A DNA stretch of 64,000 nt from Candidatus Velthaea sp. (lineage in GTDB: Bacteria; Vulcanimicrobiota; Vulcanimicrobiia; Vulcanimicrobiales; Vulcanimicrobiaceae). The notes beneath the pieces are model-generated. The model saw only the letters and a program-made list of their open reading frames with translations. It had not been told where the DNA came from and made no database searches. Both the position numbers and the translations under genes were made by a program. This document shows positions 1-64,000 of the stretch, piece after piece (positions within the stretch are counted from its first letter, which is position 1; every line of letters starts with the position of its first letter). The stretch spans positions 44,297 to 108,296 of the forward strand of contig JBEKHC010000004.1 of NCBI GenBank assembly GCA_050012475.1, read 5' to 3'.

Positions 1-366
1 GTGTCGCGCCTCGACGAGATCAAGGCACCCAACTATGTGAACCACAACGCCTTCGCCGAACCGGGCCTTGAGGGATCAAAGAATGTCCTAGGCGCCATCA
101 TCGCGGGCGTGCCCGACCTCAAGGTAACCGCAGAAGACGTTATCGTTTCCGCAGATGGCTCCCGCGTGGTGGGCCGCTACCGTTACGAGGGCACGCACAC
201 GGGAAACATGCTCGGCTATTCCGGTACGGGCAAGCCCTTTGTCATGCGTTCGATCGACATCTGGCGGGTCGAGGACGGACGCTTCGTCGAGCATTGGGAC
301 GAGCTCAACACCCTCGAGGTCTTCATGCAAATCGGCGCGGTGCCACCTCCTCGCCAACCCTCATAA
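1..366 (+). CDS. SnoaL-like ester cyclase / NTF2-fold protein (probably 5'-truncated by the window edge)
   Basis: Pattern ..VVGRYRYEGTHTGNMLG..TGKPF..IDIWRVEDGRFVEHW is typical of SnoaL-like ester cyclases. Confidence 0.85.
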   Translation: MSRLDEIKAPNYVNHNAFAEPGLEGSKNVLGAIIAGVPDLKVTAEDVIVSADGSRVVGRYRYEGTHTGNMLGYSGTGKPFVMRSIDIWRVEDGRFVEHWDELNTLEVFMQIGAVPPPRQPS

Positions 367-513
367 GCTCGCGACCCCACTGGCCACCGATCCGGCTTAG
401 CTCTGTGATCGAAGCGGTGGGGAGCCCCGCATTCCTACTGGCCGCGATGGCCGGCGTTGCTCGACATCGCGACTAGAACACTTGACTCAATGTCACTCCG
501 AGGAGAAAGCCCT

Positions 514-837
514 ATGCGAACCTATGAGATGCGAGTATACTCGCTGCGCACGAAAGCGGTGCTCGAATTCTACGCTTCTACCGTCTATCCGCGACATTTC
601 AACAATTTTGGACGATTCGGTGTCGAGCCCCACGGCTTATGGACCCAGAAAGACGATGCAGCGCACCGGATCTTCGTCTTAGTTTCTTATGCGGAGGGTG
701 CCGATCCCATCGAGGTCGCGGAGCGCTACATAACAGGCCCAGAAGCTGCCGACGATGCAAGAGGCTTTGATGTCGCCGACATCCTAGACGTCAAATCAAC
801 GATACTGGTCCCATCAACCAATTCTCCGCTTAAATAG
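514..837 (+). CDS. NIPSNAP family protein
   Basis: MRTYEMRVYSLR..F.RFGVEPHGLW..RIFVLVSY..ILVPSTNSPLK; SD GAGGAG upstream of ATG 514. Confidence 0.8.
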   Translation: MRTYEMRVYSLRTKAVLEFYASTVYPRHFNNFGRFGVEPHGLWTQKDDAAHRIFVLVSYAEGADPIEVAERYITGPEAADDARGFDVADILDVKSTILVPSTNSPLK

Positions 838-1129
838 CGACCTGGGCTTCGACCTAGAACGAAGGATGAATTGTCTCGCGACATTGGGGATCCAGCGTAT
901 CGTTAGGCGACAAGTCAGTGCAATTGCGTGGCGACCCAAGCCGCGGGAAAGGGACGGACGCCGCGTACGAAACGACGCGAATTAGCTTCGCGCATCTTAG
1001 ATGTCATGCCGCGGGTGCAACCGTCCTCGGAAGCCGGCATTTCAAGCGGACGGTGCAGTGTACGGAAGCCGTCACGGCGGCTATGATGTTCGCTTCTTCC
1101 GTGACAGTGCGATCTGGTGTCCACCGGCC

Positions 1130-1345
1130 CCCCGAAGGGGGCATTCTGGTCATCTCGATTGCGATTTTTATCGTGCTAGGTTCGGTGCTCGAGGGAATCC
1201 CGGCTATCGTCCTTTGCGGCCCGCTCCCGTTCCCCATCGCGATGACTGCCGGCATCTCGGGAGTACACTTTGCGATTGTCGCGGTGCTTGCTACGGGATC
1301 GGCCTTTTCGCCCCGCCGTTTGGTGCCGGATATCGGGGTTGACCC
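1130..1345 (+). pseudogene. Remnant of a TRAP transporter large permease (DctM) C-terminus
   Basis: LVISIAIFIVLGSVLEGIPAIVLCGPLPFPIA..GISGVHFAIVAVLA continues in another frame as GIGLFAPPFGAG (frameshift near 1295); no N-terminal part present. Confidence 0.7.
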
Positions 1346-1920
1346 AACACTCGTACCACCAGGGGCCATCTGAAGGCCGCCTGAGTCGTCAGAGCGCGAG
1401 ACGAGCGTTCATATCGAGTTCGCAGCGGCCGTAATGGTTGACGTGGGCAGTCAAGAACATTGAACTCGCTCGCGATGCGAAGTCGTCGTCCAACGGGTGC
1501 ATTCGGTGGTCCGCATCCACTTGAACCGCAAGTCGAACGACTCGGACGTTTCGCCGACGTGAACCGCAAGCCGAACGACTCCGACGTTTCGCCGACGATA
1601 CGTGTTAATGACGCCCCGTTGCTTGGTTCGAAACATCGCGTGACTTGCAGTGAGATCGCTTGGAAAACAAGCCGGCTCGCATTTCGACGATACTTGAGGA
1701 GTTCGCTGCCTGAAAGACTTTGCCCGACTAGACAATAGCCGTGACGCCTGATAAGCTTCTGTTAGTTTTTTCGCAGCGTTACGACGCCGCTCACGCTGCA
1801 GAGCAATGAGTCGTCAGTGCCTCGCGATGTCGCCAGTCGTTCGCGTACATTCGTTTGCTCGCTTTAACGCTGAAAAGCTTTTGCGAAAAATCGACCTTGC
1901 GCTTGTGTTCGGGGGCAGTC

Positions 1921-3624
1921 ATGCGTCAGAGATTGTTGCGACCTCTCTTGGTGTTTACGATCGTCTTGGGTTTGGTTGAGACAGACCTGCCGCTTGCGGT
2001 CGGCGCCACAGATGCCGCTTCGGTGCTGCATCTGGGTCAGCTCGGGACGGCGCTGCAGCCAGGCCACGTCAACTTCCGTCTCGCGGCCGTTCGTGCGAAG
2101 GTCGCTTGTGCTTCACTCAAGGGCCGTGTTCTCGACTCCGTGTCGACCATCACCAGCGCGACCGATATTCCGGCGGCCACCGGCGTGCCGGCTCATTGCG
2201 AAATCATCGTCTCGGCGAAGAATACGCTGCACATCGCAATCGATTTGCCGAGCGCCTGGAATAGACGGAACTATGTCATCGGCAACGGCGGTTTCGGCGG
2301 CGGCTCCGTCCTGGCGGCAATGCCGACGAGCGGGCGAAATGCCGTGCTGGCGAACAACTTTGCGGTTGCGTCGAACGATGACGGCGAGCCGAACGCGAGC
2401 TTTTCGGATCCCAATTACGGCAGCTTTTTGGCGACCAATCCCGAGGGCCTGGTGGACTATTCTTATCGAGCGGTCCACCTTTCGGCGCTCTACGTAAAGC
2501 AGCTTTCGGCGCTCTTTTACGGACAGGCGGCAGCGGAAACGTATTTCGTCGGATGCTCCGACGGCGGTCGAGAGGGTTTGATCGAGGCCCAGCGCTTCCC
2601 TGATGATTTCAATGGGATCGTTGCCGGCGCGCCGGTCCTCGCCGACAGCGACTTGCAAATCCAAAACGCCTGGAACGTTCGCGCCTACGGCCAAGCGCCG
2701 TTCACCGTTTCACAATTGAATACGATCGCCGCGAGCGTCCTCGAGAAATGCGGCGAACGGCTCAACGGTACGGCCGACGGAATCGTTGCCGATCCGCGAC
2801 TTTGCCAATTCGTCGCGACGCGCGATATCCCGCAGTGCAGCGGAGCGCCGACGGCGTTGTGCCTCACGGCGGCCCAGACCGCGGCCTATCAACAAATGAT
2901 TATCGGCCCGATCAGCAAGGGGCAAATCTACTTCCCCGGCATGCCGGTCGGGTCGGAAGCAAACTGGGCCGGCGCAATCGTACCGGAAAGCCCCGGAACG
3001 ATCACAACGCAGCAATTGCTGGGCGACAACTGGATCCGGTTTGCGCTCGGATATCAAACCGGCAAGACGTTCAACCCCGCAACGTTCAACTACGATACGG
3101 ACCCCTACTTCGATAACAATCTCGAACCCATCCACGCGATCTCGGATGCGACGAACACCGATTTGACGGCCTTCGAGCGCAAGGGCGGCAAGATGATCAG
3201 CTACGTCGGCTGGGCCGATCCGCTCGTCGGTCCGTGGTCGCTCGTGGGCTACTACGAATCCGTGGAGAGCCGGCTGGGCACCGCGTCGACGCTGGGATTC
3301 TATCGCATGTTCACCTTGCCTGGCGTCGCCCACTGCGCCGGAGGCACCGGACCTGACACGATCAATCCGTTCTCGGCGCTGGTCGATTGGGTCGAAAGCG
3401 GCTTCAGTCCCAACACGCTCATCGCCAGCAAATTGGATACTGCGGGCAACGTCTTGTTTCAACGCTTGCTGTGCATGTATCCGTACATCGGCCAGTTCAT
3501 CGACGGCAGCAATGCGAACTCGGCCAGCAGTTGGACGTGCATCCCGGGCCCGACGGGCGTGCCGCTCACCGGATATCCAAACCGCGATCCGTTCGACTCG
3601 CGCTTCCACGCCATCTCACCCTGA
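1921..3624 (+). CDS. Secreted tannase/feruloyl esterase family alpha/beta hydrolase
   Basis: GNGGFGG, GCSDGGREG nucleophile motif, WAD acid, VAHCAGG (CS-D-HC pattern); hydrophobic N-terminus. Confidence 0.92.
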   Translation: MRQRLLRPLLVFTIVLGLVETDLPLAVGATDAASVLHLGQLGTALQPGHVNFRLAAVRAKVACASLKGRVLDSVSTITSATDIPAATGVPAHCEIIVSAKNTLHIAIDLPSAWNRRNYVIGNGGFGGGSVLAAMPTSGRNAVLANNFAVASNDDGEPNASFSDPNYGSFLATNPEGLVDYSYRAVHLSALYVKQLSALFYGQAAAETYFVGCSDGGREGLIEAQRFPDDFNGIVAGAPVLADSDLQIQNAWNVRAYGQAPFTVSQLNTIAASVLEKCGERLNGTADGIVADPRLCQFVATRDIPQCSGAPTALCLTAAQTAAYQQMIIGPISKGQIYFPGMPVGSEANWAGAIVPESPGTITTQQLLGDNWIRFALGYQTGKTFNPATFNYDTDPYFDNNLEPIHAISDATNTDLTAFERKGGKMISYVGWADPLVGPWSLVGYYESVESRLGTASTLGFYRMFTLPGVAHCAGGTGPDTINPFSALVDWVESGFSPNTLIASKLDTAGNVLFQRLLCMYPYIGQFIDGSNANSASSWTCIPGPTGVPLTGYPNRDPFDSRFHAISP

Positions 3625-3683
3625 GCCGGTCCGATCACGATCTCGAGAGCAAGCAGGCCTGGACATCGCTGCCCGGTGCATAC

Positions 3684-4298
3684 ATGCTCATGCATTCCAA
3701 GCTCTCCATCGAGTCGTCCGGCCGCGGCGTTGCCCGAAATCTGCTTGCGCTTTCGTCCTGCGTCGTAACGGCCGTCCTTTGCCTGCTGGCACTCGCGACG
3801 GTCGTCGCCGCACCGGCCGAGCCGAGCTCGCCCAGTGCTGTCGTGCCCTCCGGAACGCGCCTGCGCTTCCATTTGACGACGCCGCTGGCGTCCGATCGCA
3901 ACAAAGCCGGCGACACATTCACGTTTGCCTTGCTCGATCCGATCGTCGTCGACGGCCAGGAACTCGTTGCGGCGGGATCCGCCGGGATGGGGACGGTCCT
4001 GGTTTCAGGCCATAACGGCACGTTGGGCCACGAGGGCGACCTGACGCTGCGGCTCGACCGGATCCGCGTTTCCGGCGCCGCATATCTGCGTTTCGCCGAT
4101 CAACAATTCGAGGTCAATGGAGGCAACCGCAAAGCCGAATCGCGCGTCCTCGGCATCATTCCGGACGCGGGCATCGCGGCGCTGTTCATGCGTGGTAAAG
4201 AGATCCGGCTGAGCACCGCTACCCCGATCCAAACCGTCCTAACGCGTCCGGCGACGATCGGTGCCGTCACTCCCGCGCCTCTCGCGAGCCCAACGTAA
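3684..4298 (+). CDS. Hypothetical exported beta-rich protein (VPxGT..L.L...S....GD.F pattern)
   Basis: Signal-like segment followed by VVPSGTRLRFHLTTPLASDRNKAGDTF; start uncertain. Confidence 0.65.
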   Translation: MLMHSKLSIESSGRGVARNLLALSSCVVTAVLCLLALATVVAAPAEPSSPSAVVPSGTRLRFHLTTPLASDRNKAGDTFTFALLDPIVVDGQELVAAGSAGMGTVLVSGHNGTLGHEGDLTLRLDRIRVSGAAYLRFADQQFEVNGGNRKAESRVLGIIPDAGIAALFMRGKEIRLSTATPIQTVLTRPATIGAVTPAPLASPT

Positions 4299-4322
4299 GG
4301 GCTTCGCGGCGGCCTGCGCGCC

Positions 4323-5333
4323 TCATTTCAGATAGCGCGCGACGTTGGCGTTGTGTTCGGCGAGCGTGCGCGCGAAAGCATGGTGGCCGTCGCCTTTATA
4401 GACGTAGAACAGATAGTCCGACGTGCGCGGCTCGAAGGCGGCATCGAGCGACGCCTTCCCGGGATTAGCAATCGGCGTCGGCGGCAAACCGGTGCGCAGA
4501 TAGGTGTTGTACGGCGATTGGATCGCTAAATCGCTTTTGGTAATGACCGTGTGGTGCTCCGGGAAGATATATTCGATCGTCGCGTCGACTTCTAGCGGCA
4601 TGCCCAAGCGTAAGCGATTGTAATACACTCCAGCCATCAGGGCGCGCTCGTCGTCGGCCTTCGCTTCGCGCTCTACCAGCGAGGCAATCGTCACGACCTC
4701 GGGAACGGTGCGGCCCAGCGCCCGCGCGCGGACAGCGGCGTCAGCCGGCAATTCTTTGCGGAATTGATCGGTCATGATCTTCGCCGCCCCGGCCGGGGTC
4801 ACGTCGAGCGGCACCAAGTACGTGCTCGGGAAAAGGTAACCCTCGAGCGTCGGGGTCCGGTGACCGTCGAGATCGATCCCGTCGTGCGCGAAGAGGGTGT
4901 CGTACGCTGCGGCGGTGCCGAGTTTTCGGGCGGCGAACGTCTGCGCGATCTCGCGGGCGGTAAAACCTTCGGGGATCGTTACCCACACGGCGACTTGCGC
5001 TTCGCCGGCGACGAGTTTGCGCAGGATCTCGTCGCTGGTCTCATGCGGCGCGAACGCATATTCGCCGGCCTTGACGCCGGCCTCGTCGCCGCGCATGCGC
5101 GCCAGAATGCGAAATGCGATGGGATGCGCCAACACGCCGGCCGCCTGAAGCGCAGCGACGACGCCGCCGAAGGTCTCGCCGCGCGGGATCACGACCGACG
5201 CCTGCGTTTGCGGCAGCGATCGATCCCCATAGACCGCGTTGCGAAACCAGAGCGCCGAAGCCGTGACGAGCATGGCGACCATCACCAGGATCGCCACCGA
5301 CGTGTCGAACAGCGCGCGCCGGACGCGTTTCAC
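4323..5333 (-). CDS. mltG: Endolytic transglycosylase MltG
   Basis: TIPEGF, LEGYLFPSTY, ASLVERE, NRL..GMPL, SPYNTY..GLPPTPI.NPG, YLFYV. Confidence 0.96.
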   Translation of the reverse strand: MKRVRRALFDTSVAILVMVAMLVTASALWFRNAVYGDRSLPQTQASVVIPRGETFGGVVAALQAAGVLAHPIAFRILARMRGDEAGVKAGEYAFAPHETSDEILRKLVAGEAQVAVWVTIPEGFTAREIAQTFAARKLGTAAAYDTLFAHDGIDLDGHRTPTLEGYLFPSTYLVPLDVTPAGAAKIMTDQFRKELPADAAVRARALGRTVPEVVTIASLVEREAKADDERALMAGVYYNRLRLGMPLEVDATIEYIFPEHHTVITKSDLAIQSPYNTYLRTGLPPTPIANPGKASLDAAFEPRTSDYLFYVYKGDGHHAFARTLAEHNANVARYLK

Positions 5334-5743
5334 CCGTTGCGACGCCGCCGCAGATAGGTATCGAGGATCATCGCCGCGGCCAGCTTATCGACGACCGTGC
5401 GCCGCTTTTTGCGTGAGAAATCGGCGGCGATGAGCGATTTCTGCACCGCCGCCGTCGTCAGCCGCTCGTCGACCAGCTCGATCGCACCATCGAATGCGCG
5501 GGCCAGATGGGCGACGAAGGCGTCGACCGTTTTCGCCGATAGACCGCGCTCGCCCGCCAGCGTCAGCGGATCGCCGACGATGATGGTCCGCGCCGCGCGC
5601 TCGCGAGCGATCGCAACGATGCGCTCGACGTCGGCACGCACGTTGGTGCGTTCGATCGTGTCGAACGGCAGTGCCATCGTGCCGACGCTCACGGCCACGC
5701 CGATCCGTCGCTCGCCGACGTCGAGCGCGATGATGCTGTCCAT
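5330..5743 (-). CDS. ruvX: Holliday-junction-resolvase-like / pre-16S rRNA nuclease YqgF
   Basis: ALDVGERRIGVA, VDERLTT, VDKLAAAMIL; alternative TTG start at 5752 overlaps the recO stop. Confidence 0.95.
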   Translation of the reverse strand: MDSIIALDVGERRIGVAVSVGTMALPFDTIERTNVRADVERIVAIARERAARTIIVGDPLTLAGERGLSAKTVDAFVAHLARAFDGAIELVDERLTTAAVQKSLIAADFSRKKRRTVVDKLAAAMILDTYLRRRRNG

Positions 5744-5748
5744 CGCCG

Positions 5749-6492
5749 TCAAACCGGAAACGTGTCGAGCAGACCGCGCGATTTCGGCCGCTTGCCGAGA
5801 TGCCAATTCACGAGTTCATCGATCGCCCGCGCGGTGCGCGGCGTAGCGGTCGCCGCAGCGCGGATCGGACCGCCGCGCACTGCGCCGACGGCACGGAAGT
5901 TGGCGACGTCGTCCGGCCGCAGATGGTTGATGTCGCCTCGCCCCCCGCCGCAACGCTCGCACGTCAAGCCGCCCGCATCGACGTCGAGCCAGGCGCCGCG
6001 ATCGTTGAAAGGCGCACTGCACCGCACGCAAGCATCGTCGGGGGGCGCCAGACCCAGAGCGCCCAGTAACCGCAACTCGAAGCGCGGCACGAGCGAGGCC
6101 GGATCGGCGCTTGCCGCCAATGCCGGCGCCGCCGCGCTCAACAATGCGTACACGTCGGGCAGCGGCAGATCCAGCTCACAGAAGGCGTCGACCACTTCGG
6201 CCAGCAGCGAGGCGGCGGCGAACGTTGCGGGGTCGACGAGGCCTTGCCAATGGCTGCGCAACGTCTGCACCGAGGTGATCACGTCGAGGTTTCTCCCCCG
6301 ATGCAGCGTGACTCGAACCTCCGATAAGAACGCCAATTGCCCACCCACCGCGCTTCGCGGCCGGCGAACGCCTTTCCCGACGGCATCGAGCTTGCCGCGC
6401 CCGGTCGAAAACAAGGTGAAGATCCGATCGGCTTCGCCCAACTGGCGCGAGCGAAGCACCATCGCGTCCGTGGTATAGCTGCGCTCGGTCAG
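5749..6492 (-). CDS. recO: DNA repair protein RecO (start re-assigned to CTG 6492; first canonical ATG is 6462)
   Basis: VLRSRQLGEADRIFTLFS..GKL..KGVRRP, CxxC..CxxC zinc finger; SD GGAGG precedes a CTG overlapping the cdd stop. Confidence 0.93.
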   Translation of the reverse strand: MTERSYTTDAMVLRSRQLGEADRIFTLFSTGRGKLDAVGKGVRRPRSAVGGQLAFLSEVRVTLHRGRNLDVITSVQTLRSHWQGLVDPATFAAASLLAEVVDAFCELDLPLPDVYALLSAAAPALAASADPASLVPRFELRLLGALGLAPPDDACVRCSAPFNDRGAWLDVDAGGLTCERCGGGRGDINHLRPDDVANFRAVGAVRGGPIRAAATATPRTARAIDELVNWHLGKRPKSRGLLDTFPV

Positions 6493-6923
6493 CGCACTCC
6501 TCCGGACGGTTCCGGACCGGGGTGCGCCGATTCCAGATCGCCCGGGCTGAACGGTTCGGGCAACAAGGCCGACAGCAGCACCACCCGCAGCGAACCGTCA
6601 TCGTCGAAAATCACCTGCATGCCGGCGCCAAACTCGTGCAAGACCTGGCGGCACGCACCACAAGGCATCGTGCGCACGCCGCGCGGGCCCGCGACGGCGA
6701 TGGCCTCGAAGTATTGCACCCCTTCGCCCAGCGCACGATACACGGCGATGCGCTCAGCGCACATCGACAGCCCATAGGACGCATTTTCGACGTTTGCGCC
6801 GGTGAAGACTCGGCCATCCGCTCCAACGAGCGCTGCTCCGACGCGAAACTGCGAATACGGCGCGTAGGAACGCTCGCGCGCGGCGAGGGCGGCGGCGAGC
6901 AGCTCAGACGGTTCGAGCGGCAT
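6489..6923 (-). CDS. cdd: Cytidine deaminase
   Basis: YAPYSQFRVGAAL, GANVENASYGLSMCAER, PCGACRQ. Confidence 0.97.
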   Translation of the reverse strand: MPLEPSELLAAALAARERSYAPYSQFRVGAALVGADGRVFTGANVENASYGLSMCAERIAVYRALGEGVQYFEAIAVAGPRGVRTMPCGACRQVLHEFGAGMQVIFDDDGSLRVVLLSALLPEPFSPGDLESAHPGPEPSGGVR

Positions 6924-8217
6924 CCTTGACCTCGTCCTCGAAGGCGACGGGCGGATGCGCTTTGCCGTTCGTCAGGACGCGGACGGCGAGGATGCGGCGG
7001 CCACGCGTTCGATCGACGCGCAGCTTCACGCCCGTGCCGGCTTCGATCTCTTCGCCTTCGCGCGGCAGCCGGCCGAACAGGCCTACGGTGTAGCCGCCGA
7101 TGGTCTCGAATTCTTCGTGCGGCAGCTCGATGCCCAACTCGGCGTTGACGTCTTCGATGTTCGTGCCTGCTTCGACGATCGACTCGTCTTCCCCGATGCG
7201 CCTGATCGCTTCTTCCTCGCCCTCGTCGTGCTCGTCGCGAATCTCGCCGACGATTTCTTCGAGCAGATCCTCCATCGTCACGAGCCCGGCGGTCCCGCCG
7301 TACTCGTCGAGCACGATTGCCAGCGAGAACTTGTTGCGCTGCATCTCGCGCAGCAATTCGGAGATGCGCTTGTTTTCGGGCACGTGCGTGACCGGACGCA
7401 TGAGCGAACGCAGCGAGACGCTCGCGATCGCTCCGTTCGACAGCGCGATGAGCAATTCACGATCGTGGACGACGCCGATGACGTTGTCGATCGTTTCGTC
7501 GTAAATCGGCAGCTTCGAGTAGCCTTCGGCGATCACGAGATCCAGCGCGCGGCGCGGCGACGACGAAACGGCAACCGAGACCATGTCCGGACGCGGCGTC
7601 ATCACCTCGCGCACGATCGTATCGCCGAACTCGATGATCGAATGGATGAGCTCGCGCTCTTCTTCCTCGAGCACATTTTGCTCGACGCCGACGTTGACGA
7701 GCGTCTTGATGTCTTCTTCGGTCACGTACGGCCCAACGTGCGGTTGCCCGCCAAAGAGACGGACAAGCGCGCTGGAGGCTCTGAGAAACGTCCAGGTGAG
7801 CGGGGTCAAGATCCAGGTCGCGATGCGCAGCGGCGGGGCGATGCGCAAAGCCCACTTCTCGCTGTTCCCGACCGCCACGGTCTTGGGGATGATCTCACCA
7901 AAGACCAGGATGATCACCGTCATGCAGACCGTCGACCAAATCGCGGCGTTGGGAATGTCGGCGCGGATGAACAGGTAGGTCGCGACCGAGTCGGCCGCCA
8001 GCAAAACGAAGGTGCTGCCGATCAAGATGGTCGTGAGCGTCCGGTTCCGATCTTCGAGCAGACGCGCGACCAAATCGGCGTTTTTCACGTGTTTCTCGGC
8101 GAGCGCGCGGATTTTTATCCGGCTGACGGAGACGATCGCCGCTTCCGAAGCCGCAAAAAAAGCGGCAGCTGCCGTCAGCACGATCAGTGCGACGACTTCG
8201 GGCGAAGTAGGATTCAT
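6904..8217 (-). CDS. CNNM/CorB (hemolysin-family) transporter: DUF21 TM domain, two CBS domains, CorC_HlyC
   Basis: FFAASEAA, VFGEIIPK, VREVMTPR, YSKLPIY, VLDEYGGTAGLVTMEDLLEEIVGEIRDEHD, ETIGGY. Confidence 0.93.
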   Translation of the reverse strand: MNPTSPEVVALIVLTAAAAFFAASEAAIVSVSRIKIRALAEKHVKNADLVARLLEDRNRTLTTILIGSTFVLLAADSVATYLFIRADIPNAAIWSTVCMTVIILVFGEIIPKTVAVGNSEKWALRIAPPLRIATWILTPLTWTFLRASSALVRLFGGQPHVGPYVTEEDIKTLVNVGVEQNVLEEEERELIHSIIEFGDTIVREVMTPRPDMVSVAVSSSPRRALDLVIAEGYSKLPIYDETIDNVIGVVHDRELLIALSNGAIASVSLRSLMRPVTHVPENKRISELLREMQRNKFSLAIVLDEYGGTAGLVTMEDLLEEIVGEIRDEHDEGEEEAIRRIGEDESIVEAGTNIEDVNAELGIELPHEEFETIGGYTVGLFGRLPREGEEIEAGTGVKLRVDRTRGRRILAVRVLTNGKAHPPVAFEDEVKDAARTV

Positions 8218-8300
8218 TGGATCGCCGGCGGCGCCTCGCAGTGAAACGGCGGAGGCGTCCACGGCCTTGCAGAGGCCGCAGGTAGTGGGTCAGTGCTCAA
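8214..8300 (-). CDS. Putative 28-aa proline-rich upstream ORF / leader peptide (MSTDPLPAASARPWTPPPFHCEAPPAIQ)
   Basis: TTG lies 8 nt after a perfect extended -10; its TGA overlaps the CNNM ATG (ATGA). Confidence 0.4.
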   Translation of the reverse strand: MSTDPLPAASARPWTPPPFHCEAPPAIQ

Positions 8301-8308
8301 GCCGGGCC

Positions 8309-8317
8309 ATTATAGCA
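8309..8317 (-). promoter_or_regulatory. Extended -10 promoter TGcTATAAT overlapping the dgkA stop
   Basis: Minus strand reads GTTGTGCTATAATGG; perfect TGnTATAAT. Confidence 0.65.
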
Positions 8318-9068
8318 CAACCGGCAACGCCATCACGGTCCAAATACCATAACTTACCCCTGCGCCCAGCAAACCGCCCCAAAACACCTCGCGCGCCGAG
8401 TGAATCCCCGACTCGACGCGGCTCTGGGTGACGAGAATGGCCAGGAACAGCGCCAGGCTGGCGAGCAGAGCGCTGCGTGAAAGCAGCGCGATGAACGTCG
8501 CGGCGGCAAAGGCGAGGGCCGCATGGCCCGATACCGCTCCGCCTTGTAGGGCCGAGCCGTGACCGATCCGGGCTTTGACCACGATCGTCACGATGCCGAC
8601 GATCACGAGCGCGATGAAGACCGCATTCGCCGGCAGCGCCAGAACGGCGCGATAGACGCGGTCGCCGCCCGCGAGGATGCCTTCGTAAAATGTAAGATAA
8701 CCTACCACGACCGCCGCGAACGCCACCACCAGCACGGCTCCGGCCGCCGCGTCTTTCGCAACTTTAGCAAGCGGATGGCTGAGTTCGATCATGAGGTCGA
8801 TGATGGCTTCGACCGCCGTATTGACCAGCTCGAAGGCGAGCACGACCGCGACCATGATGACGATGCCGATCACATAGGGCCGTTGCAGCCGCAAATACAG
8901 CGTGGCCGCAAGCACCAGCGCCGCCGCGATCCAGTGGATGCGCATGTTCAGCTGCGTCCGCGTGGCGTAGATGATGCCCTCAAAGGCATAGTGAAACGCC
9001 CGCAGCACGGGATTTTCGGCGACGAGCTTGACGCGCGGGAGCGCGCGAACTAAACGCGGATCTCGGAT
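8310..9068 (-). CDS. dgkA: DgkA-type undecaprenol/diacylglycerol kinase fused to a PAP2-like phosphatase domain (start uncertain)
   Basis: AFHYAFEGI..NMRIH, ELVNTAVEAIIDL..HPLAKVAKDAAAGAVL; C-terminal SGH and SRVESGIH motifs. Confidence 0.88.
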   Translation of the reverse strand: MRDPRLVRALPRVKLVAENPVLRAFHYAFEGIIYATRTQLNMRIHWIAAALVLAATLYLRLQRPYVIGIVIMVAVVLAFELVNTAVEAIIDLMIELSHPLAKVAKDAAAGAVLVVAFAAVVVGYLTFYEGILAGGDRVYRAVLALPANAVFIALVIVGIVTIVVKARIGHGSALQGGAVSGHAALAFAAATFIALLSRSALLASLALFLAILVTQSRVESGIHSAREVFWGGLLGAGVSYGIWTVMALPVVL

Positions 9069-9174
9069 GACCGTCCTCCGCCGGTGACAACCGGCATACG
9101 AGCATATCTTCGGCACCGCGGGCAAGGGTGCTTGCTTGCCGCACCCGCCAAGCTCGCGGCTCTGGCGTGCATCG

Positions 9175-10665
9175 CTACCCCAGGTCGGCGGGCGTCAATG
9201 GCCGGGAGCCTTTCCAAGCCCGCAAGTAGGCGTCGCGAGCCGGGGCGCTGTCCTTGCCCTGGGCCCGGAGCGCCTCGGCAAGGCCGAACTCGAGCCGCGG
9301 ATCGTTGGGGTAGCGCTCGAGTTCCGCCCGGAAGACGTGCTCTGCTTCGCTGTCGGCGCGGCTCTCCAGCAGTGTCGCGCCCAGCCCTTCACCGGGCGGA
9401 ATCCACCAATGGCCCTTGGGGTCGCCCAGAAATGAGCCCTGGGCTGCAAGCGCCTTGCGGTAGGCGGCAATCGCGGCACCGTCGTCGTGCGCAGCCCGCG
9501 CCACGGCGGCCGTCATCAGCTCGACGTCCGTTTCGCCGGCTTGTTGGCGCAAGCCGGCAAGATCTTTGCGGGCGGCGTCCAGATCGCCCATGCGCGCCTC
9601 GGCGATAACGCGCAGCGGCGTGATCGCGGCGCCCAAAAGGGCGAGCACGCCGCGGTCGTCGTGCTCGCGCAACGCGACGATCTCGCGAAAATACGCCGAT
9701 TCGTTGTCCGCAAACGCGCGCGCCTGGGCGTCCATTCCCAGCGTCGTCAGACCGTACAGCACGAAGTCCACGTTGTGATCGTGGTAGCCGCGCATGTATG
9801 CTTGGCCGTCGGCGTCGCCTTGCGCAAAGTACGCCGCGTCGTTCGCGCACGCTCGCTCGTTGACGGCAACCATCTGCGCGTAGTCGCCCAGCCGGTCGTA
9901 AATGTGCCCGGCCATGTGTTCGAGGTGGGATTCGCCCGGATCGTAACTGCGCGCTGCGAGAAAATCGGCGTCGGGCAGTGCGCGTTCGGGACGGTCCGCT
10001 TGTTCCCAAAAATGGATGCGTAAGTGCCGCGCACCGACATCGCGGGGATCGAGCTCCAACGCGTGGTTCAAGTCGTCAACGATCGTTTGCGCGTCCGCTG
10101 TGAGCAAATCGTCGTCGGTCGTCAGCCGTCCGGTGGCGTTCCAGCCGGCAAATGCAGCCAGGGTTGCCCCCATCGCGTCGGCCGGATGCGTTTGCGAATA
10201 GCTTTGCATTGCCGCGAAGAACGCTTTCGAGCGATCGCTTTCGGGACGTTTGAGATCGAAACGCGCCGCGGCCGCCTCGAAGAGCGCGCGATCGTCAGCC
10301 GGGGCCGTCGCCGCGGCGCTGCGCCCGCGCTGGATCGCCGCTGCGCCGCGGCGCTCTCCATCGGGCGTCGTCGGCCGGTTGATGTCGATCGTTTCGGCGA
10401 CCGCCTCGCCGAAGTAGGCCAGGGTCGCATGGGGATCGGCGGATTCCGCGGCGCGAAACGCCAGCCGGGCCTCGCCGGCGTTGAAGGCATATAGCATGAG
10501 CAACCCGCGGTCGAACGCCGTTTGCGCTGCGGGGACCGCCGTCGCGATCGTTCGGTGCGCCGCAGCCCGCGTTGGTTCCGTCACCGATGGCGATGGCGAT
10601 GGCGGGGCAGCAGCGGCACAGACGGACAGCATCAGGCCGACTGCCACGCGCTTCAGTACGGCCAC
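9175..10665 (-). CDS. Exported TPR-like helical repeat protein
   Basis: Signal peptide; AQTAFDRGLLMLYAFN..EA, GARHLRIH..E, HLEHMAGHIY, EAEHVFRAELERYPN. Confidence 0.8.
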   Translation of the reverse strand: MAVLKRVAVGLMLSVCAAAAPPSPSPSVTEPTRAAAHRTIATAVPAAQTAFDRGLLMLYAFNAGEARLAFRAAESADPHATLAYFGEAVAETIDINRPTTPDGERRGAAAIQRGRSAAATAPADDRALFEAAAARFDLKRPESDRSKAFFAAMQSYSQTHPADAMGATLAAFAGWNATGRLTTDDDLLTADAQTIVDDLNHALELDPRDVGARHLRIHFWEQADRPERALPDADFLAARSYDPGESHLEHMAGHIYDRLGDYAQMVAVNERACANDAAYFAQGDADGQAYMRGYHDHNVDFVLYGLTTLGMDAQARAFADNESAYFREIVALREHDDRGVLALLGAAITPLRVIAEARMGDLDAARKDLAGLRQQAGETDVELMTAAVARAAHDDGAAIAAYRKALAAQGSFLGDPKGHWWIPPGEGLGATLLESRADSEAEHVFRAELERYPNDPRLEFGLAEALRAQGKDSAPARDAYLRAWKGSRPLTPADLG

Positions 10666-11102
10666 GGCATGCCGATCGCCTCGGCCAGGCGGCGCTCCTC
10701 GGCTTCCATCGCCGCCCGTTCCGCCGGTTCGAGATGATCGTGGCCCAGCAGGTGCAGAACGCCGTGAATGAGCAGACGCTGCACTTCGTTATCGAGCGGC
10801 GCGTCGTAGTCGGCCGCCTGTCGCCGCGCCGTATCCACGCTGATCACGATGTCGCCCAGCAGCCGTTCCGCCCCCGCGTACGCGTTGCCGGGTTCGACGA
10901 GCGGAAAGCTCAAGACGTCGGTGGGCTTGTCCAGTCCGCGAAAGGCGCGGTTGAGTTCGCGGATCTTCGGGTCGCGCACGAACGAGATCGAGACGCTTGA
11001 CTCGCGCTCGTTCAGCGCCGCGAGCAGTGCGCCGGCGGTTCGTTCGATCGCGCGAAAATCCAGCCCGCTCTTACGCGTCGCGTTGGACAGATAGACGGGC
11101 AT
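10653..11102 (-). CDS. ybeY: rRNA maturation endoribonuclease YbeY
   Basis: LNRAFRGLDKPTDVLSFP, LGDIVIS, HGVLHLLGHDH. Confidence 0.96.
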   Translation of the reverse strand: MPVYLSNATRKSGLDFRAIERTAGALLAALNERESSVSISFVRDPKIRELNRAFRGLDKPTDVLSFPLVEPGNAYAGAERLLGDIVISVDTARRQAADYDAPLDNEVQRLLIHGVLHLLGHDHLEPAERAAMEAEERRLAEAIGMPWPY

Positions 11103-12027
11103 ACGCGCCGACGATTTTGCCGACCAGCGGGTGACGGACGACATCGGTCTCGTCCAGATAGGTGATCCCGATGTCGTCGATCCCGCTGAACAGCCGCTCG
11201 ACGTCGAGCAGACCGCTCGCGGCACCGCGCGGCAGATCGACTTGCGTAATGTCGCCGGTGACGATCATTTTGGCATTCTGGCCCAGCCGCGTGAGAAACA
11301 TCTTGAGCTGCTCGCGCGTGACGTTCTGCGCTTCGTCCAAAATAATGTACGCGTCGGAGAGCGTGCGGCCACGCATGTAGGCCAGCGGCGCGACCTCGAT
11401 CGTGCCCCGCTCGAGATACTTCGCCACGGTGCCGTCTTCCATGAGTTCGCCCAAGGCATCGTAGAGCGGACGCAGATACGGATCCACTTTTTCTTTCAGA
11501 TCGCCGGGAAGGAACCCCAGCTTCTCGCCCGCCTCGATCGCCGGCCGGGACAGCACCAAGCGCGAAACGTCGCGGTTCTTGAGCGCCCGCACCGCCATCA
11601 CGATCGCCAAGAACGTTTTGCCCGTGCCGGCCGGACCGATCCCGAACGAGAGCGTATTGCGCTCGATGGCAGCGACGAAGGCCCGTTGCCCGGTGGTCTT
11701 CGGGCGAATCTCCTTGCCGCGGTTCGACACGAAGAGCGTTGGCGGAATGCCGCGGAAGGCTTCGCTCGCTCGTGCGGCAAGGGCCACGTCGTCGGGGGTG
11801 ATCTGGGCGCCCGAGCAGGCCGCCCGGAGCATCGCGGCCAACACGTGTCCGGCCCGGTCGACGGCCGCGCGCTCACCGCTGACCCGGAGCTCCTCCCCGT
11901 CCATCCGGACGACGACGGGGATCAAGGCCTCCAGCGCACTCAGATTCTGATCGTGCTGACCGCAAAAGCGCAGCGGATCGCTCAGCCCATCGAGGCGGAA
12001 AGTGGTTTCGGTGGTCAGCGCGGCCAG
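11071..12027 (-). CDS. phoH: PhoH-family ATPase (start re-assigned to CTG 12027)
   Basis: GPAGTGKT, RPAIEAGEKLGFLPGDL, PLAYMRGRTL, DEAQN, TGDITQVDL, VVRHPLV; conserved N-terminal G..D.NL..LE lies upstream of the first TTG. Confidence 0.95.
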   Translation of the reverse strand: MAALTTETTFRLDGLSDPLRFCGQHDQNLSALEALIPVVVRMDGEELRVSGERAAVDRAGHVLAAMLRAACSGAQITPDDVALAARASEAFRGIPPTLFVSNRGKEIRPKTTGQRAFVAAIERNTLSFGIGPAGTGKTFLAIVMAVRALKNRDVSRLVLSRPAIEAGEKLGFLPGDLKEKVDPYLRPLYDALGELMEDGTVAKYLERGTIEVAPLAYMRGRTLSDAYIILDEAQNVTREQLKMFLTRLGQNAKMIVTGDITQVDLPRGAASGLLDVERLFSGIDDIGITYLDETDVVRHPLVGKIVGAYARLSVQRDA

Positions 12028-12124
12028 ATGATTCTCCTTTGCCCTCTATAACGCACGTCCGCGCCGCGCAGTGTCAAACCGCGTGACGCACGAGCGCACG
12101 TTTTGTTCCGTCGCGTCCGCGGAG

Positions 12125-12592
12125 TTAGCGCTCCCCGTGCAGGTTGAGCGCGACCAAACCCGCGGACGGGCCGCGCAAGGCGACGGGCGGCGAAAGAACT
12201 TCGGCCACGACGAACGCCGCAACGAGTGCCTGCGGACCGGAAAACAAGGCGGTGATGCGGCCCGCTTCGGGCGCTTGAAATGCCGCTGCCGCCGGCCGCC
12301 GCGACGCGGCGGGCCCGCCGGGACCGCTCGCGGCCGGTGGTAGCGGTGCAGGGGGCGGCGGTGCGGGGGCCCGCGGCGGTGCGGGCACCGGCGCAGCGGC
12401 CGCGCGCGCCGCGCCGCCCGGCTCCCGCGGTGGCGGCACGTTCGGCGGCGCGACGCGTTCGGTGAGTGCGTCACGCAACGCGCGGCCCAGCTGGCCGGAC
12501 GGACTGCGCACAGCCGCGGGATTTTCCGCGGACCCCTTGCGGTTGCTCAGCGCGTCGAAGATCGCGGCGATGAACGCCATCAGATCGTCCAT
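12125..12592 (-). CDS. Hypothetical Pro/Ala-rich protein in the YqfB position
   Basis: Follows floA by 3 nt; C-terminal AFVVAEVLSPPVALR resembles the YqfB-like tail. Confidence 0.65.
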   Translation of the reverse strand: MDDLMAFIAAIFDALSNRKGSAENPAAVRSPSGQLGRALRDALTERVAPPNVPPPREPGGAARAAAAPVPAPPRAPAPPPPAPLPPAASGPGGPAASRRPAAAAFQAPEAGRITALFSGPQALVAAFVVAEVLSPPVALRGPSAGLVALNLHGER

Positions 12593-12595
12593 CGG

Positions 12596-13594
12596 TCAGC
12601 GTTGCGGCGGCGGCTGCTGCGTGGGATCGGGCGGCGTGATGCCGGTGCCGATCGCGCCGCGCATTTCGGTATCAGCTTTGATGTTGTTGAGCTTGTAGTA
12701 ATCCATGACGCCCAGGTTGCCGCTGCGAAACGCCTCGGCGATCGCCTGCGGAATGCTGGCCTCCGCCTCGACGACTTTGGCCCGCATCCGCTGCGTTTCG
12801 GCCTTTTGTTCCTGCTCGGCGGCCTGCGCAGCATATTGGCGTTCGGCGGCCTTGGCTTGGGCGATGCGGCGGTCGGCTTCAGCTTGGGAGGTTTGGAGTT
12901 CGGCGCCGATATTTTTGCCGACGTCGACGTCGGCGATATCGATCGACACGATCTCGAACGCCGTCCCGGCATCGAGTCCCTTCGAGAGCACGGCTTTCGA
13001 GATGCGGTCCGGGTACTCGAGCACTTCTTTGTGATCGACCGCCGCACCGACCGCGGAAACGACGCCTTCACCGACCCGCGCGACGATCGTCGGTTCGCCC
13101 GCGCCGCCCACATAGCGTTCGAGGTTGGAGCGCACGGTGATACGCGCTTTGACGTTGAGCTGAATGCCGTTCTGCGCGACGCCTTGAAAGATCGGTGTTT
13201 CGATCACCCGCGGGTTGACCGACGTCTGCAGCGCTTCGAGCACGTTGCGGCCGGCGAGATCGATCGCGGCAGCGCGCTGCCACTCCAGCGGAATCTGGGC
13301 GCGCTGCGCGGCGATCATGGCCAGCGTTACGTTCTCGACGTTGCCGCCGGCAAGGATGTGCGATTGCAGCTGGTCGACCGTAATCTCCAGCCCCGCTTTG
13401 CGCGAGCGCACCAGGTTCGAAACGATGACGCCCGCCGGAACGCCGATGAGCCGCATGCGGATGAGCGAGCCGATCGACAGCGGAACGCCCGCGGCGATCG
13501 TTCGGATCCACAGTCCAAGCGGAAAATAATAGAGAAACAGCCCCGCGCCCAGGACGAGGGCCAAAACGACGATGCTAAAGACGATGCCGGTAAT
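12596..13594 (-). CDS. floA: Flotillin-like protein FloA (YqfA); start possibly ATT 13594, first canonical start TTG 13564
   Basis: [85 protein letters not shown]. Confidence 0.95.
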
Positions 13595-13624
13595 GGGAAC
13601 TCCGCTCGTAAGCAGCTGATGGGA

Positions 13625-14938
13625 TCAGGGGGTATTCGGGCAGACGAAGATGCGCGCCCCTTCCACCCGGGTAACGCGTACGGCGGTTCCGGCCGTCACG
13701 AACTCACCTTCGGTGAGAACGTCGACCCGTTGACCGTCGATGGTGGCCACGCCGGCCGGACGCAGGTACGACGACGCAATGCCCGTGCGCCCGAGCAAGG
13801 CACGATGATCGGCGCTCGCTACGTAGTCCGGACCTTGCACGCCCGCGAACGCCAAGCGGGCGACGAACGCGTTCTGCGGATACACGCGCGCCGCCAGCGC
13901 GAAAAAGATTACGCTGAGAACGATCGCCGTCGAGATCGCTTGGGCCGCGACGAAAACGAAAGCAAAACCGAACGACAAGACGATCGACGCGGCCAGAGCC
14001 ACGAGCCCGAGCGTTCCCGCCAGGCCGTGACCGGGCAGCACGTGCAGCTCGAAGAGGATGCCCAGTACGCCGAACAAACCCAGCGCGACAACGAACGCGT
14101 TGGAGAACCCAGCGTAGACATGGGTGCCGAAAAACAGCACGAGCGCCGCGATGCCGACCGTCCCGGCGACGCCGTGCAGCGTCTGCATCTCGATGAGCAA
14201 GCCCAGAAAGCCGATCGACAACAGCAGTCCGCTGACTTCGGGATTGGTGGCGAAGCGGGCCAGCTCTTCGCCCCAGCTATAGCTCGCGTGCTCGACGGTC
14301 GCTCCGCGCAAGCCGAAGCTGGTCAGCGCGTCGCCCATCGTCGGTTCGACGGCATCGACGAAGTGCGCGCGCGTCGCTTCGTCCGCCGTCAACGTGAGAA
14401 TCGCGCCCGGCGCCTTGTACGGCGGCGCATCGAGCGTGGCATCGACCATCGCTCCGGCGATGCGCGGATCGCGATGCGCGCGCGCCGCGGTCGATTCGAA
14501 TTCGCTGCGCAGCGCCGACACGGTTTTCACGGACTTGGGGATCGGCTCGGCGGCACCGATGCTCGAACCCGGTGCCATCGCGATTTTGGCCGCCGCGAGC
14601 GTGACGAGCGCACTGGCGGACCACGCACGTTGCGAAACGTAGGCGTAGACCGGGATCGGCGAGCCGATGAGCGCGTCGCGCATTTCGGTCCCCGCCGAAA
14701 CCAAACCGCCGAAGCTGTTGACGTCCAACACGATCGCCCGCGCGTGCCCAATCGTGGCCTCGCGCACGGCGCGTTCGACCATGTGCGCCATGCCTTCGTC
14801 GATGGTTCCGGCGATCGGCACGACCTCGACGGACGCTGGGGGCGCGCTCCCGGCAGGGCTCGTCCGGGCAAACGCCGGCACGAGCCCGGCGAGCAGTCCC
14901 CACGCGAGCAGCGTGCCGAAAACCCAACGCCGGATCAC
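13625..14938 (-). CDS. NfeD-family membrane-bound serine protease (YqeZ)
   Basis: LDVNSFGG, A.SASAL..LAA.KIAMAPGSSIGAAEP, TM region, C-terminal LRPAG..IDGQRVDV..EG OB domain. Confidence 0.92.
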   Translation of the reverse strand: MIRRWVFGTLLAWGLLAGLVPAFARTSPAGSAPPASVEVVPIAGTIDEGMAHMVERAVREATIGHARAIVLDVNSFGGLVSAGTEMRDALIGSPIPVYAYVSQRAWSASALVTLAAAKIAMAPGSSIGAAEPIPKSVKTVSALRSEFESTAARAHRDPRIAGAMVDATLDAPPYKAPGAILTLTADEATRAHFVDAVEPTMGDALTSFGLRGATVEHASYSWGEELARFATNPEVSGLLLSIGFLGLLIEMQTLHGVAGTVGIAALVLFFGTHVYAGFSNAFVVALGLFGVLGILFELHVLPGHGLAGTLGLVALAASIVLSFGFAFVFVAAQAISTAIVLSVIFFALAARVYPQNAFVARLAFAGVQGPDYVASADHRALLGRTGIASSYLRPAGVATIDGQRVDVLTEGEFVTAGTAVRVTRVEGARIFVCPNTP

Positions 14939-14969
14939 GCGCGTATGTACCGCGGCGCGGAGGCGAAGG

Positions 14970-15428
14970 TTACGAACCGGCGGCAGCCGGTTTGAGTTCC
15001 TCGGTGACGACCGCACGAACGATGTTGCCGTCTGCAGCGCCCTTGAGTTGGGGCATGACCAGCTTCATCACCGTACCGGCGTTCCGGCCGTCGGCTGGGA
15101 TACCGGCGATGATCTCACGCACGATCGTGCGGATCTCGTCGGCCGACTTCTGCGCGGGTAAATAGCCGGCCAGAATATCACGCTCCGCCGTTTCTTTGGC
15201 GACGAGTTCGGCCCGGCCGGCCTTGCCATACTCGCCGATCGAATCGTTGCGCTGCTTGACTTGCTTTTGCACCACGGCGATCTGCTCGGCATCCGAAAGA
15301 TCGTGCCCGGCCTCGACGCGGCGATACGTAAAGGCCGACAAGACCGAACGCAGCGTATCGAGCCGCACTTGATCGCGAGCCTTCATCGCGCTTTTGAGAT
15401 CGGTCGAGATCTGGTCCTTGATGCTCAT
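14970..15428 (-). CDS. GatB/YqeY domain protein
   Basis: DLKSAMKARD..L..LR, KQVKQRNDSI..Y.KAGR.EL...E..E..IL..YLP, G.VMK..M..LKG.ADG. Confidence 0.93.
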   Translation of the reverse strand: MSIKDQISTDLKSAMKARDQVRLDTLRSVLSAFTYRRVEAGHDLSDAEQIAVVQKQVKQRNDSIGEYGKAGRAELVAKETAERDILAGYLPAQKSADEIRTIVREIIAGIPADGRNAGTVMKLVMPQLKGAADGNIVRAVVTEELKPAAAGS

Positions 15429-15502
15429 GGATGCTATCACTTCTCTTTCGCGCGGGCGCTTGGCCTGGCGGATTGCGCGCCGCGCTATCAGGCGGGCAGC
15501 TG

Positions 15503-15532
15503 AAAAAAACGCTTCGCCGGCTGGGCGAAGCG
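15503..15532 (-). terminator. Intrinsic terminator after rpsU
   Basis: 9-bp stem (15510-15518 / 15524-15532) followed by T7 on the minus strand. Confidence 0.85.
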
Positions 15533-15557
15533 CTCGAATCGTGCCTGGCGGCGAGCG

Positions 15558-15728
15558 TTAGGCTCGCCGCTTGCGGGCGGCGGCGGATTTTTTCTTCCGG
15601 CGGACGCTTGGTTTCTCGTAGTGCTCGTGCTTCCGCGCTTCGGCCAAGACGCCGGCCTTTTGCGTCGCTTTCTTAAAACGCCGCAGTGCGCTCTCGATCG
15701 TCTCGCCCGGTGCAACTCGTACTTCCAC
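15558..15728 (-). CDS. rpsU: 30S ribosomal protein bS21
   Basis: GTG start after [41 protein letters not shown]. Confidence 0.96.
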
Positions 15729-15801
15729 GAACAACCCTCCCTTCGTCCGGCACCCGTGCGCCGTCAATGGCCCAGCGCCGAAAGCGCGGGCCCAACTCCG
15801 G

Positions 15802-15831
15802 ACGTTACCACAGAACGCTCACCCTGGTCAA
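15802..15831 (-). promoter_or_regulatory. Putative sigma70-type promoter of rpsU
   Basis: TTGACC-N18-TAACGT with an extended TG (TGgTAACGT). Confidence 0.55.
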
Positions 15832-15910
15832 CATACCCGCCCCTGGCAAGGTGGTCTTACCCCAGACGTTACGATGGCGTCCCGGTTCGCGACGCGGCGC
15901 TCGGCCGCGA

Positions 15911-16279
15911 TCAGCCCGGCGGCCAGTTCATCCGGCGGCCCGCGAGCACGTGCAGGTGGAGGTGGAAGACGGTCTGGCCGCCGTCGCGGCCCTCGTTGAT
16001 CACGACCCGATAGCCCCGTTCGCCGAAGCGCGAACCCAGATCGGAGGCCGCCGCGAGCAGCTGGGCGCAATCCGCGGGCTCGGCCCGCGCGACGAACTCG
16101 GTGAAGTTGGTGACGTGGAACGTCGGCACGACCAAAAGATGCGTCGGCGCTTTCGGATTGAGGTCGCGAAACGCCACGACGCGGTCGGTGCGCAAAACTT
16201 CGTCAGCTGGCAGCTCGCGCCGCACGATCTTACAGAACAGGCAGCGCGGGTCGTCGCCCGGATCGCCGCGGCCGGTCAA
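15911..16279 (-). CDS. HIT (histidine triad) nucleotide-binding protein, copy 2
   Basis: CLFCKIV, AFRDLNPKAPTH.L, GGQTVFHLHLHVLAGRRMNWPPG; TTG start overlaps the copy 1 stop (TTGA). Confidence 0.92.
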   Translation of the reverse strand: MTGRGDPGDDPRCLFCKIVRRELPADEVLRTDRVVAFRDLNPKAPTHLLVVPTFHVTNFTEFVARAEPADCAQLLAAASDLGSRFGERGYRVVINEGRDGGQTVFHLHLHVLAGRRMNWPPG

Positions 16280-16626
16280 CCCGGCGGCCAGCTCATCCGG
16301 CGTCCGGCCAGAACGTGCAGGTGGAGATGATAGATCTCTTGCCCCGCATCGGCACCGACGTTGGTGACGACCCGATACCCGCGTTCGCCGAATCGCGTGC
16401 CGACTTCGGCGATCGCAGCTAGGAGCCGCGCCGACGCTTCGGCGTTCGCAAGCTGCGCGAAGTCGCTCAGATGCGCGACGTGGGTCGTCGGCACGACGAT
16501 GACGTGCGTCGGAGCCACCGGGTTGAGATCGCGAAACGCGACGACGTGCTCGTCGCGCAACACCTCGTCGGCGGGAATTTCCTGGCGCACGATTTTGCAA
16601 AAGATGCAGCTCGGATCGTACTTCAT
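16276..16626 (-). CDS. HIT (histidine triad) nucleotide-binding protein, copy 1
   Basis: CIFCKIV, AFRDLNPVAPTH, AGQEIYHLHLHVLAGRRMSWPPG. Confidence 0.94.
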   Translation of the reverse strand: MKYDPSCIFCKIVRQEIPADEVLRDEHVVAFRDLNPVAPTHVIVVPTTHVAHLSDFAQLANAEASARLLAAIAEVGTRFGERGYRVVTNVGADAGQEIYHLHLHVLAGRRMSWPPG

Positions 16627-18227
16627 TTCGCCGCCTCCGCCGGTTTGATGAGCTCGAAGTGGTAGCGCGTGTCGGGGCTGGGGACGAAGCCGGTGACCGA
16701 CGTGCTCAGCGCGACCGGAACGACGGTGTGCACGAGCGGCACCGCCGGCACTTGATCGTGCACCATCGCGTTGGCTTGCATGTACACGGTTTTGCGTTTC
16801 GCTTCGTCGACCGTGCTTTGCCCGGCGAGCATGAGCGCGTGGAATTTCGGGTCGCGCCAGAACGAGTAGTTTTGCGCGGTGCCCTTGTGGGCCGAGTCCG
16901 CGTCGAGCAGCGGGTAGAGGAAATCATCGGGATCGCCGTTGTCGCCGCTCCAGCCGATGAGGCACATCTCGTGCTCGCCGTTGCGCACCTTACTGAGAAA
17001 GACGCCGAATTCATAAGGCTCGAGCGTGACGTTGATGCCCGCATCCTTGAGCTGCGCCTGCAGCGTCTCCGCGAGCCGCTGCGGCTCGGGCATGTACGGC
17101 CGCGGCGCCGTCGGATAGTACATGCTGGTCGAAAATCCGTTGGGCAAGCCGGCGGCTTTGAGCAACGCTTTCGCGCGCGCCACGTCGCGGACGTAGGGTT
17201 TGACGGCCGGGTTTTCGCCCAGCATTCCCGGCGGCGTCCAGTTGCCGGCGACGACCGTTCCGGGCGCGTAGAGTCCCCTGGCGATCGCGGTCGAGTCGAT
17301 CGCGTACGCAATGGCTTGCCGCACGGCAAGCTTGTCGAATGGCTTCTTCTCGATGTTGAGCGCGACGTACGCCAGATTATTGGACGGCTGATTGACGACG
17401 GCGATGCCCTTTTGCTGGGCCAGCGTCTTGGCGTCGTCGGCGCGCGGATCGGTCAGCATCTGGATGTCGCCCTTTTCGATCGACAGCACCGACGTGGCTT
17501 GATCCGGGATGTCGCGGATCACGACGGTTTGAATCGTCGGCTTCGCGAGCGGACCGCTGTACGACGGATTCGCCGTGAGCGTGATGTGATCGTCGCGCAC
17601 CCATTCGCTCACGCTGTACGGCCCGCTGCCGACCGGTTTGAGCTCGAACGCTTTGGCGTCGGCTTTGATCGCGGCCGGCGAGCCGATCGCGAACGACGGC
17701 ATCGCGATGTCGCGGAGAAACGGTCCGAACGGATGCGTGAGTTCGAGCACGACCGTCGTCGGCGAAGTCGCTTTGACGTCGCGAATGACGCCCGGGAAGC
17801 CGCCGAACATACTGGCATAGTACGAATACGCGAAGTTTCCCCGATTGGGATCGTTCGGCAGCCGCCAGCGGTCGAAATTGAACTTCACCGCGGCGGCATC
17901 GGCCGGCGTGCCGTCGGCAAACGTAGCACCCGAGCGCAAATCGAACGTCCACACCGTGCCCGCGGCGTTGGCGCTCCATTTGGTTGCGAGCGCCGGCACG
18001 ACGTCAAACGATCCGGGTTTGAACGTAACTAAGTTTTCCATCGTCTCGGACGTCGTGTTGAGCGAGATGCCGTCGGTTTGGTGCGACGGATCGAGTCCGA
18101 CGGCATCTTTTACCCGGGCCATCACCAAGGGCGCGGCAGCCCCGGCGGTGGTGCTGCTGCCGCCGCAGCCCGCGAGCAGCGCAGCGAGAACCATTCCAGC
18201 CGCAAAACGCGCGGCGCATTCGATCAT
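16623..18227 (-). CDS. Family 5 (DppA/OppA-like) ABC substrate-binding lipoprotein
   Basis: Lipobox LLAGC; P.LA.KW..WTF.LR.G.TFADGTP, PVGSGPY, VRQAIAYAID, GWSGDNGDPDDFL. Confidence 0.93.
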   Translation of the reverse strand: MIECAARFAAGMVLAALLAGCGGSSTTAGAAAPLVMARVKDAVGLDPSHQTDGISLNTTSETMENLVTFKPGSFDVVPALATKWSANAAGTVWTFDLRSGATFADGTPADAAAVKFNFDRWRLPNDPNRGNFAYSYYASMFGGFPGVIRDVKATSPTTVVLELTHPFGPFLRDIAMPSFAIGSPAAIKADAKAFELKPVGSGPYSVSEWVRDDHITLTANPSYSGPLAKPTIQTVVIRDIPDQATSVLSIEKGDIQMLTDPRADDAKTLAQQKGIAVVNQPSNNLAYVALNIEKKPFDKLAVRQAIAYAIDSTAIARGLYAPGTVVAGNWTPPGMLGENPAVKPYVRDVARAKALLKAAGLPNGFSTSMYYPTAPRPYMPEPQRLAETLQAQLKDAGINVTLEPYEFGVFLSKVRNGEHEMCLIGWSGDNGDPDDFLYPLLDADSAHKGTAQNYSFWRDPKFHALMLAGQSTVDEAKRKTVYMQANAMVHDQVPAVPLVHTVVPVALSTSVTGFVPSPDTRYHFELIKPAEAAK

Positions 18228-18264
18228 GGGGTCTCCATACGCGCAGCACGCGCGACAGCCATTC

Positions 18265-19851
18265 TCAATGCGAGCGGATCGTGAAACTCCACGCGCGCTC
18301 CGCCCGGTTTCCGGCCGCGTCGGCGACCGAGACCCGGACGTTCACCGTGCCGTCGCCCAGCGGAACGGTCGGGCTATAGGTGATGAAGCCGGCCGTGCGA
18401 TACGCGGAGGCCGTGACGTCGAGCCCGTTCACGTTGATCGACACCGTCGAAGGGTTGATCCCGATATTCGTCGGCGAGCTGAACGTCGCGAAGATGCTGG
18501 GCGCCGAGTTGTTCACCGTCTGGCCGGCCGGCGGCGCAAAGTCCGTAATCGTCGGCGGCGTCGTCGAGACGGCGATGAGCGCGGGCGCCTCGACGCGCGG
18601 GGCTTGCGTTCCGTTCACCTCGAGATGACCGTACACCGCGACTTGGCCGAAATTGACGTTGGGCGGAATCGTGTACTCGGCGCGGTAGACGCCCGGGCTG
18701 TCTTCGCGCAGCGGGACGCCTTCGACGTACGAGCCGATGTCGAAGGTCGCCTTGCCGCCCGGCGTGCCGTTCAATTTGACGTTGAACTTGTCGCCGGCGC
18801 GCAACGCGTTGGTGGCGTCGACGGCGAACGCGGTGATGCCGGCGGCTCCGGCCGCCGGCTGCGGTGTCGTCGGCATCGCGCGCGAGATCATGATCTGGCG
18901 CTTCTCTCCGGTGTCGGGATTGGAGCGCACGACGAGCGTGTCGCCGACGAGCGCATCGCCGATGTTCGCGTTCGCGCCGTTGAGCGTGATCGTCGTATCG
19001 TGGTCCGGCGCGATCACGTGACCGTCGCGCAGCACCAAGGCCGACGGTGAAACGGCGGCGACCGTTCCGGTGCGCGAGGCGTAGCGGTCGATGAGCTGAT
19101 CGACCTTTCCGTCTTTGGCCACGTAAACACTCACCGCGTCGCCGGCGTGCACGTCGGCCAGCGTCGCATTCGAGGTCGTTTTCGCGACCGTATCCTGCAG
19201 CACGATCTTGGCGTCGGAGTTGATCGCAATCGAGCGCACCGAGCCGCTGCGGGTCACGGTGATCGACTCCGGCGCCGAGTTGAGGTCGACGGCCGTGACC
19301 GTTCCGACGATTTGCGTTCCGCCGCCGCCGTCGGTTTGGGTCAGCGACGGCGTCCGCCCGATCAGCGACGACACGACGTCGACCCGCGCGGCCTTGGCAT
19401 CGTAGCTCACCGCGGCGCCGAGCGAATCGGCGACGAATCGCAGCGGCACGTAGGTGGCGCCGTCGATTTCGACCGCCGGGCCATCCATGCGCACGGTCTG
19501 GTTGTCGATTCGCGCAATATCCGAACCCAGCCGCAACGCGATCGTCTTACGCGGCGCAGCCGCCGAGATGTTGTCGCCGTCGCGCGAGACCGTGATGCCC
19601 AGCGCGCCGTAGATGCGCACGATCGGCAGCAGCAGCCGGCCGTTGACCACGCGCGGAGCCGGGTCGGCGGCGATATCCTCGCCGTTGATCGCGATCGCGA
19701 TGCTGCGGGTGGGGAACTCGGTTTTCGGCGTGGGCTTCGGCCCGGGATGCGCCGGCGCCGGTCGCGCCGGTGCGGGCGTCGAACCAGCGGCCGGCGCGCA
19801 AACCCCAATCAGGCAGACGGCAGCCAAGGTTTGCACCGTCTTCAGGAACAT
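18265..19851 (-). CDS. Exported protein with copper-amine-oxidase N-terminal (stalk) domain and beta-sandwich/Ig-like domains
   Basis: Signal peptide; INGEDI..P.P..VNGRLLLP, G.TYVPLRFVADSLGA.V.YD; C-terminal ..DAAGNRA..WSFTI. Confidence 0.85.
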   Translation of the reverse strand: MFLKTVQTLAAVCLIGVCAPAAGSTPAPARPAPAHPGPKPTPKTEFPTRSIAIAINGEDIAADPAPRVVNGRLLLPIVRIYGALGITVSRDGDNISAAAPRKTIALRLGSDIARIDNQTVRMDGPAVEIDGATYVPLRFVADSLGAAVSYDAKAARVDVVSSLIGRTPSLTQTDGGGGTQIVGTVTAVDLNSAPESITVTRSGSVRSIAINSDAKIVLQDTVAKTTSNATLADVHAGDAVSVYVAKDGKVDQLIDRYASRTGTVAAVSPSALVLRDGHVIAPDHDTTITLNGANANIGDALVGDTLVVRSNPDTGEKRQIMISRAMPTTPQPAAGAAGITAFAVDATNALRAGDKFNVKLNGTPGGKATFDIGSYVEGVPLREDSPGVYRAEYTIPPNVNFGQVAVYGHLEVNGTQAPRVEAPALIAVSTTPPTITDFAPPAGQTVNNSAPSIFATFSSPTNIGINPSTVSINVNGLDVTASAYRTAGFITYSPTVPLGDGTVNVRVSVADAAGNRAERAWSFTIRSH

Positions 19852-20852
19852 TCGATGACCTCGCGATAAACGGCGGCCGTGCCGGCCGCGAACCGATCCC
19901 AGGTATACGCGCGAAGAGGCAGCACGCCCTCGGCGGCCCGCGCGGCGAATGGTGCGGGATCGCGCACCAGGTCGTTGAGCAAGGCGGTCAGCTGCGCGAC
20001 ATTCGAGGCCTCGAACGTCGCGGCATACGGCTCGACGATCGAGGGGATCGCACCGCCGGCCGCGATGACCGGCGTCCCGACCACGCCTGCCTCGAGCATC
20101 GGGATGCCGAAGCCCTCGGTGAAGGCGGGATGAACGTACGCCAAGGCGGCCCGGTAGTGCCGGCGCAGGTCCGCCGGCGCCAGCTGTCCGCTGGGGATCA
20201 ACTTGCCCCGCGCCCGGGAAAATCGCGCAAGCAGTGCGGGGTCCGGGTTGCCGGTGACGCGCAGATCGATCTCCCGCTGGGGCGTGATCGCGGCCCAAGC
20301 CGCGTACAGCGTGGTCAAGTTTTTGTGCGGCTTGTGGTTGCCGGCGTAGAACAGGAATGGCCGTTCGACCGGCAGCGGCGGCGCGTCGTCGAGCAGCGCG
20401 GGATCGTAGCCCAAGGGGACGACCCGGCAGCGCTCCGGACGAACCCCCAGCCACGCTTCGCAATCGCCGACGGTGCGCAAATCGCCCATGAGCAGACGCG
20501 TCGCGCCGCGCGCGAGCGGAATGCCGACGAGCCGATAGTGCAGTGCGGTCGCGCGTCCGAACAGCGCCGGATAGCGCAAATGGATGAGGTCGTGAATCGT
20601 GAGCGCGTACGGGCGCGGGCGCAACAGCGGCGCAAACGTCGTCGGAAAGTGGACGCTCTTGGCCCCGCTGCGCACGATCGCGCAGGGCAGCCCCAGCTGT
20701 TCGGCCGGACCGAAGTTCTCGCCGCCGCCGACGCGCGCCGTCCGCAGATCCGGCGCGACGAGCGGCAAGCGCGCCAGCAGCTGGTGCAGATAGGCGCGGA
20801 CGCCGAATGACATGCGGCGCGTCACGCGCGCATCGATCGCGACGTCGATCAT
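19842..20852 (-). CDS. GT4 glycosyltransferase
   Basis: TIHDLIHL, YAGNHKPHKNL, HPAFTEGFGIPMLEA. Confidence 0.93.
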   Translation of the reverse strand: MIDVAIDARVTRRMSFGVRAYLHQLLARLPLVAPDLRTARVGGGENFGPAEQLGLPCAIVRSGAKSVHFPTTFAPLLRPRPYALTIHDLIHLRYPALFGRATALHYRLVGIPLARGATRLLMGDLRTVGDCEAWLGVRPERCRVVPLGYDPALLDDAPPLPVERPFLFYAGNHKPHKNLTTLYAAWAAITPQREIDLRVTGNPDPALLARFSRARGKLIPSGQLAPADLRRHYRAALAYVHPAFTEGFGIPMLEAGVVGTPVIAAGGAIPSIVEPYAATFEASNVAQLTALLNDLVRDPAPFAARAAEGVLPLRAYTWDRFAAGTAAVYREVIECS

Positions 20853-21864
20853 GCCAGCAGTTCGCGATACACCGCCGCGGTCGCGCGAACGGTGCGTTCC
20901 CAGGTCAGATCCCGCGTGGCTGCCTGCGCGGCGCCGCCGATCTCGCGAAAACGGTCGGGTTCAGCGAGCGCGCGCAGCAGCAATTCACCGAGCGCCGCCG
21001 CGTCGCCGGGCGCGAACGGCAGCGCGTGCGGCGCCAGCACGTGCGGCAGGGCGGTTTGGGCCGCGATCACCGCGACGCCGGCCCGCATCGCCTCGAGCAT
21101 GGGCAGACCGAAGCCTTCGCGCCACGCCGGATGAACGTACGCCCGCGCCCCGCGGTAGAGCGCAGCCAGTTCGGTTTCATCGATGTCGCCGGTGAACGCG
21201 AGCTTGCCGTGCTCGCGCGTCAGGCCGGCAAACGCCCCGCCCACGTCGTCGCGCCCGGTCAGCAGCAAGTCCACCTCGAGCGGCTGCGGGAGCGCCGCCC
21301 ACGCGCGCACCAGCGTGATGAGATCCTTGTGTCCGCGATGGTTGCCCGCGTAGAGAAAGTACGGTGCGTTTCCCATGCGCGCGGCAGGCGGCGCGGCGGC
21401 GAGATCGACGCCCAGCGGAATCACCCGGATGCGCGCAGCAGCGACGCCCAGGAACTGCTCGAGATCGGCGGCCGTCGACTCGTCGTCGGTGATCACCGCG
21501 CGCGCCCGGCGCGCCACCGGGCCGACGGCGTACCGGTAGTACGGACCGACTTTCCGTTTCCCGAATTGCGGATAGTGCAGATCGATCAGGTCGTGAATCG
21601 TCAGGATGAACGGCGCCGGAACGATGAGCGGCACGAACGGGCTGGGGATGTGCACCAGGCGCGGCCGGCGCCGGGCGATCGCCAGCGGCAGCGCGGCTTG
21701 TTCGGCCAGATCGAAGTTGTCGCCGGCGCCGACGAAGGCGCAGCGCAAATCGGGTGCGACGCGCGGCAGCAGTTCGACGAGCTTGCGCACGTAGAGCGCC
21801 ATCCCGGCCGACATGTGCGAGGTGATACGGCGATCGAACGCCACGTCGATGCGCCCGGCGCCGC

Positions 21865-21868
<4 letters not shown>
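20849..21868 (-). CDS. GT4 glycosyltransferase (paralog of the adjacent gene)
   Basis: TIHDLIDL, YAGNHRGHKDL, HPAWREGFGLPMLEAM; GTG start overlaps the GT2 stop. Confidence 0.93.
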
Positions 21869-24296
<2,428 letters not shown>

Positions 24297-24464
24297 TTAC
24301 GGCAACCTCTGCCCGACCATGCGAGCCCCCGTATCGATAAGTGACCGGCGACACGAAATCAACTCCTCTTTTCGAATTCCAATGGTTCCCTAAGCAATTT
24401 GGGATAACGTTGTATGCCAAGTCGCGGCGCCTGGTAGGGAGAGCACGCCGGCGCTAGTGGGAGT

Positions 24465-25832
24465 GTGAAGATGAGGTTGGGCTGGCAGCGCGCAGCCTTC
24501 GTCCTGGTGCTCGCCATTTTGGGAGTGTCGGCGGGGCTAGTCGGCTTCTTGGCGTTCCGACCCGTCGAGCGGCATGCCGCAAGCGAAGCCGTCGTCGCTG
24601 CGCCGGTCCGGGTTGCGCAGGCCGTCAGCACCTTTTTCGTCCCCGACCCGCGCAAGCTGTTCGGCAAAGACAACGTTCGCGTCTTGCTCGTCGGCCTGGA
24701 TTACGATTACGACGACAAAGATCAAGAAACGTCCAAGCAGTCGCGCAGCGACATCATCATGGCCCTCGACCTCAACCTGCGCGACCATCGCCTTGCCGAA
24801 CTGTCGATTCCCCGCGACATGGTCGCGACGATGCCCGACGGTTCGCAAGCCAAGATCAACGCCGCGCAATCCTTCGGCGGCATTCGCGAGTCGAAAACGG
24901 TCGTCGCGAACTGGCTGGGAATTCCGGGGTTCGACCGCTACATCGTCTTGCGGATCGACACCGCGAAAGATTTGGTCAACGCGATCGGCGGCATCGACGT
25001 CGACGTTCAGAACTCCAACGCGCTCAAACACACCGGTCCCAACGGCCCGATCGATTACGACGACCATTGGGGTCATCTGGCGATCCACCTCAAACCCGGC
25101 CGCCAGCATCTCGACGGCGAGAACGCGGTCGCGTATGCGCGCTTCCGCCATGATTGGTGCAGCGACCCGTGCCGGATCATGCGCCAGCAGCAGCTCATCC
25201 ACGCCGTGATCGACAAGATCGAGCGCGACAAATTCAACACCCTGACCCACATTCAGTCGTTGCTCGCGGTCGTGCGCAACGACGTCGAAACCGACATCTC
25301 ACCGCGCGAACAGCTCTCGACGGCCGTGGCCTATGCCCACCTCTCGGCGAAGGACATCCGCACCGCGCAGGTGCCGTACACGTCGACGATCGACCTCGGG
25401 CCGTACGGCGATTCGCTCGTCGCCGACGAAGACGAGAAAAAGCGGCTGGTCGCGGCGATGCTGCGCCCGGCGGGGAGCGATCCCGGCGTCGCCGTTACCG
25501 GAACGGCCGCGGCCCCCGCGCCGGCCGCCATCCGGATCCGGGTCGAGAACGGGACGCACGTTCCGGGTTTAGCCGCGCGGGTCGCCGCCGATCTGCGCCG
25601 CCGCGGTTTCGTCATCTCCGATGTTGCGGACGCCGACTCGCACAACGTCGCCGCAACGCAGATCCACGGTCGCAACGACAGCGCGCCGACGCTGGAAGTC
25701 GTACGCCAAGCGCTCGGCATGGGCGTCCCGGCAACCGCCGCCGTAGCGGACGCGCCCGCCGACACCGCCCCCGGCACGATCGTGGTCATTTTGGGGCAAG
25801 ACGTCGCCGCCACGGTTCCCGATACTCCTTAG
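24465..25832 (+). CDS. LCP (LytR-CpsA-Psr) family glycopolymer transferase with LytR C-terminal domain
   Basis: VLLVGLD, RSDIIM, LSIPRD, KINAA, LDGENAVAYARFRH..D..R..RQQ, IRVENGT...GLA. Confidence 0.94.
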   Translation: MKMRLGWQRAAFVLVLAILGVSAGLVGFLAFRPVERHAASEAVVAAPVRVAQAVSTFFVPDPRKLFGKDNVRVLLVGLDYDYDDKDQETSKQSRSDIIMALDLNLRDHRLAELSIPRDMVATMPDGSQAKINAAQSFGGIRESKTVVANWLGIPGFDRYIVLRIDTAKDLVNAIGGIDVDVQNSNALKHTGPNGPIDYDDHWGHLAIHLKPGRQHLDGENAVAYARFRHDWCSDPCRIMRQQQLIHAVIDKIERDKFNTLTHIQSLLAVVRNDVETDISPREQLSTAVAYAHLSAKDIRTAQVPYTSTIDLGPYGDSLVADEDEKKRLVAAMLRPAGSDPGVAVTGTAAAPAPAAIRIRVENGTHVPGLAARVAADLRRRGFVISDVADADSHNVAATQIHGRNDSAPTLEVVRQALGMGVPATAAVADAPADTAPGTIVVILGQDVAATVPDTP

Positions 25833-25838
25833 GCCGCG

Positions 25839-28800
25839 TCAGGTGCGCTCGCGCATCAAAACGGCGCGGGCGTGACTTCCGCCGTCGGGCCGCTCCGAGA
25901 CGGTGAATTCTTCCGTGAGCGCGGCAATGAGGAAGAGGCCGCGGCCGTTTTCAGCGTAGGGATCGCGCGGCAGCCGGCTGATGTGATTGAATCCTCCGCC
26001 CCCGTCGAGCACGTGTAGGACCGTCCGCGGCCCGCCATGACTGATGGCCACGTCGACCTCGGTCGTGTGCCGGGCATGCCGCACGACGTTGCCGATCAAT
26101 TCACCGAAGACGAGTTCAGCGTTGGCACGCGCTTCCGCCGCGAATCCCAGCCGCCGCAGCGACGCGACGAATTCACCTCGGACGACGCTGGCGGCGCGTC
26201 CGTCGGCGACGTCGAACTGCCAGCGGCTGACGTGCTGCTCCGCTTCCTGGTAATCGATGCGCACGACCAAGAGCGCCACGTCGTCGGACGAGCCGTCGGG
26301 AATGACTTGGCGCTTGATGAATGCCGCCGGGTGATCGGTCTTGACCGTGGCGAGTTTGGCCGCGGCTTCGGTCAGCAAGGTCGTGCCGGCGATGACGTCG
26401 CGGGCTGCCTCGGTGATCCCGTCCGTGTACAGCACGATTGCGTCGTCGTGCGCGATCGTAACCGTGTTCGCCTGGCCGCGCCGGCCTTGGCGCAACCCGA
26501 TGAGCATCGTCGTCGGGTCGGTAAGCTCGCGAACGGTGCCGTCCTTTGCGACGAGCAGCGGCGGCGGATGACCGGCGGAAGCGTACGTTATGGTTTTGGT
26601 CAACAGGTCGATCAAGCCGACCCACGCCGAAACGTACACGCCCGGATATTCAAGGCACAGCGCGCGATCGGCAGCGTCGAGGATGAGCATCGGATCGGCG
26701 TGCAATTGTGAGATGCCGCGAATGATTTGGCGGGCGACGCCGACGACGACCGCCGCTTGCAAACCGCTGCCCGAAACATCGCCGATCGAGACGAGGATTC
26801 GTCCGTCGGGGAGCCGGATCGCGTCGTACCAATCGCCGCCGACTTGCGCGTCGCGCAAGCCGGGCTCGTAGACCGCGTCGAAGGTGCAGCCCCTGATGTG
26901 CGGCAGCGACGCCGGCAAGACCGCGCGCTGAAACGTTCTGGACCAGCGGCGTTCGTGTTCGTACAGACGCTCGCGTTCAATCGTCTCGAGCCGCTCCTGC
27001 TCTGCGTGCATCTCATCGGCGAGACTGCGCATGTTCGTGTTGTCCCAGTTGATGCCGATGACGCGCACGACTTCGTCCGCCGCGTTCCGAATGCAAATGG
27101 CTTGCGCGCGGATGCTGCGAACCTCGCCGCTCGGCCAAACGACGCGGAACTCCGTATCGAACGGACGCAAACCGGCCAGCGCATCCTCGAAGGCACGCAC
27201 GGCGCGTTCCCGGTCGCTCGCGTGAAGCGTGCTTTTCCAGAGCTCGTACGACGGAACGACCGCAGCATCGAGTCCGTACAATTGAAACATATGGGTCAGC
27301 CAGGTCATCGAGCCCGTATCGGGCGCCCACTCCCAGAGCCCGACGCTTCCGGTCTGCGTTGCACGCGCGACGCGGGCGGTCAGCAGATCTCGCCCCCGTT
27401 CGGCGTCCTTGCGTTCGGTAATGTCGTGGAAAATGCCGGCAAGCGCGACGACGTCGCCCTTCGCCGAAAGCTCGGCTTGACCGGTGCAGCGAACGTCTCG
27501 AAAACGTTTGTCCGGCCGCAGAAGACGCGCTTCGTAGACAAACGGCTTGCCGTCGATCGCGGCTTGGCGAACGATTGCGGCGACGTCCACCCCGTTGGGG
27601 TCGTACAAGGCGAGGGCCTCTTCGAGCGTCGGTTTGTAGCCGGCGGGAAGTCCGACGATGCGATAGACTTCGTCGGACCAATAGATCTCGTTCGAACCCA
27701 GATCGATGCGCCAATGCCCGTAGTGCGCCATCTCCTCGGCCATCTTCATGAGCATGTTTGCGCGGCTCAGTGTCGCGGCGGTCGCGCGGTCGCGGACTGC
27801 CGTCGTGCGCAAATCCTCGGCGAGCACGCGGGCTTCGGTGACGTCCCAGTCGGCGCCCACGACGCGCGTCGGCGCGCCGCCCCCATCGAAGACGACGTTC
27901 GCAACGGCGCGCAGCGTGCGCTCCTCACCGCTGGGCCAAACGACGCGAAATTCCGTATCGAATTGCGCGCCGCTGTCGATCGTTCGCGCAAACGCCGCCT
28001 CCACGCGCGAACGGTCGTCCGCGTGGATCGCCGCCAGGGCGTTCTCGAGGGTCGGCACGAAACCGGTATCGGCGACGCCGAAGAGCTTGAACATCAGCGG
28101 ATCCCAGTTCACGTCGGCCGTTGCGACGTCCCAGTCCCAGATCCCGATCTGCAGCGCGCGCGTCGCCACGGTCACGCGCTCGAGCAGCAGCGTGCGCTCG
28201 CGTTCCGAAGCGGTGATCTCCGTTACGTCGTGCAGCACGCCGAAAAGCGCGACGAGCGTTCCATCGGAGGTGCGTTCGGGTTGGCCGCTGGAAACCACGT
28301 GGCGAATCGTGCCGTCCGGACGCACGATGCGTGATTCGTGCGTGAACGCGCTCCCGGTTGCGATGGCACGCTTGACGCCGCTCGACACAAACTCGCGATC
28401 GTCCGGATGATACTTGGCAAGTGCTTCCGCGAGCGTCGGCTGCTCGGCCGCCGGAACGTCGAAGATCTTATGGGTCTCGTCGGACCAATACAATTCGTTC
28501 GATAGCAGATCGAGCCGCCAATGGCCGATGTGCGTCATCCGCTCGGCGATCGCCAGCATCCGATTCTGTTCGCGCATACGCGATTCGGACCGTTGCCGCT
28601 CTTGCTCGGCGGCAGTGCGCTCGCGGCCATCCGCGATCGCCGCCAGCGTGAGGGTCCGGCCGCCGATTTGGATCGAGTTGAGCGCGACCTCGATCGGGAT
28701 GTCGCCGGCATCCTTGTGCCGGCCGCGGGCAGCGGGTCCGGAGCGAAAGCGCTCGGGAACGAGCAGTCCGATCGAGGTGCCGAGAAGCTCGCTGCGCGGA

Positions 28801-29831
28801 TAGCCGAAGAGCTTCTCGCTCTGCGCGTTGGCCAGCGTTATCCGGCCGCGCGCGTCGATGAGCAACAGCGCGCTCGGCGCGGCCTCGAAGACGAGGTTGA
28901 AGAGGGAGAGCTCTCCGGCGAGGACCATCGAGCGCGCCCGCCACGACGCCCACGTCGCGAGCAGAGCGAGGAGCACGAAGCTGGCGGAAACCATCGTCTG
29001 CAGTTTGCCGACGTACCAGGGCGTGCTGAAGCGGGCCGGCGCGAGCGCGTTGAGCCCCATGTCGAGCGCCGACGCGACCAGGACGACGACTATCCAGAAA
29101 TTGACCGCTCCGAGCGGGCGCGACGTGCGCAACACAAAACCGCCGGCTGCCAAGTTTACGAGGGCGGCGGCGACCGTCAAATCGCCCCAGAGCGGCAAAA
29201 ACGACGGCCCGCGCACGATCGCTGGAAGCCGGTCGTGCCCGACACTTACCGCGCCAACGGTCAGCGCCGCGACGGCGGCACCCGCCGCGAGCGCGAGTGC
29301 GGCTTCGCCCAACCGCCGCCGCGGGCCGGCGACGGCGTTCGCGCAAACGGCTCCGATGGTGACGGCGACCGGGAACGTGACGTGCCAAGTCAGGAGCAGC
29401 CAGGGAGAGCTTTGCTCCCCGCCGATGAAGCCGCCGGCACCGACCACCCCGGGAAACATGATCGCCCAGGGAACGATCAGCAACGCATTGACAACATAGG
29501 CGCTCCCGGTCGCCAGGTTCAGCCGGTTCCCTTCGTTCCAATACAAGTTCAGGAGCAACGCCGCGGCAAGCACATCGGCGGTGCCGACGACTCCAGCGAA
29601 GGCCGGGACGAACGCCGGCGCCACCGGAAAGCTGCGCTGCCGATCGCATGCTGCGGCCAGCGATGTCACGAACAGCAGTGCAATCATGCCGGCCGACATC
29701 CAGCGCTCGCGCGGCGACGCCGGAATCGCGTTCGCCTCGGCAAAACAAATCGTCTGGGCGAGATCGGGCGAAACGATCGGCTCGCAGCGAGATCGGTTCT
29801 CGTTCACCCAGGGGTCGCAAATTCGCTGCAC
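25839..29831 (-). CDS. MASE4 membrane sensor + 5 PAS + SpoIIE/PP2C phosphatase + RsbW-like HATPase (start uncertain)
   Basis: FPG..G..Q...WL..WH..FP (MASE4); repeated G.W.WD..W...HPDDR..E.R...PDG units; VGGDWYD, GDVSG.G, SAGHPPP, LYTDG, DDVA; ELIGNVVRHA, D.G.G, GRGLFLI. Confidence 0.9.
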   Translation of the reverse strand: MQRICDPWVNENRSRCEPIVSPDLAQTICFAEANAIPASPRERWMSAGMIALLFVTSLAAACDRQRSFPVAPAFVPAFAGVVGTADVLAAALLLNLYWNEGNRLNLATGSAYVVNALLIVPWAIMFPGVVGAGGFIGGEQSSPWLLLTWHVTFPVAVTIGAVCANAVAGPRRRLGEAALALAAGAAVAALTVGAVSVGHDRLPAIVRGPSFLPLWGDLTVAAALVNLAAGGFVLRTSRPLGAVNFWIVVVLVASALDMGLNALAPARFSTPWYVGKLQTMVSASFVLLALLATWASWRARSMVLAGELSLFNLVFEAAPSALLLIDARGRITLANAQSEKLFGYPRSELLGTSIGLLVPERFRSGPAARGRHKDAGDIPIEVALNSIQIGGRTLTLAAIADGRERTAAEQERQRSESRMREQNRMLAIAERMTHIGHWRLDLLSNELYWSDETHKIFDVPAAEQPTLAEALAKYHPDDREFVSSGVKRAIATGSAFTHESRIVRPDGTIRHVVSSGQPERTSDGTLVALFGVLHDVTEITASERERTLLLERVTVATRALQIGIWDWDVATADVNWDPLMFKLFGVADTGFVPTLENALAAIHADDRSRVEAAFARTIDSGAQFDTEFRVVWPSGEERTLRAVANVVFDGGGAPTRVVGADWDVTEARVLAEDLRTTAVRDRATAATLSRANMLMKMAEEMAHYGHWRIDLGSNEIYWSDEVYRIVGLPAGYKPTLEEALALYDPNGVDVAAIVRQAAIDGKPFVYEARLLRPDKRFRDVRCTGQAELSAKGDVVALAGIFHDITERKDAERGRDLLTARVARATQTGSVGLWEWAPDTGSMTWLTHMFQLYGLDAAVVPSYELWKSTLHASDRERAVRAFEDALAGLRPFDTEFRVVWPSGEVRSIRAQAICIRNAADEVVRVIGINWDNTNMRSLADEMHAEQERLETIERERLYEHERRWSRTFQRAVLPASLPHIRGCTFDAVYEPGLRDAQVGGDWYDAIRLPDGRILVSIGDVSGSGLQAAVVVGVARQIIRGISQLHADPMLILDAADRALCLEYPGVYVSAWVGLIDLLTKTITYASAGHPPPLLVAKDGTVRELTDPTTMLIGLRQGRRGQANTVTIAHDDAIVLYTDGITEAARDVIAGTTLLTEAAAKLATVKTDHPAAFIKRQVIPDGSSDDVALLVVRIDYQEAEQHVSRWQFDVADGRAASVVRGEFVASLRRLGFAAEARANAELVFGELIGNVVRHARHTTEVDVAISHGGPRTVLHVLDGGGGFNHISRLPRDPYAENGRGLFLIAALTEEFTVSERPDGGSHARAVLMRERT

Positions 29832-30081
29832 CGTGTCGTTGTCCTCAGCGCACCGTTAGGCATGAACATCCAAGCCAAAGGAGCAGCGACGAAGCCGCCT
29901 CGACCGGACGTCCTAAGAGTGCAGTGCGCACAAGCGTGGAGCATACGCGCGCACCGAGCTCACCCCCGAACCGGGGCCGGAACCCTCGAACGAGGCTCTT
30001 CTCGACGGCGGATCGCAACCATCCCGCGCTCGCAAGCGATGAACGATTGTTTTACAATGCGGTATTTCACTGCGACGCCGG

Positions 30082-30942
30082 TCAGCGAACGAACGAAACG
30101 AAGCGCTCCAATCCGCTATAGTCTTCGCCGATCTCGATGAACGCCGCCGGGAACATCTGCTCGACGAGCGCGGCGAGCGGTTCGATCGTACCCGGCGCCC
30201 CTTCGAGGAATACCGCGGCGTCGGCGGCAGCAACGGTTTCGAGTTGCCGCAGCAACCGGCGATACAAATCCAGACCGTCGGGACCGCCGTCGAGCGCGAT
30301 GCGTGGCTCGAATCCAGCCGGGTTCGGCGCCACCGGAACGTCGCGCGCGGGAATGTACGGCAGGTTTGCCACCACGGCGTCGAGCCGCTCGCCGAAGACC
30401 TTCAGCGGTGCGAGCAGGTCGCCGGCGACGAACGTGCAGCGTTGAAAAACGCCGTTGCGCGCGGCGTTGCGGCGCGCAACGCTCAGCGCAGCGGGCGAGA
30501 TATCGGTGGCATATACCGCAAGTTCCGGAAGCTCGCAAGCCAGCGTAATGCCCAGTGCACCGCTGCCCGTACCGATGTCGGCGATGATCCCGGCGGTTTT
30601 CCGCCGCGCGCGCAGATCGTCGATGACGGCTTCGACGACGTGTTCGCTTTCCGGGCGCGGCACGAGGACGCGCTCGTCGACCACGAACGTGCGGCCATAA
30701 AACCCCGCGTCGCCGACGATGTAGGCGACGGGCTCGCCGCGCTCGCGCCGGGCCACGAGTTCCTCGAACCGCGCGCGGCTCGCCGCATCGAGCAGCACGT
30801 CCGCGGTCACGATCAGTCCGGCACGGTCGCGGCCGGTGACGTATTCGAGCAGCCGGCTCGCGTCGAGCGCGCCCGTTTCGCCGACCGGCTGCAAGCGCCG
30901 TCCCGCGCTGCGCAGCGCGTCGCCGACAGTCACCCGCGCCAC
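30082..30942 (-). CDS. prmC: Release factor glutamine methyltransferase PrmC/HemK
   Basis: GEPVAYI.G..FYG..F.VD.RVLVPRPESE, DIGTGSG, ANLPYI, EP..ALDGG.DGL. Confidence 0.96.
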   Translation of the reverse strand: MARVTVGDALRSAGRRLQPVGETGALDASRLLEYVTGRDRAGLIVTADVLLDAASRARFEELVARRERGEPVAYIVGDAGFYGRTFVVDERVLVPRPESEHVVEAVIDDLRARRKTAGIIADIGTGSGALGITLACELPELAVYATDISPAALSVARRNAARNGVFQRCTFVAGDLLAPLKVFGERLDAVVANLPYIPARDVPVAPNPAGFEPRIALDGGPDGLDLYRRLLRQLETVAAADAAVFLEGAPGTIEPLAALVEQMFPAAFIEIGEDYSGLERFVSFVR

Positions 30943-30956
30943 CCAAACGAATCCAT

Positions 30957-32042
30957 CTAGACGACGCTGAACTCGCCCGCGAGCAGCCGCGCCTTTTCAT
31001 CGGTCTGCAGCTCGGTGATCAGCCGCGACATATCGCCGTCGAGAATCGTCCGGATGTTTTGAAAGTTCGCGTTGATGCGATGATCGGTGATCCGGTCTTG
31101 CGGGTAATTGTACGTGCGAATCTTCTCGCTGCGGTCGCCGGTACCGACTTGGCTGCGCCGCAGCGAGCCTTCGGCTTCGTCACGGTCGCGGCGCTGTTTG
31201 TCGGCCAGCTGCGCGCGCAGCATTTGCATCGCGCGTTCGCGGTTCTGCAGTTGCGAACGCTCCTCGCTGCACGACACGATGACGCCGCTGGGAACGTGGG
31301 TGATGCGAATCGCCGACTCCGTCTTGTTCACGTGCTGGCCGCCGGCGCCCGAGGCTTTGAACGTGTCGATCTGGAGATCTTTGGGATTGATCTCGATCTT
31401 CGTTTCGGCATCGACTTCGGGCAAGACCGCGACGGTCGCCGTGCTGGTGTGAACGCGGCCGGCGGATTCGGTGACCGGTACCCGCTGTACGCGGTGCACG
31501 CCCGATTCGTATTTGAAGAAGCGGTACGGTTCGTGGTTCTTGACCGCGATGACGACTTCTTTATAACCGCCGGCTTCGTTCTCGTTTTCGGTCAGCAGCT
31601 CGACTTTCATCCGCCGGCTCTCGGCGAACCGCATGTACATGCGCAGCAGATCGCCGGCGAAGATGCCTGCTTCGTCGCCGCCTGCTCCGGCTCGAATCTC
31701 GATGAAGATGTCCTTGCTGTCGTTGGGGTCGCGCGGGAGCATGAGTTCTTGGAGCTGCTCTTCGAGTTCTTTGCGCCGCGCGCGCAGCAGCTTGGCTTCT
31801 TCTTGCGCCAGTTCGGCGAGTTCGGGATCCGTCCGGTCGCCGCCCAGCTCGTCGTTCGCCGCGATCTCGGCCAAGAGTGCTTTGTAGGCCCGAAACGTCG
31901 TGACGGTCTCTTCGATTGCCGCGCGTTCCTTGACCAGTGCGGTAAAGCGGTCTTGATCGAACTCCTCGCTGGGGTGAGCGAGCCCGGCTTCGATCTCGTC
32001 GAATTTCTTGGACAGGGTTTCGAGGCGGTCGGTGAACTGCAT
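30957..32042 (-). CDS. prfA: Peptide chain release factor 1
   Basis: EIRAGAGGDEA, ESGVHRVQRVPVTE (PxT), SGAGGQHVNKT, RSEKIRTYNYPQ. Confidence 0.98.
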   Translation of the reverse strand: MQFTDRLETLSKKFDEIEAGLAHPSEEFDQDRFTALVKERAAIEETVTTFRAYKALLAEIAANDELGGDRTDPELAELAQEEAKLLRARRKELEEQLQELMLPRDPNDSKDIFIEIRAGAGGDEAGIFAGDLLRMYMRFAESRRMKVELLTENENEAGGYKEVVIAVKNHEPYRFFKYESGVHRVQRVPVTESAGRVHTSTATVAVLPEVDAETKIEINPKDLQIDTFKASGAGGQHVNKTESAIRITHVPSGVIVSCSEERSQLQNRERAMQMLRAQLADKQRRDRDEAEGSLRRSQVGTGDRSEKIRTYNYPQDRITDHRINANFQNIRTILDGDMSRLITELQTDEKARLLAGEFSVV

Positions 32043-32067
32043 ACGGACTTTCGCAGAAGCGGCAATG

Positions 32068-32094
32068 AAAAAGCGAGCCGGGACCCGGCTCGCT
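32068..32094 (-). terminator. Intrinsic terminator between rpmE and prfA
   Basis: 10-bp stem AGCGAGCCGG/CCGGCTCGCT followed by a T run on the minus strand. Confidence 0.75.
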
Positions 32095-32114
32095 CCAGAC
32101 CAGCAACCGACTCG

Positions 32115-32390
32115 CTAGACGGCGGCGGCAGCCGCCTCGTCGGCGTCTTTTTTCTGTTTGCGGGCCTTCGCCTCGGCCTTCTTCTTGTCGGCCAGCGCGA
32201 CGCGCTGATTGAATTTGTCGACCCGTCCGGCGGTGTCGATGAACTTCTGTTGCCCGGTGAAGAGCGGGTGGCACGCCGAGCAGATTTCGACCGAGATCGT
32301 CGGCAGCGTCGATCCGGTCGTGAACGTCGATCCGCAAGCGCAGCTGACCTTGGCCTCCGGATACCATTTGGGATGAATCTTGTTTTTCAC
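32115..32390 (-). CDS. rpmE: 50S ribosomal protein bL31, zinc-binding type
   Basis: MKNKIHPKW...VSCACG..F.TGST...[28 protein letters not shown]. Confidence 0.97.
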
Positions 32391-32399
32391 AGCTCTCCG

Positions 32400-32408
32400 A
32401 TTGTAGCA
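32400..32408 (-). promoter_or_regulatory. Extended -10 promoter TGcTACAAT, 9 nt upstream of the rpmE GTG
   Basis: Minus strand reads GTGTGCTACAATCGGAGAGCTGTG. Confidence 0.6.
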
Positions 32409-32526
32409 CACGGCGCAACCGCGCCCGGACGGGGCCATTTTTCGCAGCGGCGGTGAGGGATCGGCGGGAGTGAACGTTACCTCCGATGTTGTATTTTCTC
32501 CGGTCACCTCAATTCTAGGAGTCGAT

Positions 32527-33210
32527 TTGAACCTTCGCACGATGGCGTTTGCGGCGGTTGCCCTGACCGCCCTTGGCATGAGCGCCGTCTCGGTCGCGCA
32601 GACCGGGCCGGGGACGCCGCCCCCGCCGCCGGTGCCCGGCGCGACCTCGAGCCCGCTCGTCTCCAGCTCCGCCGTGCCCACGGCGCTGCCGTCGAGCGAG
32701 CCCGCGCCCGTCTCGCCCGTCATGACGCCGACGCCGCCGCCGGGGCCGCTGGCTTCACCGGGCGACCAGCCGTCCGAGTCGCCGTCGCCCGAAGGCCGCC
32801 GCCGCGGGCACCGGGGCGGCGGGGAGGCGGCTTCGCCCGGGCCCAGCCCGACCGATACGCCCGAACCGCCCCAGTTCTCGACCCTCGACGGCGTCTGGGA
32901 GGTCGCGCTCCAGCCGCTGAGCGGAGGCCGCGCCGTCTACTCACACCTGTACATCACCCAGGCGGGGAACACCATCACGGGCACCTGGCGGCGCGATTCG
33001 AAAACCGTGCTGCCGATTACGGGCACCTTCGACGGCCGGCTGTTCAAGATCACGGCCACGGACGGAACGGCGACCCAACTGCTCAGCGGTTACGAGGAGA
33101 ACTACAGCGACATGGTCGGCTTGATCACCGATGGCGACTCCGCGCATGCGGGAACTCCGTTCACCGCCGCCCACCGCAAACGCGAGCACGATAAGACCAT
33201 CGTCCGGTAG
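32527..33210 (+). CDS. Hypothetical secreted protein with Pro/Ser-rich linker and C-terminal beta domain
   Basis: SD AGGAG then TTG; signal peptide ..SVAQ; LDGVW..L.ITQ.G.TITGTW. Confidence 0.75.
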
Positions 33211-33216
33211 CAACCG

Positions 33217-34527
33217 ATGGCCAGCCAAGACAGAGCGTTCGGCTTTCGAACGCGCGCGCTGCACGCGGGGACGCCGCCCGATCCGCAAACCGGCGCGCGC
33301 GCCCAGCCGATCTATCTCTCAACGAGCTTCGTGTTCGACTCGACCGAACACGCCGCCGAACTGTTTGCGCTGCGCACGTACGGCAACATTTACTCGCGCA
33401 TCGGGAATCCGACCGTCGCCGCGTTCGAAGAAAAGATGGCCAGCCTCGAAGGCGGCTTGGGCGGCGTCGCGACGGCTTCGGGGCTGGCCGCGCAGCTGAC
33501 CGCGATCCTCGTGCTGGCGCAAGCCGGCGATCATCTCGTCGCGACGGCGAATTTGTACGGCGGCACGATCACCCAATTTTCGGTCACGCTCAAGCGAATG
33601 GGCATCGAGGTTTCGTTCGTCGCGCCGGGTGACCTCGACGCGCTCGCCGGCGCGATCGGGCCGAACACCAAGGCCGTGTACACCGAGACGATCGGCAACC
33701 CGGCCGGTAATGTGGCCGACCTCGAAGCGCTCGCAGCGCTCGCGCATGCCCACGGTCTACCGCTGCTCGTCGACAACACGTTCGCCTCGCCGTTTTTGTG
33801 CCGGCCGATCGAGTGGGGCGCCGACGTCGTCGTCAACTCCGCGACGAAATTCATCGGCGGTCACGGCACCGCCATCGGCGGGATCATCGTCGAATCGGGA
33901 ACCTTCCCGTGGGGCGCGGGAAAGCATCCGCTGCTCTCGACGCCCAGCCCCGGGTATCACGACATGAATTTCGCCGAAACGTTCGGCGAGTTCGCCTATC
34001 TGATGCGCGCGCGCGTCGAAATCTTGCGTGACGTCGGGGCGTGCCTTTCACCGATGAACGCGTTCTTGTTCATACAAGGCCTCGAAACGCTGCCGCTGCG
34101 CATGCCCGCGCACGTCCAAAACGCGCGCACCGTCGCCGAGTTTCTGCAGACGCGTGACGAAGTTGCCTGGGTGGCCTATGCCGGACTGCCCACGGATCCG
34201 TCGTATGCGTTGGCGCGCAAGTATCTGCCCGAGGGAGCCGGGTCGGTGTTCAGCTTCGGCTTGCGCGGCGGCCGCGAAGCGGGCAGCGTCTTCATCGAAT
34301 CACTCGAGTTGTGGTCGCACTTAGCCAACGTCGGCGACGCCAAGAGTTTGGTCATCCATCCCGCGTCGACCACGCATCAGCAGCTCTCCGACGCCGAGAT
34401 GAGCGCGTCGGGCGTGCGCCCGGAGATGATTCGCGTTTCGGTCGGACTCGAAGACGCGGCCGACTTGATTTGGGATCTCGACCGTGCGCTGCAGCGCGCG
34501 GCAGCCGCCGTGAAGGTTCGTGCGTGA
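33217..34527 (+). CDS. metY: O-acetylhomoserine/O-acetylserine sulfhydrylase (MetY/CysD type)
   Basis: F.TRALHAG, GNIYSRIGNPT, NLYGGT, DNTFA, NSATKFIGGHG, HLANVGDAKSLVIHPASTTHQQL. Confidence 0.93.
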   Translation: MASQDRAFGFRTRALHAGTPPDPQTGARAQPIYLSTSFVFDSTEHAAELFALRTYGNIYSRIGNPTVAAFEEKMASLEGGLGGVATASGLAAQLTAILVLAQAGDHLVATANLYGGTITQFSVTLKRMGIEVSFVAPGDLDALAGAIGPNTKAVYTETIGNPAGNVADLEALAALAHAHGLPLLVDNTFASPFLCRPIEWGADVVVNSATKFIGGHGTAIGGIIVESGTFPWGAGKHPLLSTPSPGYHDMNFAETFGEFAYLMRARVEILRDVGACLSPMNAFLFIQGLETLPLRMPAHVQNARTVAEFLQTRDEVAWVAYAGLPTDPSYALARKYLPEGAGSVFSFGLRGGREAGSVFIESLELWSHLANVGDAKSLVIHPASTTHQQLSDAEMSASGVRPEMIRVSVGLEDAADLIWDLDRALQRAAAAVKVRA

Positions 34528-35003
34528 TACTCACGACGGTTGCCGAACGCCGTTCGCTGCTCGCCCGCGCGACGACCGTGGCGCTCGTCGGCGCGTCGAA
34601 CAATCCGGTGCGGCCCAGCTATTTCGTCTTCAGCTATCTGCGCACGAAGGGCACGTTTCGAATCGCGCCGATCAATCCGACGATCGCTGCGATCGACGGC
34701 GTGCGCGCCTATCCGTCGCTGGCGGCCTACGCTGCCGAAAACGGACCGCCCGACATCGTCGACGTCTTCCGCAAGCCGGCCGAGGCGCTCGCGGTCGCGC
34801 GCGAAGCGATCGATGCCGGCGCCAAGGCGATCTGGTTTCAATACGGCGTCATCAACGATGCTGCGATCGCGCTGGCCGATCGTGCCGGTCTCGACGTCGT
34901 CGTCGACCGCTGCATCAAAGTCGAATCGGCGCGCTTCGACGGCGGGTTGGCGATCGGCGGACTCAATAGCGGTCTGATCACCTCGCGTCGCCGTCCGGGC
35001 TGA
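34524..35003 (+). CDS. CoA-binding protein (YccU-like)
   Basis: VALVGASNNP.RPSY.V..YL, PINP, DIVDVFR, AKAIWFQ.G, VV.DRC.KVE; GTGA overlap with metY. Confidence 0.92.
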   Translation: MILTTVAERRSLLARATTVALVGASNNPVRPSYFVFSYLRTKGTFRIAPINPTIAAIDGVRAYPSLAAYAAENGPPDIVDVFRKPAEALAVAREAIDAGAKAIWFQYGVINDAAIALADRAGLDVVVDRCIKVESARFDGGLAIGGLNSGLITSRRRPG

Positions 35004-36088
35004 TGGAGCGCGCGGAAGCGGCCGCGCTCGACGCACGCATCCTGGCGGCGATCGCGGCGTATGCGCTCGATGCGCGCGCATTCGATGAACTCGCGTGCGA
35101 TATCTTTGCCTACCAACTGCGCTGGAATGCGCCCTATGCGGCCTTCGCGCATAGCCGCGGGATATCGCTGCAGCGCCTGCCGCGAACGGCCGCCGAGATT
35201 CCCGCCGTTCCAGCCGCGGCGTTCAAAGAAGCCGTGCTGAGCACCGTCGAGCCCGCCGCAGCAGCGCTGTGGTTCGAGACCAGCGGGACGACCGCGGCCC
35301 ATGCCGGACGGCACTATTTGGCGACCCCGGCACTTTACGAGGCTGCGCTCATCGCCGGTTTCGACCGGGCGATGCTCGCCGACGGCGCGCGTTTACGGTA
35401 CCTGCTGCTCGTGCCCGACGCGCGCCGCGCGCCGCATTCGTCGCTGGGCTTCATGCTCGACCGCATCGCGGCGGCACGCGGCGACGGGCGCGACGGGCGC
35501 TTCGTCGACGGCGACCGCTTCGACGCCGCCGGATTCGTGCGCGCGCTCGAGGGCGCGGTCGCCGACGACGTTCCGGTGTGCATCGCAACGACCGCCTTTG
35601 CGCTCGTTGCCGCGCTGGTCGAACTCGACGCGCGCGGCCGGCGGTTCGTGCTGCCGCGGGGCTCGCGCATGATGGAAACGGGCGGCTTCAAAGGCCGTGC
35701 CCGCGTCGTCGAGCGCGCCGAACTGTACGCCGCGGCCAGCGAGCGCTTCGGACTGCCGGTCGAGGCGATCGTCGCCGAATACGGCATGACCGAACTCTCC
35801 AGTCAGTATTACGATTCGCTCGAAAGCCGCAGCGGGCCGCAACGTTATAAAGCCGGGCCGCCGTGGCTGCGGCCGCTCGTCGTCGATCCGCACGGCGCCC
35901 CGGTCGCGCCCGGCATCGTCGGCGCGATCCGTCACATCGACTGCGCCAACCGCTCTTCGGTCGTCGCGATCGACACGGAAGATCTAGGCGCGCTCACCCC
36001 GTCCGGACTCGTGCTGCTGGGGCGCGAACGCGGCGCCGAGCTGCGCGGCTGTTCGCTCGATGCCGAAGACCTCGCTGCGCGCGCTTAG
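35003..36088 (+). CDS. LuxE-like acyl-protein synthetase
   Basis: IPAVP..AFK, FETSGTT, ETGGFKG, EYGMTELSSQ.Y, PPW, D.AN..S...I.TEDLG, LLGR...AELRGCS (C-terminal acyl-acceptor Cys). Confidence 0.88.
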   Translation: MERAEAAALDARILAAIAAYALDARAFDELACDIFAYQLRWNAPYAAFAHSRGISLQRLPRTAAEIPAVPAAAFKEAVLSTVEPAAAALWFETSGTTAAHAGRHYLATPALYEAALIAGFDRAMLADGARLRYLLLVPDARRAPHSSLGFMLDRIAAARGDGRDGRFVDGDRFDAAGFVRALEGAVADDVPVCIATTAFALVAALVELDARGRRFVLPRGSRMMETGGFKGRARVVERAELYAAASERFGLPVEAIVAEYGMTELSSQYYDSLESRSGPQRYKAGPPWLRPLVVDPHGAPVAPGIVGAIRHIDCANRSSVVAIDTEDLGALTPSGLVLLGRERGAELRGCSLDAEDLAARA

Positions 36089-37292
36089 CGCCGTCGCGAT
36101 CGTCGCCGCGGTTGCCGCCGCCGCCGAACGCTGGAGCAACGCCGACTTCCCGCCGCGCGTGCGCGCAACGGCGGCGATCGAAGCGCGCCTGGGATACAGC
36201 ACGCCGGTCGTCGAGTACGCCCTCGACCGGCTCTTCTTCTCGCTGCGGACCGACGCGCTCGCAGCGGCGATCGCGCACGAACTAGGAACGCTCGCCGCGC
36301 TCGACGGCCCTGTCGAACGCGCCGGCCGTCCGGCGGGGTACGCGCGCGGCGTCGACCGCGTGGTCGTCGTGGCCAGCGATACGACGATCGGCGTTGCGCT
36401 GCTGCCCGCCGTGTACGCGCTGGCCGCAAAATGCACGGTGGTGGTCAAGGATCGCAGCGACGCGCTGGTGAGCGCGTTCTTCGCTTCGCTGGTCGAAGAA
36501 CGGCCCGAGTTCGCGGCCGCGGCGACAGCCCAAAGCTGGACCGGCGGCGACGATCCGCGCGAAGTCGAGCTGCTGGGCGCCGCCGACGTCGTCGTGGCCT
36601 TCGGCAGCGACGCGGCGCTGCGCGCGATCCGTTCGCACGTGCGGCCGGACGCGCGGTTCGTCGGGTTCGGCCACCGCGCAAGCATCGGCTACATCGATGC
36701 CGAGCGCATCCCCGCGCGTTCGCGCGAAACGCTGCTCGAGGGCATCGCCGCCGATGCGTTGCTGTACGACGGCGACGGCTGTCTTTCGCTCCACGCGCTG
36801 TTCGTCGGCGGCGAAGCCGCGGCAAGCGCGGCTTTGGCCGTCGAACTCGCCGCCGCGTTCGAGCGCGTTTCCGTCGAATTTCCCGCCGGGAGCAGCGACC
36901 CGCAACGCGCGGCAGCGGCAGCCGCGTACCGCAACCTGAGCGCGTTTCGCGCAGCCGGCGGACACGGCGCGGTCTACGCTCCGGCCCACGAAAGCGCGAC
37001 GATCGCCTTCGACCCGCCGCGCGACGAACCGCCGCCGTTCTTGCCGCGCGTGCTGCCGGTTTTCCCCGTCCGCGAACCGGCCGAGGCCGTCGAGTATATC
37101 CGCCGGCACCGTTTGCCGGTCGAGGCGTTGGGCGTCAGCGACCCCAACACACCCGAAGCGCTGACGCTGGCCGTCGCGATCGGCGCCGTTCGGGTGGCGC
37201 GGCTGGGCGAGATGCAGGCGCCGCCGGCCGGCGGCCATCACGGCGGCGCACCGCGCATCGCCGACTTCGTGCGCTGGATCGATCGCGATTGA
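36060..37292 (+). CDS. LuxC-like acyl-CoA/acyl-protein reductase (ALDH fold)
   Basis: W.GGD, ADVVVAFGSDAA..AIR, FVGFGHRASIG, DALLYDGDGCLS (catalytic Cys), R...LG.MQ.PP...HHGG. Confidence 0.85.
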   Translation: MPKTSLRALSAVAIVAAVAAAAERWSNADFPPRVRATAAIEARLGYSTPVVEYALDRLFFSLRTDALAAAIAHELGTLAALDGPVERAGRPAGYARGVDRVVVVASDTTIGVALLPAVYALAAKCTVVVKDRSDALVSAFFASLVEERPEFAAAATAQSWTGGDDPREVELLGAADVVVAFGSDAALRAIRSHVRPDARFVGFGHRASIGYIDAERIPARSRETLLEGIAADALLYDGDGCLSLHALFVGGEAAASAALAVELAAAFERVSVEFPAGSSDPQRAAAAAAYRNLSAFRAAGGHGAVYAPAHESATIAFDPPRDEPPPFLPRVLPVFPVREPAEAVEYIRRHRLPVEALGVSDPNTPEALTLAVAIGAVRVARLGEMQAPPAGGHHGGAPRIADFVRWIDRD

Positions 37293-38599
37293 GCGCCGCT
37301 GAGCAACGCTTCGAGCGCATCGTCACTGCCGTTCCGGGTCCGCGCTCGCAGGCGTTGCGCGCCCGGCTCGCGCGCTTCGAGCCCCCGGGCGTCACCTATC
37401 TGGGCGACGCCTATCCGGTGTTTTGGACGAGCGCGGACGGCGCGCTCGTCTGCGACGTCGACGGCAACCGCTACCTCGATCTCACCGCGGCATTCGGCGT
37501 GGCGAACGTGGGACACACCAACGCTCGGGTCGCCGCCGCGATCGGCGCACAAGCGCAGCAACTCATTCATGCTATGGGCGACGTCCATCCCAGCGACGTG
37601 AAAACGCTGCTGCTCGAACGGCTGGCCGAACTCGCGCCCGGCGATTTGCAAAAGACGTACCTCACGACCGGCGGCGCGGAAGCAATCGAGTTCGCCCTCA
37701 AAACGGCGCTGCTCGCCACCGGAAAATCGCGCTTCATCGCGTACCGCGGCGCGTATCACGGCCTGTCGCTGGGCGCGCTCGAAGTCGCCGGCATCCCGAA
37801 GTTCCGCACGCCGTTCGCGAGCTTGATCGGCGACCGTACAACTTGGCTGCGCTTCCCCGAGACGGCAGCCGACCTGGACGGCGCACTAACCGCAGCACGA
37901 ACGACGCTCGAAAACGATCCGCAAACCGCCGCGATCGTCGTCGAGCCGATCCAAGGCCGCGGCGGAGTGATCGTTCCGCCGTGCGGTTTCCTCGCCGGGT
38001 TGCGCAGCCTGTGCGATGCTCGCGGCGTCTTGCTGGTGTTCGACGAGATTTATACCGGCTTCGGCCGCACCGGAACGATGTTCGCCTGCGAACGCGAAGG
38101 CGTGGTCCCCGACTTGCTCTGCATGGGCAAAGCCTTGGCCGGCGGCGTTCCGCTTGCGGCCACCATCGGCCGCGCGGCGGTGATGGATGCGTGGCCCAAA
38201 AGCACCGGCGAAGCGCTGCACACGGCTACCTTCGCCGGCAATCCCCTTGCCTGTGCTGCCGCACTCGCAACCATCGACGAACTCGTTCGGCTCGACCTCG
38301 TCGCTCGCGTCCGGGCGCGCGCCGCGGCGTTCGCGCAGCGTCTGCAGCACTTCTTGAGTCATCATCCCGGCGTTGTAGCCGTTCGCGGCACCGGCTATCT
38401 GCACGCCGTAGAGTTCGCAACGCCCGGCATCGCGAACAAGATCGTCGTCGAGGCACTCGCACGAGGAGTCATCGTTTTGCAATCCGGCCCAACCGGCACG
38501 TCGATCACGTTCGCACCGCCGTTGGTCATCGGCGACGATCAGCTCGCGCGCGCACTCGACATCGTCGAATCGTGCGTACCGAGCGGAGGTTCGGCATGA
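37289..38599 (+). CDS. Class III PLP-dependent aminotransferase (omega-transaminase)
   Basis: DVDGNRYLD, GAEAIE.ALK, GAYHG, VEPIQGRGG, FDEIYTGFGRTG, PDLLCMGKALAGG, TFAGNPLAC; TTGA overlap with the LuxC-like gene. Confidence 0.94.
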   Translation: MSAAEQRFERIVTAVPGPRSQALRARLARFEPPGVTYLGDAYPVFWTSADGALVCDVDGNRYLDLTAAFGVANVGHTNARVAAAIGAQAQQLIHAMGDVHPSDVKTLLLERLAELAPGDLQKTYLTTGGAEAIEFALKTALLATGKSRFIAYRGAYHGLSLGALEVAGIPKFRTPFASLIGDRTTWLRFPETAADLDGALTAARTTLENDPQTAAIVVEPIQGRGGVIVPPCGFLAGLRSLCDARGVLLVFDEIYTGFGRTGTMFACEREGVVPDLLCMGKALAGGVPLAATIGRAAVMDAWPKSTGEALHTATFAGNPLACAAALATIDELVRLDLVARVRARAAAFAQRLQHFLSHHPGVVAVRGTGYLHAVEFATPGIANKIVVEALARGVIVLQSGPTGTSITFAPPLVIGDDQLARALDIVESCVPSGGSA

Positions 38600-39648
38600 C
38601 CTATAAAGTCGGCATCGTCGGCAGCGGGTTCGGCGGCAGCGTTCACGCCCCGGCCTTCAACCTGCACCCGGCATTCGAGGTCGTTGCCCTAGCCTCGCCG
38701 GCCAACGCCGAACGGGTCGCCCGCGAACGCAACATTCGCCACGCGTTCACTTCGCTGGATGCCTTACTGCGCGAAGTCAAAGTCGACGTCGTCGCGGTCG
38801 CTTCGCCGCCGTACGACCACCATGGATCGGTGCTGCGCGCGCTGGCTGCCGGCAAACACGTGCTGTGCGAGAAACCGTTTACCCTCAACGTCGCTCAAGC
38901 CGAAGAACTCGTCGCCGCTGCGCAGCGCGCCGGAACGGCTTGCGCGCTGGCTCACGAGTTTCGCTACGCGCCTGCGGAAACAACGCTCAAGGCGCTCATC
39001 GCCGACGCAAAGATCCGCGCCATCCGGCAGATCGAGATCACCCGCTTCGGCAACGAACTGCGCGCCGACGCGCAACGCCCGCGCTCGACGTGGTGGTTCT
39101 CGCGCGAACGCGGCGGCGGCGTAGCGAACTCGGTGATGCCGCACCTCGTGGATCTCGCGAACTGGTACGCCGGACGCGCTCCGGCACGCGTCGTCGGCTA
39201 CGGACGCACCGTTCACCCGCTGCGGAACGACGAAGCGGGCGAGTTCTCCAGCGACGTCTTCGACGGCGCGTTCGCCCTGCTCGAGTACGGCTCGCGCCTA
39301 ACCGCGCGCATCACCAACGACAGCACGACGAGCATGAATCAGTGCACGCTCGCGCTCCACGCCGAAGACATCAGCGTCGTCGCCAACGGGGAGGGGCTCA
39401 TCGACATGCGCCTGTTCTCCGTCGAACCCGACGAACAAAGCGAGTTCGAGCTTTCGCCCTCACCGTATGCAAAATACGCGTCGGTCGGGCCCAACATCCC
39501 GCCGTTTCTTTCGCTGCTCGACGACTTCGCCCAACGCATTACCGACGGCGGCGGCACTGCCCCAACGTTCGCCGAAGCCCTCGCAACCCAGCGCGTCCTC
39601 GCCGCGATCGGCTACGAAGTCCCCGCCTTCGAACTCCGCGACCGCTGA
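38596..39648 (+). CDS. Gfo/Idh/MocA family NAD(P)-dependent oxidoreductase
   Basis: KVGIVGSGFG, VDVVAVASP, AGKHVLCEKP, HEFRY, GGG.....HLVDL; ATGA overlap. Confidence 0.93.
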   Translation: MTYKVGIVGSGFGGSVHAPAFNLHPAFEVVALASPANAERVARERNIRHAFTSLDALLREVKVDVVAVASPPYDHHGSVLRALAAGKHVLCEKPFTLNVAQAEELVAAAQRAGTACALAHEFRYAPAETTLKALIADAKIRAIRQIEITRFGNELRADAQRPRSTWWFSRERGGGVANSVMPHLVDLANWYAGRAPARVVGYGRTVHPLRNDEAGEFSSDVFDGAFALLEYGSRLTARITNDSTTSMNQCTLALHAEDISVVANGEGLIDMRLFSVEPDEQSEFELSPSPYAKYASVGPNIPPFLSLLDDFAQRITDGGGTAPTFAEALATQRVLAAIGYEVPAFELRDR

Positions 39649-39696
39649 CGCACAATCGCACCGAGCGACGTCCGCGCGTGACGCTGGCTGGTCGAC

Positions 39697-39954
39697 TCAC
39701 ATAGCGGTGGTCATCGATTTGTCGCGCGCTTCGCCTTGGGTTACGTTTTGCAGGCGCTCGAGCAACATCTCGATTTCAGACCCGGTCTTGGCCGCCAACC
39801 AGCTCTCGACGGCGCAATCGCGGTCCGACATCGTTGCGCCCAGGCGCTTGAAATTCGAGTCGATATACTTCGTGTTGTAGTTGGCTTTGCCTAAGAGCAA
39901 AATGGCGCGCCCGATTTGTTTGGGCGTAGCTTTCTTGGCCATTCGTGTTGCCAT
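39697..39954 (-). CDS. Small hypothetical protein (85 aa)
   Basis: SD GGAAGGA and an upstream extended -10 TGgTAGTCT; ATPKQ..T..EI..LL..L helical pattern. Confidence 0.65.
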   Translation of the reverse strand: MATRMAKKATPKQIGRAILLLGKANYNTKYIDSNFKRLGATMSDRDCAVESWLAAKTGSEIEMLLERLQNVTQGEARDKSMTTAM

Positions 39955-40530
39955 GAACTTGGTGTCCTTCCAGCTACCGCGGCCCGCCAGCCGCTTTTCT
40001 GAGATTTAAGAAGACTACCACAAAATGCAGTCGAGGGGTAAAGTAAGCCCATTATTTTGAGCTTGCCTATTTGAGCCTTAAGACGAGTTTTCGCTCTCCA
40101 GACTACTAGGCTCGAGGACGCCGTCCTGAGGGTTGATCGGCTGACCGGGGTCGCCAAGCCGACGGGGTTCAGAGCGGCGCGAGAATCGCCGCGGGACGTC
40201 TCGGACGGAACGTCGGCGAACGCCGTCGCCACGCCGGCTGGCTTCCAGCTCGGCTTCTCTACCCGATCGTAGACGGCGGGCGTCGAGTAAGCCCTGCCAC
40301 TATTTGCGGTAGAATGCAAGGACAAAATTGGCCCGATGGACTATCCCGGAGCTGTCTACGAGAAAGCCCGCGGGCTCGCGGGCGCCGACTGGGCGAATCA
40401 GACGCGCGGCTAACCGATCCCGTCGTTGCCCAGCAAACGACGGGTCCGCGGGTCGCAACGATCTCGCCCATCTTCCGGGCAAGCCAGCCAACCACTTGCG
40501 GCTCCGTCGCGGGCCCGCCGCCCGTCTGCG

Positions 40531-42780
40531 TTACGGCAAGTAGAACCCGGCACTCACCGCGTGCAGTGTGATCGTACCGATCGAGCAAGCCGACGTCGAC
40601 GAACACGTCGCCGCGGCAACGCCGATCTGGTCGCCCGCATCGACGGCACCGTCGCCGTTCGCGTCGTACCAAACCGCGACGCGATACGCGCCGGTCGACG
40701 CCGGAACGTCGCCGATCTCGAACGTACCGTCCGCATTGACCGGAACGCCGGCCGGGAAGCTGGCATCGAGGAACTTGGGCCGGTTGGTGTTGCCGGTCGC
40801 GTAGGCGAACGCGACGAGCTGCGCGGTTCCCGCTTTTTGCGCGCTCGGCCCGCTGTACGCCGCCGTGTCGCGGATGAGCGACGCCAGCGCGCGATAGGCG
40901 TTGAGGCGGCCGTGACCTTGATGCGAACTGTTGATGTTGTCGGCGGTGCTCTCGATGGCGTACTTCACTTGCGCGGGCGTCAGGCGTCCGTGACCGCCCG
41001 CTTCGGCGATGAGCATCGCCGCGGTTGCCGAAACTTGCGGCGTTGCTTGCGAGGTGCCCTCGAAGGCATACACGCAGCTCGTCGCCGGACTCTGCGTCGC
41101 GCATTGGACCGATGAATCGCTGGTCGGATAGGCCGTCGACGTGTAGTAGTTCACGATCCAGTGCAGCACGTCGTTGTCGTTGCACGACGAATCGTTGCAG
41201 GCGGCGTCGCCGCCGGGTGCCACCACGCTCAGGCTCGGCGAATACTGCGAATACGACGTCACTTCTTCGGTCGAGGTCGCGTACGTGCCGTCGCTGGACT
41301 GCTGCTGGCCGTAGTATTGATCTTTGAGTCCGGTCGCGCCGACGGAGATCACGCCGGGATAGGCGGCGGGATAGTCGAGCGTGCCGGCAACTTCGCCGTT
41401 GTCGCTGTTTCCGGCGGCAGCCACCACCGTGACGCCCGCCGCAATCGCGCTTTCGATTGCATTGAACTCGATCGTGTCGAATGATGGCGAACCGATGCTC
41501 ATGCTGATGACGTCGGCGCCGTTAGCGACGGCGTCCGCGACGGCTTGGGCCTCGTCGGGAGTCGTCGCCCCGATGCTGCCGTTCGCGTTGTTGCAGTAGG
41601 CGTTTTGAGCGGGGAAGATTTTGAACGCCATGAGCTTGGCGCCCCAAGCCGCGCCGGCAAATCCGACGCTGTCGGCTTTGGCGATGGCGATGCCGGCGAC
41701 GTTGGTTCCGTGACCGTTATCGTCTTGAACGGCCGCGAGCGTGGTCGTCACCTGCGGTGTCGCGTTGGCCAGCGGGTCGCAGGTCGACGAAGACGAGGTG
41801 TTGTCGATCGGCGTGACCGCGGATTCTTGGAAAATCAACTGATCGGTGAGGTCGGTGTTGTTGCCGTCGATGCCGGTGTCGATGATCGCAAGTTTCGCAT
41901 TGGTTCCGGTGTTGTACGACCACGCGTAGTTGGTGCCGGTCGCCAAGGTGTACCACTGGAAACCGAAATCCGGGTCCGCAACGGTGGTCGGTTTGCGCGA
42001 CAGGAGCCGGCGGCGATGAACCGGCGTGACTTCGGCAACTTCGGGCTGGGCTTGCAGCTGACGCGTGAATGCGGCGGCATCGATGCCGTGCGGAACGCTG
42101 ACCACGCGGAGCCGGTCGGCCGACGCCGATAGTGTCTCGCGCCCCACGCTGCCCACCGCGCGTTCGACGTCGGCCGGCGAACGGCCCGAGGTGCGCAGCG
42201 CGGCGGCACTCATGCGGACCGCCAAGCGCGTCGGGTCGACATCAAACGCTGACGCGGTCCGGCTCGCGAGCCCCCGATGCTTGACGGTCGACAGCATGCT
42301 CCGCATGCTGACGGACGAGCTGCGGCGGATCGATTGCAGACTCGAAACCGCGACCGTGCCCTTCGCAGCCGACGCCGCGTTGTAGTAGACCGTGTGCGGA
42401 CCGTCATAAACCTGGACGATGGGGACCGTGTACCCCGAGGGCGAGAACACGATCGCCAGCGGGCTGCCGGACGACGCCGGGGTGACCGTCGCGGGCGTCG
42501 TGTAGGACGCGCCGCCGACGGTGAAGGCGATGCCGCTCGGATTGGAGGTTACGGCATACGAGCTGGGGTTGTTGCCGTCGTTGACGAAACCGCCCGCGCC
42601 GCCCCCGCTGCTCTGCTGGCCAGGGACGACCAGCGTCCCCGGTGCCGGCGTCGCGGTCGCGACATTCACGACGGGTGTGGTCGAACTGCTTCCGCCGCCA
42701 CCTCCTGCGCATGCACTGAGAAAAGCAAGCATGACAAAGCCGGCGCACACGCGTGCGGCGGAGGGGAAGCGATGTTGCAT
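40531..42780 (-). CDS. S8 (subtilisin-like) serine peptidase lipoprotein
   Basis: Lipobox LSAC; IIDTG, DNGHGT.VAG, VAAAGN, YPAAY, GTSQATP catalytic triad motifs. Confidence 0.94.
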   Translation of the reverse strand: MQHRFPSAARVCAGFVMLAFLSACAGGGGGSSSTTPVVNVATATPAPGTLVVPGQQSSGGGAGGFVNDGNNPSSYAVTSNPSGIAFTVGGASYTTPATVTPASSGSPLAIVFSPSGYTVPIVQVYDGPHTVYYNAASAAKGTVAVSSLQSIRRSSSVSMRSMLSTVKHRGLASRTASAFDVDPTRLAVRMSAAALRTSGRSPADVERAVGSVGRETLSASADRLRVVSVPHGIDAAAFTRQLQAQPEVAEVTPVHRRRLLSRKPTTVADPDFGFQWYTLATGTNYAWSYNTGTNAKLAIIDTGIDGNNTDLTDQLIFQESAVTPIDNTSSSSTCDPLANATPQVTTTLAAVQDDNGHGTNVAGIAIAKADSVGFAGAAWGAKLMAFKIFPAQNAYCNNANGSIGATTPDEAQAVADAVANGADVISMSIGSPSFDTIEFNAIESAIAAGVTVVAAAGNSDNGEVAGTLDYPAAYPGVISVGATGLKDQYYGQQQSSDGTYATSTEEVTSYSQYSPSLSVVAPGGDAACNDSSCNDNDVLHWIVNYYTSTAYPTSDSSVQCATQSPATSCVYAFEGTSQATPQVSATAAMLIAEAGGHGRLTPAQVKYAIESTADNINSSHQGHGRLNAYRALASLIRDTAAYSGPSAQKAGTAQLVAFAYATGNTNRPKFLDASFPAGVPVNADGTFEIGDVPASTGAYRVAVWYDANGDGAVDAGDQIGVAAATCSSTSACSIGTITLHAVSAGFYLP

Positions 42781-42784
42781 GGTG

Positions 42785-44059
42785 TTAGCGAACGACTCCT
42801 ACGGCGGGGCTCGTCGATTCCAAGCGGCGCCAGATCAGATTCAATGCGGCCGTCGCCGCTCTCGTTCGTATATCGGCACGGGTTCCGGGAAAATTGATCT
42901 TGACCGCCTGGGCATCCCCGTCAGGCCCGGCGTAGCCGAACCAGACCAAGCCGACCGGCTTCTCGGGCGTTCCGCCGTCCGGCCCGGCGACGCCCGTGGT
43001 CGATATCGCGATGTCGACGCCGAGCCGCTCCCGCGCGCCGCGCGCCATCGCGAGCGCGGTCGCTTCGCTGACCGCACCCTCGGCGGCCAGTGTGGCGGGC
43101 GGAACGCCGAGCAGCGCGGTCTTGACGTCGTTGGCATAGGCCACGATCGAACCGCGAAAGGTCTGCGAAACACCCGCGACGCTCACGAGCGCGTCGGCGA
43201 TCGCGCCGCCGGTACACGACTCGGCCGTGCCGATCGTCAGCTCGCGGCGCACCAGTTCACCCACGATCGCGCTTTCGAGCGACGTGTCGTCGTCGCCGAA
43301 GTACCCGCTGCCGATCCGGCTGCGCAGCTTCGCGGCCAGCGGTGCGAGCAGTGCCTCGGCGCTCGCAGCGTCGGCAGCTTTGGCCATCAGCTTGACGTCG
43401 ACCCGGCCGGCGTGAGCGAGCAGCGCGATCTTGGGGTTTTCCAGCGTCCGAAAGAGGTCTTCTATGCGCCGATCGAGCTCGGATTCCGGAATGCCCACGG
43501 TGTGCAGCGTGCGAGTAAAGATCGCCGAACGGACGTCGAAGCGTTGCGTCAGCCAGGGAATGAGCCGCTCGGTCAACATCGGCATCATCTCGCGCGGCAC
43601 GCCCGGCATCGAGGCGACGAACTTGCCGTCGGCGCGCAGGGCGACGAAGCCCGGCGCGGTGCCGTGGGGGTTGTCGAGCACGGTGCTGCCCGCGGGCAGC
43701 ATCGCCTGCCGCGTGTTGTTCGCGCTCATCGTGCGGCCCATCGCCGCGAAGCGCGCTTCGATCGCCCGCAGCGACGGTTCGTGCAGCTCCAGCGGACGGC
43801 CGACGACGCGGCCCACAGCGTCCTTGGTGAGATCGTCGACGGTCGGCCCCAGGCCGCCGGTGGTGATGACGCCGTCGGCCCGGCCCAGCGCGCCTTCGAG
43901 CATGACGGCCAGGCGATCCGTGTTGTCGCCGACGGAGTGCTTGGCGAAGACGTCGATGCCGGCCTCGGCGAGCCGCTGCGCGATGAACGCGGCGTTTGTA
44001 TCGACGAGGTGGCCAAGCAGAATTTCGGTCCCGATCGTGACGATCTCGACGGATGCCAT
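42785..44059 (-). CDS. cinA: Competence/damage-inducible protein CinA (MoCF-like + NMN deamidase PncC)
   Basis: IGTEILLG..DTN, VGDN, TGGLGPT.DDLT, GTAPG, PGVP.EM, AESCTGG, GAVS, TG.AGP.GGT.EKPVG.V. Confidence 0.96.
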   Translation of the reverse strand: MASVEIVTIGTEILLGHLVDTNAAFIAQRLAEAGIDVFAKHSVGDNTDRLAVMLEGALGRADGVITTGGLGPTVDDLTKDAVGRVVGRPLELHEPSLRAIEARFAAMGRTMSANNTRQAMLPAGSTVLDNPHGTAPGFVALRADGKFVASMPGVPREMMPMLTERLIPWLTQRFDVRSAIFTRTLHTVGIPESELDRRIEDLFRTLENPKIALLAHAGRVDVKLMAKAADAASAEALLAPLAAKLRSRIGSGYFGDDDTSLESAIVGELVRRELTIGTAESCTGGAIADALVSVAGVSQTFRGSIVAYANDVKTALLGVPPATLAAEGAVSEATALAMARGARERLGVDIAISTTGVAGPDGGTPEKPVGLVWFGYAGPDGDAQAVKINFPGTRADIRTRAATAALNLIWRRLESTSPAVGVVR

Positions 44060-44212
44060 CGTGCCTCCATCCCGCGCCGACCGCCGCGGCCCCTCCACCC
44101 TGCGTGGAGCCGTGCGAGCCCGTCCGTGCGCGACGTCACGGGATGACTCCGCGGCGCACGTTAGCATAAGGTGCGGTTTGTCGCCTCCGCTACGCTTGCA
44201 CGAATCCTTTTA

Positions 44213-44221
44213 TGGTATAAA
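44213..44221 (+). promoter_or_regulatory. Extended -10 promoter TGgTATAAA, 7 nt before an ATG (probable leaderless transcript)
   Basis: TTTTATGGTATAAACCGACATATG. Confidence 0.6.
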
Positions 44222-44228
44222 CCGACAT

Positions 44229-44459
44229 ATGATGAACACGCTCAAGAGCCGTCTGCTCAACGTTGGCCTCGTTGCCTCAGCTGCTGTGCTTTTGCCGACG
44301 GCCGTCTTCGCGCAAGACGTCGCGCCGTATTCGGAAAATGCATCGAACGTGATCGGTGCGCTGGTTGTGTGGCTGCTGCCCATCGGCGGAGCTTTCGCGG
44401 TCGGCGTCATGTTCGCGTCCGACAAGAGCGCGCAGCAGAATCGAATCAGCCGCCGCTAA
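44229..44459 (+). CDS. Small (76 aa) protein with signal peptide and one TM helix
   Basis: MMNTLKSRLLNVGLVASAAVLLPTAVFA/QD..VIGALVVWLLPIGGAFAVGVMFA; lies directly behind a promoter. Confidence 0.7.
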   Translation: MMNTLKSRLLNVGLVASAAVLLPTAVFAQDVAPYSENASNVIGALVVWLLPIGGAFAVGVMFASDKSAQQNRISRR

Positions 44460-44537
44460 CATCCAAGCCGCGGAGCCAGGGTTCGCCGCGCGGCGGTCGG
44501 GCAGATCACCGGCCGCGCGCGATTCCAGGTAATCGCG

Positions 44538-45173
44538 CTACCGTTCATCGACGATGCACGGACCGAAGGGTTCGGCCCCGTCGAACCATGCCGGATACGT
44601 CACGCGAATCTCGACGTCAAACCCGTCGGCCGCGCTGCGCATCATTGAACGCCGCTCTTGTGAGTCGGCGTTGTTTGCTCTGGCCCGCCGGCGCTGTTGG
44701 GCCAGACATTCGAGAAAGCGCGCGAACCGCTCGTTCAGCGCGCTTTGCAATTTCGCCCGCAGGATCGCCGCGACGCGCGGCGCCGCACCGCCGGTCGAGA
44801 TCGCGATCCGCGCCCGGCCCGCGCTGGCCACGGCGGTCATCGCTACGAAGCCGTACGCGGGCTGATCGATCGCGCAAAACAGAAACCGCCGGTCGTCGGC
44901 CAACCGCCGCAAGCGCGCGGCGAGCGCCTCGTCCTGGGTCGTCAAAATGACGAAGTAGGCATCGCTCAGATCCTCGTCGCGCAGGTCGGCGCCGCTTTGC
45001 AGCCACGCGACCTCGGCGCCGGCGGCGCGCAGCGCGGCATCCTTTTCGATCGCCTCGCGATCGTCGCCGGCGCCGATCAGGACGCACTTGCGTCCAACGA
45101 GATTGAGTCCGACGGGAAAGAACGCGGGCGGTAGAATCTCGGGCCATTCGAGCGGCGACGGGCGGCTCGGCAT
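44538..45173 (-). CDS. Precorrin-2 dehydrogenase/sirohydrochlorin ferrochelatase-like (CysG N-terminal/SirC)
   Basis: FFPVGLNL.G.KCVLIG, DL.DA..VI, AIDQP..F, IAISTGG.AP.VA..LR. Confidence 0.85.
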   Translation of the reverse strand: MPSRPSPLEWPEILPPAFFPVGLNLVGRKCVLIGAGDDREAIEKDAALRAAGAEVAWLQSGADLRDEDLSDAYFVILTTQDEALAARLRRLADDRRFLFCAIDQPAYGFVAMTAVASAGRARIAISTGGAAPRVAAILRAKLQSALNERFARFLECLAQQRRRARANNADSQERRSMMRSAADGFDVEIRVTYPAWFDGAEPFGPCIVDER

Positions 45174-45174
45174 T

Positions 45175-46038
45175 TCAGTAATCCACGGGACGCAAATAAA
45201 ACTCGTTGATCGCCGTCCCCGAAACGAGCGCCGTCGTCGGCAGATGGCGTTTCCAGTGCGTGCTGTCGACCCGCCGCCGAACCAAAGCCACTTCTTCCGC
45301 GGTGAACCCGCGCGCGACGATGGTCGCGTCGCGGTACCCGACCAAGATCAGGCTCAAGATCTGGTCGGCTTTCGCGTACGTGATGCCCAGATCCGACTCA
45401 TCGGTTTGATTCAATTCGAGATCGGCGCTGGGCGCTTTGTCGATCACGCGCACGGGAACGTTGAGATAGCGCGCCAGCGCCCAGACCTGCGTTTTGAACA
45501 GGTCGCCGATCGGATTGACCGGCGGCGTGTCGTCGGCGTGCCAAGTGAAATAGCCCATCAGACGTTCGGTCTTGTTTCCGGTCCCGATCGGCAGCGCGCC
45601 CAGCCGCGCCGATTGATCGAACAGCGTGAGCATACGCATCCGGGCCATGACGTTGCCCTTGCGCCGCGCGTCGGCGTCGGGCGCCTGCCGCAGGTAGCCG
45701 TCGACCGCGTCGCTGATCTCGAGCGTTTGCGCGTTGATGCCGAGTTCGTCGATCACCAATTGCGCGTCGTGCAGGCTGTCCGCGCTCGACGTCCGATAGG
45801 GCATGCGAATCGCGTGGACGTTATGCGGTCCCAGCGCGCGTGCGCACAAGTAGGCGACGACCGCCGAGTCGATTCCGCCGCTGAGGCCCAGCACCGCGCG
45901 GCCGATCTTCCGCCGCACGAGCAGTTCGTCGTGCAGAAACGCCTCCAACCATTTCGCCGTCATCGCCGGGTCGATCGCCAGCGCCGCCAGCGGCTCGGCC
46001 GGACGCGCCGTGATCACCGGCAGCCGCGCGGCCGTCAT
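45175..46038 (-). CDS. nadE: NAD+ synthetase, synthetase subunit
   Basis: GLSGGIDSAV, GN.MAR.RM..LFD, GTGNKTE..MGYFT..D, PIGDLFKTQV, KAPSADL..QTDE.DLG. Confidence 0.96.
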   Translation of the reverse strand: MTAARLPVITARPAEPLAALAIDPAMTAKWLEAFLHDELLVRRKIGRAVLGLSGGIDSAVVAYLCARALGPHNVHAIRMPYRTSSADSLHDAQLVIDELGINAQTLEISDAVDGYLRQAPDADARRKGNVMARMRMLTLFDQSARLGALPIGTGNKTERLMGYFTWHADDTPPVNPIGDLFKTQVWALARYLNVPVRVIDKAPSADLELNQTDESDLGITYAKADQILSLILVGYRDATIVARGFTAEEVALVRRRVDSTHWKRHLPTTALVSGTAINEFYLRPVDY

Positions 46039-46952
46039 CGCAACCCGCGTTCGGGAAGCGGGATTTCCGCGTCGAGCCACAGATCGGGAAGGACCGCAGC
46101 CAGATCGCCCAACAGCGGCAGCGTCGCCCGCGCAACCTCGAATTCCGCGGGGTCGAGGTCGGCCCGCAGAATGCAGGCTTCGAGCGCGGGCGCCTCGACC
46201 ACGAACGTCCCGGCCGGGGAGATGATGCACGACGAGCCGGCCATGCCTTTCCCCCCTTCGAATCCGGTGAGCCCCGAATAGATGACGTACACACCGTGTT
46301 CGGACGCGTGGGCGCGCAGGATCGCTTTCCAGCGCGCGATGCTCTCGAGTTCGCCGTTGCCCGATAGCCCGCGGCCCGGCGATGCGCTGGGAACGAACAG
46401 CACGTGCGCGCCCTTGAGCGCGGCGATGGTCGGCATGATGCTGTGCCACGCATCTTCGCAGATCAGAATCGCCGCCGGACCGAACGCCGAGGGGAACACC
46501 TGCAGCCGGCGTCCGCGCGAATGAAAGCGCTCCTCGTCGAACACGCCGTAGGTCGGCAAGAACATCTTGCGGTGCACGTGCACGATGATGGGATCCGCCG
46601 CGCTCAAGCGGACGTACATCGCACTGTTGTAGAACGTCCCGCCGTCGTTCTCGAAGAAACCGCACACGACGTCGACCTCCGGTGCCTGCGGGCCGGCGGC
46701 GGTTCGCCACGCATCGCTGAGGACGCGCGCGAAAGCGTCCGCACTCAACGCCAGTTCGTACACCGCGCCTTCGAGAAAATAGCCGGTCAAACACGCCTCG
46801 GGCAGCACGATCAAGCGCGGTGCGCCGGCAGCGTGCAGCTGGGCGAAGATTGCCTGCAGCGCCGCGGTGTTGGCGGCCACGTCGCCCTTGACCGGCTTGA
46901 ACTGCACGACCGCGACCGGAGTCGGCGGCGGAGCCGGAGCGTCGTGCTTCAA
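46035..46952 (-). CDS. Nitrilase-superfamily C-N hydrolase; probable glutaminase subunit of NAD synthetase
   Basis: VLPE..LTGY, HRKMFLPTYGVFDEERF, ICEDAWH, SASP (E-K-C triad); ATGA-coupled to nadE. Confidence 0.9.
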   Translation of the reverse strand: MKHDAPAPPPTPVAVVQFKPVKGDVAANTAALQAIFAQLHAAGAPRLIVLPEACLTGYFLEGAVYELALSADAFARVLSDAWRTAAGPQAPEVDVVCGFFENDGGTFYNSAMYVRLSAADPIIVHVHRKMFLPTYGVFDEERFHSRGRRLQVFPSAFGPAAILICEDAWHSIMPTIAALKGAHVLFVPSASPGRGLSGNGELESIARWKAILRAHASEHGVYVIYSGLTGFEGGKGMAGSSCIISPAGTFVVEAPALEACILRADLDPAEFEVARATLPLLGDLAAVLPDLWLDAEIPLPERGLR

Positions 46953-48352
46953 TGCGCGACGGCGAGCGCCGACGCCGCACCGACCGTCTCGGCCAGTTCC
47001 TCGGCTGGGTAGGTGAGGATCTCGGCCATTGTCGGATGCAAATGCGGAATCTTCAGATAGTCGAACACGGTCGCGTTGAATGCCATCGCGGCGAGCGGGA
47101 TGTGGATGAGATCCGAAGCGTGCGCGCCGAGGATGGCGACACCCAGAATCTTGCCGTCCAGCGGCGCCGCGAGCATCTTGACGAACCCTTTGGTCTTACC
47201 GATCGAGATCGCTTTGCCTAAATCGCTGAACGGATACGATGCCTTGACGTATGCGACGCCCGTCGCGAGCAGCTCTTTCTCGCTCTCGCCGGCGACGGCG
47301 ACTTGGGGATCCGAGAACACCGTGTGGGCTTTGGAGAGCGAATAGTCGATCCGCTCGTCGGCAGCGCGGATCGCGTTGCGGGCCGCAACCTCGCCTTGCT
47401 GAATCGCCACGTGCACGAGCAAGAATTGGCCGGTCACGTCGCCGACCGCGAAGATGTTGCGGTTCGAGGTGCGCATCGTCTGATCGACCTCGATGCCGCG
47501 AATGACATGCGCCCGCACCCCAGCCTTCTCCAGCCCCAACCCGGCGATGTTCGGCACCCGCCCCAACGCATAGAAAATCTCTTCGGCCGCGACTTCCGCC
47601 TCGCGCCCGTCGCGCACGTAATGCACCACTTTGGCGCCGTCGGCGCGCACGCTCACGCGCTGCACCTGGGCGCGCGTTTCGATCGTCATCCCGTCTTCGC
47701 GCAGGTACTCGGTGAGCGCTTCGCCGATGTCGGTATCTTCGCCCGACAGCAGCTGCGTGCCGCGGATGACGACCGTCACCGCGGTCCCGGTGCGCGAGAA
47801 AAATTGGCCGAGTTCGGTCGAAACGTAACCGCCGCCCAGCACGATCATCGATTTGGGCGGCGCTGCGAGTTCGAGCGCGGCGTCGCTGTCGATGAAGCCC
47901 GCCGCGGCCAAGCCCGGAATGACCGGCGGCGCGACCACCGAGCCGGTGCCGATGACGAACGCGCCGCCGCGCAGGACCACGTCGCCCACCCGCAGCGTGT
48001 CGGGCGATTCGAACGTCGCCTCGCCGCGAAAGATGGGAAACGTTTCGAGCGCCGCGTTGCGATAATCGGTGAAGCCGCCGATGATCTCTTTTTTGCGCGC
48101 CATCACGAACGGAAAATCGACTGCGGCGCGGCTCGCGCGAATCCCTAATTCGTGCGCATGATCGATCTCGTACGCCGCATCGCTGGTCGCGATCAGCGTT
48201 TTCGACGGCATGCAGCCGCGCAGAATGCACAAGCCGCCCAGCGGTCCGCGATCGACGAGCGCGACCGTCGCGCCTAACTCACGGGCGGTGCGCGCCGCGG
48301 CGTAGCCGCCGGAACCGGCGCCGACGACGATGAGATCGAAAGAAGTTTGCAT
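46949..48352 (-). CDS. Class I pyridine nucleotide-disulfide oxidoreductase (dihydrolipoamide dehydrogenase-like)
   Basis: GAGSGG, GGLCILRGCMPSK, GGGYV..E, FAVGDV, HPTMAE. Confidence 0.92.
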   Translation of the reverse strand: MQTSFDLIVVGAGSGGYAAARTARELGATVALVDRGPLGGLCILRGCMPSKTLIATSDAAYEIDHAHELGIRASRAAVDFPFVMARKKEIIGGFTDYRNAALETFPIFRGEATFESPDTLRVGDVVLRGGAFVIGTGSVVAPPVIPGLAAAGFIDSDAALELAAPPKSMIVLGGGYVSTELGQFFSRTGTAVTVVIRGTQLLSGEDTDIGEALTEYLREDGMTIETRAQVQRVSVRADGAKVVHYVRDGREAEVAAEEIFYALGRVPNIAGLGLEKAGVRAHVIRGIEVDQTMRTSNRNIFAVGDVTGQFLLVHVAIQQGEVAARNAIRAADERIDYSLSKAHTVFSDPQVAVAGESEKELLATGVAYVKASYPFSDLGKAISIGKTKGFVKMLAAPLDGKILGVAILGAHASDLIHIPLAAMAFNATVFDYLKIPHLHPTMAEILTYPAEELAETVGAASALAVAH

Positions 48353-48373
48353 GATGAAGCGGTAGCCGAATCC

Positions 48374-49369
48374 TCAGGGGTGCCGGCGGTGGGGTTTGGC
48401 CCCCAACCGGTGAACACTCTCGATGAACCGCACGGTTCCGGTGGAACTGTGGATCAGGATCGAATGGGTTTTGGCCTGGTTGCCGGTGAAGCGCACGCCG
48501 CGCACGAGGTCCCCGTCGGTGATGCCGGTCGCGACGAAGACGATGCTCTCGCCGCGCACCAAATCGTCGAGGCTCAGGATCCGGTCGAGATCGCCGAAGC
48601 CCATCGCCTGCGCCCGCTCGCCTTCGGCAACGCTGCGCGGCTTGAGCCGGCCCATGAACCCGCCGCCCAGGCACTTGAGCGCAGCGGCGGCAAGCACGCC
48701 CTCGGGCGCGCCGCCGGTGCCCATCGAAACGTGAATGCCGGTTCCCTCGATGCACGTTGCGATCGCGGCGTCGACGTCGCCGTCAGAGATGAGCTTGATC
48801 CGGGCGCCGGCTTCCCGGCACTCGCGAATGAGGTCGCGGTGGCGTTCGCGATCGAGTATGACGACGGTCACATCATTGATCGGGCGTTCGAGCGCGTTGG
48901 CGACCGCGTCGAGATTGTCAGCGACCGCTGCATCGATGTGCACGTACGGCGCGGCTTTGGGCCCGACGGCGAGCTTCTGCATGTAGGAGTCGGGCGCGTG
49001 GAGCAGACCGCCGCGCTCGGCAATCGCCATCACCGCGATCGAATTGGGCAACCCGTTGGCGACCAGGTTCGTCCCTTCGACCGGATCGACCGCGATGTCG
49101 ACCGCGAAACCGCCCAGGCCCAACTCTTCCCCGATGAACAGCATCGGCGCTTCGTCCCGCTCGCCCTCGCCGATCACGATCCGGCCGGCGATCTGCATGT
49201 CGTTGAGGGCGTCGCGCATCTTTTCGACCGCCGCGCCGTCGGCGATGTTGCGTTCGCCGCGGCCCATCCAGCGTGACGCCGCGAGCGCGGCCGCTTCGGT
49301 AACGCGCACGAAGTCCAGCGTATCGACCGGGCTTCGGCCAGTCATCGTTTGAGGAATCAAGGCTGCCAC
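48374..49369 (-). CDS. glpX: Class II fructose-1,6-bisphosphatase
   Basis: RVTEAAA, IVIGEGERDEAPML.IGE, DIAVDPVEGT, YM.K, LDRERH, DGDV, GGAPEGVL.A, ATG.TDG; GTG start after SD GAGGA. Confidence 0.97.
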   Translation of the reverse strand: MAALIPQTMTGRSPVDTLDFVRVTEAAALAASRWMGRGERNIADGAAVEKMRDALNDMQIAGRIVIGEGERDEAPMLFIGEELGLGGFAVDIAVDPVEGTNLVANGLPNSIAVMAIAERGGLLHAPDSYMQKLAVGPKAAPYVHIDAAVADNLDAVANALERPINDVTVVILDRERHRDLIRECREAGARIKLISDGDVDAAIATCIEGTGIHVSMGTGGAPEGVLAAAALKCLGGGFMGRLKPRSVAEGERAQAMGFGDLDRILSLDDLVRGESIVFVATGITDGDLVRGVRFTGNQAKTHSILIHSSTGTVRFIESVHRLGAKPHRRHP

Positions 49370-49442
49370 GATCCAATCCTCACACGGTCGAGGAGTATTT
49401 CCCTTGCAGGCGTTGGGCGGAAATGAAACCAAAACCGAGCTT

Positions 49443-51002
49443 GTGAACACCGCTACCGTTGGTGGGCGGCTCCGGGTCATCCCGGAAACCCTCCTCGCGG
49501 CTGCCGGCTGGCCGGCCCTGGTGACGGTCTCCGCCGCCGGACTGACGACGGGATTCTTTGCCTGGTACGCGCTCATCTCGCGCGCGCAGCACGGCTTTTT
49601 TTTCCTCGAGAGCACGTTTTTGCTGCTGCTCGCCGGCGGGTGGGCCGCGGCGCTCGGGATTTGGCACGTGTACGCCCGCTATTTCGCCCGGCGCAGCGAG
49701 GTTGCGTATTCCAAGGCCCTGCAGTACGACGCGCTCTCCTGGGGGGCGCTGCTGCTGATGTGGGCCGGCCTGTTGGCGCCGATCGGCGCGAATGCCGGCG
49801 GCCGCTCGGTCGCATTGGCGGTCGGCGGCTTTGCCTTCCTCAAAGTGGTGATCGCGGCCAACTGCAACCGCACGGTGCGCGACGTCGCGACCACCTTCGT
49901 CGTCACCCGCATCGCGATTCTTATCGTCGCCGAGATCGCCGCGCTCGTCGTCGGTCAGCGACCGGGCATTCACTATGCGGCTTCGACCAATCCGGCGCTC
50001 GCCGTCTGGGGGCGCTGGGACGCCGAACACTATCTCAAGATCGCGACCGACGGCTACTCGGGTACCGAGATGGCGTTCTTCCCGCTCTATCCGCTGCTGA
50101 TCCGCGGGGTCGGGGCGCTGACCGGCAATCATCTCGTGGCCGGGTTGTTGATCTCGAATATCGCCAGCTTCTTCAGCTTGCTGTTCTTCTACAAGCTCGT
50201 CGAGCATCAGTACGACCGCGCCGTCGCGCACCGCGCAACGTTCTACATCTCGATCTTTCCGACGGCGGTATTTTTCTCGGCCGTCTACAGCGAGTCGCTG
50301 TTCCTCGCCTTGACGGTCGCCTCGTTTTATTACATTCGCGAGCGCAAATGGCTCACCGCCGGCATCCTGGGCTTCTTCGCTGCGCTCACTCGGGTCGAGG
50401 GCGTGCTCTTGGCCGTGCCGTTCCTCATCGAATGGCTGATCGTCGTTTTCACCAGCGGTCCCTCGCCCTTCGAGTCGCTGCGCAATACGCTCAAGCACCC
50501 GCTGGCCGCACTCGTTCGGCCGGTGGCCGGCTTGCTGCTCGTCCCGCTTGGGCTGCTCTCCTACATGGCCTATCTGTGGGTGCTGCGCGGCGATCCGCTC
50601 TACTTTTCGCACGTCCAGGCGCACTGGGGCCGGCACCTCGCCTATCCCTGGGAAAGCGTCGCGCATTCCGTCAAGATCCTGACCCAGAGCCACGTGCCGC
50701 AGGCCATCGCCGACAGCGGCCTCGAAGTCGCCTTCACGGCCCTGATGGTCGCGGTCCTCATCGCGGGCTTCTGGCGCTTGCGGCCGTCGTACTCGGTCTA
50801 CATGGCGCTCTCGATCTTGATTCCGATGTCGACCTCGAGTCTCATGAGCATGCCGCGCTTCGCACTGGTGCTCTTTCCGATGTTCGTCATGTTCGCGCTG
50901 TGGGGAGCGCGCCCGAGCGTGAACAACGCAATTGTGGCCTTCTCCCTGCCGATACTGGGGTTGTATACGGTACTCTTTGCTGATTGGTATTGGGTGGCAT
51001 GA
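49443..51002 (+). CDS. GT-C polyprenol-phosphate-sugar-dependent mannosyltransferase (PIG-V-like)
   Basis: RWDAEHYL.IA..GY, AFFPLYP.L, FP.A.FFSAVYSESLFL, TR..G, S.PR; multi-TM; start approximate. Confidence 0.88.
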   Translation: MNTATVGGRLRVIPETLLAAAGWPALVTVSAAGLTTGFFAWYALISRAQHGFFFLESTFLLLLAGGWAAALGIWHVYARYFARRSEVAYSKALQYDALSWGALLLMWAGLLAPIGANAGGRSVALAVGGFAFLKVVIAANCNRTVRDVATTFVVTRIAILIVAEIAALVVGQRPGIHYAASTNPALAVWGRWDAEHYLKIATDGYSGTEMAFFPLYPLLIRGVGALTGNHLVAGLLISNIASFFSLLFFYKLVEHQYDRAVAHRATFYISIFPTAVFFSAVYSESLFLALTVASFYYIRERKWLTAGILGFFAALTRVEGVLLAVPFLIEWLIVVFTSGPSPFESLRNTLKHPLAALVRPVAGLLLVPLGLLSYMAYLWVLRGDPLYFSHVQAHWGRHLAYPWESVAHSVKILTQSHVPQAIADSGLEVAFTALMVAVLIAGFWRLRPSYSVYMALSILIPMSTSSLMSMPRFALVLFPMFVMFALWGARPSVNNAIVAFSLPILGLYTVLFADWYWVA

Positions 51003-51442
51003 GCGCGCAGACGCTGTCGGACCGGGCTCCGGCGCAAAAGAAAAAGCACCGCGGGCTGCGGCAATTCGTTAAATTCGGCATCGTCGGCGCCTCGGGGTTC
51101 CTGGTCAACCTGATCGTCTTTACCCTGCTGCAAAGGGTCGTGCCCAATCATGCCGCCAACCCGCAGTACTACTTCATCTATTCGGCGGCGTTCCTGAGCG
51201 GCGGGGTTTCGAACTACGCGCTCAACCGGGTCTGGACGTTCCGCTCCAGCGCGCATCCCGGGCGCGAAGGCGCGAAATTCATGAGCGTCTCGCTCATCGC
51301 GCTGTGCGTCGGGTTGTTCATCTCCTGGCTCGGTCAGCCGTATTTGGGTCATGGGCACAAGCTCTGGTTCGTTTCGACGGTCGGCGCAATCTTCGTTAAT
51401 TTCTTCGTCAATAAGTATTGGACGTTTCGCTCCGTCGACTGA
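50999..51442 (+). CDS. GtrA-family lipid-linked sugar flippase
   Basis: QFVKFGIVGASGFLVN, NYALNRVWTFR, NFFVNKYWTFR. Confidence 0.92.
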   Translation: MSAQTLSDRAPAQKKKHRGLRQFVKFGIVGASGFLVNLIVFTLLQRVVPNHAANPQYYFIYSAAFLSGGVSNYALNRVWTFRSSAHPGREGAKFMSVSLIALCVGLFISWLGQPYLGHGHKLWFVSTVGAIFVNFFVNKYWTFRSVD

Positions 51443-53001
51443 GGCAGTCGCGCGAGGGATGGCTGTGGTGCGGTACCATGGCGGCCTTCGTCGTGGCGGG
51501 CCTGCTGCTGCGCCTGCGCGGCATCCATAACCCGCTGCTCGATCATCCGGGCTGGCGGCAGGGCGATACGGCCGCGATCGCGCGCAATTTCGCCACGCTG
51601 CAATACAACATTTTCTTTCCGCAGGCCGATTACAACGGACCGCCGCCGAACTACGTCGAGCTCGAATTGCAAATCGTTCCGTTTCTTGCAGCGACGCTGT
51701 ACAAAATGTTCGGCGTCCACGAGATTTTCGGCCGGCTGCTGTCCGTTGCGTTCGGTCTGGGGACGATCGTGGTCACCGGGGCGTTCGCTCGCTGGCTGTT
51801 TCGCTCGGCCCTGGCCGGTTTAGCGGCGGCCGCGATCTATGCCGCGCTGCCGGGGGGCATCTACTATTCGCGCACGTTCATGCCCGACACGGCAATGGTG
51901 TTCTTCTTCACCGCCGCGATCTACGCGTGCGCGCGTTTTTTTTGGGACGAAGACGCAAGCTCGTGGCGCGGTTTGTTTCCTGCCGCCTTGCTGCTCATGC
52001 TGGCCTTCCTGGCAAAACCGGTGGCCGTCGTCGCGATCGTCCCCGTCGCGGCGAGCGCGCTTGCCCGGTACGGTTGGCGCAAGACGCTGATGCGTCCGCA
52101 AACCTACGTGCTGCTGGCGGTCGCGTTCGTGCCGCTGGCGGCATACGGATCGTTCGTCAACGCGCACGCCGAGTGGCATTGGGCCAGCGGGATCACGCAA
52201 AAACACGTGCTGCCCGCCCTGCGCCAAGCGTTCACCTCGGTGCACGCGTTCCGCAGCAAGCTCAGCGCGACCGGAATCGTGCTGCAGATGCTGGTGCGCA
52301 CGATGCTGGGGCCGTTCGGATTCGCTTTCCTCGTCGCCGGCTTTGCGCTGCCGTTCCGGCAGCGCGAGCGCGCCCTGCTCTACGCCTGGCTGGGCGCCGC
52401 GCTCGTGTACATCTATATCGTCGTGACCGTCGAACGCGTCGACTATTACATGTATTTGATCTTACCGCTGGCCGCGCTCGTCGGCGGCAACCTGGTGCAG
52501 CGCTTTTGGCTCGCGGCGCGCGCGAACAAAGGCTGGCAAGTCGCGGTTGCCGCGGCCGCACTGCTCTACGTCGCGATGGTTTCGATCGATCGGCGGCTGA
52601 TCGCACCGTACTACGCCTACAGCAAAACCAACTACGCGCTGGCGCGCGCGCTGGACGCAACGCTGGCGCCAAACGCGCTCATCGTCATGGGCCACTACGA
52701 TCCGTCGATCCTGTATTACATCAATCGCAAGGGCTGGGAGGAAGATCCGTATCTCTGGACGCCGTTCGACGAGCAAAGCGCGATCCGCAAGGGCGCGCGC
52801 TATTTCGTCGCCGTCGAGCACCAGCGCCTGGAACACAATGTCGAACTGTATGCCTGGCTAGCCCGTTTTCCGGTCGACGAAACCAAACGCTGGCCGGTCT
52901 ACGAGACCGATTACGCCAAGATGCTGCCCGGAGCCGAAGCGCGCTGGCAGGCCTTCCGCCGCGCCGAGAAAGCGGGCCTGCTGCCGCCGCACCTGCACTA
53001 G
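51439..53001 (+). CDS. GT-C (ArnT/PMT-like) membrane glycosyltransferase; start uncertain (CTG 51439, TTG 51418 or ATG 51478)
   Basis: WRQGDTAAIARNF, E.Q..P, GRLLS, IYYSRTFMPD, LAKP, DYY, P..LYY..RKGW. Confidence 0.88.
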   Translation: MRQSREGWLWCGTMAAFVVAGLLLRLRGIHNPLLDHPGWRQGDTAAIARNFATLQYNIFFPQADYNGPPPNYVELELQIVPFLAATLYKMFGVHEIFGRLLSVAFGLGTIVVTGAFARWLFRSALAGLAAAAIYAALPGGIYYSRTFMPDTAMVFFFTAAIYACARFFWDEDASSWRGLFPAALLLMLAFLAKPVAVVAIVPVAASALARYGWRKTLMRPQTYVLLAVAFVPLAAYGSFVNAHAEWHWASGITQKHVLPALRQAFTSVHAFRSKLSATGIVLQMLVRTMLGPFGFAFLVAGFALPFRQRERALLYAWLGAALVYIYIVVTVERVDYYMYLILPLAALVGGNLVQRFWLAARANKGWQVAVAAAALLYVAMVSIDRRLIAPYYAYSKTNYALARALDATLAPNALIVMGHYDPSILYYINRKGWEEDPYLWTPFDEQSAIRKGARYFVAVEHQRLEHNVELYAWLARFPVDETKRWPVYETDYAKMLPGAEARWQAFRRAEKAGLLPPHLH

Positions 53002-53099
53002 CCTGTCCCGGGCAAGCCCACTCGAACGCGCCGATGTGGACGGCTATCGTGCGGCGCGCGCTCGGCGCGCCGCTCGCCGAACGTTCATAGGCCGCCGGC

Positions 53100-53786
53100 T
53101 CACGGGAGCGGCAGCAGCGATGCCGGCGGCGCGAGGCTTTCGGCAGCGCTCGATTCGGGCGCGCCTGATTCGGCGAGTTGGCGCAGGGTGATCAGGCGCG
53201 TCGTGTCGCGCGCGATCTCGGTGTTGAGCTCGTAGCTTTGACGGATCGCCCGGGTCAGGTCGGTGGTATCGTAGGTGTACTCGAACCGCGCGATCGACGT
53301 GCCGATTTCTTCGCTCGAGCGCTTGATCGCGGCGAACGAACGGCGGATATTGGTGCTTGTCTCTTTGAACGACGGAAAGTTCGAGACGACGATATCGCGT
53401 TTGATCTCCGCCTGTTCGATTTCCGAGCGCAGCGCCGCGATGCGGCCGTCGTCGGGTGAATACTTGGCCGCCAGCGCGAGCGCGTCGATCGCGTCCTCGA
53501 ACTTCGAGTCGCTGAAGAGCGTTTGCGCCAAGCGCAGCTGAACGCTCACGAACCCCTCGCGCGCGTGTTCGTCGTGGGGGGCGACTTTGAGCGCGAGTTC
53601 GTACGCTTCAGCCGCATCGAGGTCGTTGCCATGGGAAAGCGCGACGTCGCCTTGGTGATTGCGCGTCTGTGCGATCCAGTGCGTGATGTCGGTCGCGCAG
53701 CCCGTCACCGTCAGCAGCAGGCCGGCGGCAGCGGCCGGCGGCAGCCAACGCGCGAGCCGTGCGCGAAACCGATGTCGATAGGGCAT
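53100..53786 (-). CDS. TPR-containing lipoprotein
   Basis: Lipobox VTGC; A.EAYELALKVAP, F.DAI.AL.LA.KYSP. Confidence 0.7.
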   Translation of the reverse strand: MPYRHRFRARLARWLPPAAAAGLLLTVTGCATDITHWIAQTRNHQGDVALSHGNDLDAAEAYELALKVAPHDEHAREGFVSVQLRLAQTLFSDSKFEDAIDALALAAKYSPDDGRIAALRSEIEQAEIKRDIVVSNFPSFKETSTNIRRSFAAIKRSSEEIGTSIARFEYTYDTTDLTRAIRQSYELNTEIARDTTRLITLRQLAESGAPESSAAESLAPPASLLPLP

Positions 53787-53801
53787 TTGCGATGTGGATT
53801 C

Positions 53802-54704
53802 TCACGGATGGCCTCGGTGGCTGAAGGCGTGCGCCAGAACGTCCGGGGGATGATTGAACCAGTGCGCCGCGGTGGCGATATACTCCGCAGCCGGAACCAG
53901 AATGAGCTGAGCGAGTACCGTGCCGACGAACGCGGTCACGATGAGCCAGAAGATCATCGAACGCACGTCGGCGCGCGGACGCTCGCCGCGCACCGTCTGG
54001 TCGACGATGTAGGCCGAAGTCGGATCCACGAACACCGAGAATGCGACCGTTCCCACGCCATTGACCAAACCGGAAAGGCCCGTTGCCGTCGTTCGCGAGT
54101 CGAGCACCAGGATACTGGCATAGTACGCTGCGACGACCCCGATTGCATACACGCCCATCAAGATGGTGTTGGCGACGAGCAGCTTGCGCGGAACCGCCGC
54201 CAGTGGGAAGCTGAAGAGAACCGACGGCGGCGGCAGCTTCGTCGAGCGCACGAGATCGAGCAGCACGCGCGGATCGAGTAAGCGCGCCAGTCCGTGCGGG
54301 ATTGAGCCCCGGCGCTCGAACGAGCGGATACCGCGCGTGAAGAGCACCAAGAAGAGCGGCATGAGCAGCGCGCCGATCGCGATCCCGATGCTCCCGCTGG
54401 CAACGATGAGCCGCATCTGGACGTCGAAGCGCGCCAGCAGCGCCGGCGGCACGGCCGTCGCGTGCGTGACGAACGCCGAGCGCGCGGTGCGGTCGGCGAG
54501 GACGCCCAGCGACGGCGTCAGGAACAGCGACGCCAGCCGGCTGGCCGTGACGAACAGACTGAAGAGCGAGATCGCCGTCGCGATCCGTCCGGTGGTGACC
54601 CCGGCATAGCGCGCCGCGTAAGCGCCGATTTGAATCGCCTGCGTCGTGCAGTTGAGCACCATGGCAATGATGAGTTCGGGGACGAAAACGGCCGGCCAAT
54701 CCAC
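53802..54704 (-). CDS. amj: Amj-family (DUF2837) lipid II flippase
   Basis: AYAARYAGV.TGRIA.A.SLF, SR, Y.IGV..A.YA, TA..LSGLVNG..T....FVDP..A.I.D, GTVLAQ....PAA. Confidence 0.85.
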   Translation of the reverse strand: MDWPAVFVPELIIAMVLNCTTQAIQIGAYAARYAGVTTGRIATAISLFSLFVTASRLASLFLTPSLGVLADRTARSAFVTHATAVPPALLARFDVQMRLIVASGSIGIAIGALLMPLFLVLFTRGIRSFERRGSIPHGLARLLDPRVLLDLVRSTKLPPPSVLFSFPLAAVPRKLLVANTILMGVYAIGVVAAYYASILVLDSRTTATGLSGLVNGVGTVAFSVFVDPTSAYIVDQTVRGERPRADVRSMIFWLIVTAFVGTVLAQLILVPAAEYIATAAHWFNHPPDVLAHAFSHRGHP

Positions 54705-54763
54705 CCGGATCTAACGACGGCGGCCGGATCGGCGCAACGTCCGCAATGCGCGGCGCGCGGACA

Positions 54764-56020
54764 CTAAGCGGCGCGAACGGCGGAGAAGCGGATCGACTCC
54801 TCCGCGACCGGACCCAACACGCACAGCCCGCGCATTTCCGGCGCGAGCACCGTGCGCGCCAGGCACTCGACGGCCGACCGATCGACGGCATCGATCTGCG
54901 CTTCGATCTCTTCGACCGTAATTTGGCGGCCGTATACGAGTTCGTTGCGTCCCAGCCGCATCATCCGGCTCGAGGTGCTCTCGAGCGCCAGCGTCAAGTT
55001 GCCCTTGAGGTGTTCGCGCGCCAATGCCACCTCGGCGTCCGTTACGCCGGCAATCGCGCCGTCGAGTTCGGCGCAGATGACGTCGACGCACTCGCCCACG
55101 CGGTCGGGCGACGTCCCCGCGTACACGCCGAACAGGCCCGCGTCGCGATAGCTCTGCTGGAACGAATAGACGCTGTAGGCCAAACCGCGTTTCTCGCGCA
55201 CTTCTTGGAACAACCGGCTCGACATGCCCCCGCCGACGATCGTATCGAGGACCGAAAGGACGTAGCGATCCGCGTCGCGCAGCGACAACCCGCTCGAACC
55301 GAGCAGCACGTACGCCTGCTCGGTGTCTTTGAACGTCAGCGAGACGCCGGGTGTGAGCAGCGGACGGTCCGCCGCCGGACTCGAGGCCGCGCCGCGAAAT
55401 CCATCGAAGGCCGCGGCGACCCGCGCGACGACGTCGTCGTGCTCGAGATTGCCGGCCGCCGTGACGATGACGGTCTGCGGCGCGTAGCGCTGCGTCATCC
55501 ACCCGCGCAAATGAGCGCTTTCCATCGCCGTCACCGTCTCGGCGTGGCCGATCGTCGGTTCACCCAGATCCGAACCGCGCCACATTGTGCGCGTGAACAG
55601 ATCGTGAATCATTTCATCGGGCGAGTCGTCGTACATCTTGATCTCTTCGAGCACGACTTGCTGCTCTTTGCGCAGTTCGTCGGGGTCGAAAAGCGAGTGC
55701 AGGAACATGTCGCCGAGCACGTCGATCGCGATCGGCAGATGCCGGTCCATGACGTGCGCGTAGTAGCAGGTCGACTCTTTGTCGGTGAACGCGTTGAGGT
55801 TGCCGCCGATGCCGTCCATTTCTTCGGCGATCTGCCGGCTGGTCCGGCGGTGCGTGCCTTTGAAGAGCATGTGCTCGACGAGGTGGGAGATGCCGCGGCG
55901 TTCGGCGGGTTCGGCCGACGAGCCCACGTCGGCCCAAATCCCGATCGTTGCCGAACGCACGTGGGGCATGCTTTCGGTCAAAATGCGCACGCCGCTGGGC
56001 AGCGTCGACATGGCGATCAT
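54764..56020 (-). CDS. M16 family zinc metallopeptidase
   Basis: GISHLVEHMLFKGT, GG.LNAFT.KE.T.Y, GGGMSSRLFQEVREKRGLAYSVYS. Confidence 0.95.
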   Translation of the reverse strand: MIAMSTLPSGVRILTESMPHVRSATIGIWADVGSSAEPAERRGISHLVEHMLFKGTHRRTSRQIAEEMDGIGGNLNAFTDKESTCYYAHVMDRHLPIAIDVLGDMFLHSLFDPDELRKEQQVVLEEIKMYDDSPDEMIHDLFTRTMWRGSDLGEPTIGHAETVTAMESAHLRGWMTQRYAPQTVIVTAAGNLEHDDVVARVAAAFDGFRGAASSPAADRPLLTPGVSLTFKDTEQAYVLLGSSGLSLRDADRYVLSVLDTIVGGGMSSRLFQEVREKRGLAYSVYSFQQSYRDAGLFGVYAGTSPDRVGECVDVICAELDGAIAGVTDAEVALAREHLKGNLTLALESTSSRMMRLGRNELVYGRQITVEEIEAQIDAVDRSAVECLARTVLAPEMRGLCVLGPVAEESIRFSAVRAA

Positions 56021-56535
56021 TGCGGGGTTCCCTTCGCAAGCGAATCCGCGAACGACGGATCCCAGTACACATTCCGTCCCGAGTCCAGGCGGCTGCTCAG
56101 CTCGGCCAGCGCCGTCCGCGGAACGGTGACGGCAAAGACCGTCGCCGTCGTCGGGACCGCGGCGTCACCGCTCACGACGAGTCCCTTGCCCAAACCCAAC
56201 GGAACGGTCGTCCACAGATCGACTTCCTCGAGCGCAGCGTGGCTGAACGCGCCCTTGACCAGCGCGCGCACCTCGGCTAAAAAGCCTTGCCGGTCCAGGG
56301 GATGTTTGAACTTCACACCGGACAGCACCAGCCCGCAAATACGATGCGCGCCCGCGCGCTCGCAGCGAATCTGGATCAGCTGCGCCGGCAACGGATCGGC
56401 CAAGAGCGCGCGGCCGAGCGCGACGGCGGTCGCCCGATCGCTGCCGCGGGCACGGGCGGCGGCACGCTGCGCGACGTCGCTTGCACTCAGCGGTCCGGCG
56501 ATCGCCAGACTCAAGACGGCGGCGAGAATGCTAAT
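56017..56535 (-). CDS. Hypothetical exported protein between proS and the M16 peptidase (start uncertain)
   Basis: Open frame with a signal-like N-terminus (ISILAAVLSLAIA); its stop overlaps the M16 ATG. Confidence 0.65.
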   Translation of the reverse strand: MSILAAVLSLAIAGPLSASDVAQRAAARARGSDRATAVALGRALLADPLPAQLIQIRCERAGAHRICGLVLSGVKFKHPLDRQGFLAEVRALVKGAFSHAALEEVDLWTTVPLGLGKGLVVSGDAAVPTTATVFAVTVPRTALAELSSRLDSGRNVYWDPSFADSLAKGTPQ

Positions 56536-58000
56536 AACTCTGGGCGACGTACGCCTGCACCCGCGCGGGTTCGCCGCAAGCGAGGCAGGTCGGCCCGAGC
56601 GCGGGCTCGCGCACGTTGCGCGTCGTCGCGCTGGTGTGTTCTTTGATCGCCGCTTCGCACGCGGGCCGCGCGCACCACGGAATATCGAGCATCCCGGCGC
56701 GGCTCTTCGCCTTGGCGATGAACTCGTCGTGCGTCGCCGGAGCGAACGTGTGATCGCGCAGAAACGTGCGTGCTTGGGCGTACAAGTTGGTCTGGATGGC
56801 GGCGAGCAGTTCGCGGATCGTCGGTGCGATGTCGGCCAGCGCGACGGCCGTTTCGCGGCCCGCCGTTTTCGGCGCGAAATCGCGCCGGACCACGGTGACC
56901 TTGCCTTCGGCCAGATCGCGTTCGCCGACCACGATCCGCAGCGGAACGCCGCGCAGGTCCCAATCCGCATACTTGTTGCCCGGACGCAGATCGCGCTCGT
57001 CGAGCTTGACCCGGAACTCGGGTTTGAGCTGGGCGTGCAGCTGTTTGGCAAAGTCGCTCGCCACGGTGCTTTCGCCCCGCGCGATCGGTACGATGACGAC
57101 TTCGACCGGCGCCATTTTCGGCGGGATGCGCAGACCTTGGTCGTCGCCGTGCACCATGATGAGCGCGCCCAGCACGCGCCAGGACATCCCCCACGATGTC
57201 GTCCATGCGTATTGCTGGGTTTGATCGCGGCCGGCAAACGTGATGTCGTATGCGCGGGCAAAGTTCTGTCCCAGTTCGTGCGACGTTCCGGCCTGCAGCG
57301 CTTTACCGTCGGGCATGAGCGCTTCGATCGAAAACGTCCGGTCGGCGCCCGCGAAGCGTTCGCTCGAACTCTTCTCACCTTTGTAAACCGGTACGGCGGC
57401 AACGTCCTGGACGACTTCAGCGTACACGTCGAGCATCCGCGCGACTTCGGCGGCGGCTTCGGCTTGCGTTTCGTGCGCGGTGTGGCCTTCTTGCCACAGA
57501 AATTCGAGCGTGCGCAAGAACGGACGCGTGCGCTTTTCCCAACGCATGACGTTCGCCCATTGATTGATGAGGATCGGCAAGTCGCGGTAGGACTGAATCC
57601 ATTCGGCATACATCACGCCGATGATGACTTCGGATGTCGGCCGAATCGCGAGCCGCTCGGTGAGCTTTTCGGTTCCGCCCTGGGTTACCCAAGCGACTTC
57701 GGGCGCAAAACCCTCGACGTGCTCGGCCTCGCGCATGAGCAGCGATTCGGGGATGAGCAACGGGAAGTAAGCGTTTTCGTGCCCGGTCGCCTTGAAGCGC
57801 ACGTCCAATTCGCTTTGCAGGCGCTCCCACAGACCGAAGCCGTAGGGACGCAGCACCACGCAGCCGCGGACCGGCGAAAGCGAAACGAGTTCCGCTTTAT
57901 AGCAAACGGCTTGATACCACTCGCTCAGATCGTCGGCTTTGCGCGGAATTTCCTTGACAAACGGGGTCTTCTCGGGTGGTTCGTCGTCCTTGTTGGTCAT
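56531..58000 (-). CDS. proS: Proline-tRNA ligase, archaeal/eukaryotic type (no INS editing domain)
   Basis: FPLLIP.S.L..EA.HVEGFAPE, RPTSE, QWANV.RWE.RTRPFLRT.EFLWQEGHT, GTSH.LGQNF, C-terminal Cys zinc motif. Confidence 0.97.
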   Translation of the reverse strand: MTNKDDEPPEKTPFVKEIPRKADDLSEWYQAVCYKAELVSLSPVRGCVVLRPYGFGLWERLQSELDVRFKATGHENAYFPLLIPESLLMREAEHVEGFAPEVAWVTQGGTEKLTERLAIRPTSEVIIGVMYAEWIQSYRDLPILINQWANVMRWEKRTRPFLRTLEFLWQEGHTAHETQAEAAAEVARMLDVYAEVVQDVAAVPVYKGEKSSSERFAGADRTFSIEALMPDGKALQAGTSHELGQNFARAYDITFAGRDQTQQYAWTTSWGMSWRVLGALIMVHGDDQGLRIPPKMAPVEVVIVPIARGESTVASDFAKQLHAQLKPEFRVKLDERDLRPGNKYADWDLRGVPLRIVVGERDLAEGKVTVVRRDFAPKTAGRETAVALADIAPTIRELLAAIQTNLYAQARTFLRDHTFAPATHDEFIAKAKSRAGMLDIPWCARPACEAAIKEHTSATTRNVREPALGPTCLACGEPARVQAYVAQSY

Positions 58001-58069
58001 CGTCCACTCACCTGGGTTCGCAGAGGCCGGAAAGCGTCCTCCGCGCGCCCGGCGAACGCCAGCCCTCGC

Positions 58070-58699
58070 ATGCCGAAGCTCACTCGCATCTACACTCGTA
58101 CCGGCGACGACGGAACGACCGGTCTCGTCGGCGGGCAACGCGTCAAAAAGAACGCGCTGCGCATCGAAACCTACGGAACGGTCGACGAACTTTCGAGCGT
58201 GGTCGGCTTGGCGCGCAGTGCGCTGGCCGAAGTGGTGCGCAAGCGCCCGGTTCAGGACGCCGCGCGAGCAAACGCCGTAGCGGCTCGACTCGACGCGTGG
58301 CTGGCCTGGACCCAGGACGTCCTGTTCAACGTCGGCAGCGATTTGGCGACGTTGCCGAACGACCGCTGGGAGGGCATGCCGCTGGTCACGCCGGCCGACG
58401 CACTGGCGCTCGAACGGGCGATCGACGAGGCCCAACGCGACCTCTCGCCGCTGGCCAATTTCATCCACCCGGGCGGCGCCTTCGCCGGCGCCTTCTTGCA
58501 CCAAGCGCGCACCATTTGCCGCCGCGCCGAACGGCTGCTCGTCACCTTGAACGACAACGAACCGATCTCCGGCGACGTGATCCGCTACGTCAACCGGCTC
58601 TCGGACGCCCTCTTCGTCTGGTCGCGTTGGATCAACGCCGCGCTCGACCAGCCAGAGCATCTCTGGAACCCGCAAACCCTGCCGCCGGCCGAGAACTGA
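58070..58699 (+). CDS. pduO: PduO-type cob(I)alamin adenosyltransferase
   Basis: RIYTRTGDDGTT.L.GG.RV.K...RIE.YGTVDEL.S, Q..LF..G.DLA, F.HPGG, LHQARTICRRAER, Y.NRLSD.LF. Confidence 0.94.
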   Translation: MPKLTRIYTRTGDDGTTGLVGGQRVKKNALRIETYGTVDELSSVVGLARSALAEVVRKRPVQDAARANAVAARLDAWLAWTQDVLFNVGSDLATLPNDRWEGMPLVTPADALALERAIDEAQRDLSPLANFIHPGGAFAGAFLHQARTICRRAERLLVTLNDNEPISGDVIRYVNRLSDALFVWSRWINAALDQPEHLWNPQTLPPAEN

Positions 58700-58716
58700 C
58701 AGGCGACAAAGATCAC

Positions 58717-58745
58717 TTGACGCATCCCACCTGGGGTGGGATATT
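58717..58745 (+). promoter_or_regulatory. csoR-copA promoter with CsoR-type operator
   Basis: TTGACG -35 followed by the palindrome ATCCCACC-tgg-GGTGGGAT (58724-58742); C-tract/G-tract typical of CsoR sites. Confidence 0.8.
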
Positions 58746-58752
58746 GGACATC

Positions 58753-59043
58753 GTGCAGCGTACCAGCAGCCTTTCGCGCGAAACGAAAGCAGCGATTCTC
58801 AATCGCCTGAAGTCGGCGCGCGGTCACCTCGACGGCGTAATCCGCCTGGTCGAAGACGACACGTATTGCGTGCAGGTCATCAAGCAGATCGCCGCCGTCC
58901 GCGGCGCACTCGACCGGGTGAGCCGGATCGAGCTGGAAAATCACCTCGAGCATTGCCTGCTCGATCAGATCGCGGCAGGTCAATCCGTCGAGGCGATTGC
59001 CGAGGTCGTCGAGATCCTCGGCCTGCGTCCCGAAGTGGCATAG
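58753..59043 (+). CDS. csoR: CsoR-family copper-sensing repressor
   Basis: NRLKSARGHL.G..R.VE.D.YC..V.KQI.AV..AL....LENHL.HC (C-H-C ligands). Confidence 0.92.
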   Translation: MQRTSSLSRETKAAILNRLKSARGHLDGVIRLVEDDTYCVQVIKQIAAVRGALDRVSRIELENHLEHCLLDQIAAGQSVEAIAEVVEILGLRPEVA

Positions 59044-59046
59044 CGG

Positions 59047-61377
59047 GTGCCGATGAAGCAGCCGCCGGCCGAGTTCGCGGTGCTGAAGCCGGCCGCCGTC
59101 GACCCCGTTTGCGGCATGGACGTCGACCCGGAAGACGCCGACCGATTCGAGTTCGCGGACCAGGCGTTCTTTTTTTGCTGCGCCGGCTGCCGCGCGAAAT
59201 TTGCGGCTGCTCCCCTCACATATCTGGAGCCGCGGCCCGCCGCGACGCCCGGTTCAGCCGGCGACGTGTTTACCTGCCCGATGCACCCCGAGGTCCGCCG
59301 CAGCGGCTTGGGCAGCTGTCCGCTGTGCGGCATGGCGCTCGAGCCGCTGACCGTCCGCGTGGACGCGCTCCCCAACCACGAGCTGGTCGAGATGACCCGC
59401 CGGTTGTGGATCGGCCTGATCTTCGCCGTGCAAGTGATCGTGCTCGACCTGGGCGGCGACGTGCCGCGGCTGGGATTGCACCGGCTCGTAGCGCCCGGCA
59501 CGATCGCCTGGATCGAGTTTGCCTTGGCCACCCCGGTCGTGCTGTGGGCCGGCTGGCCGTTCTTCGAACGCGCTTGGACGTCGCTCCGCAACCGCAGCCT
59601 GAACATGTTCAGTTTGATCGCGCTGGGCACCGGCTCCGCCTATGTCTACAGCGCGGTCGCGACCGCCGCCCCCGGCCTGTTCCCGGCGGGGTTTCGCGGG
59701 TTGGACGGCGCGGTCAGCCTGTATTTCGAGGCCGCGGCGACGATCACGGTGCTCGTGCTCCTCGGGCAGGTTCTCGAGTTGCGCGCGCGCGAGCAAACCG
59801 GCGGCGCGATTCGCGCGTTGCTCGACCTGGCGCCGAAAACCGCTCGGCGCATCACCGCTTCCGGCGCGGACGAGGCGATCGGGTTGGACCGGGTCGCGGT
59901 GGGCGATCTGCTCCGCGTACGTCCGGGCGACGCGGTGCCGGTGGACGGCGCGGTCGTTCATGGGACCGGTTCGGTCGACGAATCGATGATCAGCGGTGAA
60001 CCGATTCCAGTGGCCAAAGCCGCCGGCGATCCGCTCATCGGCGGCACGCTCAACGCAACCGGTTCGTTCGTCATGCGAGCCGAACGGATCGGCGCCGACA
60101 CGATGCTCGCGCGCATCGTCGCGATGGTCAACGAAGCGCAGCGCAGTCGGGCACCGATCCAACGACTAGCGGACACGGTCGCGAGCTATTTCGTGCCGGC
60201 GGTGTTGGTCGCGGCAGCGGCTGCGTTTACGGCGTGGGCGATTTGGGGTCCGCCGCCGGCGCTCGCCTACGCGCTCATCGCCGCCGTCTCGGTCCTCATC
60301 ATCGCCTGCCCGTGCGCGCTCGGCCTTGCCACCCCGATGAGCATCGGCGTCGCCGTCGGGAAGGGCGCCGGCGCGGGCGTGCTCGTCAAATCGGCCGAGG
60401 CGCTCGAACGCTTCGCGCAAGCGCGCGTCCTCATCGTCGACAAAACCGGGACATTGACGCAGGGCCGTCCCGAGGTGACCGCCGTCGTGCCGGCGGCCAA
60501 CTTCTCCGAGCGCGAGGTGCTGGGTTGGGCGGCGAGTCTCGAGCGCCTCAGCGAACATCCGTTGGCGAGTGCCGTCATCGCTGCCGCCGCCAACGTCGAG
60601 GCTCCGACGGCCATCGTTTCCGACTTTCTCTCGCATACCGGAAAGGGCGTCACCGGCCGCGTGGGCCGGCGCGCGTTGGGCTTGGGAAACGCGACCTTGA
60701 TGAAGGCGATCGGCGTCGACGTCGCGCCTTTGGCGGCCTGCGCCGACGAGCTGCGAGGCGCTGGTGCGAGCGCGCTGTTTTTGAGTGTGGACGGCGACGC
60801 GGCCGCGGTCATCGCGCTCGCCGATCCGATCAAACCTTCGACGCGGCCGGCACTCGAACGATTGCGCGCCGACGGCTTGCAGATCGTCATGGTGACCGGC
60901 GACAACCGCATTACCGCCGAAGCCGTTGCGCGCAAACTGGGGATCGCCGACGTCGAAGCCGACGCGCTGCCGGCGGACAAACTGCGCATCCTGCGCGCCT
61001 TCAAAGACCGCGGCCGCATCGTCGCGATGGCCGGCGACGGTGTCAACGACGCACCGGCGCTCGCCGCCGCCGACGTCGGCATTGCGATGGGCACCGGCGC
61101 CGACGTGGCGATCGAGAGCGCCGGGATGACGCTGGTGAAGGGCGATCTGGCGGCCCTTGCGCGCGCGCGCCGGCTGAGCCGCTTGACGATGTGCAATATC
61201 CGCGAAAACCTGATCTTCGCCTTCGCCTACAATGCGATCGGGATCCCGATCGCCGCGGGTGCGCTCTATCCAGCCTTCGGCATCGTGCTCAGCCCGATCG
61301 TGGCGGCACTGGCGATGTCGTTCAGTTCCGTTTCCGTGATCGCCAACGCACTTCGCCTGCGCTCGGCCAGATTGTAA
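59047..61377 (+). CDS. copA: Cu(I)-exporting P1B-type ATPase with YHS and heavy-metal-binding domains
   Basis: DPVCGM, TCPMHP..CP.CGM, IACPCALGLATP, DKTGTLT, SEHPL, GDGVNDAPAL, YN..P, M.FSS. Confidence 0.96.
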   Translation: MPMKQPPAEFAVLKPAAVDPVCGMDVDPEDADRFEFADQAFFFCCAGCRAKFAAAPLTYLEPRPAATPGSAGDVFTCPMHPEVRRSGLGSCPLCGMALEPLTVRVDALPNHELVEMTRRLWIGLIFAVQVIVLDLGGDVPRLGLHRLVAPGTIAWIEFALATPVVLWAGWPFFERAWTSLRNRSLNMFSLIALGTGSAYVYSAVATAAPGLFPAGFRGLDGAVSLYFEAAATITVLVLLGQVLELRAREQTGGAIRALLDLAPKTARRITASGADEAIGLDRVAVGDLLRVRPGDAVPVDGAVVHGTGSVDESMISGEPIPVAKAAGDPLIGGTLNATGSFVMRAERIGADTMLARIVAMVNEAQRSRAPIQRLADTVASYFVPAVLVAAAAAFTAWAIWGPPPALAYALIAAVSVLIIACPCALGLATPMSIGVAVGKGAGAGVLVKSAEALERFAQARVLIVDKTGTLTQGRPEVTAVVPAANFSEREVLGWAASLERLSEHPLASAVIAAAANVEAPTAIVSDFLSHTGKGVTGRVGRRALGLGNATLMKAIGVDVAPLAACADELRGAGASALFLSVDGDAAAVIALADPIKPSTRPALERLRADGLQIVMVTGDNRITAEAVARKLGIADVEADALPADKLRILRAFKDRGRIVAMAGDGVNDAPALAAADVGIAMGTGADVAIESAGMTLVKGDLAALARARRLSRLTMCNIRENLIFAFAYNAIGIPIAAGALYPAFGIVLSPIVAALAMSFSSVSVIANALRLRSARL

Positions 61378-61444
61378 GCACGGTTGCGGCGGCACCACCG
61401 TCGTTTCGCCGGTAGCCGAAACGTCGGCGGGTACGCTTGCGGAC

Positions 61445-62803
61445 ATGAAGATCGGGTTTGCGGGCACGATTCTGGCCGCATCGCTGGGCTTTGGCCTGGT
61501 TCAATTGGATGTTTCGATCGTGAACGTCGCGCTCGTTTCGATCGGCCGCGACCTGAATGCGGGGATCGCAAGCGTGGCTTGGATCGTGGGCGCCTACACG
61601 ATCGCGTTCGCCTGCATGCTGCTGCCCGGCGGGGCGCTCGGCGACCGAATCGGCGCGAAGCGTTCGTTTCTTGGCGGCTTCGCCGTCTTCGGGCTGGCGT
61701 CGCTGGGTTGCGCGCTTGCTCCATCGATCGGCTTCCTGATCGTACTGCGCGTCGTGCAAGGCATCGGTGCCTCGACCCTGGTGCCCTGCTCGCTCGCGCT
61801 CATCGCGCACGCGGCCCGCGACGACGGGAAATTACGGGCCCGCGGGATAGCGCTGTGGACCGCAGCGGGATCGGTTTCGCTGGCCGCAGGCCCCATCCTC
61901 GGGGGCGCGCTGATCGCCGGCGCCGGCTGGCGCGCCATCTTCTTCATCAACCTTCCGCTCTGCGCGGCCGCAATCGTGCTGGGCCTGCGGTTGAGCGAAG
62001 AGACGCCGGCGCGCGGCGGAAACTTCGATCCGTTGGGCGAGCTCTTCGCCGTCGTCACCCTCCTGAGCGCCATCGCGGGCGTGATCGAAGCGGGTGCGCT
62101 CGGATTCGGCGCCGGGTTCGTCCGCATCGCGCTGCTGACGAGTGTGATCGGCGCGGCCGGATTCGTTGTGGTCGAGTTGCGCGTGCGCGATCCCATGGTG
62201 CCGCTGAGCTTCTTCGGCCTTCCGACGTTCCGGGCTGCGGTCGGCGTCGGCTTCGCGATCAACGCAACGTTGTACGGGACCCTGTTCATGCTGGCGCTGT
62301 ACCTCCAGCATGCACGTCACTACACGCCGCTGATGGTCGGCTTGGCCTTCATGCCATTTGCCGCGATGCTCGGCATCGCCAATCTCGCGGCCGGCATGGT
62401 CGTGGGCAAACGCGGCCCGCGCGGCCCCATGCTGGCCGGACTCGCCGTCGCACTCGCCGGCTTCGCGCTGCTCTGCGGCTATAGTGCGCACTCCTCGTAC
62501 ATCGCGTTGCTTCCGGCACTGCTCGTCATTCCGAGCGGAATCGGCGTCGCCGTGCCGGCGATGACGTCGGCGCTGCTGGGCGTCACGCCGCGCGAACGTT
62601 CGGGCATCGCATCGGGCGTGCTCAACAGCGTTCGTCAAGCCGCGGGCGCGCTCGGGATCGCGCTCGCGGCCGCGCTGATCGTGCGCCTCGGTCCCGTCGC
62701 CGGCTTCCATCTGCTGGCTGAATTGTGGTCGGCAATGATCGGCATCGCACTCGTCGTCGCGCTGCTGGGCATCACGCGCGCACCGCGAAGGACGGCGTCA
62801 TGA
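61445..62803 (+). CDS. DHA2-type MFS efflux transporter
   Basis: LDVSIVNVAL, G.LGDRIGAKR.F, RVVQGIGA, GP.LGG.L...GWRAIFFINLP. Confidence 0.93.
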   Translation: MKIGFAGTILAASLGFGLVQLDVSIVNVALVSIGRDLNAGIASVAWIVGAYTIAFACMLLPGGALGDRIGAKRSFLGGFAVFGLASLGCALAPSIGFLIVLRVVQGIGASTLVPCSLALIAHAARDDGKLRARGIALWTAAGSVSLAAGPILGGALIAGAGWRAIFFINLPLCAAAIVLGLRLSEETPARGGNFDPLGELFAVVTLLSAIAGVIEAGALGFGAGFVRIALLTSVIGAAGFVVVELRVRDPMVPLSFFGLPTFRAAVGVGFAINATLYGTLFMLALYLQHARHYTPLMVGLAFMPFAAMLGIANLAAGMVVGKRGPRGPMLAGLAVALAGFALLCGYSAHSSYIALLPALLVIPSGIGVAVPAMTSALLGVTPRERSGIASGVLNSVRQAAGALGIALAAALIVRLGPVAGFHLLAELWSAMIGIALVVALLGITRAPRRTAS

Positions 62804-63474
62804 CCAGAACGCTCGACCGCATCGGCTTCGCGCTCGCGCATCCGGTCCGCGCGACCATCGTGGGCGAGCTGTTGTCCGGCCGGTTTCTGCCGTCGGGCGA
62901 ACTGGCGAAGATCGCCCGCAGCGCACCGTCGACGACGAGCGAACATTTGGCGATCCTCACCGATGCCGGGCTCGTGCGCGCCTTCACGAGCGGACGGCAT
63001 CGCTATTACACGCTTGCCTCCGATGACGTCGCTCGCAGTCTGGAAGCGCTGGGCGCACTCGAACAAGCCGCCCCGCCGCGAACGCTGAGCGCGCACGATC
63101 GCCTCGCGCGCATCCGCGCCGCGCGCGTCTGCTGGGACCACATCGCCGGCGAACTCGGCACGCGTCTGCGCAGCGCGCTCATCGACGGCGCATTCGTTCG
63201 CGCCCAAGGTGACGACGCCGTGGTAACCGCGCGCGGCAGCGCGCTGCTCGCAGATCTGGGCGCCGGCGAAGTCGCGGCCGGCAGCGTCGCGGGCGCGTGC
63301 GTCGATCTCACCGAACGCCGCTTGCACGTGCGTGGACCGTTTGCCGTGGCGCTGTTTCGCGCGCTCTGCGAACGCGGCTGGCTCGTTCGCGGACCGGGCC
63401 GCGAACTTCGCGTGACGCCGCTGGGCGCGCGCGAATTTGCGCAACGGCTCGGCATTGCCGGGCTGCCGGGATGA
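62800..63474 (+). CDS. ArsR/SmtB-family regulator with C-terminal wHTH (ARxCxDH type)
   Basis: LAHPVR..I...L, ELA, ST.SEHL..L..GL....GRHRYY.LA, ARVCWDHIAG.LG, C.D.TERR.H..G. Confidence 0.9.
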   Translation: MTRTLDRIGFALAHPVRATIVGELLSGRFLPSGELAKIARSAPSTTSEHLAILTDAGLVRAFTSGRHRYYTLASDDVARSLEALGALEQAAPPRTLSAHDRLARIRAARVCWDHIAGELGTRLRSALIDGAFVRAQGDDAVVTARGSALLADLGAGEVAAGSVAGACVDLTERRLHVRGPFAVALFRALCERGWLVRGPGRELRVTPLGAREFAQRLGIAGLPG

Positions 63475-64000
63475 TGCTGCGCGGACTCGACCATGCCGAC
63501 ATCCGCGTGCGCTCGATCGCAGCGATCGAATCCTTTTACGATACGCTCTTGCCGGCGCTCGGGTTGACGCGCAAGACGGAATCGCACGTCGACGCCGCGG
63601 GCGAATGGCAGGCCGTCGACGCCGCACATCCGCGCACGGCGATCGAATATCACACGCCGATGGAACCCGGCGCCTTGGGCTGGTTCGTCGGTTTCATCGA
63701 AGACGCCGGAACGGTCGTGAACGCCACGCGGATTGCCTTCGCAATCGATGCCGAGGCCGGCCTCCCCGCGATCGAAGCGCTCGTGCGCGCCGCCGGCGGT
63801 CGGCGGATCGAACGATCGGACGACGAGACGTATCCGGCGGTGTTCTTCGAGGATCCGCTCGGCACGCGCCTCGAAATTTGCGCCCGCCGCCCGCGCGCCA
63901 AAGCTTCGCCCGCCGATCCGCGCAAATGTTTTTCTTCCGGCTCCACCTTCGAGCGCGAAATCGGCTATTCGCGCGCCGTCCGCGACGGCGACTATGTCTT
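63471..64000 (+). CDS. VOC/glyoxalase domain fused to a RidA/YjgF-family domain (runs off the window)
   Basis: Hand translation from ATG 63471: LDHADIRV..FYDTLLPALG..YPAVFFEDPLGTRLEIC, then in frame SSGSTFEREIGYSRAVRDGDYV. Confidence 0.8.
   Translation, partial: MMLRGLDHADIRVRSIAAIESFYDTLLPALGLTRKTESHVDAAGEWQAVDAAHPRTAIEYHTPMEPGALGWFVGFIEDAGTVVNATRIAFAIDAEAGLPAIEALVRAAGGRRIERSDDETYPAVFFEDPLGTRLEICARRPRAKASPADPRKCFSSGSTFEREIGYSRAVRDGDYV

What the first reader, a model, noticed from the sequence alone, without database searches (positions are those of the whole stretch)
33217..39648. Luciferase-free LuxE/LuxC operon coupled to an omega-transaminase and an oxidoreductase: candidate carboxylate-to-amine pathway
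Seen: six genes joined by overlapping stop/start codons or a short overlap (metY GTGA CoA-binding TGATG luxE-like, 29-nt overlap with luxC-like, TTGA class III aminotransferase, ATGA Gfo/Idh/MocA). The LuxE-like protein keeps TSGTT, YGMTE and the C-terminal RGCS acyl-acceptor Cys; the LuxC-like protein keeps D..GCLS. No luxA/B/D in the window. Established: LuxE adenylates an acid and forms an acyl-Cys thioester, LuxC reduces it with NADPH to the aldehyde, and class III transaminases aminate aldehydes. Inference: the operon reduces an unknown acid to an aldehyde and then to a primary amine (or alcohol), for example a fatty amine/lipid or an amino-acid side-chain conversion analogous to ArgB-ArgC-ArgD. 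It may be linked to sulfur amino acids through metY and the CoA-binding protein.
Basis: partly seen in the sequence, partly recalled or inferred. Interest (0 to 1): 0.75.

Follow-up and report, generated by a model that had tools for sequence, protein, structure and literature searches.

The report
Probable QueC/QueF bypass for making queuosine
Three adjacent enzymes in this soil-type bacterium probably turn the acid 7-carboxy-7-deazaguanine into the amine preQ1, doing the job of the two standard enzymes (QueC and QueF) for the tRNA base queuosine that its genome lacks, which would be an undescribed way to make a widespread tRNA modification.

Summary
The six coupled genes are real (Vulcanimicrobiota host). 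Only LuxE-like, LuxC-like and the class III aminotransferase (AT) travel together across orders and phyla; metY, the CoA-binding gene and Gfo are local neighbours. [quoted passage not shown] Among 82 genomes of the class, 82 have QueD and QueE, 82 the AT (one frameshifted), none QueF, and one a divergent QueC-like protein. Outside the class, all 17 QueE-positive genomes have QueC and none of 69 has this AT. In other lineages the AT lies beside queE in 37 of 80 metagenome loci (control 0 of 61), including WOR-3 AT-luxE-luxC-queD-queE operons. Proposed: CDG, adenylate, Cys thioester, 7-formyl-7-deazaguanine, preQ1, with no nitrile. No activity was tested. The class is one clade, and QueC/QueF absence could not be checked in other phyla. 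Not found in print in 7 searches. The scan reached this idea before on other DNA; I had formed it before looking.

The parts
35003..36088 (+). LuxE-like adenylating enzyme, 361 aa; proposed CDG adenylase/thioester carrier (core)
   Evidence: 7xc6_E E 5e-9; model pLDDT 90.5 matches PaaK/ClxA/EhpF-type small adenylating enzymes, Z 21-24; S94-G95, E259-Y260, G349-C350 invariant in 50 rows
36050..36052 (+). Cys350 codon of the LuxE-like protein, proposed acyl acceptor
   Evidence: invariant in alignment A2; role inferred from the C-terminal Cys364 of LuxE (PMC12041015 passage); the phmmer alignment to 7xc6_E stops at residue 331 and does not cover it
36060..37292 (+). LuxC-like acyl-thioester reductase, 410 aa; proposed to release 7-formyl-7-deazaguanine (core)
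   Evidence: PF05893 E 3.5e-42; 7xc6_A E 2e-5; match in 71 of 71 same-family genomes
36780..36782 (+). Cys241 codon of the LuxC-like protein, proposed catalytic Cys
   Evidence: aligns with the Cys of DQQACFS in 7xc6_A; present in all 14 rows aligned
37289..38599 (+). Class III PLP aminotransferase of a distinct subfamily, 436 aa; proposed to aminate the aldehyde to preQ1 (core)
   Evidence: PF00202, below every NCBIfam cut-off shown; EPIQGRGG, DEIYTG, HAMGDVHP and no Arg before PPL; PLP Lys at 38129-38131; groups with queE-linked ATs
38596..39648 (+). Gfo/Idh/MocA oxidoreductase, 350 aa; family-level neighbour, not core
   Evidence: 54 of 56 same-family loci with room; no hit beside the triad in 7 of 7 loci of the other family or in 80 distant loci
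33217..34527 (+). MetY, O-acetylhomoserine sulfhydrylase, 436 aa; bystander
   Evidence: TIGR01326 over cut-off; 44 of 71 same-family loci; two further paralogs at 55% identity in the genome
34524..35003 (+). CoA-binding protein (PF13380), 159 aa; bystander
   Evidence: 53 of 71 same-family loci; no hit in the other family's loci or in 80 distant loci

Best explanation
The LuxE-like, LuxC-like and aminotransferase proteins replace QueC and QueF in queuosine synthesis. FolE2, QueD and QueE, encoded elsewhere in this genome, make CDG. The LuxE-like enzyme adenylates its carboxylate with ATP and captures it as a Cys350 thioester. The acyl group passes to Cys241 of the LuxC-like enzyme, which reduces it with NAD(P)H to 7-formyl-7-deazaguanine. 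The PLP enzyme transaminates the aldehyde to preQ1, which Tgt, QueA and QueG turn into Q34. Shown: genes, motifs, linkage, presence/absence pattern. Inferred: every catalytic step, the substrate, the aldehyde and the amino donor (probably not the usual glutamate/2-oxoglutarate pair).
For: (1) Pathway hole: the own genome (93.8% complete) has FolE2, adjacent queD-queE, Tgt over the TIGR00430 cut-off with DEC and GGLSVGE, i.e. Cys158/Val233 type (PMC3660597 passages), QueA and QueG. QueC and QueF were not found. (2) In 82 genomes of the class: QueD 82, QueE 82, AT 81 plus 1 frameshifted, QueF 0, QueC 1 weak 403-aa protein lacking YxQxHxxE and YPDC. In 69 genomes outside the class: AT 0, and all 17 with a QueE match have QueC. 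(3) No known salvage transporter: YhhQ 0 of 5, QueT 0 of 31, PF12822 0 of 31 over cut-off. (4) Physical linkage elsewhere: queE on the same strand beside the AT in 37 of 80 metagenome loci, 34 of 53 with upstream room; control 0 of 61 viral loci with ordinary class III ATs. L219 and L243 (WOR-3/Hydrothermae by cluster names) read AT-luxE-luxC-queD-queE; L245 reads queE-AT-luxE/luxC fusion. The queE label needs 3 changes on the tree. (5) AT-LuxE and LuxC-AT fusions. (6) The missing step, COOH to CH2NH2, is what these families do in series (PMC12041015 and 10.1101/2025.08.11.669332 passages).
Against: No activity or Q-tRNA measurement. The 82 genomes form one clade, so the profile is one event. 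Most of the 37 queE-linked loci are one branch (8 of the 11 put in the tree; probably Verrucomicrobiota), so there are about 3 independent linkages. In the 80 distant loci luxE and luxC lie beside the AT in only 4 and 5. I could not test whether those organisms carry them elsewhere or lack queC/queF. 19 of 53 loci with room have no queE. In the own genome the triad (C4) and queD-queE (C8) are unlinked. Most QueE and several QueD hits fall below NCBIfam equivalog cut-offs. No preQ1 riboswitch was found. The hole is not unique: outside the class 30 genomes have QueC but only 12 a strong QueF, so other undescribed routes may exist.
Confidence: 0.8

Rival explanations
1. The triad works in 7-deazaguanine metabolism but not as drawn: it acts on another intermediate (CPH4, or CDG bound to ribose or tRNA), or it makes a deazapurine amine other than free preQ1.
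For: The queE/queD linkage fixes the pathway, not the substrate. The AT lacks the usual Glu, Gln and Arg positions, so its chemistry may be atypical. CDG is a branch point for other products (10.64898/2026.04.15.718813 passages).
Against: Tgt is of the preQ1 type, and QueA and QueG are kept in 5 of 5 genomes tested, which calls for preQ1. Single-copy presence in 82 of 82 genomes fits primary metabolism.
Confidence: 0.08
2. One reading: the triad makes a fatty amine or converts an amino-acid side chain (ArgBCD-, Lys- or HemA/HemL-like), possibly tied to sulfur amino acids through metY.
For: LuxE/LuxC are fatty acid reductases, and TabE/TabA make dodecylamine. The six genes are tightly coupled here. 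ArgC was not found in 15 of 15 genomes of the other family.
Against: metY and the CoA-binding gene are dispensable. The own genome has HemA, ArgC and six other class III AT matches; the five put in the tree fall outside the subfamily. ArgC is present in 12 of 31 class genomes while the AT is in essentially all. This reading does not explain the queE/queD clustering. The predicted fold is closest to PaaK, ClxA and EhpF types (a shared fold shows no function).
Confidence: 0.07
3. These bacteria import preQ1 through an unknown transporter, keep queD/queE for another purpose, and the triad is unrelated.
For: Many salvage transporters are still unidentified (PMC11130926 passages). QueE has a reported second role in cell division (PMC11142719, search listing only). 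Triad and queD-queE are unlinked in the own genome.
Against: It needs the AT-luxE-luxC-queD-queE and queE-AT operons in about three lineages to be chance, against a control of 0 of 61. Related families that lack QueC lack QueD too (f19 0 of 5; f6 only the one genome with QueC).
Confidence: 0.05

Closest known systems
LuxC-LuxE fatty acid reductase of luminous bacteria (PDB 7XC6; PF05893, PF04443)
   Same: Adenylation, C-terminal Cys thioester, transfer to the LuxC Cys, reduction to an aldehyde (PMC12041015 passages); best PDB sequence hits for both proteins.
   Different: Far below the NCBIfam LuxE/LuxC cut-offs (28 of 550 and 34 of 750 bits); no luxAB or luxD; coupled to an aminotransferase and, in other phyla, to queD/queE.
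Canonical QueC + QueF step of queuosine synthesis
   Same: Proposed same substrate (CDG), product (preQ1) and position between QueE and Tgt (PMC11130926, PMC13329287, PMC13740343 passages).
   Different: Unrelated folds; goes through an aldehyde and PLP instead of the amide ADG and the nitrile preQ0; nitrogen from an amino donor instead of ammonia.
Tambjamine alkylamine synthesis: TabE (LuxC-related reductase) + TabA (omega-transaminase); TamA/TamH
   Same: Thioester to aldehyde to primary amine by a reductase and a class III transaminase (10.1101/2025.08.11.669332 passages).
   Different: ACP-bound C12 fatty acyl substrate in secondary metabolism; no LuxE-like Cys carrier; no que genes.
EhpF/EhpG (phenazine) and GriC/GriD (grixazone) aryl-carboxylate reductases
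   Same: A small adenylating enzyme plus an aldehyde-dehydrogenase-fold reductase acting on a (hetero)aromatic acid (functions recalled; one search found no paper). 3hgu (phenazine biosynthesis protein; EhpF name recalled) matches the model at Z 21.2, rmsd 3.9, 307 aligned.
   Different: Secondary metabolism, no aminotransferase step as recalled; 13% identity.
GabT / PatA / ArgD class III transaminases
   Same: Fold and PLP lysine; best PDB hits 4ffc and 4uox at E about 1e-72.
   Different: EPIQG-R-GG for EPIQG-E-GG, DEIY for DEVQ, Thr for the Arg before PPL, HxMGD for HTCF; separate branch with 95% support.

Membership tests
lux fatty acid reductase (LuxCDE with LuxAB) | LuxE and LuxC above family cut-offs | tested here: not met
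   NF052244 28 of 550 bits, NF052251 34 of 750 bits; Pfam LuxC is met, Pfam LuxE is not hit
lux fatty acid reductase (LuxCDE with LuxAB) | Thioester cysteines in both subunits | tested here: met
   Cys350 invariant in 50 rows; Cys241 aligns to the LuxC DQQAC motif
lux fatty acid reductase (LuxCDE with LuxAB) | luxAB and luxD in the locus or genome | tested here: not met
   No PF02273 match; three luciferase-like genes are SfnG/MsnO8 types on other contigs; genome 93.8% complete
lux fatty acid reductase (LuxCDE with LuxAB) | Long-chain fatty acid substrate | not testable with these tools
   needs an assay
Canonical de novo queuosine pathway | GTP cyclohydrolase I, QueD, QueE | tested here: met
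   FolE2 (FolE type IA not found), QueD over cut-off, QueE best match to QueE models but under their cut-offs, adjacent to queD
Canonical de novo queuosine pathway | QueC and QueF | tested here: not met
   not found in the own genome; class-wide QueF 0 of 82, QueC 1 divergent of 82
Canonical de novo queuosine pathway | preQ1-type Tgt, QueA, QueG/H, four GUN tRNAs | tested here: met
Canonical de novo queuosine pathway | Q34 present in tRNA | not testable with these tools
   needs LC-MS or APB gel
preQ0/preQ1 salvage | QPTR/YhhQ or QueT/QrtT transporter | tested here: not met
   0 of 5, 0 of 31, 0 of 31 over cut-off with 4 weak matches; unknown transporters are not excluded
GabT/ArgD/PatA transaminases | NCBIfam cut-off and EPIQGEGG/DEVQ/Arg motifs | tested here: not met
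   best 318 of 639 bits; motifs replaced
EhpF/G- or GriC/D-type aryl-carboxylate reductase | Small adenylating fold paired with a reductase, aromatic acid substrate | tested here: inconclusive
   fold match Z 21.2 to 3hgu; substrate untested; function of these systems recalled

The most novel reading that the evidence does not exclude
A second, chemically different way to make preQ1 exists in several bacterial phyla (Vulcanimicrobiota, WOR-3 and probably Verrucomicrobiota, Myxococcota, Gemmatimonadota, Acidobacteriota). A LuxE/LuxC-type thioester relay reduces a nucleobase carboxylate to 7-formyl-7-deazaguanine, and a dedicated PLP enzyme aminates it. These organisms would make queuosine de novo without ever forming preQ0, though now scored as unable to.
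Probability: 0.75. Interest if true: 0.86.

Novelty: new variant of a known kind. Interest (0 to 1): 0.8.

Why it matters
Current descriptions make QueC and QueF obligatory for preQ1 (PMC11130926, PMC13740343 passages). A bypass would fill a clean pathway hole in a whole class of abundant soil bacteria and change which microbes count as queuosine producers. It would give a function to a large unannotated aminotransferase subfamily and to orphan luxE/luxC genes, and extend LuxE/LuxC chemistry from fatty acids to a nucleobase. It can be tested directly by complementing an E. coli K-12 queC queF mutant.

Tried and rejected
HemA/HemL substitute: HemA is present in 4 of 4 triad genomes tested. ArgBCD substitute: ArgC is in the own genome and in 12 of 31 class genomes. 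Bioluminescence: no luxD or luxAB. Same-family synteny as evidence: rejected alone, because prfA (55 of 80), rpmE (58 of 80) and the upstream ORF (73 of 80) are also syntenic. Viral contigs: no full subfamily locus among 62; the motif scan gave 1 partial gene. Plasmids: no match at E 1e-60. Phylum of G153 (record titled Hyphomicrobiales): 0 of 301 genomes, but with no positive control. Whole-genome tests in other phyla: their loci are not held as genomes. Rfam: no riboswitch in the window or in 11 loci. No consensus promoter found. My regex screen missed FolE2 and QueG, which HMMs then found, so its blanks carry no weight. 7XC6 is not among the rows shown by either fold search; this does not exclude it. 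The careful tree did not finish; the quick tree was used. GriC/EhpF paper search returned only irrelevant papers. The 2024 MMBR review on 7-deazaguanines is not held. No complex prediction or read mapping was run: neither would identify the substrate.
Full report
Observation. The six ORFs, their overlaps and the named motifs are in the sequence as described. Pfam and NCBIfam give MetY, a CoA-binding protein, LuxC, a class III aminotransferase (AT) and a Gfo/Idh/MocA protein. The LuxE call is weaker: no Pfam LuxE hit, but LuxE of 7XC6 is the best PDB sequence hit (E 5e-9) and most of the 120 listed homologs carry PF04443. The closest relatives lie in records titled Vulcanimicrobiota/Eremiobacterota. 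No LuxD was found, and the three luciferase-like genes are SfnG and MsnO8 types on other contigs.

What travels together. In 80 loci of close relatives, counting only those with room, luxC follows luxE in 64 of 66, the AT in 56 of 58 and Gfo in 54 of 56; the CoA-binding gene precedes it in 53 of 71 and metY in 44 of 71. Housekeeping neighbours are syntenic too, so this alone shows little. Of 20 regions fetched from more distant genomes, all 7 from a second family of the class have luxE-luxC-AT adjacent in a different setting, without Gfo, metY or the CoA-binding gene. One same-order genome has the triad plus a weak Gfo. The 12 from other classes have no AT beside their LuxC match; the two of these I scanned are about 880-aa LuxC-PaaK-like fusions. 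Among the 150 best AT relatives are AT-LuxE fusions (P0164, P0170; P0141 and P0243 by motif) and one LuxC-AT fusion, P0125. The functional unit is the triad.

The AT is a distinct subfamily. Against GabT and PatA it has R for E in EPIQGxGG, Y for Q in DExxTG, T for the Arg before PPL, and HxMGDVHP. That the lost Glu/Arg pair serves glutamate/2-oxoglutarate binding is recalled. I picked 66 of the 150 hits by these motifs and length for alignment A1, so invariance there is partly by selection. In a quick tree of 56 rows the 33 subfamily rows, the window's AT among them, form one side of a 95% branch against 23 ordinary class III proteins, five of them own-genome paralogs. Cluster names place members in Myxococcales, Verrucomicrobia, WOR-3 and Gemmatimonadota, and Atlas clusters add Acidobacteriota. 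One name reads Pseudomonadales.

Which pathway has a hole of this shape. HemA and ArgC are present in the own genome. For queuosine, the genome has FolE2 (FolE type IA not found), adjacent queD-queE on contig C8, Tgt with the Cys158/Val233-type motifs, QueA, QueG and all four GUN tRNAs. QueC and QueF were not found. The missing conversion, CDG carboxylate to preQ1 aminomethyl, is what an adenylase, a thioester reductase and a transaminase do in series. Over 151 genomes of the phylum, the 82 of this class have QueD 82, QueE 82, AT 81 (the miss, G127, has the gene with a frameshift), QueF 0 and QueC 1. That one is a 403-aa protein below the QueC cut-off, lacking two of the canonical motifs (motifs from PMC13329287 passages). 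Among the 69 other genomes the AT is in 0, QueC in 30, and all 17 with a QueE match to the own protein have QueC. 27 of 32 with a QueD match have QueC; the three exceptions I inspected sit in unrelated clusters. YhhQ (0 of 5), QueT (0 of 31) and PF12822 (0 of 31 over cut-off) were not found. The class is one clade, so this is one event, however clean. One of the 82 genomes (G128) is unpublished; no conclusion depends on it.

Independent linkage. I scanned metagenome contigs with an AT motif chosen to favour other lineages; the scan stopped at 120 matches and 80 loci were fetched. queE lies on the same strand near the AT in 37 of 80, and in 34 of 53 with at least 300 nt upstream. For 35 the gap is -37 to 344 nt. 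Control: 0 of 61 viral loci with ordinary class III ATs. L219 and L243 (WOR-3/Hydrothermae) read AT-luxE-luxC-queD-queE with overlapping or abutting genes, and L245 reads queE-AT-luxE/luxC fusion. On the tree the queE label needs 3 changes. Against: most linked loci belong to one branch, probably Verrucomicrobiota; luxE and luxC are beside the AT in only 4 and 5 of the 80; 19 of 53 loci with room lack queE; and I could not search these organisms' genomes for queC, queF, luxE or luxC. No queC or tgt hit occurs in the 80 loci.

Structure. The LuxE-like model (pLDDT 90.5) matches PaaK first in Foldseek. In the wide search it matches a BT_0428 ligase (Z 23.6), ClxA (23.0), a hydroxyisobutyryl-CoA ligase (22.8), a PaaK-family ligase (22.7) and the phenazine protein 3hgu (21.2), with a gap to 15.9 below. 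This fits a small-acid or aryl-acid adenylase but shows no function. Cys350 and Cys241 are kept in every row aligned; PHSSL-x-x-M and EYGMxELxSQxY mark the triad-type LuxE against the other LuxE type in this phylum.

Mechanism. Shown: genes, catalytic cysteines, linkage, complementary distribution. Inferred: CDG-AMP, Cys350 thioester, transfer to Cys241, reduction to 7-formyl-7-deazaguanine, transamination to preQ1, then Tgt, QueA and QueG. I put this at 0.8.

Known or new. Each chemical step has precedent: LuxCE (PMC12041015, passages) and TabE/TabA (10.1101/2025.08.11.669332, passages). Seven full-text searches aimed at such a route (search listings) found no description. Passages of a 2026 QueF review (PMC13740343), a 2026 QueC-family paper (PMC13329287), a 2026 deazapurine mining preprint (10.64898/2026.04.15.718813) and PMC11130926 give QueC or QueC-QueF as the route and mention no such bypass in the passages seen. 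I read passages only, no supplements; bioRxiv supplements are closed and most subscription papers, including the 2024 MMBR review, are not held, so a mention there is not excluded. Eight earlier notes of this scan propose the same route on other DNA. I had written the idea down and found the queE linkage before looking, and I do not count those notes as evidence. Verdict: a real, probably undescribed variant of queuosine synthesis; interest 0.8.

Noticed in passing
Phylum sample, (e.g. family f13: G010, G017, G023, G028, G032): Outside this class 30 genomes have QueC but only 12 a strong QueF match (f13: QueC 6 of 6, QueF 1 of 6): a second hole, after preQ0, not filled by the triad.
   Followed up: no
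L123:7046-10752, L125:6888-11891, L126:5753-10762: A different system in other classes: LuxE plus a roughly 880-aa LuxC-PaaK-like fusion, in L125 and L126 preceded by a 400-aa ORF without Pfam match. In L125 (G035: QueC yes, QueF not found) a queE lies divergently just upstream.
   Followed up: partly
Family f3, 9 of 9 genomes (e.g. L338): queE-queD lie 13-21 kb from the triad on the same contig and strand; conserved synteny, not an operon.
   Followed up: partly
L336:6455-7666 (G063): 403-aa QueC-like protein with SGGLDS and VPMRN but without YxQxHxxE and YPDC; length like QatC, but standing among unrelated genes.
   Followed up: partly
window 32470-33210 (+): 246-aa Pro-rich, secreted-looking ORF with no Pfam or NCBIfam match; its C-terminal domain is conserved in 73 of 80 related loci.
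   Followed up: no
G000:C8:59480-61873 (L141): queD-queE run directly into a futalosine hydrolase-like gene and a probable further menaquinone gene.
   Followed up: partly
L243:10963-11721, L219:7973-8188; cluster 8: A TauE/SafE-type membrane protein precedes the AT in the WOR-3 operon; a 691-aa cluster member may be a fusion of the two.
   Followed up: no
L245:5313-6875: A two-domain ThyX-like gene follows the queE-AT-luxE/luxC operon on the same strand.
   Followed up: no
L337 (G127); G036 and G107: Single frameshifts in the AT (G127) and in queE (G036, G107); possibly assembly errors.
   Followed up: partly
Family f3: ArgC not found in 15 of 15 genomes and patchy in the own family (10 of 14).
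   Followed up: no
window 40531-48352 (-): Subtilase, then cinA-, nadE-, nitrilase- and dihydrolipoamide-dehydrogenase-like genes (the last four named from sequence, recalled); syntenic in many relatives, opposite strand, no link seen to the triad.
   Followed up: no
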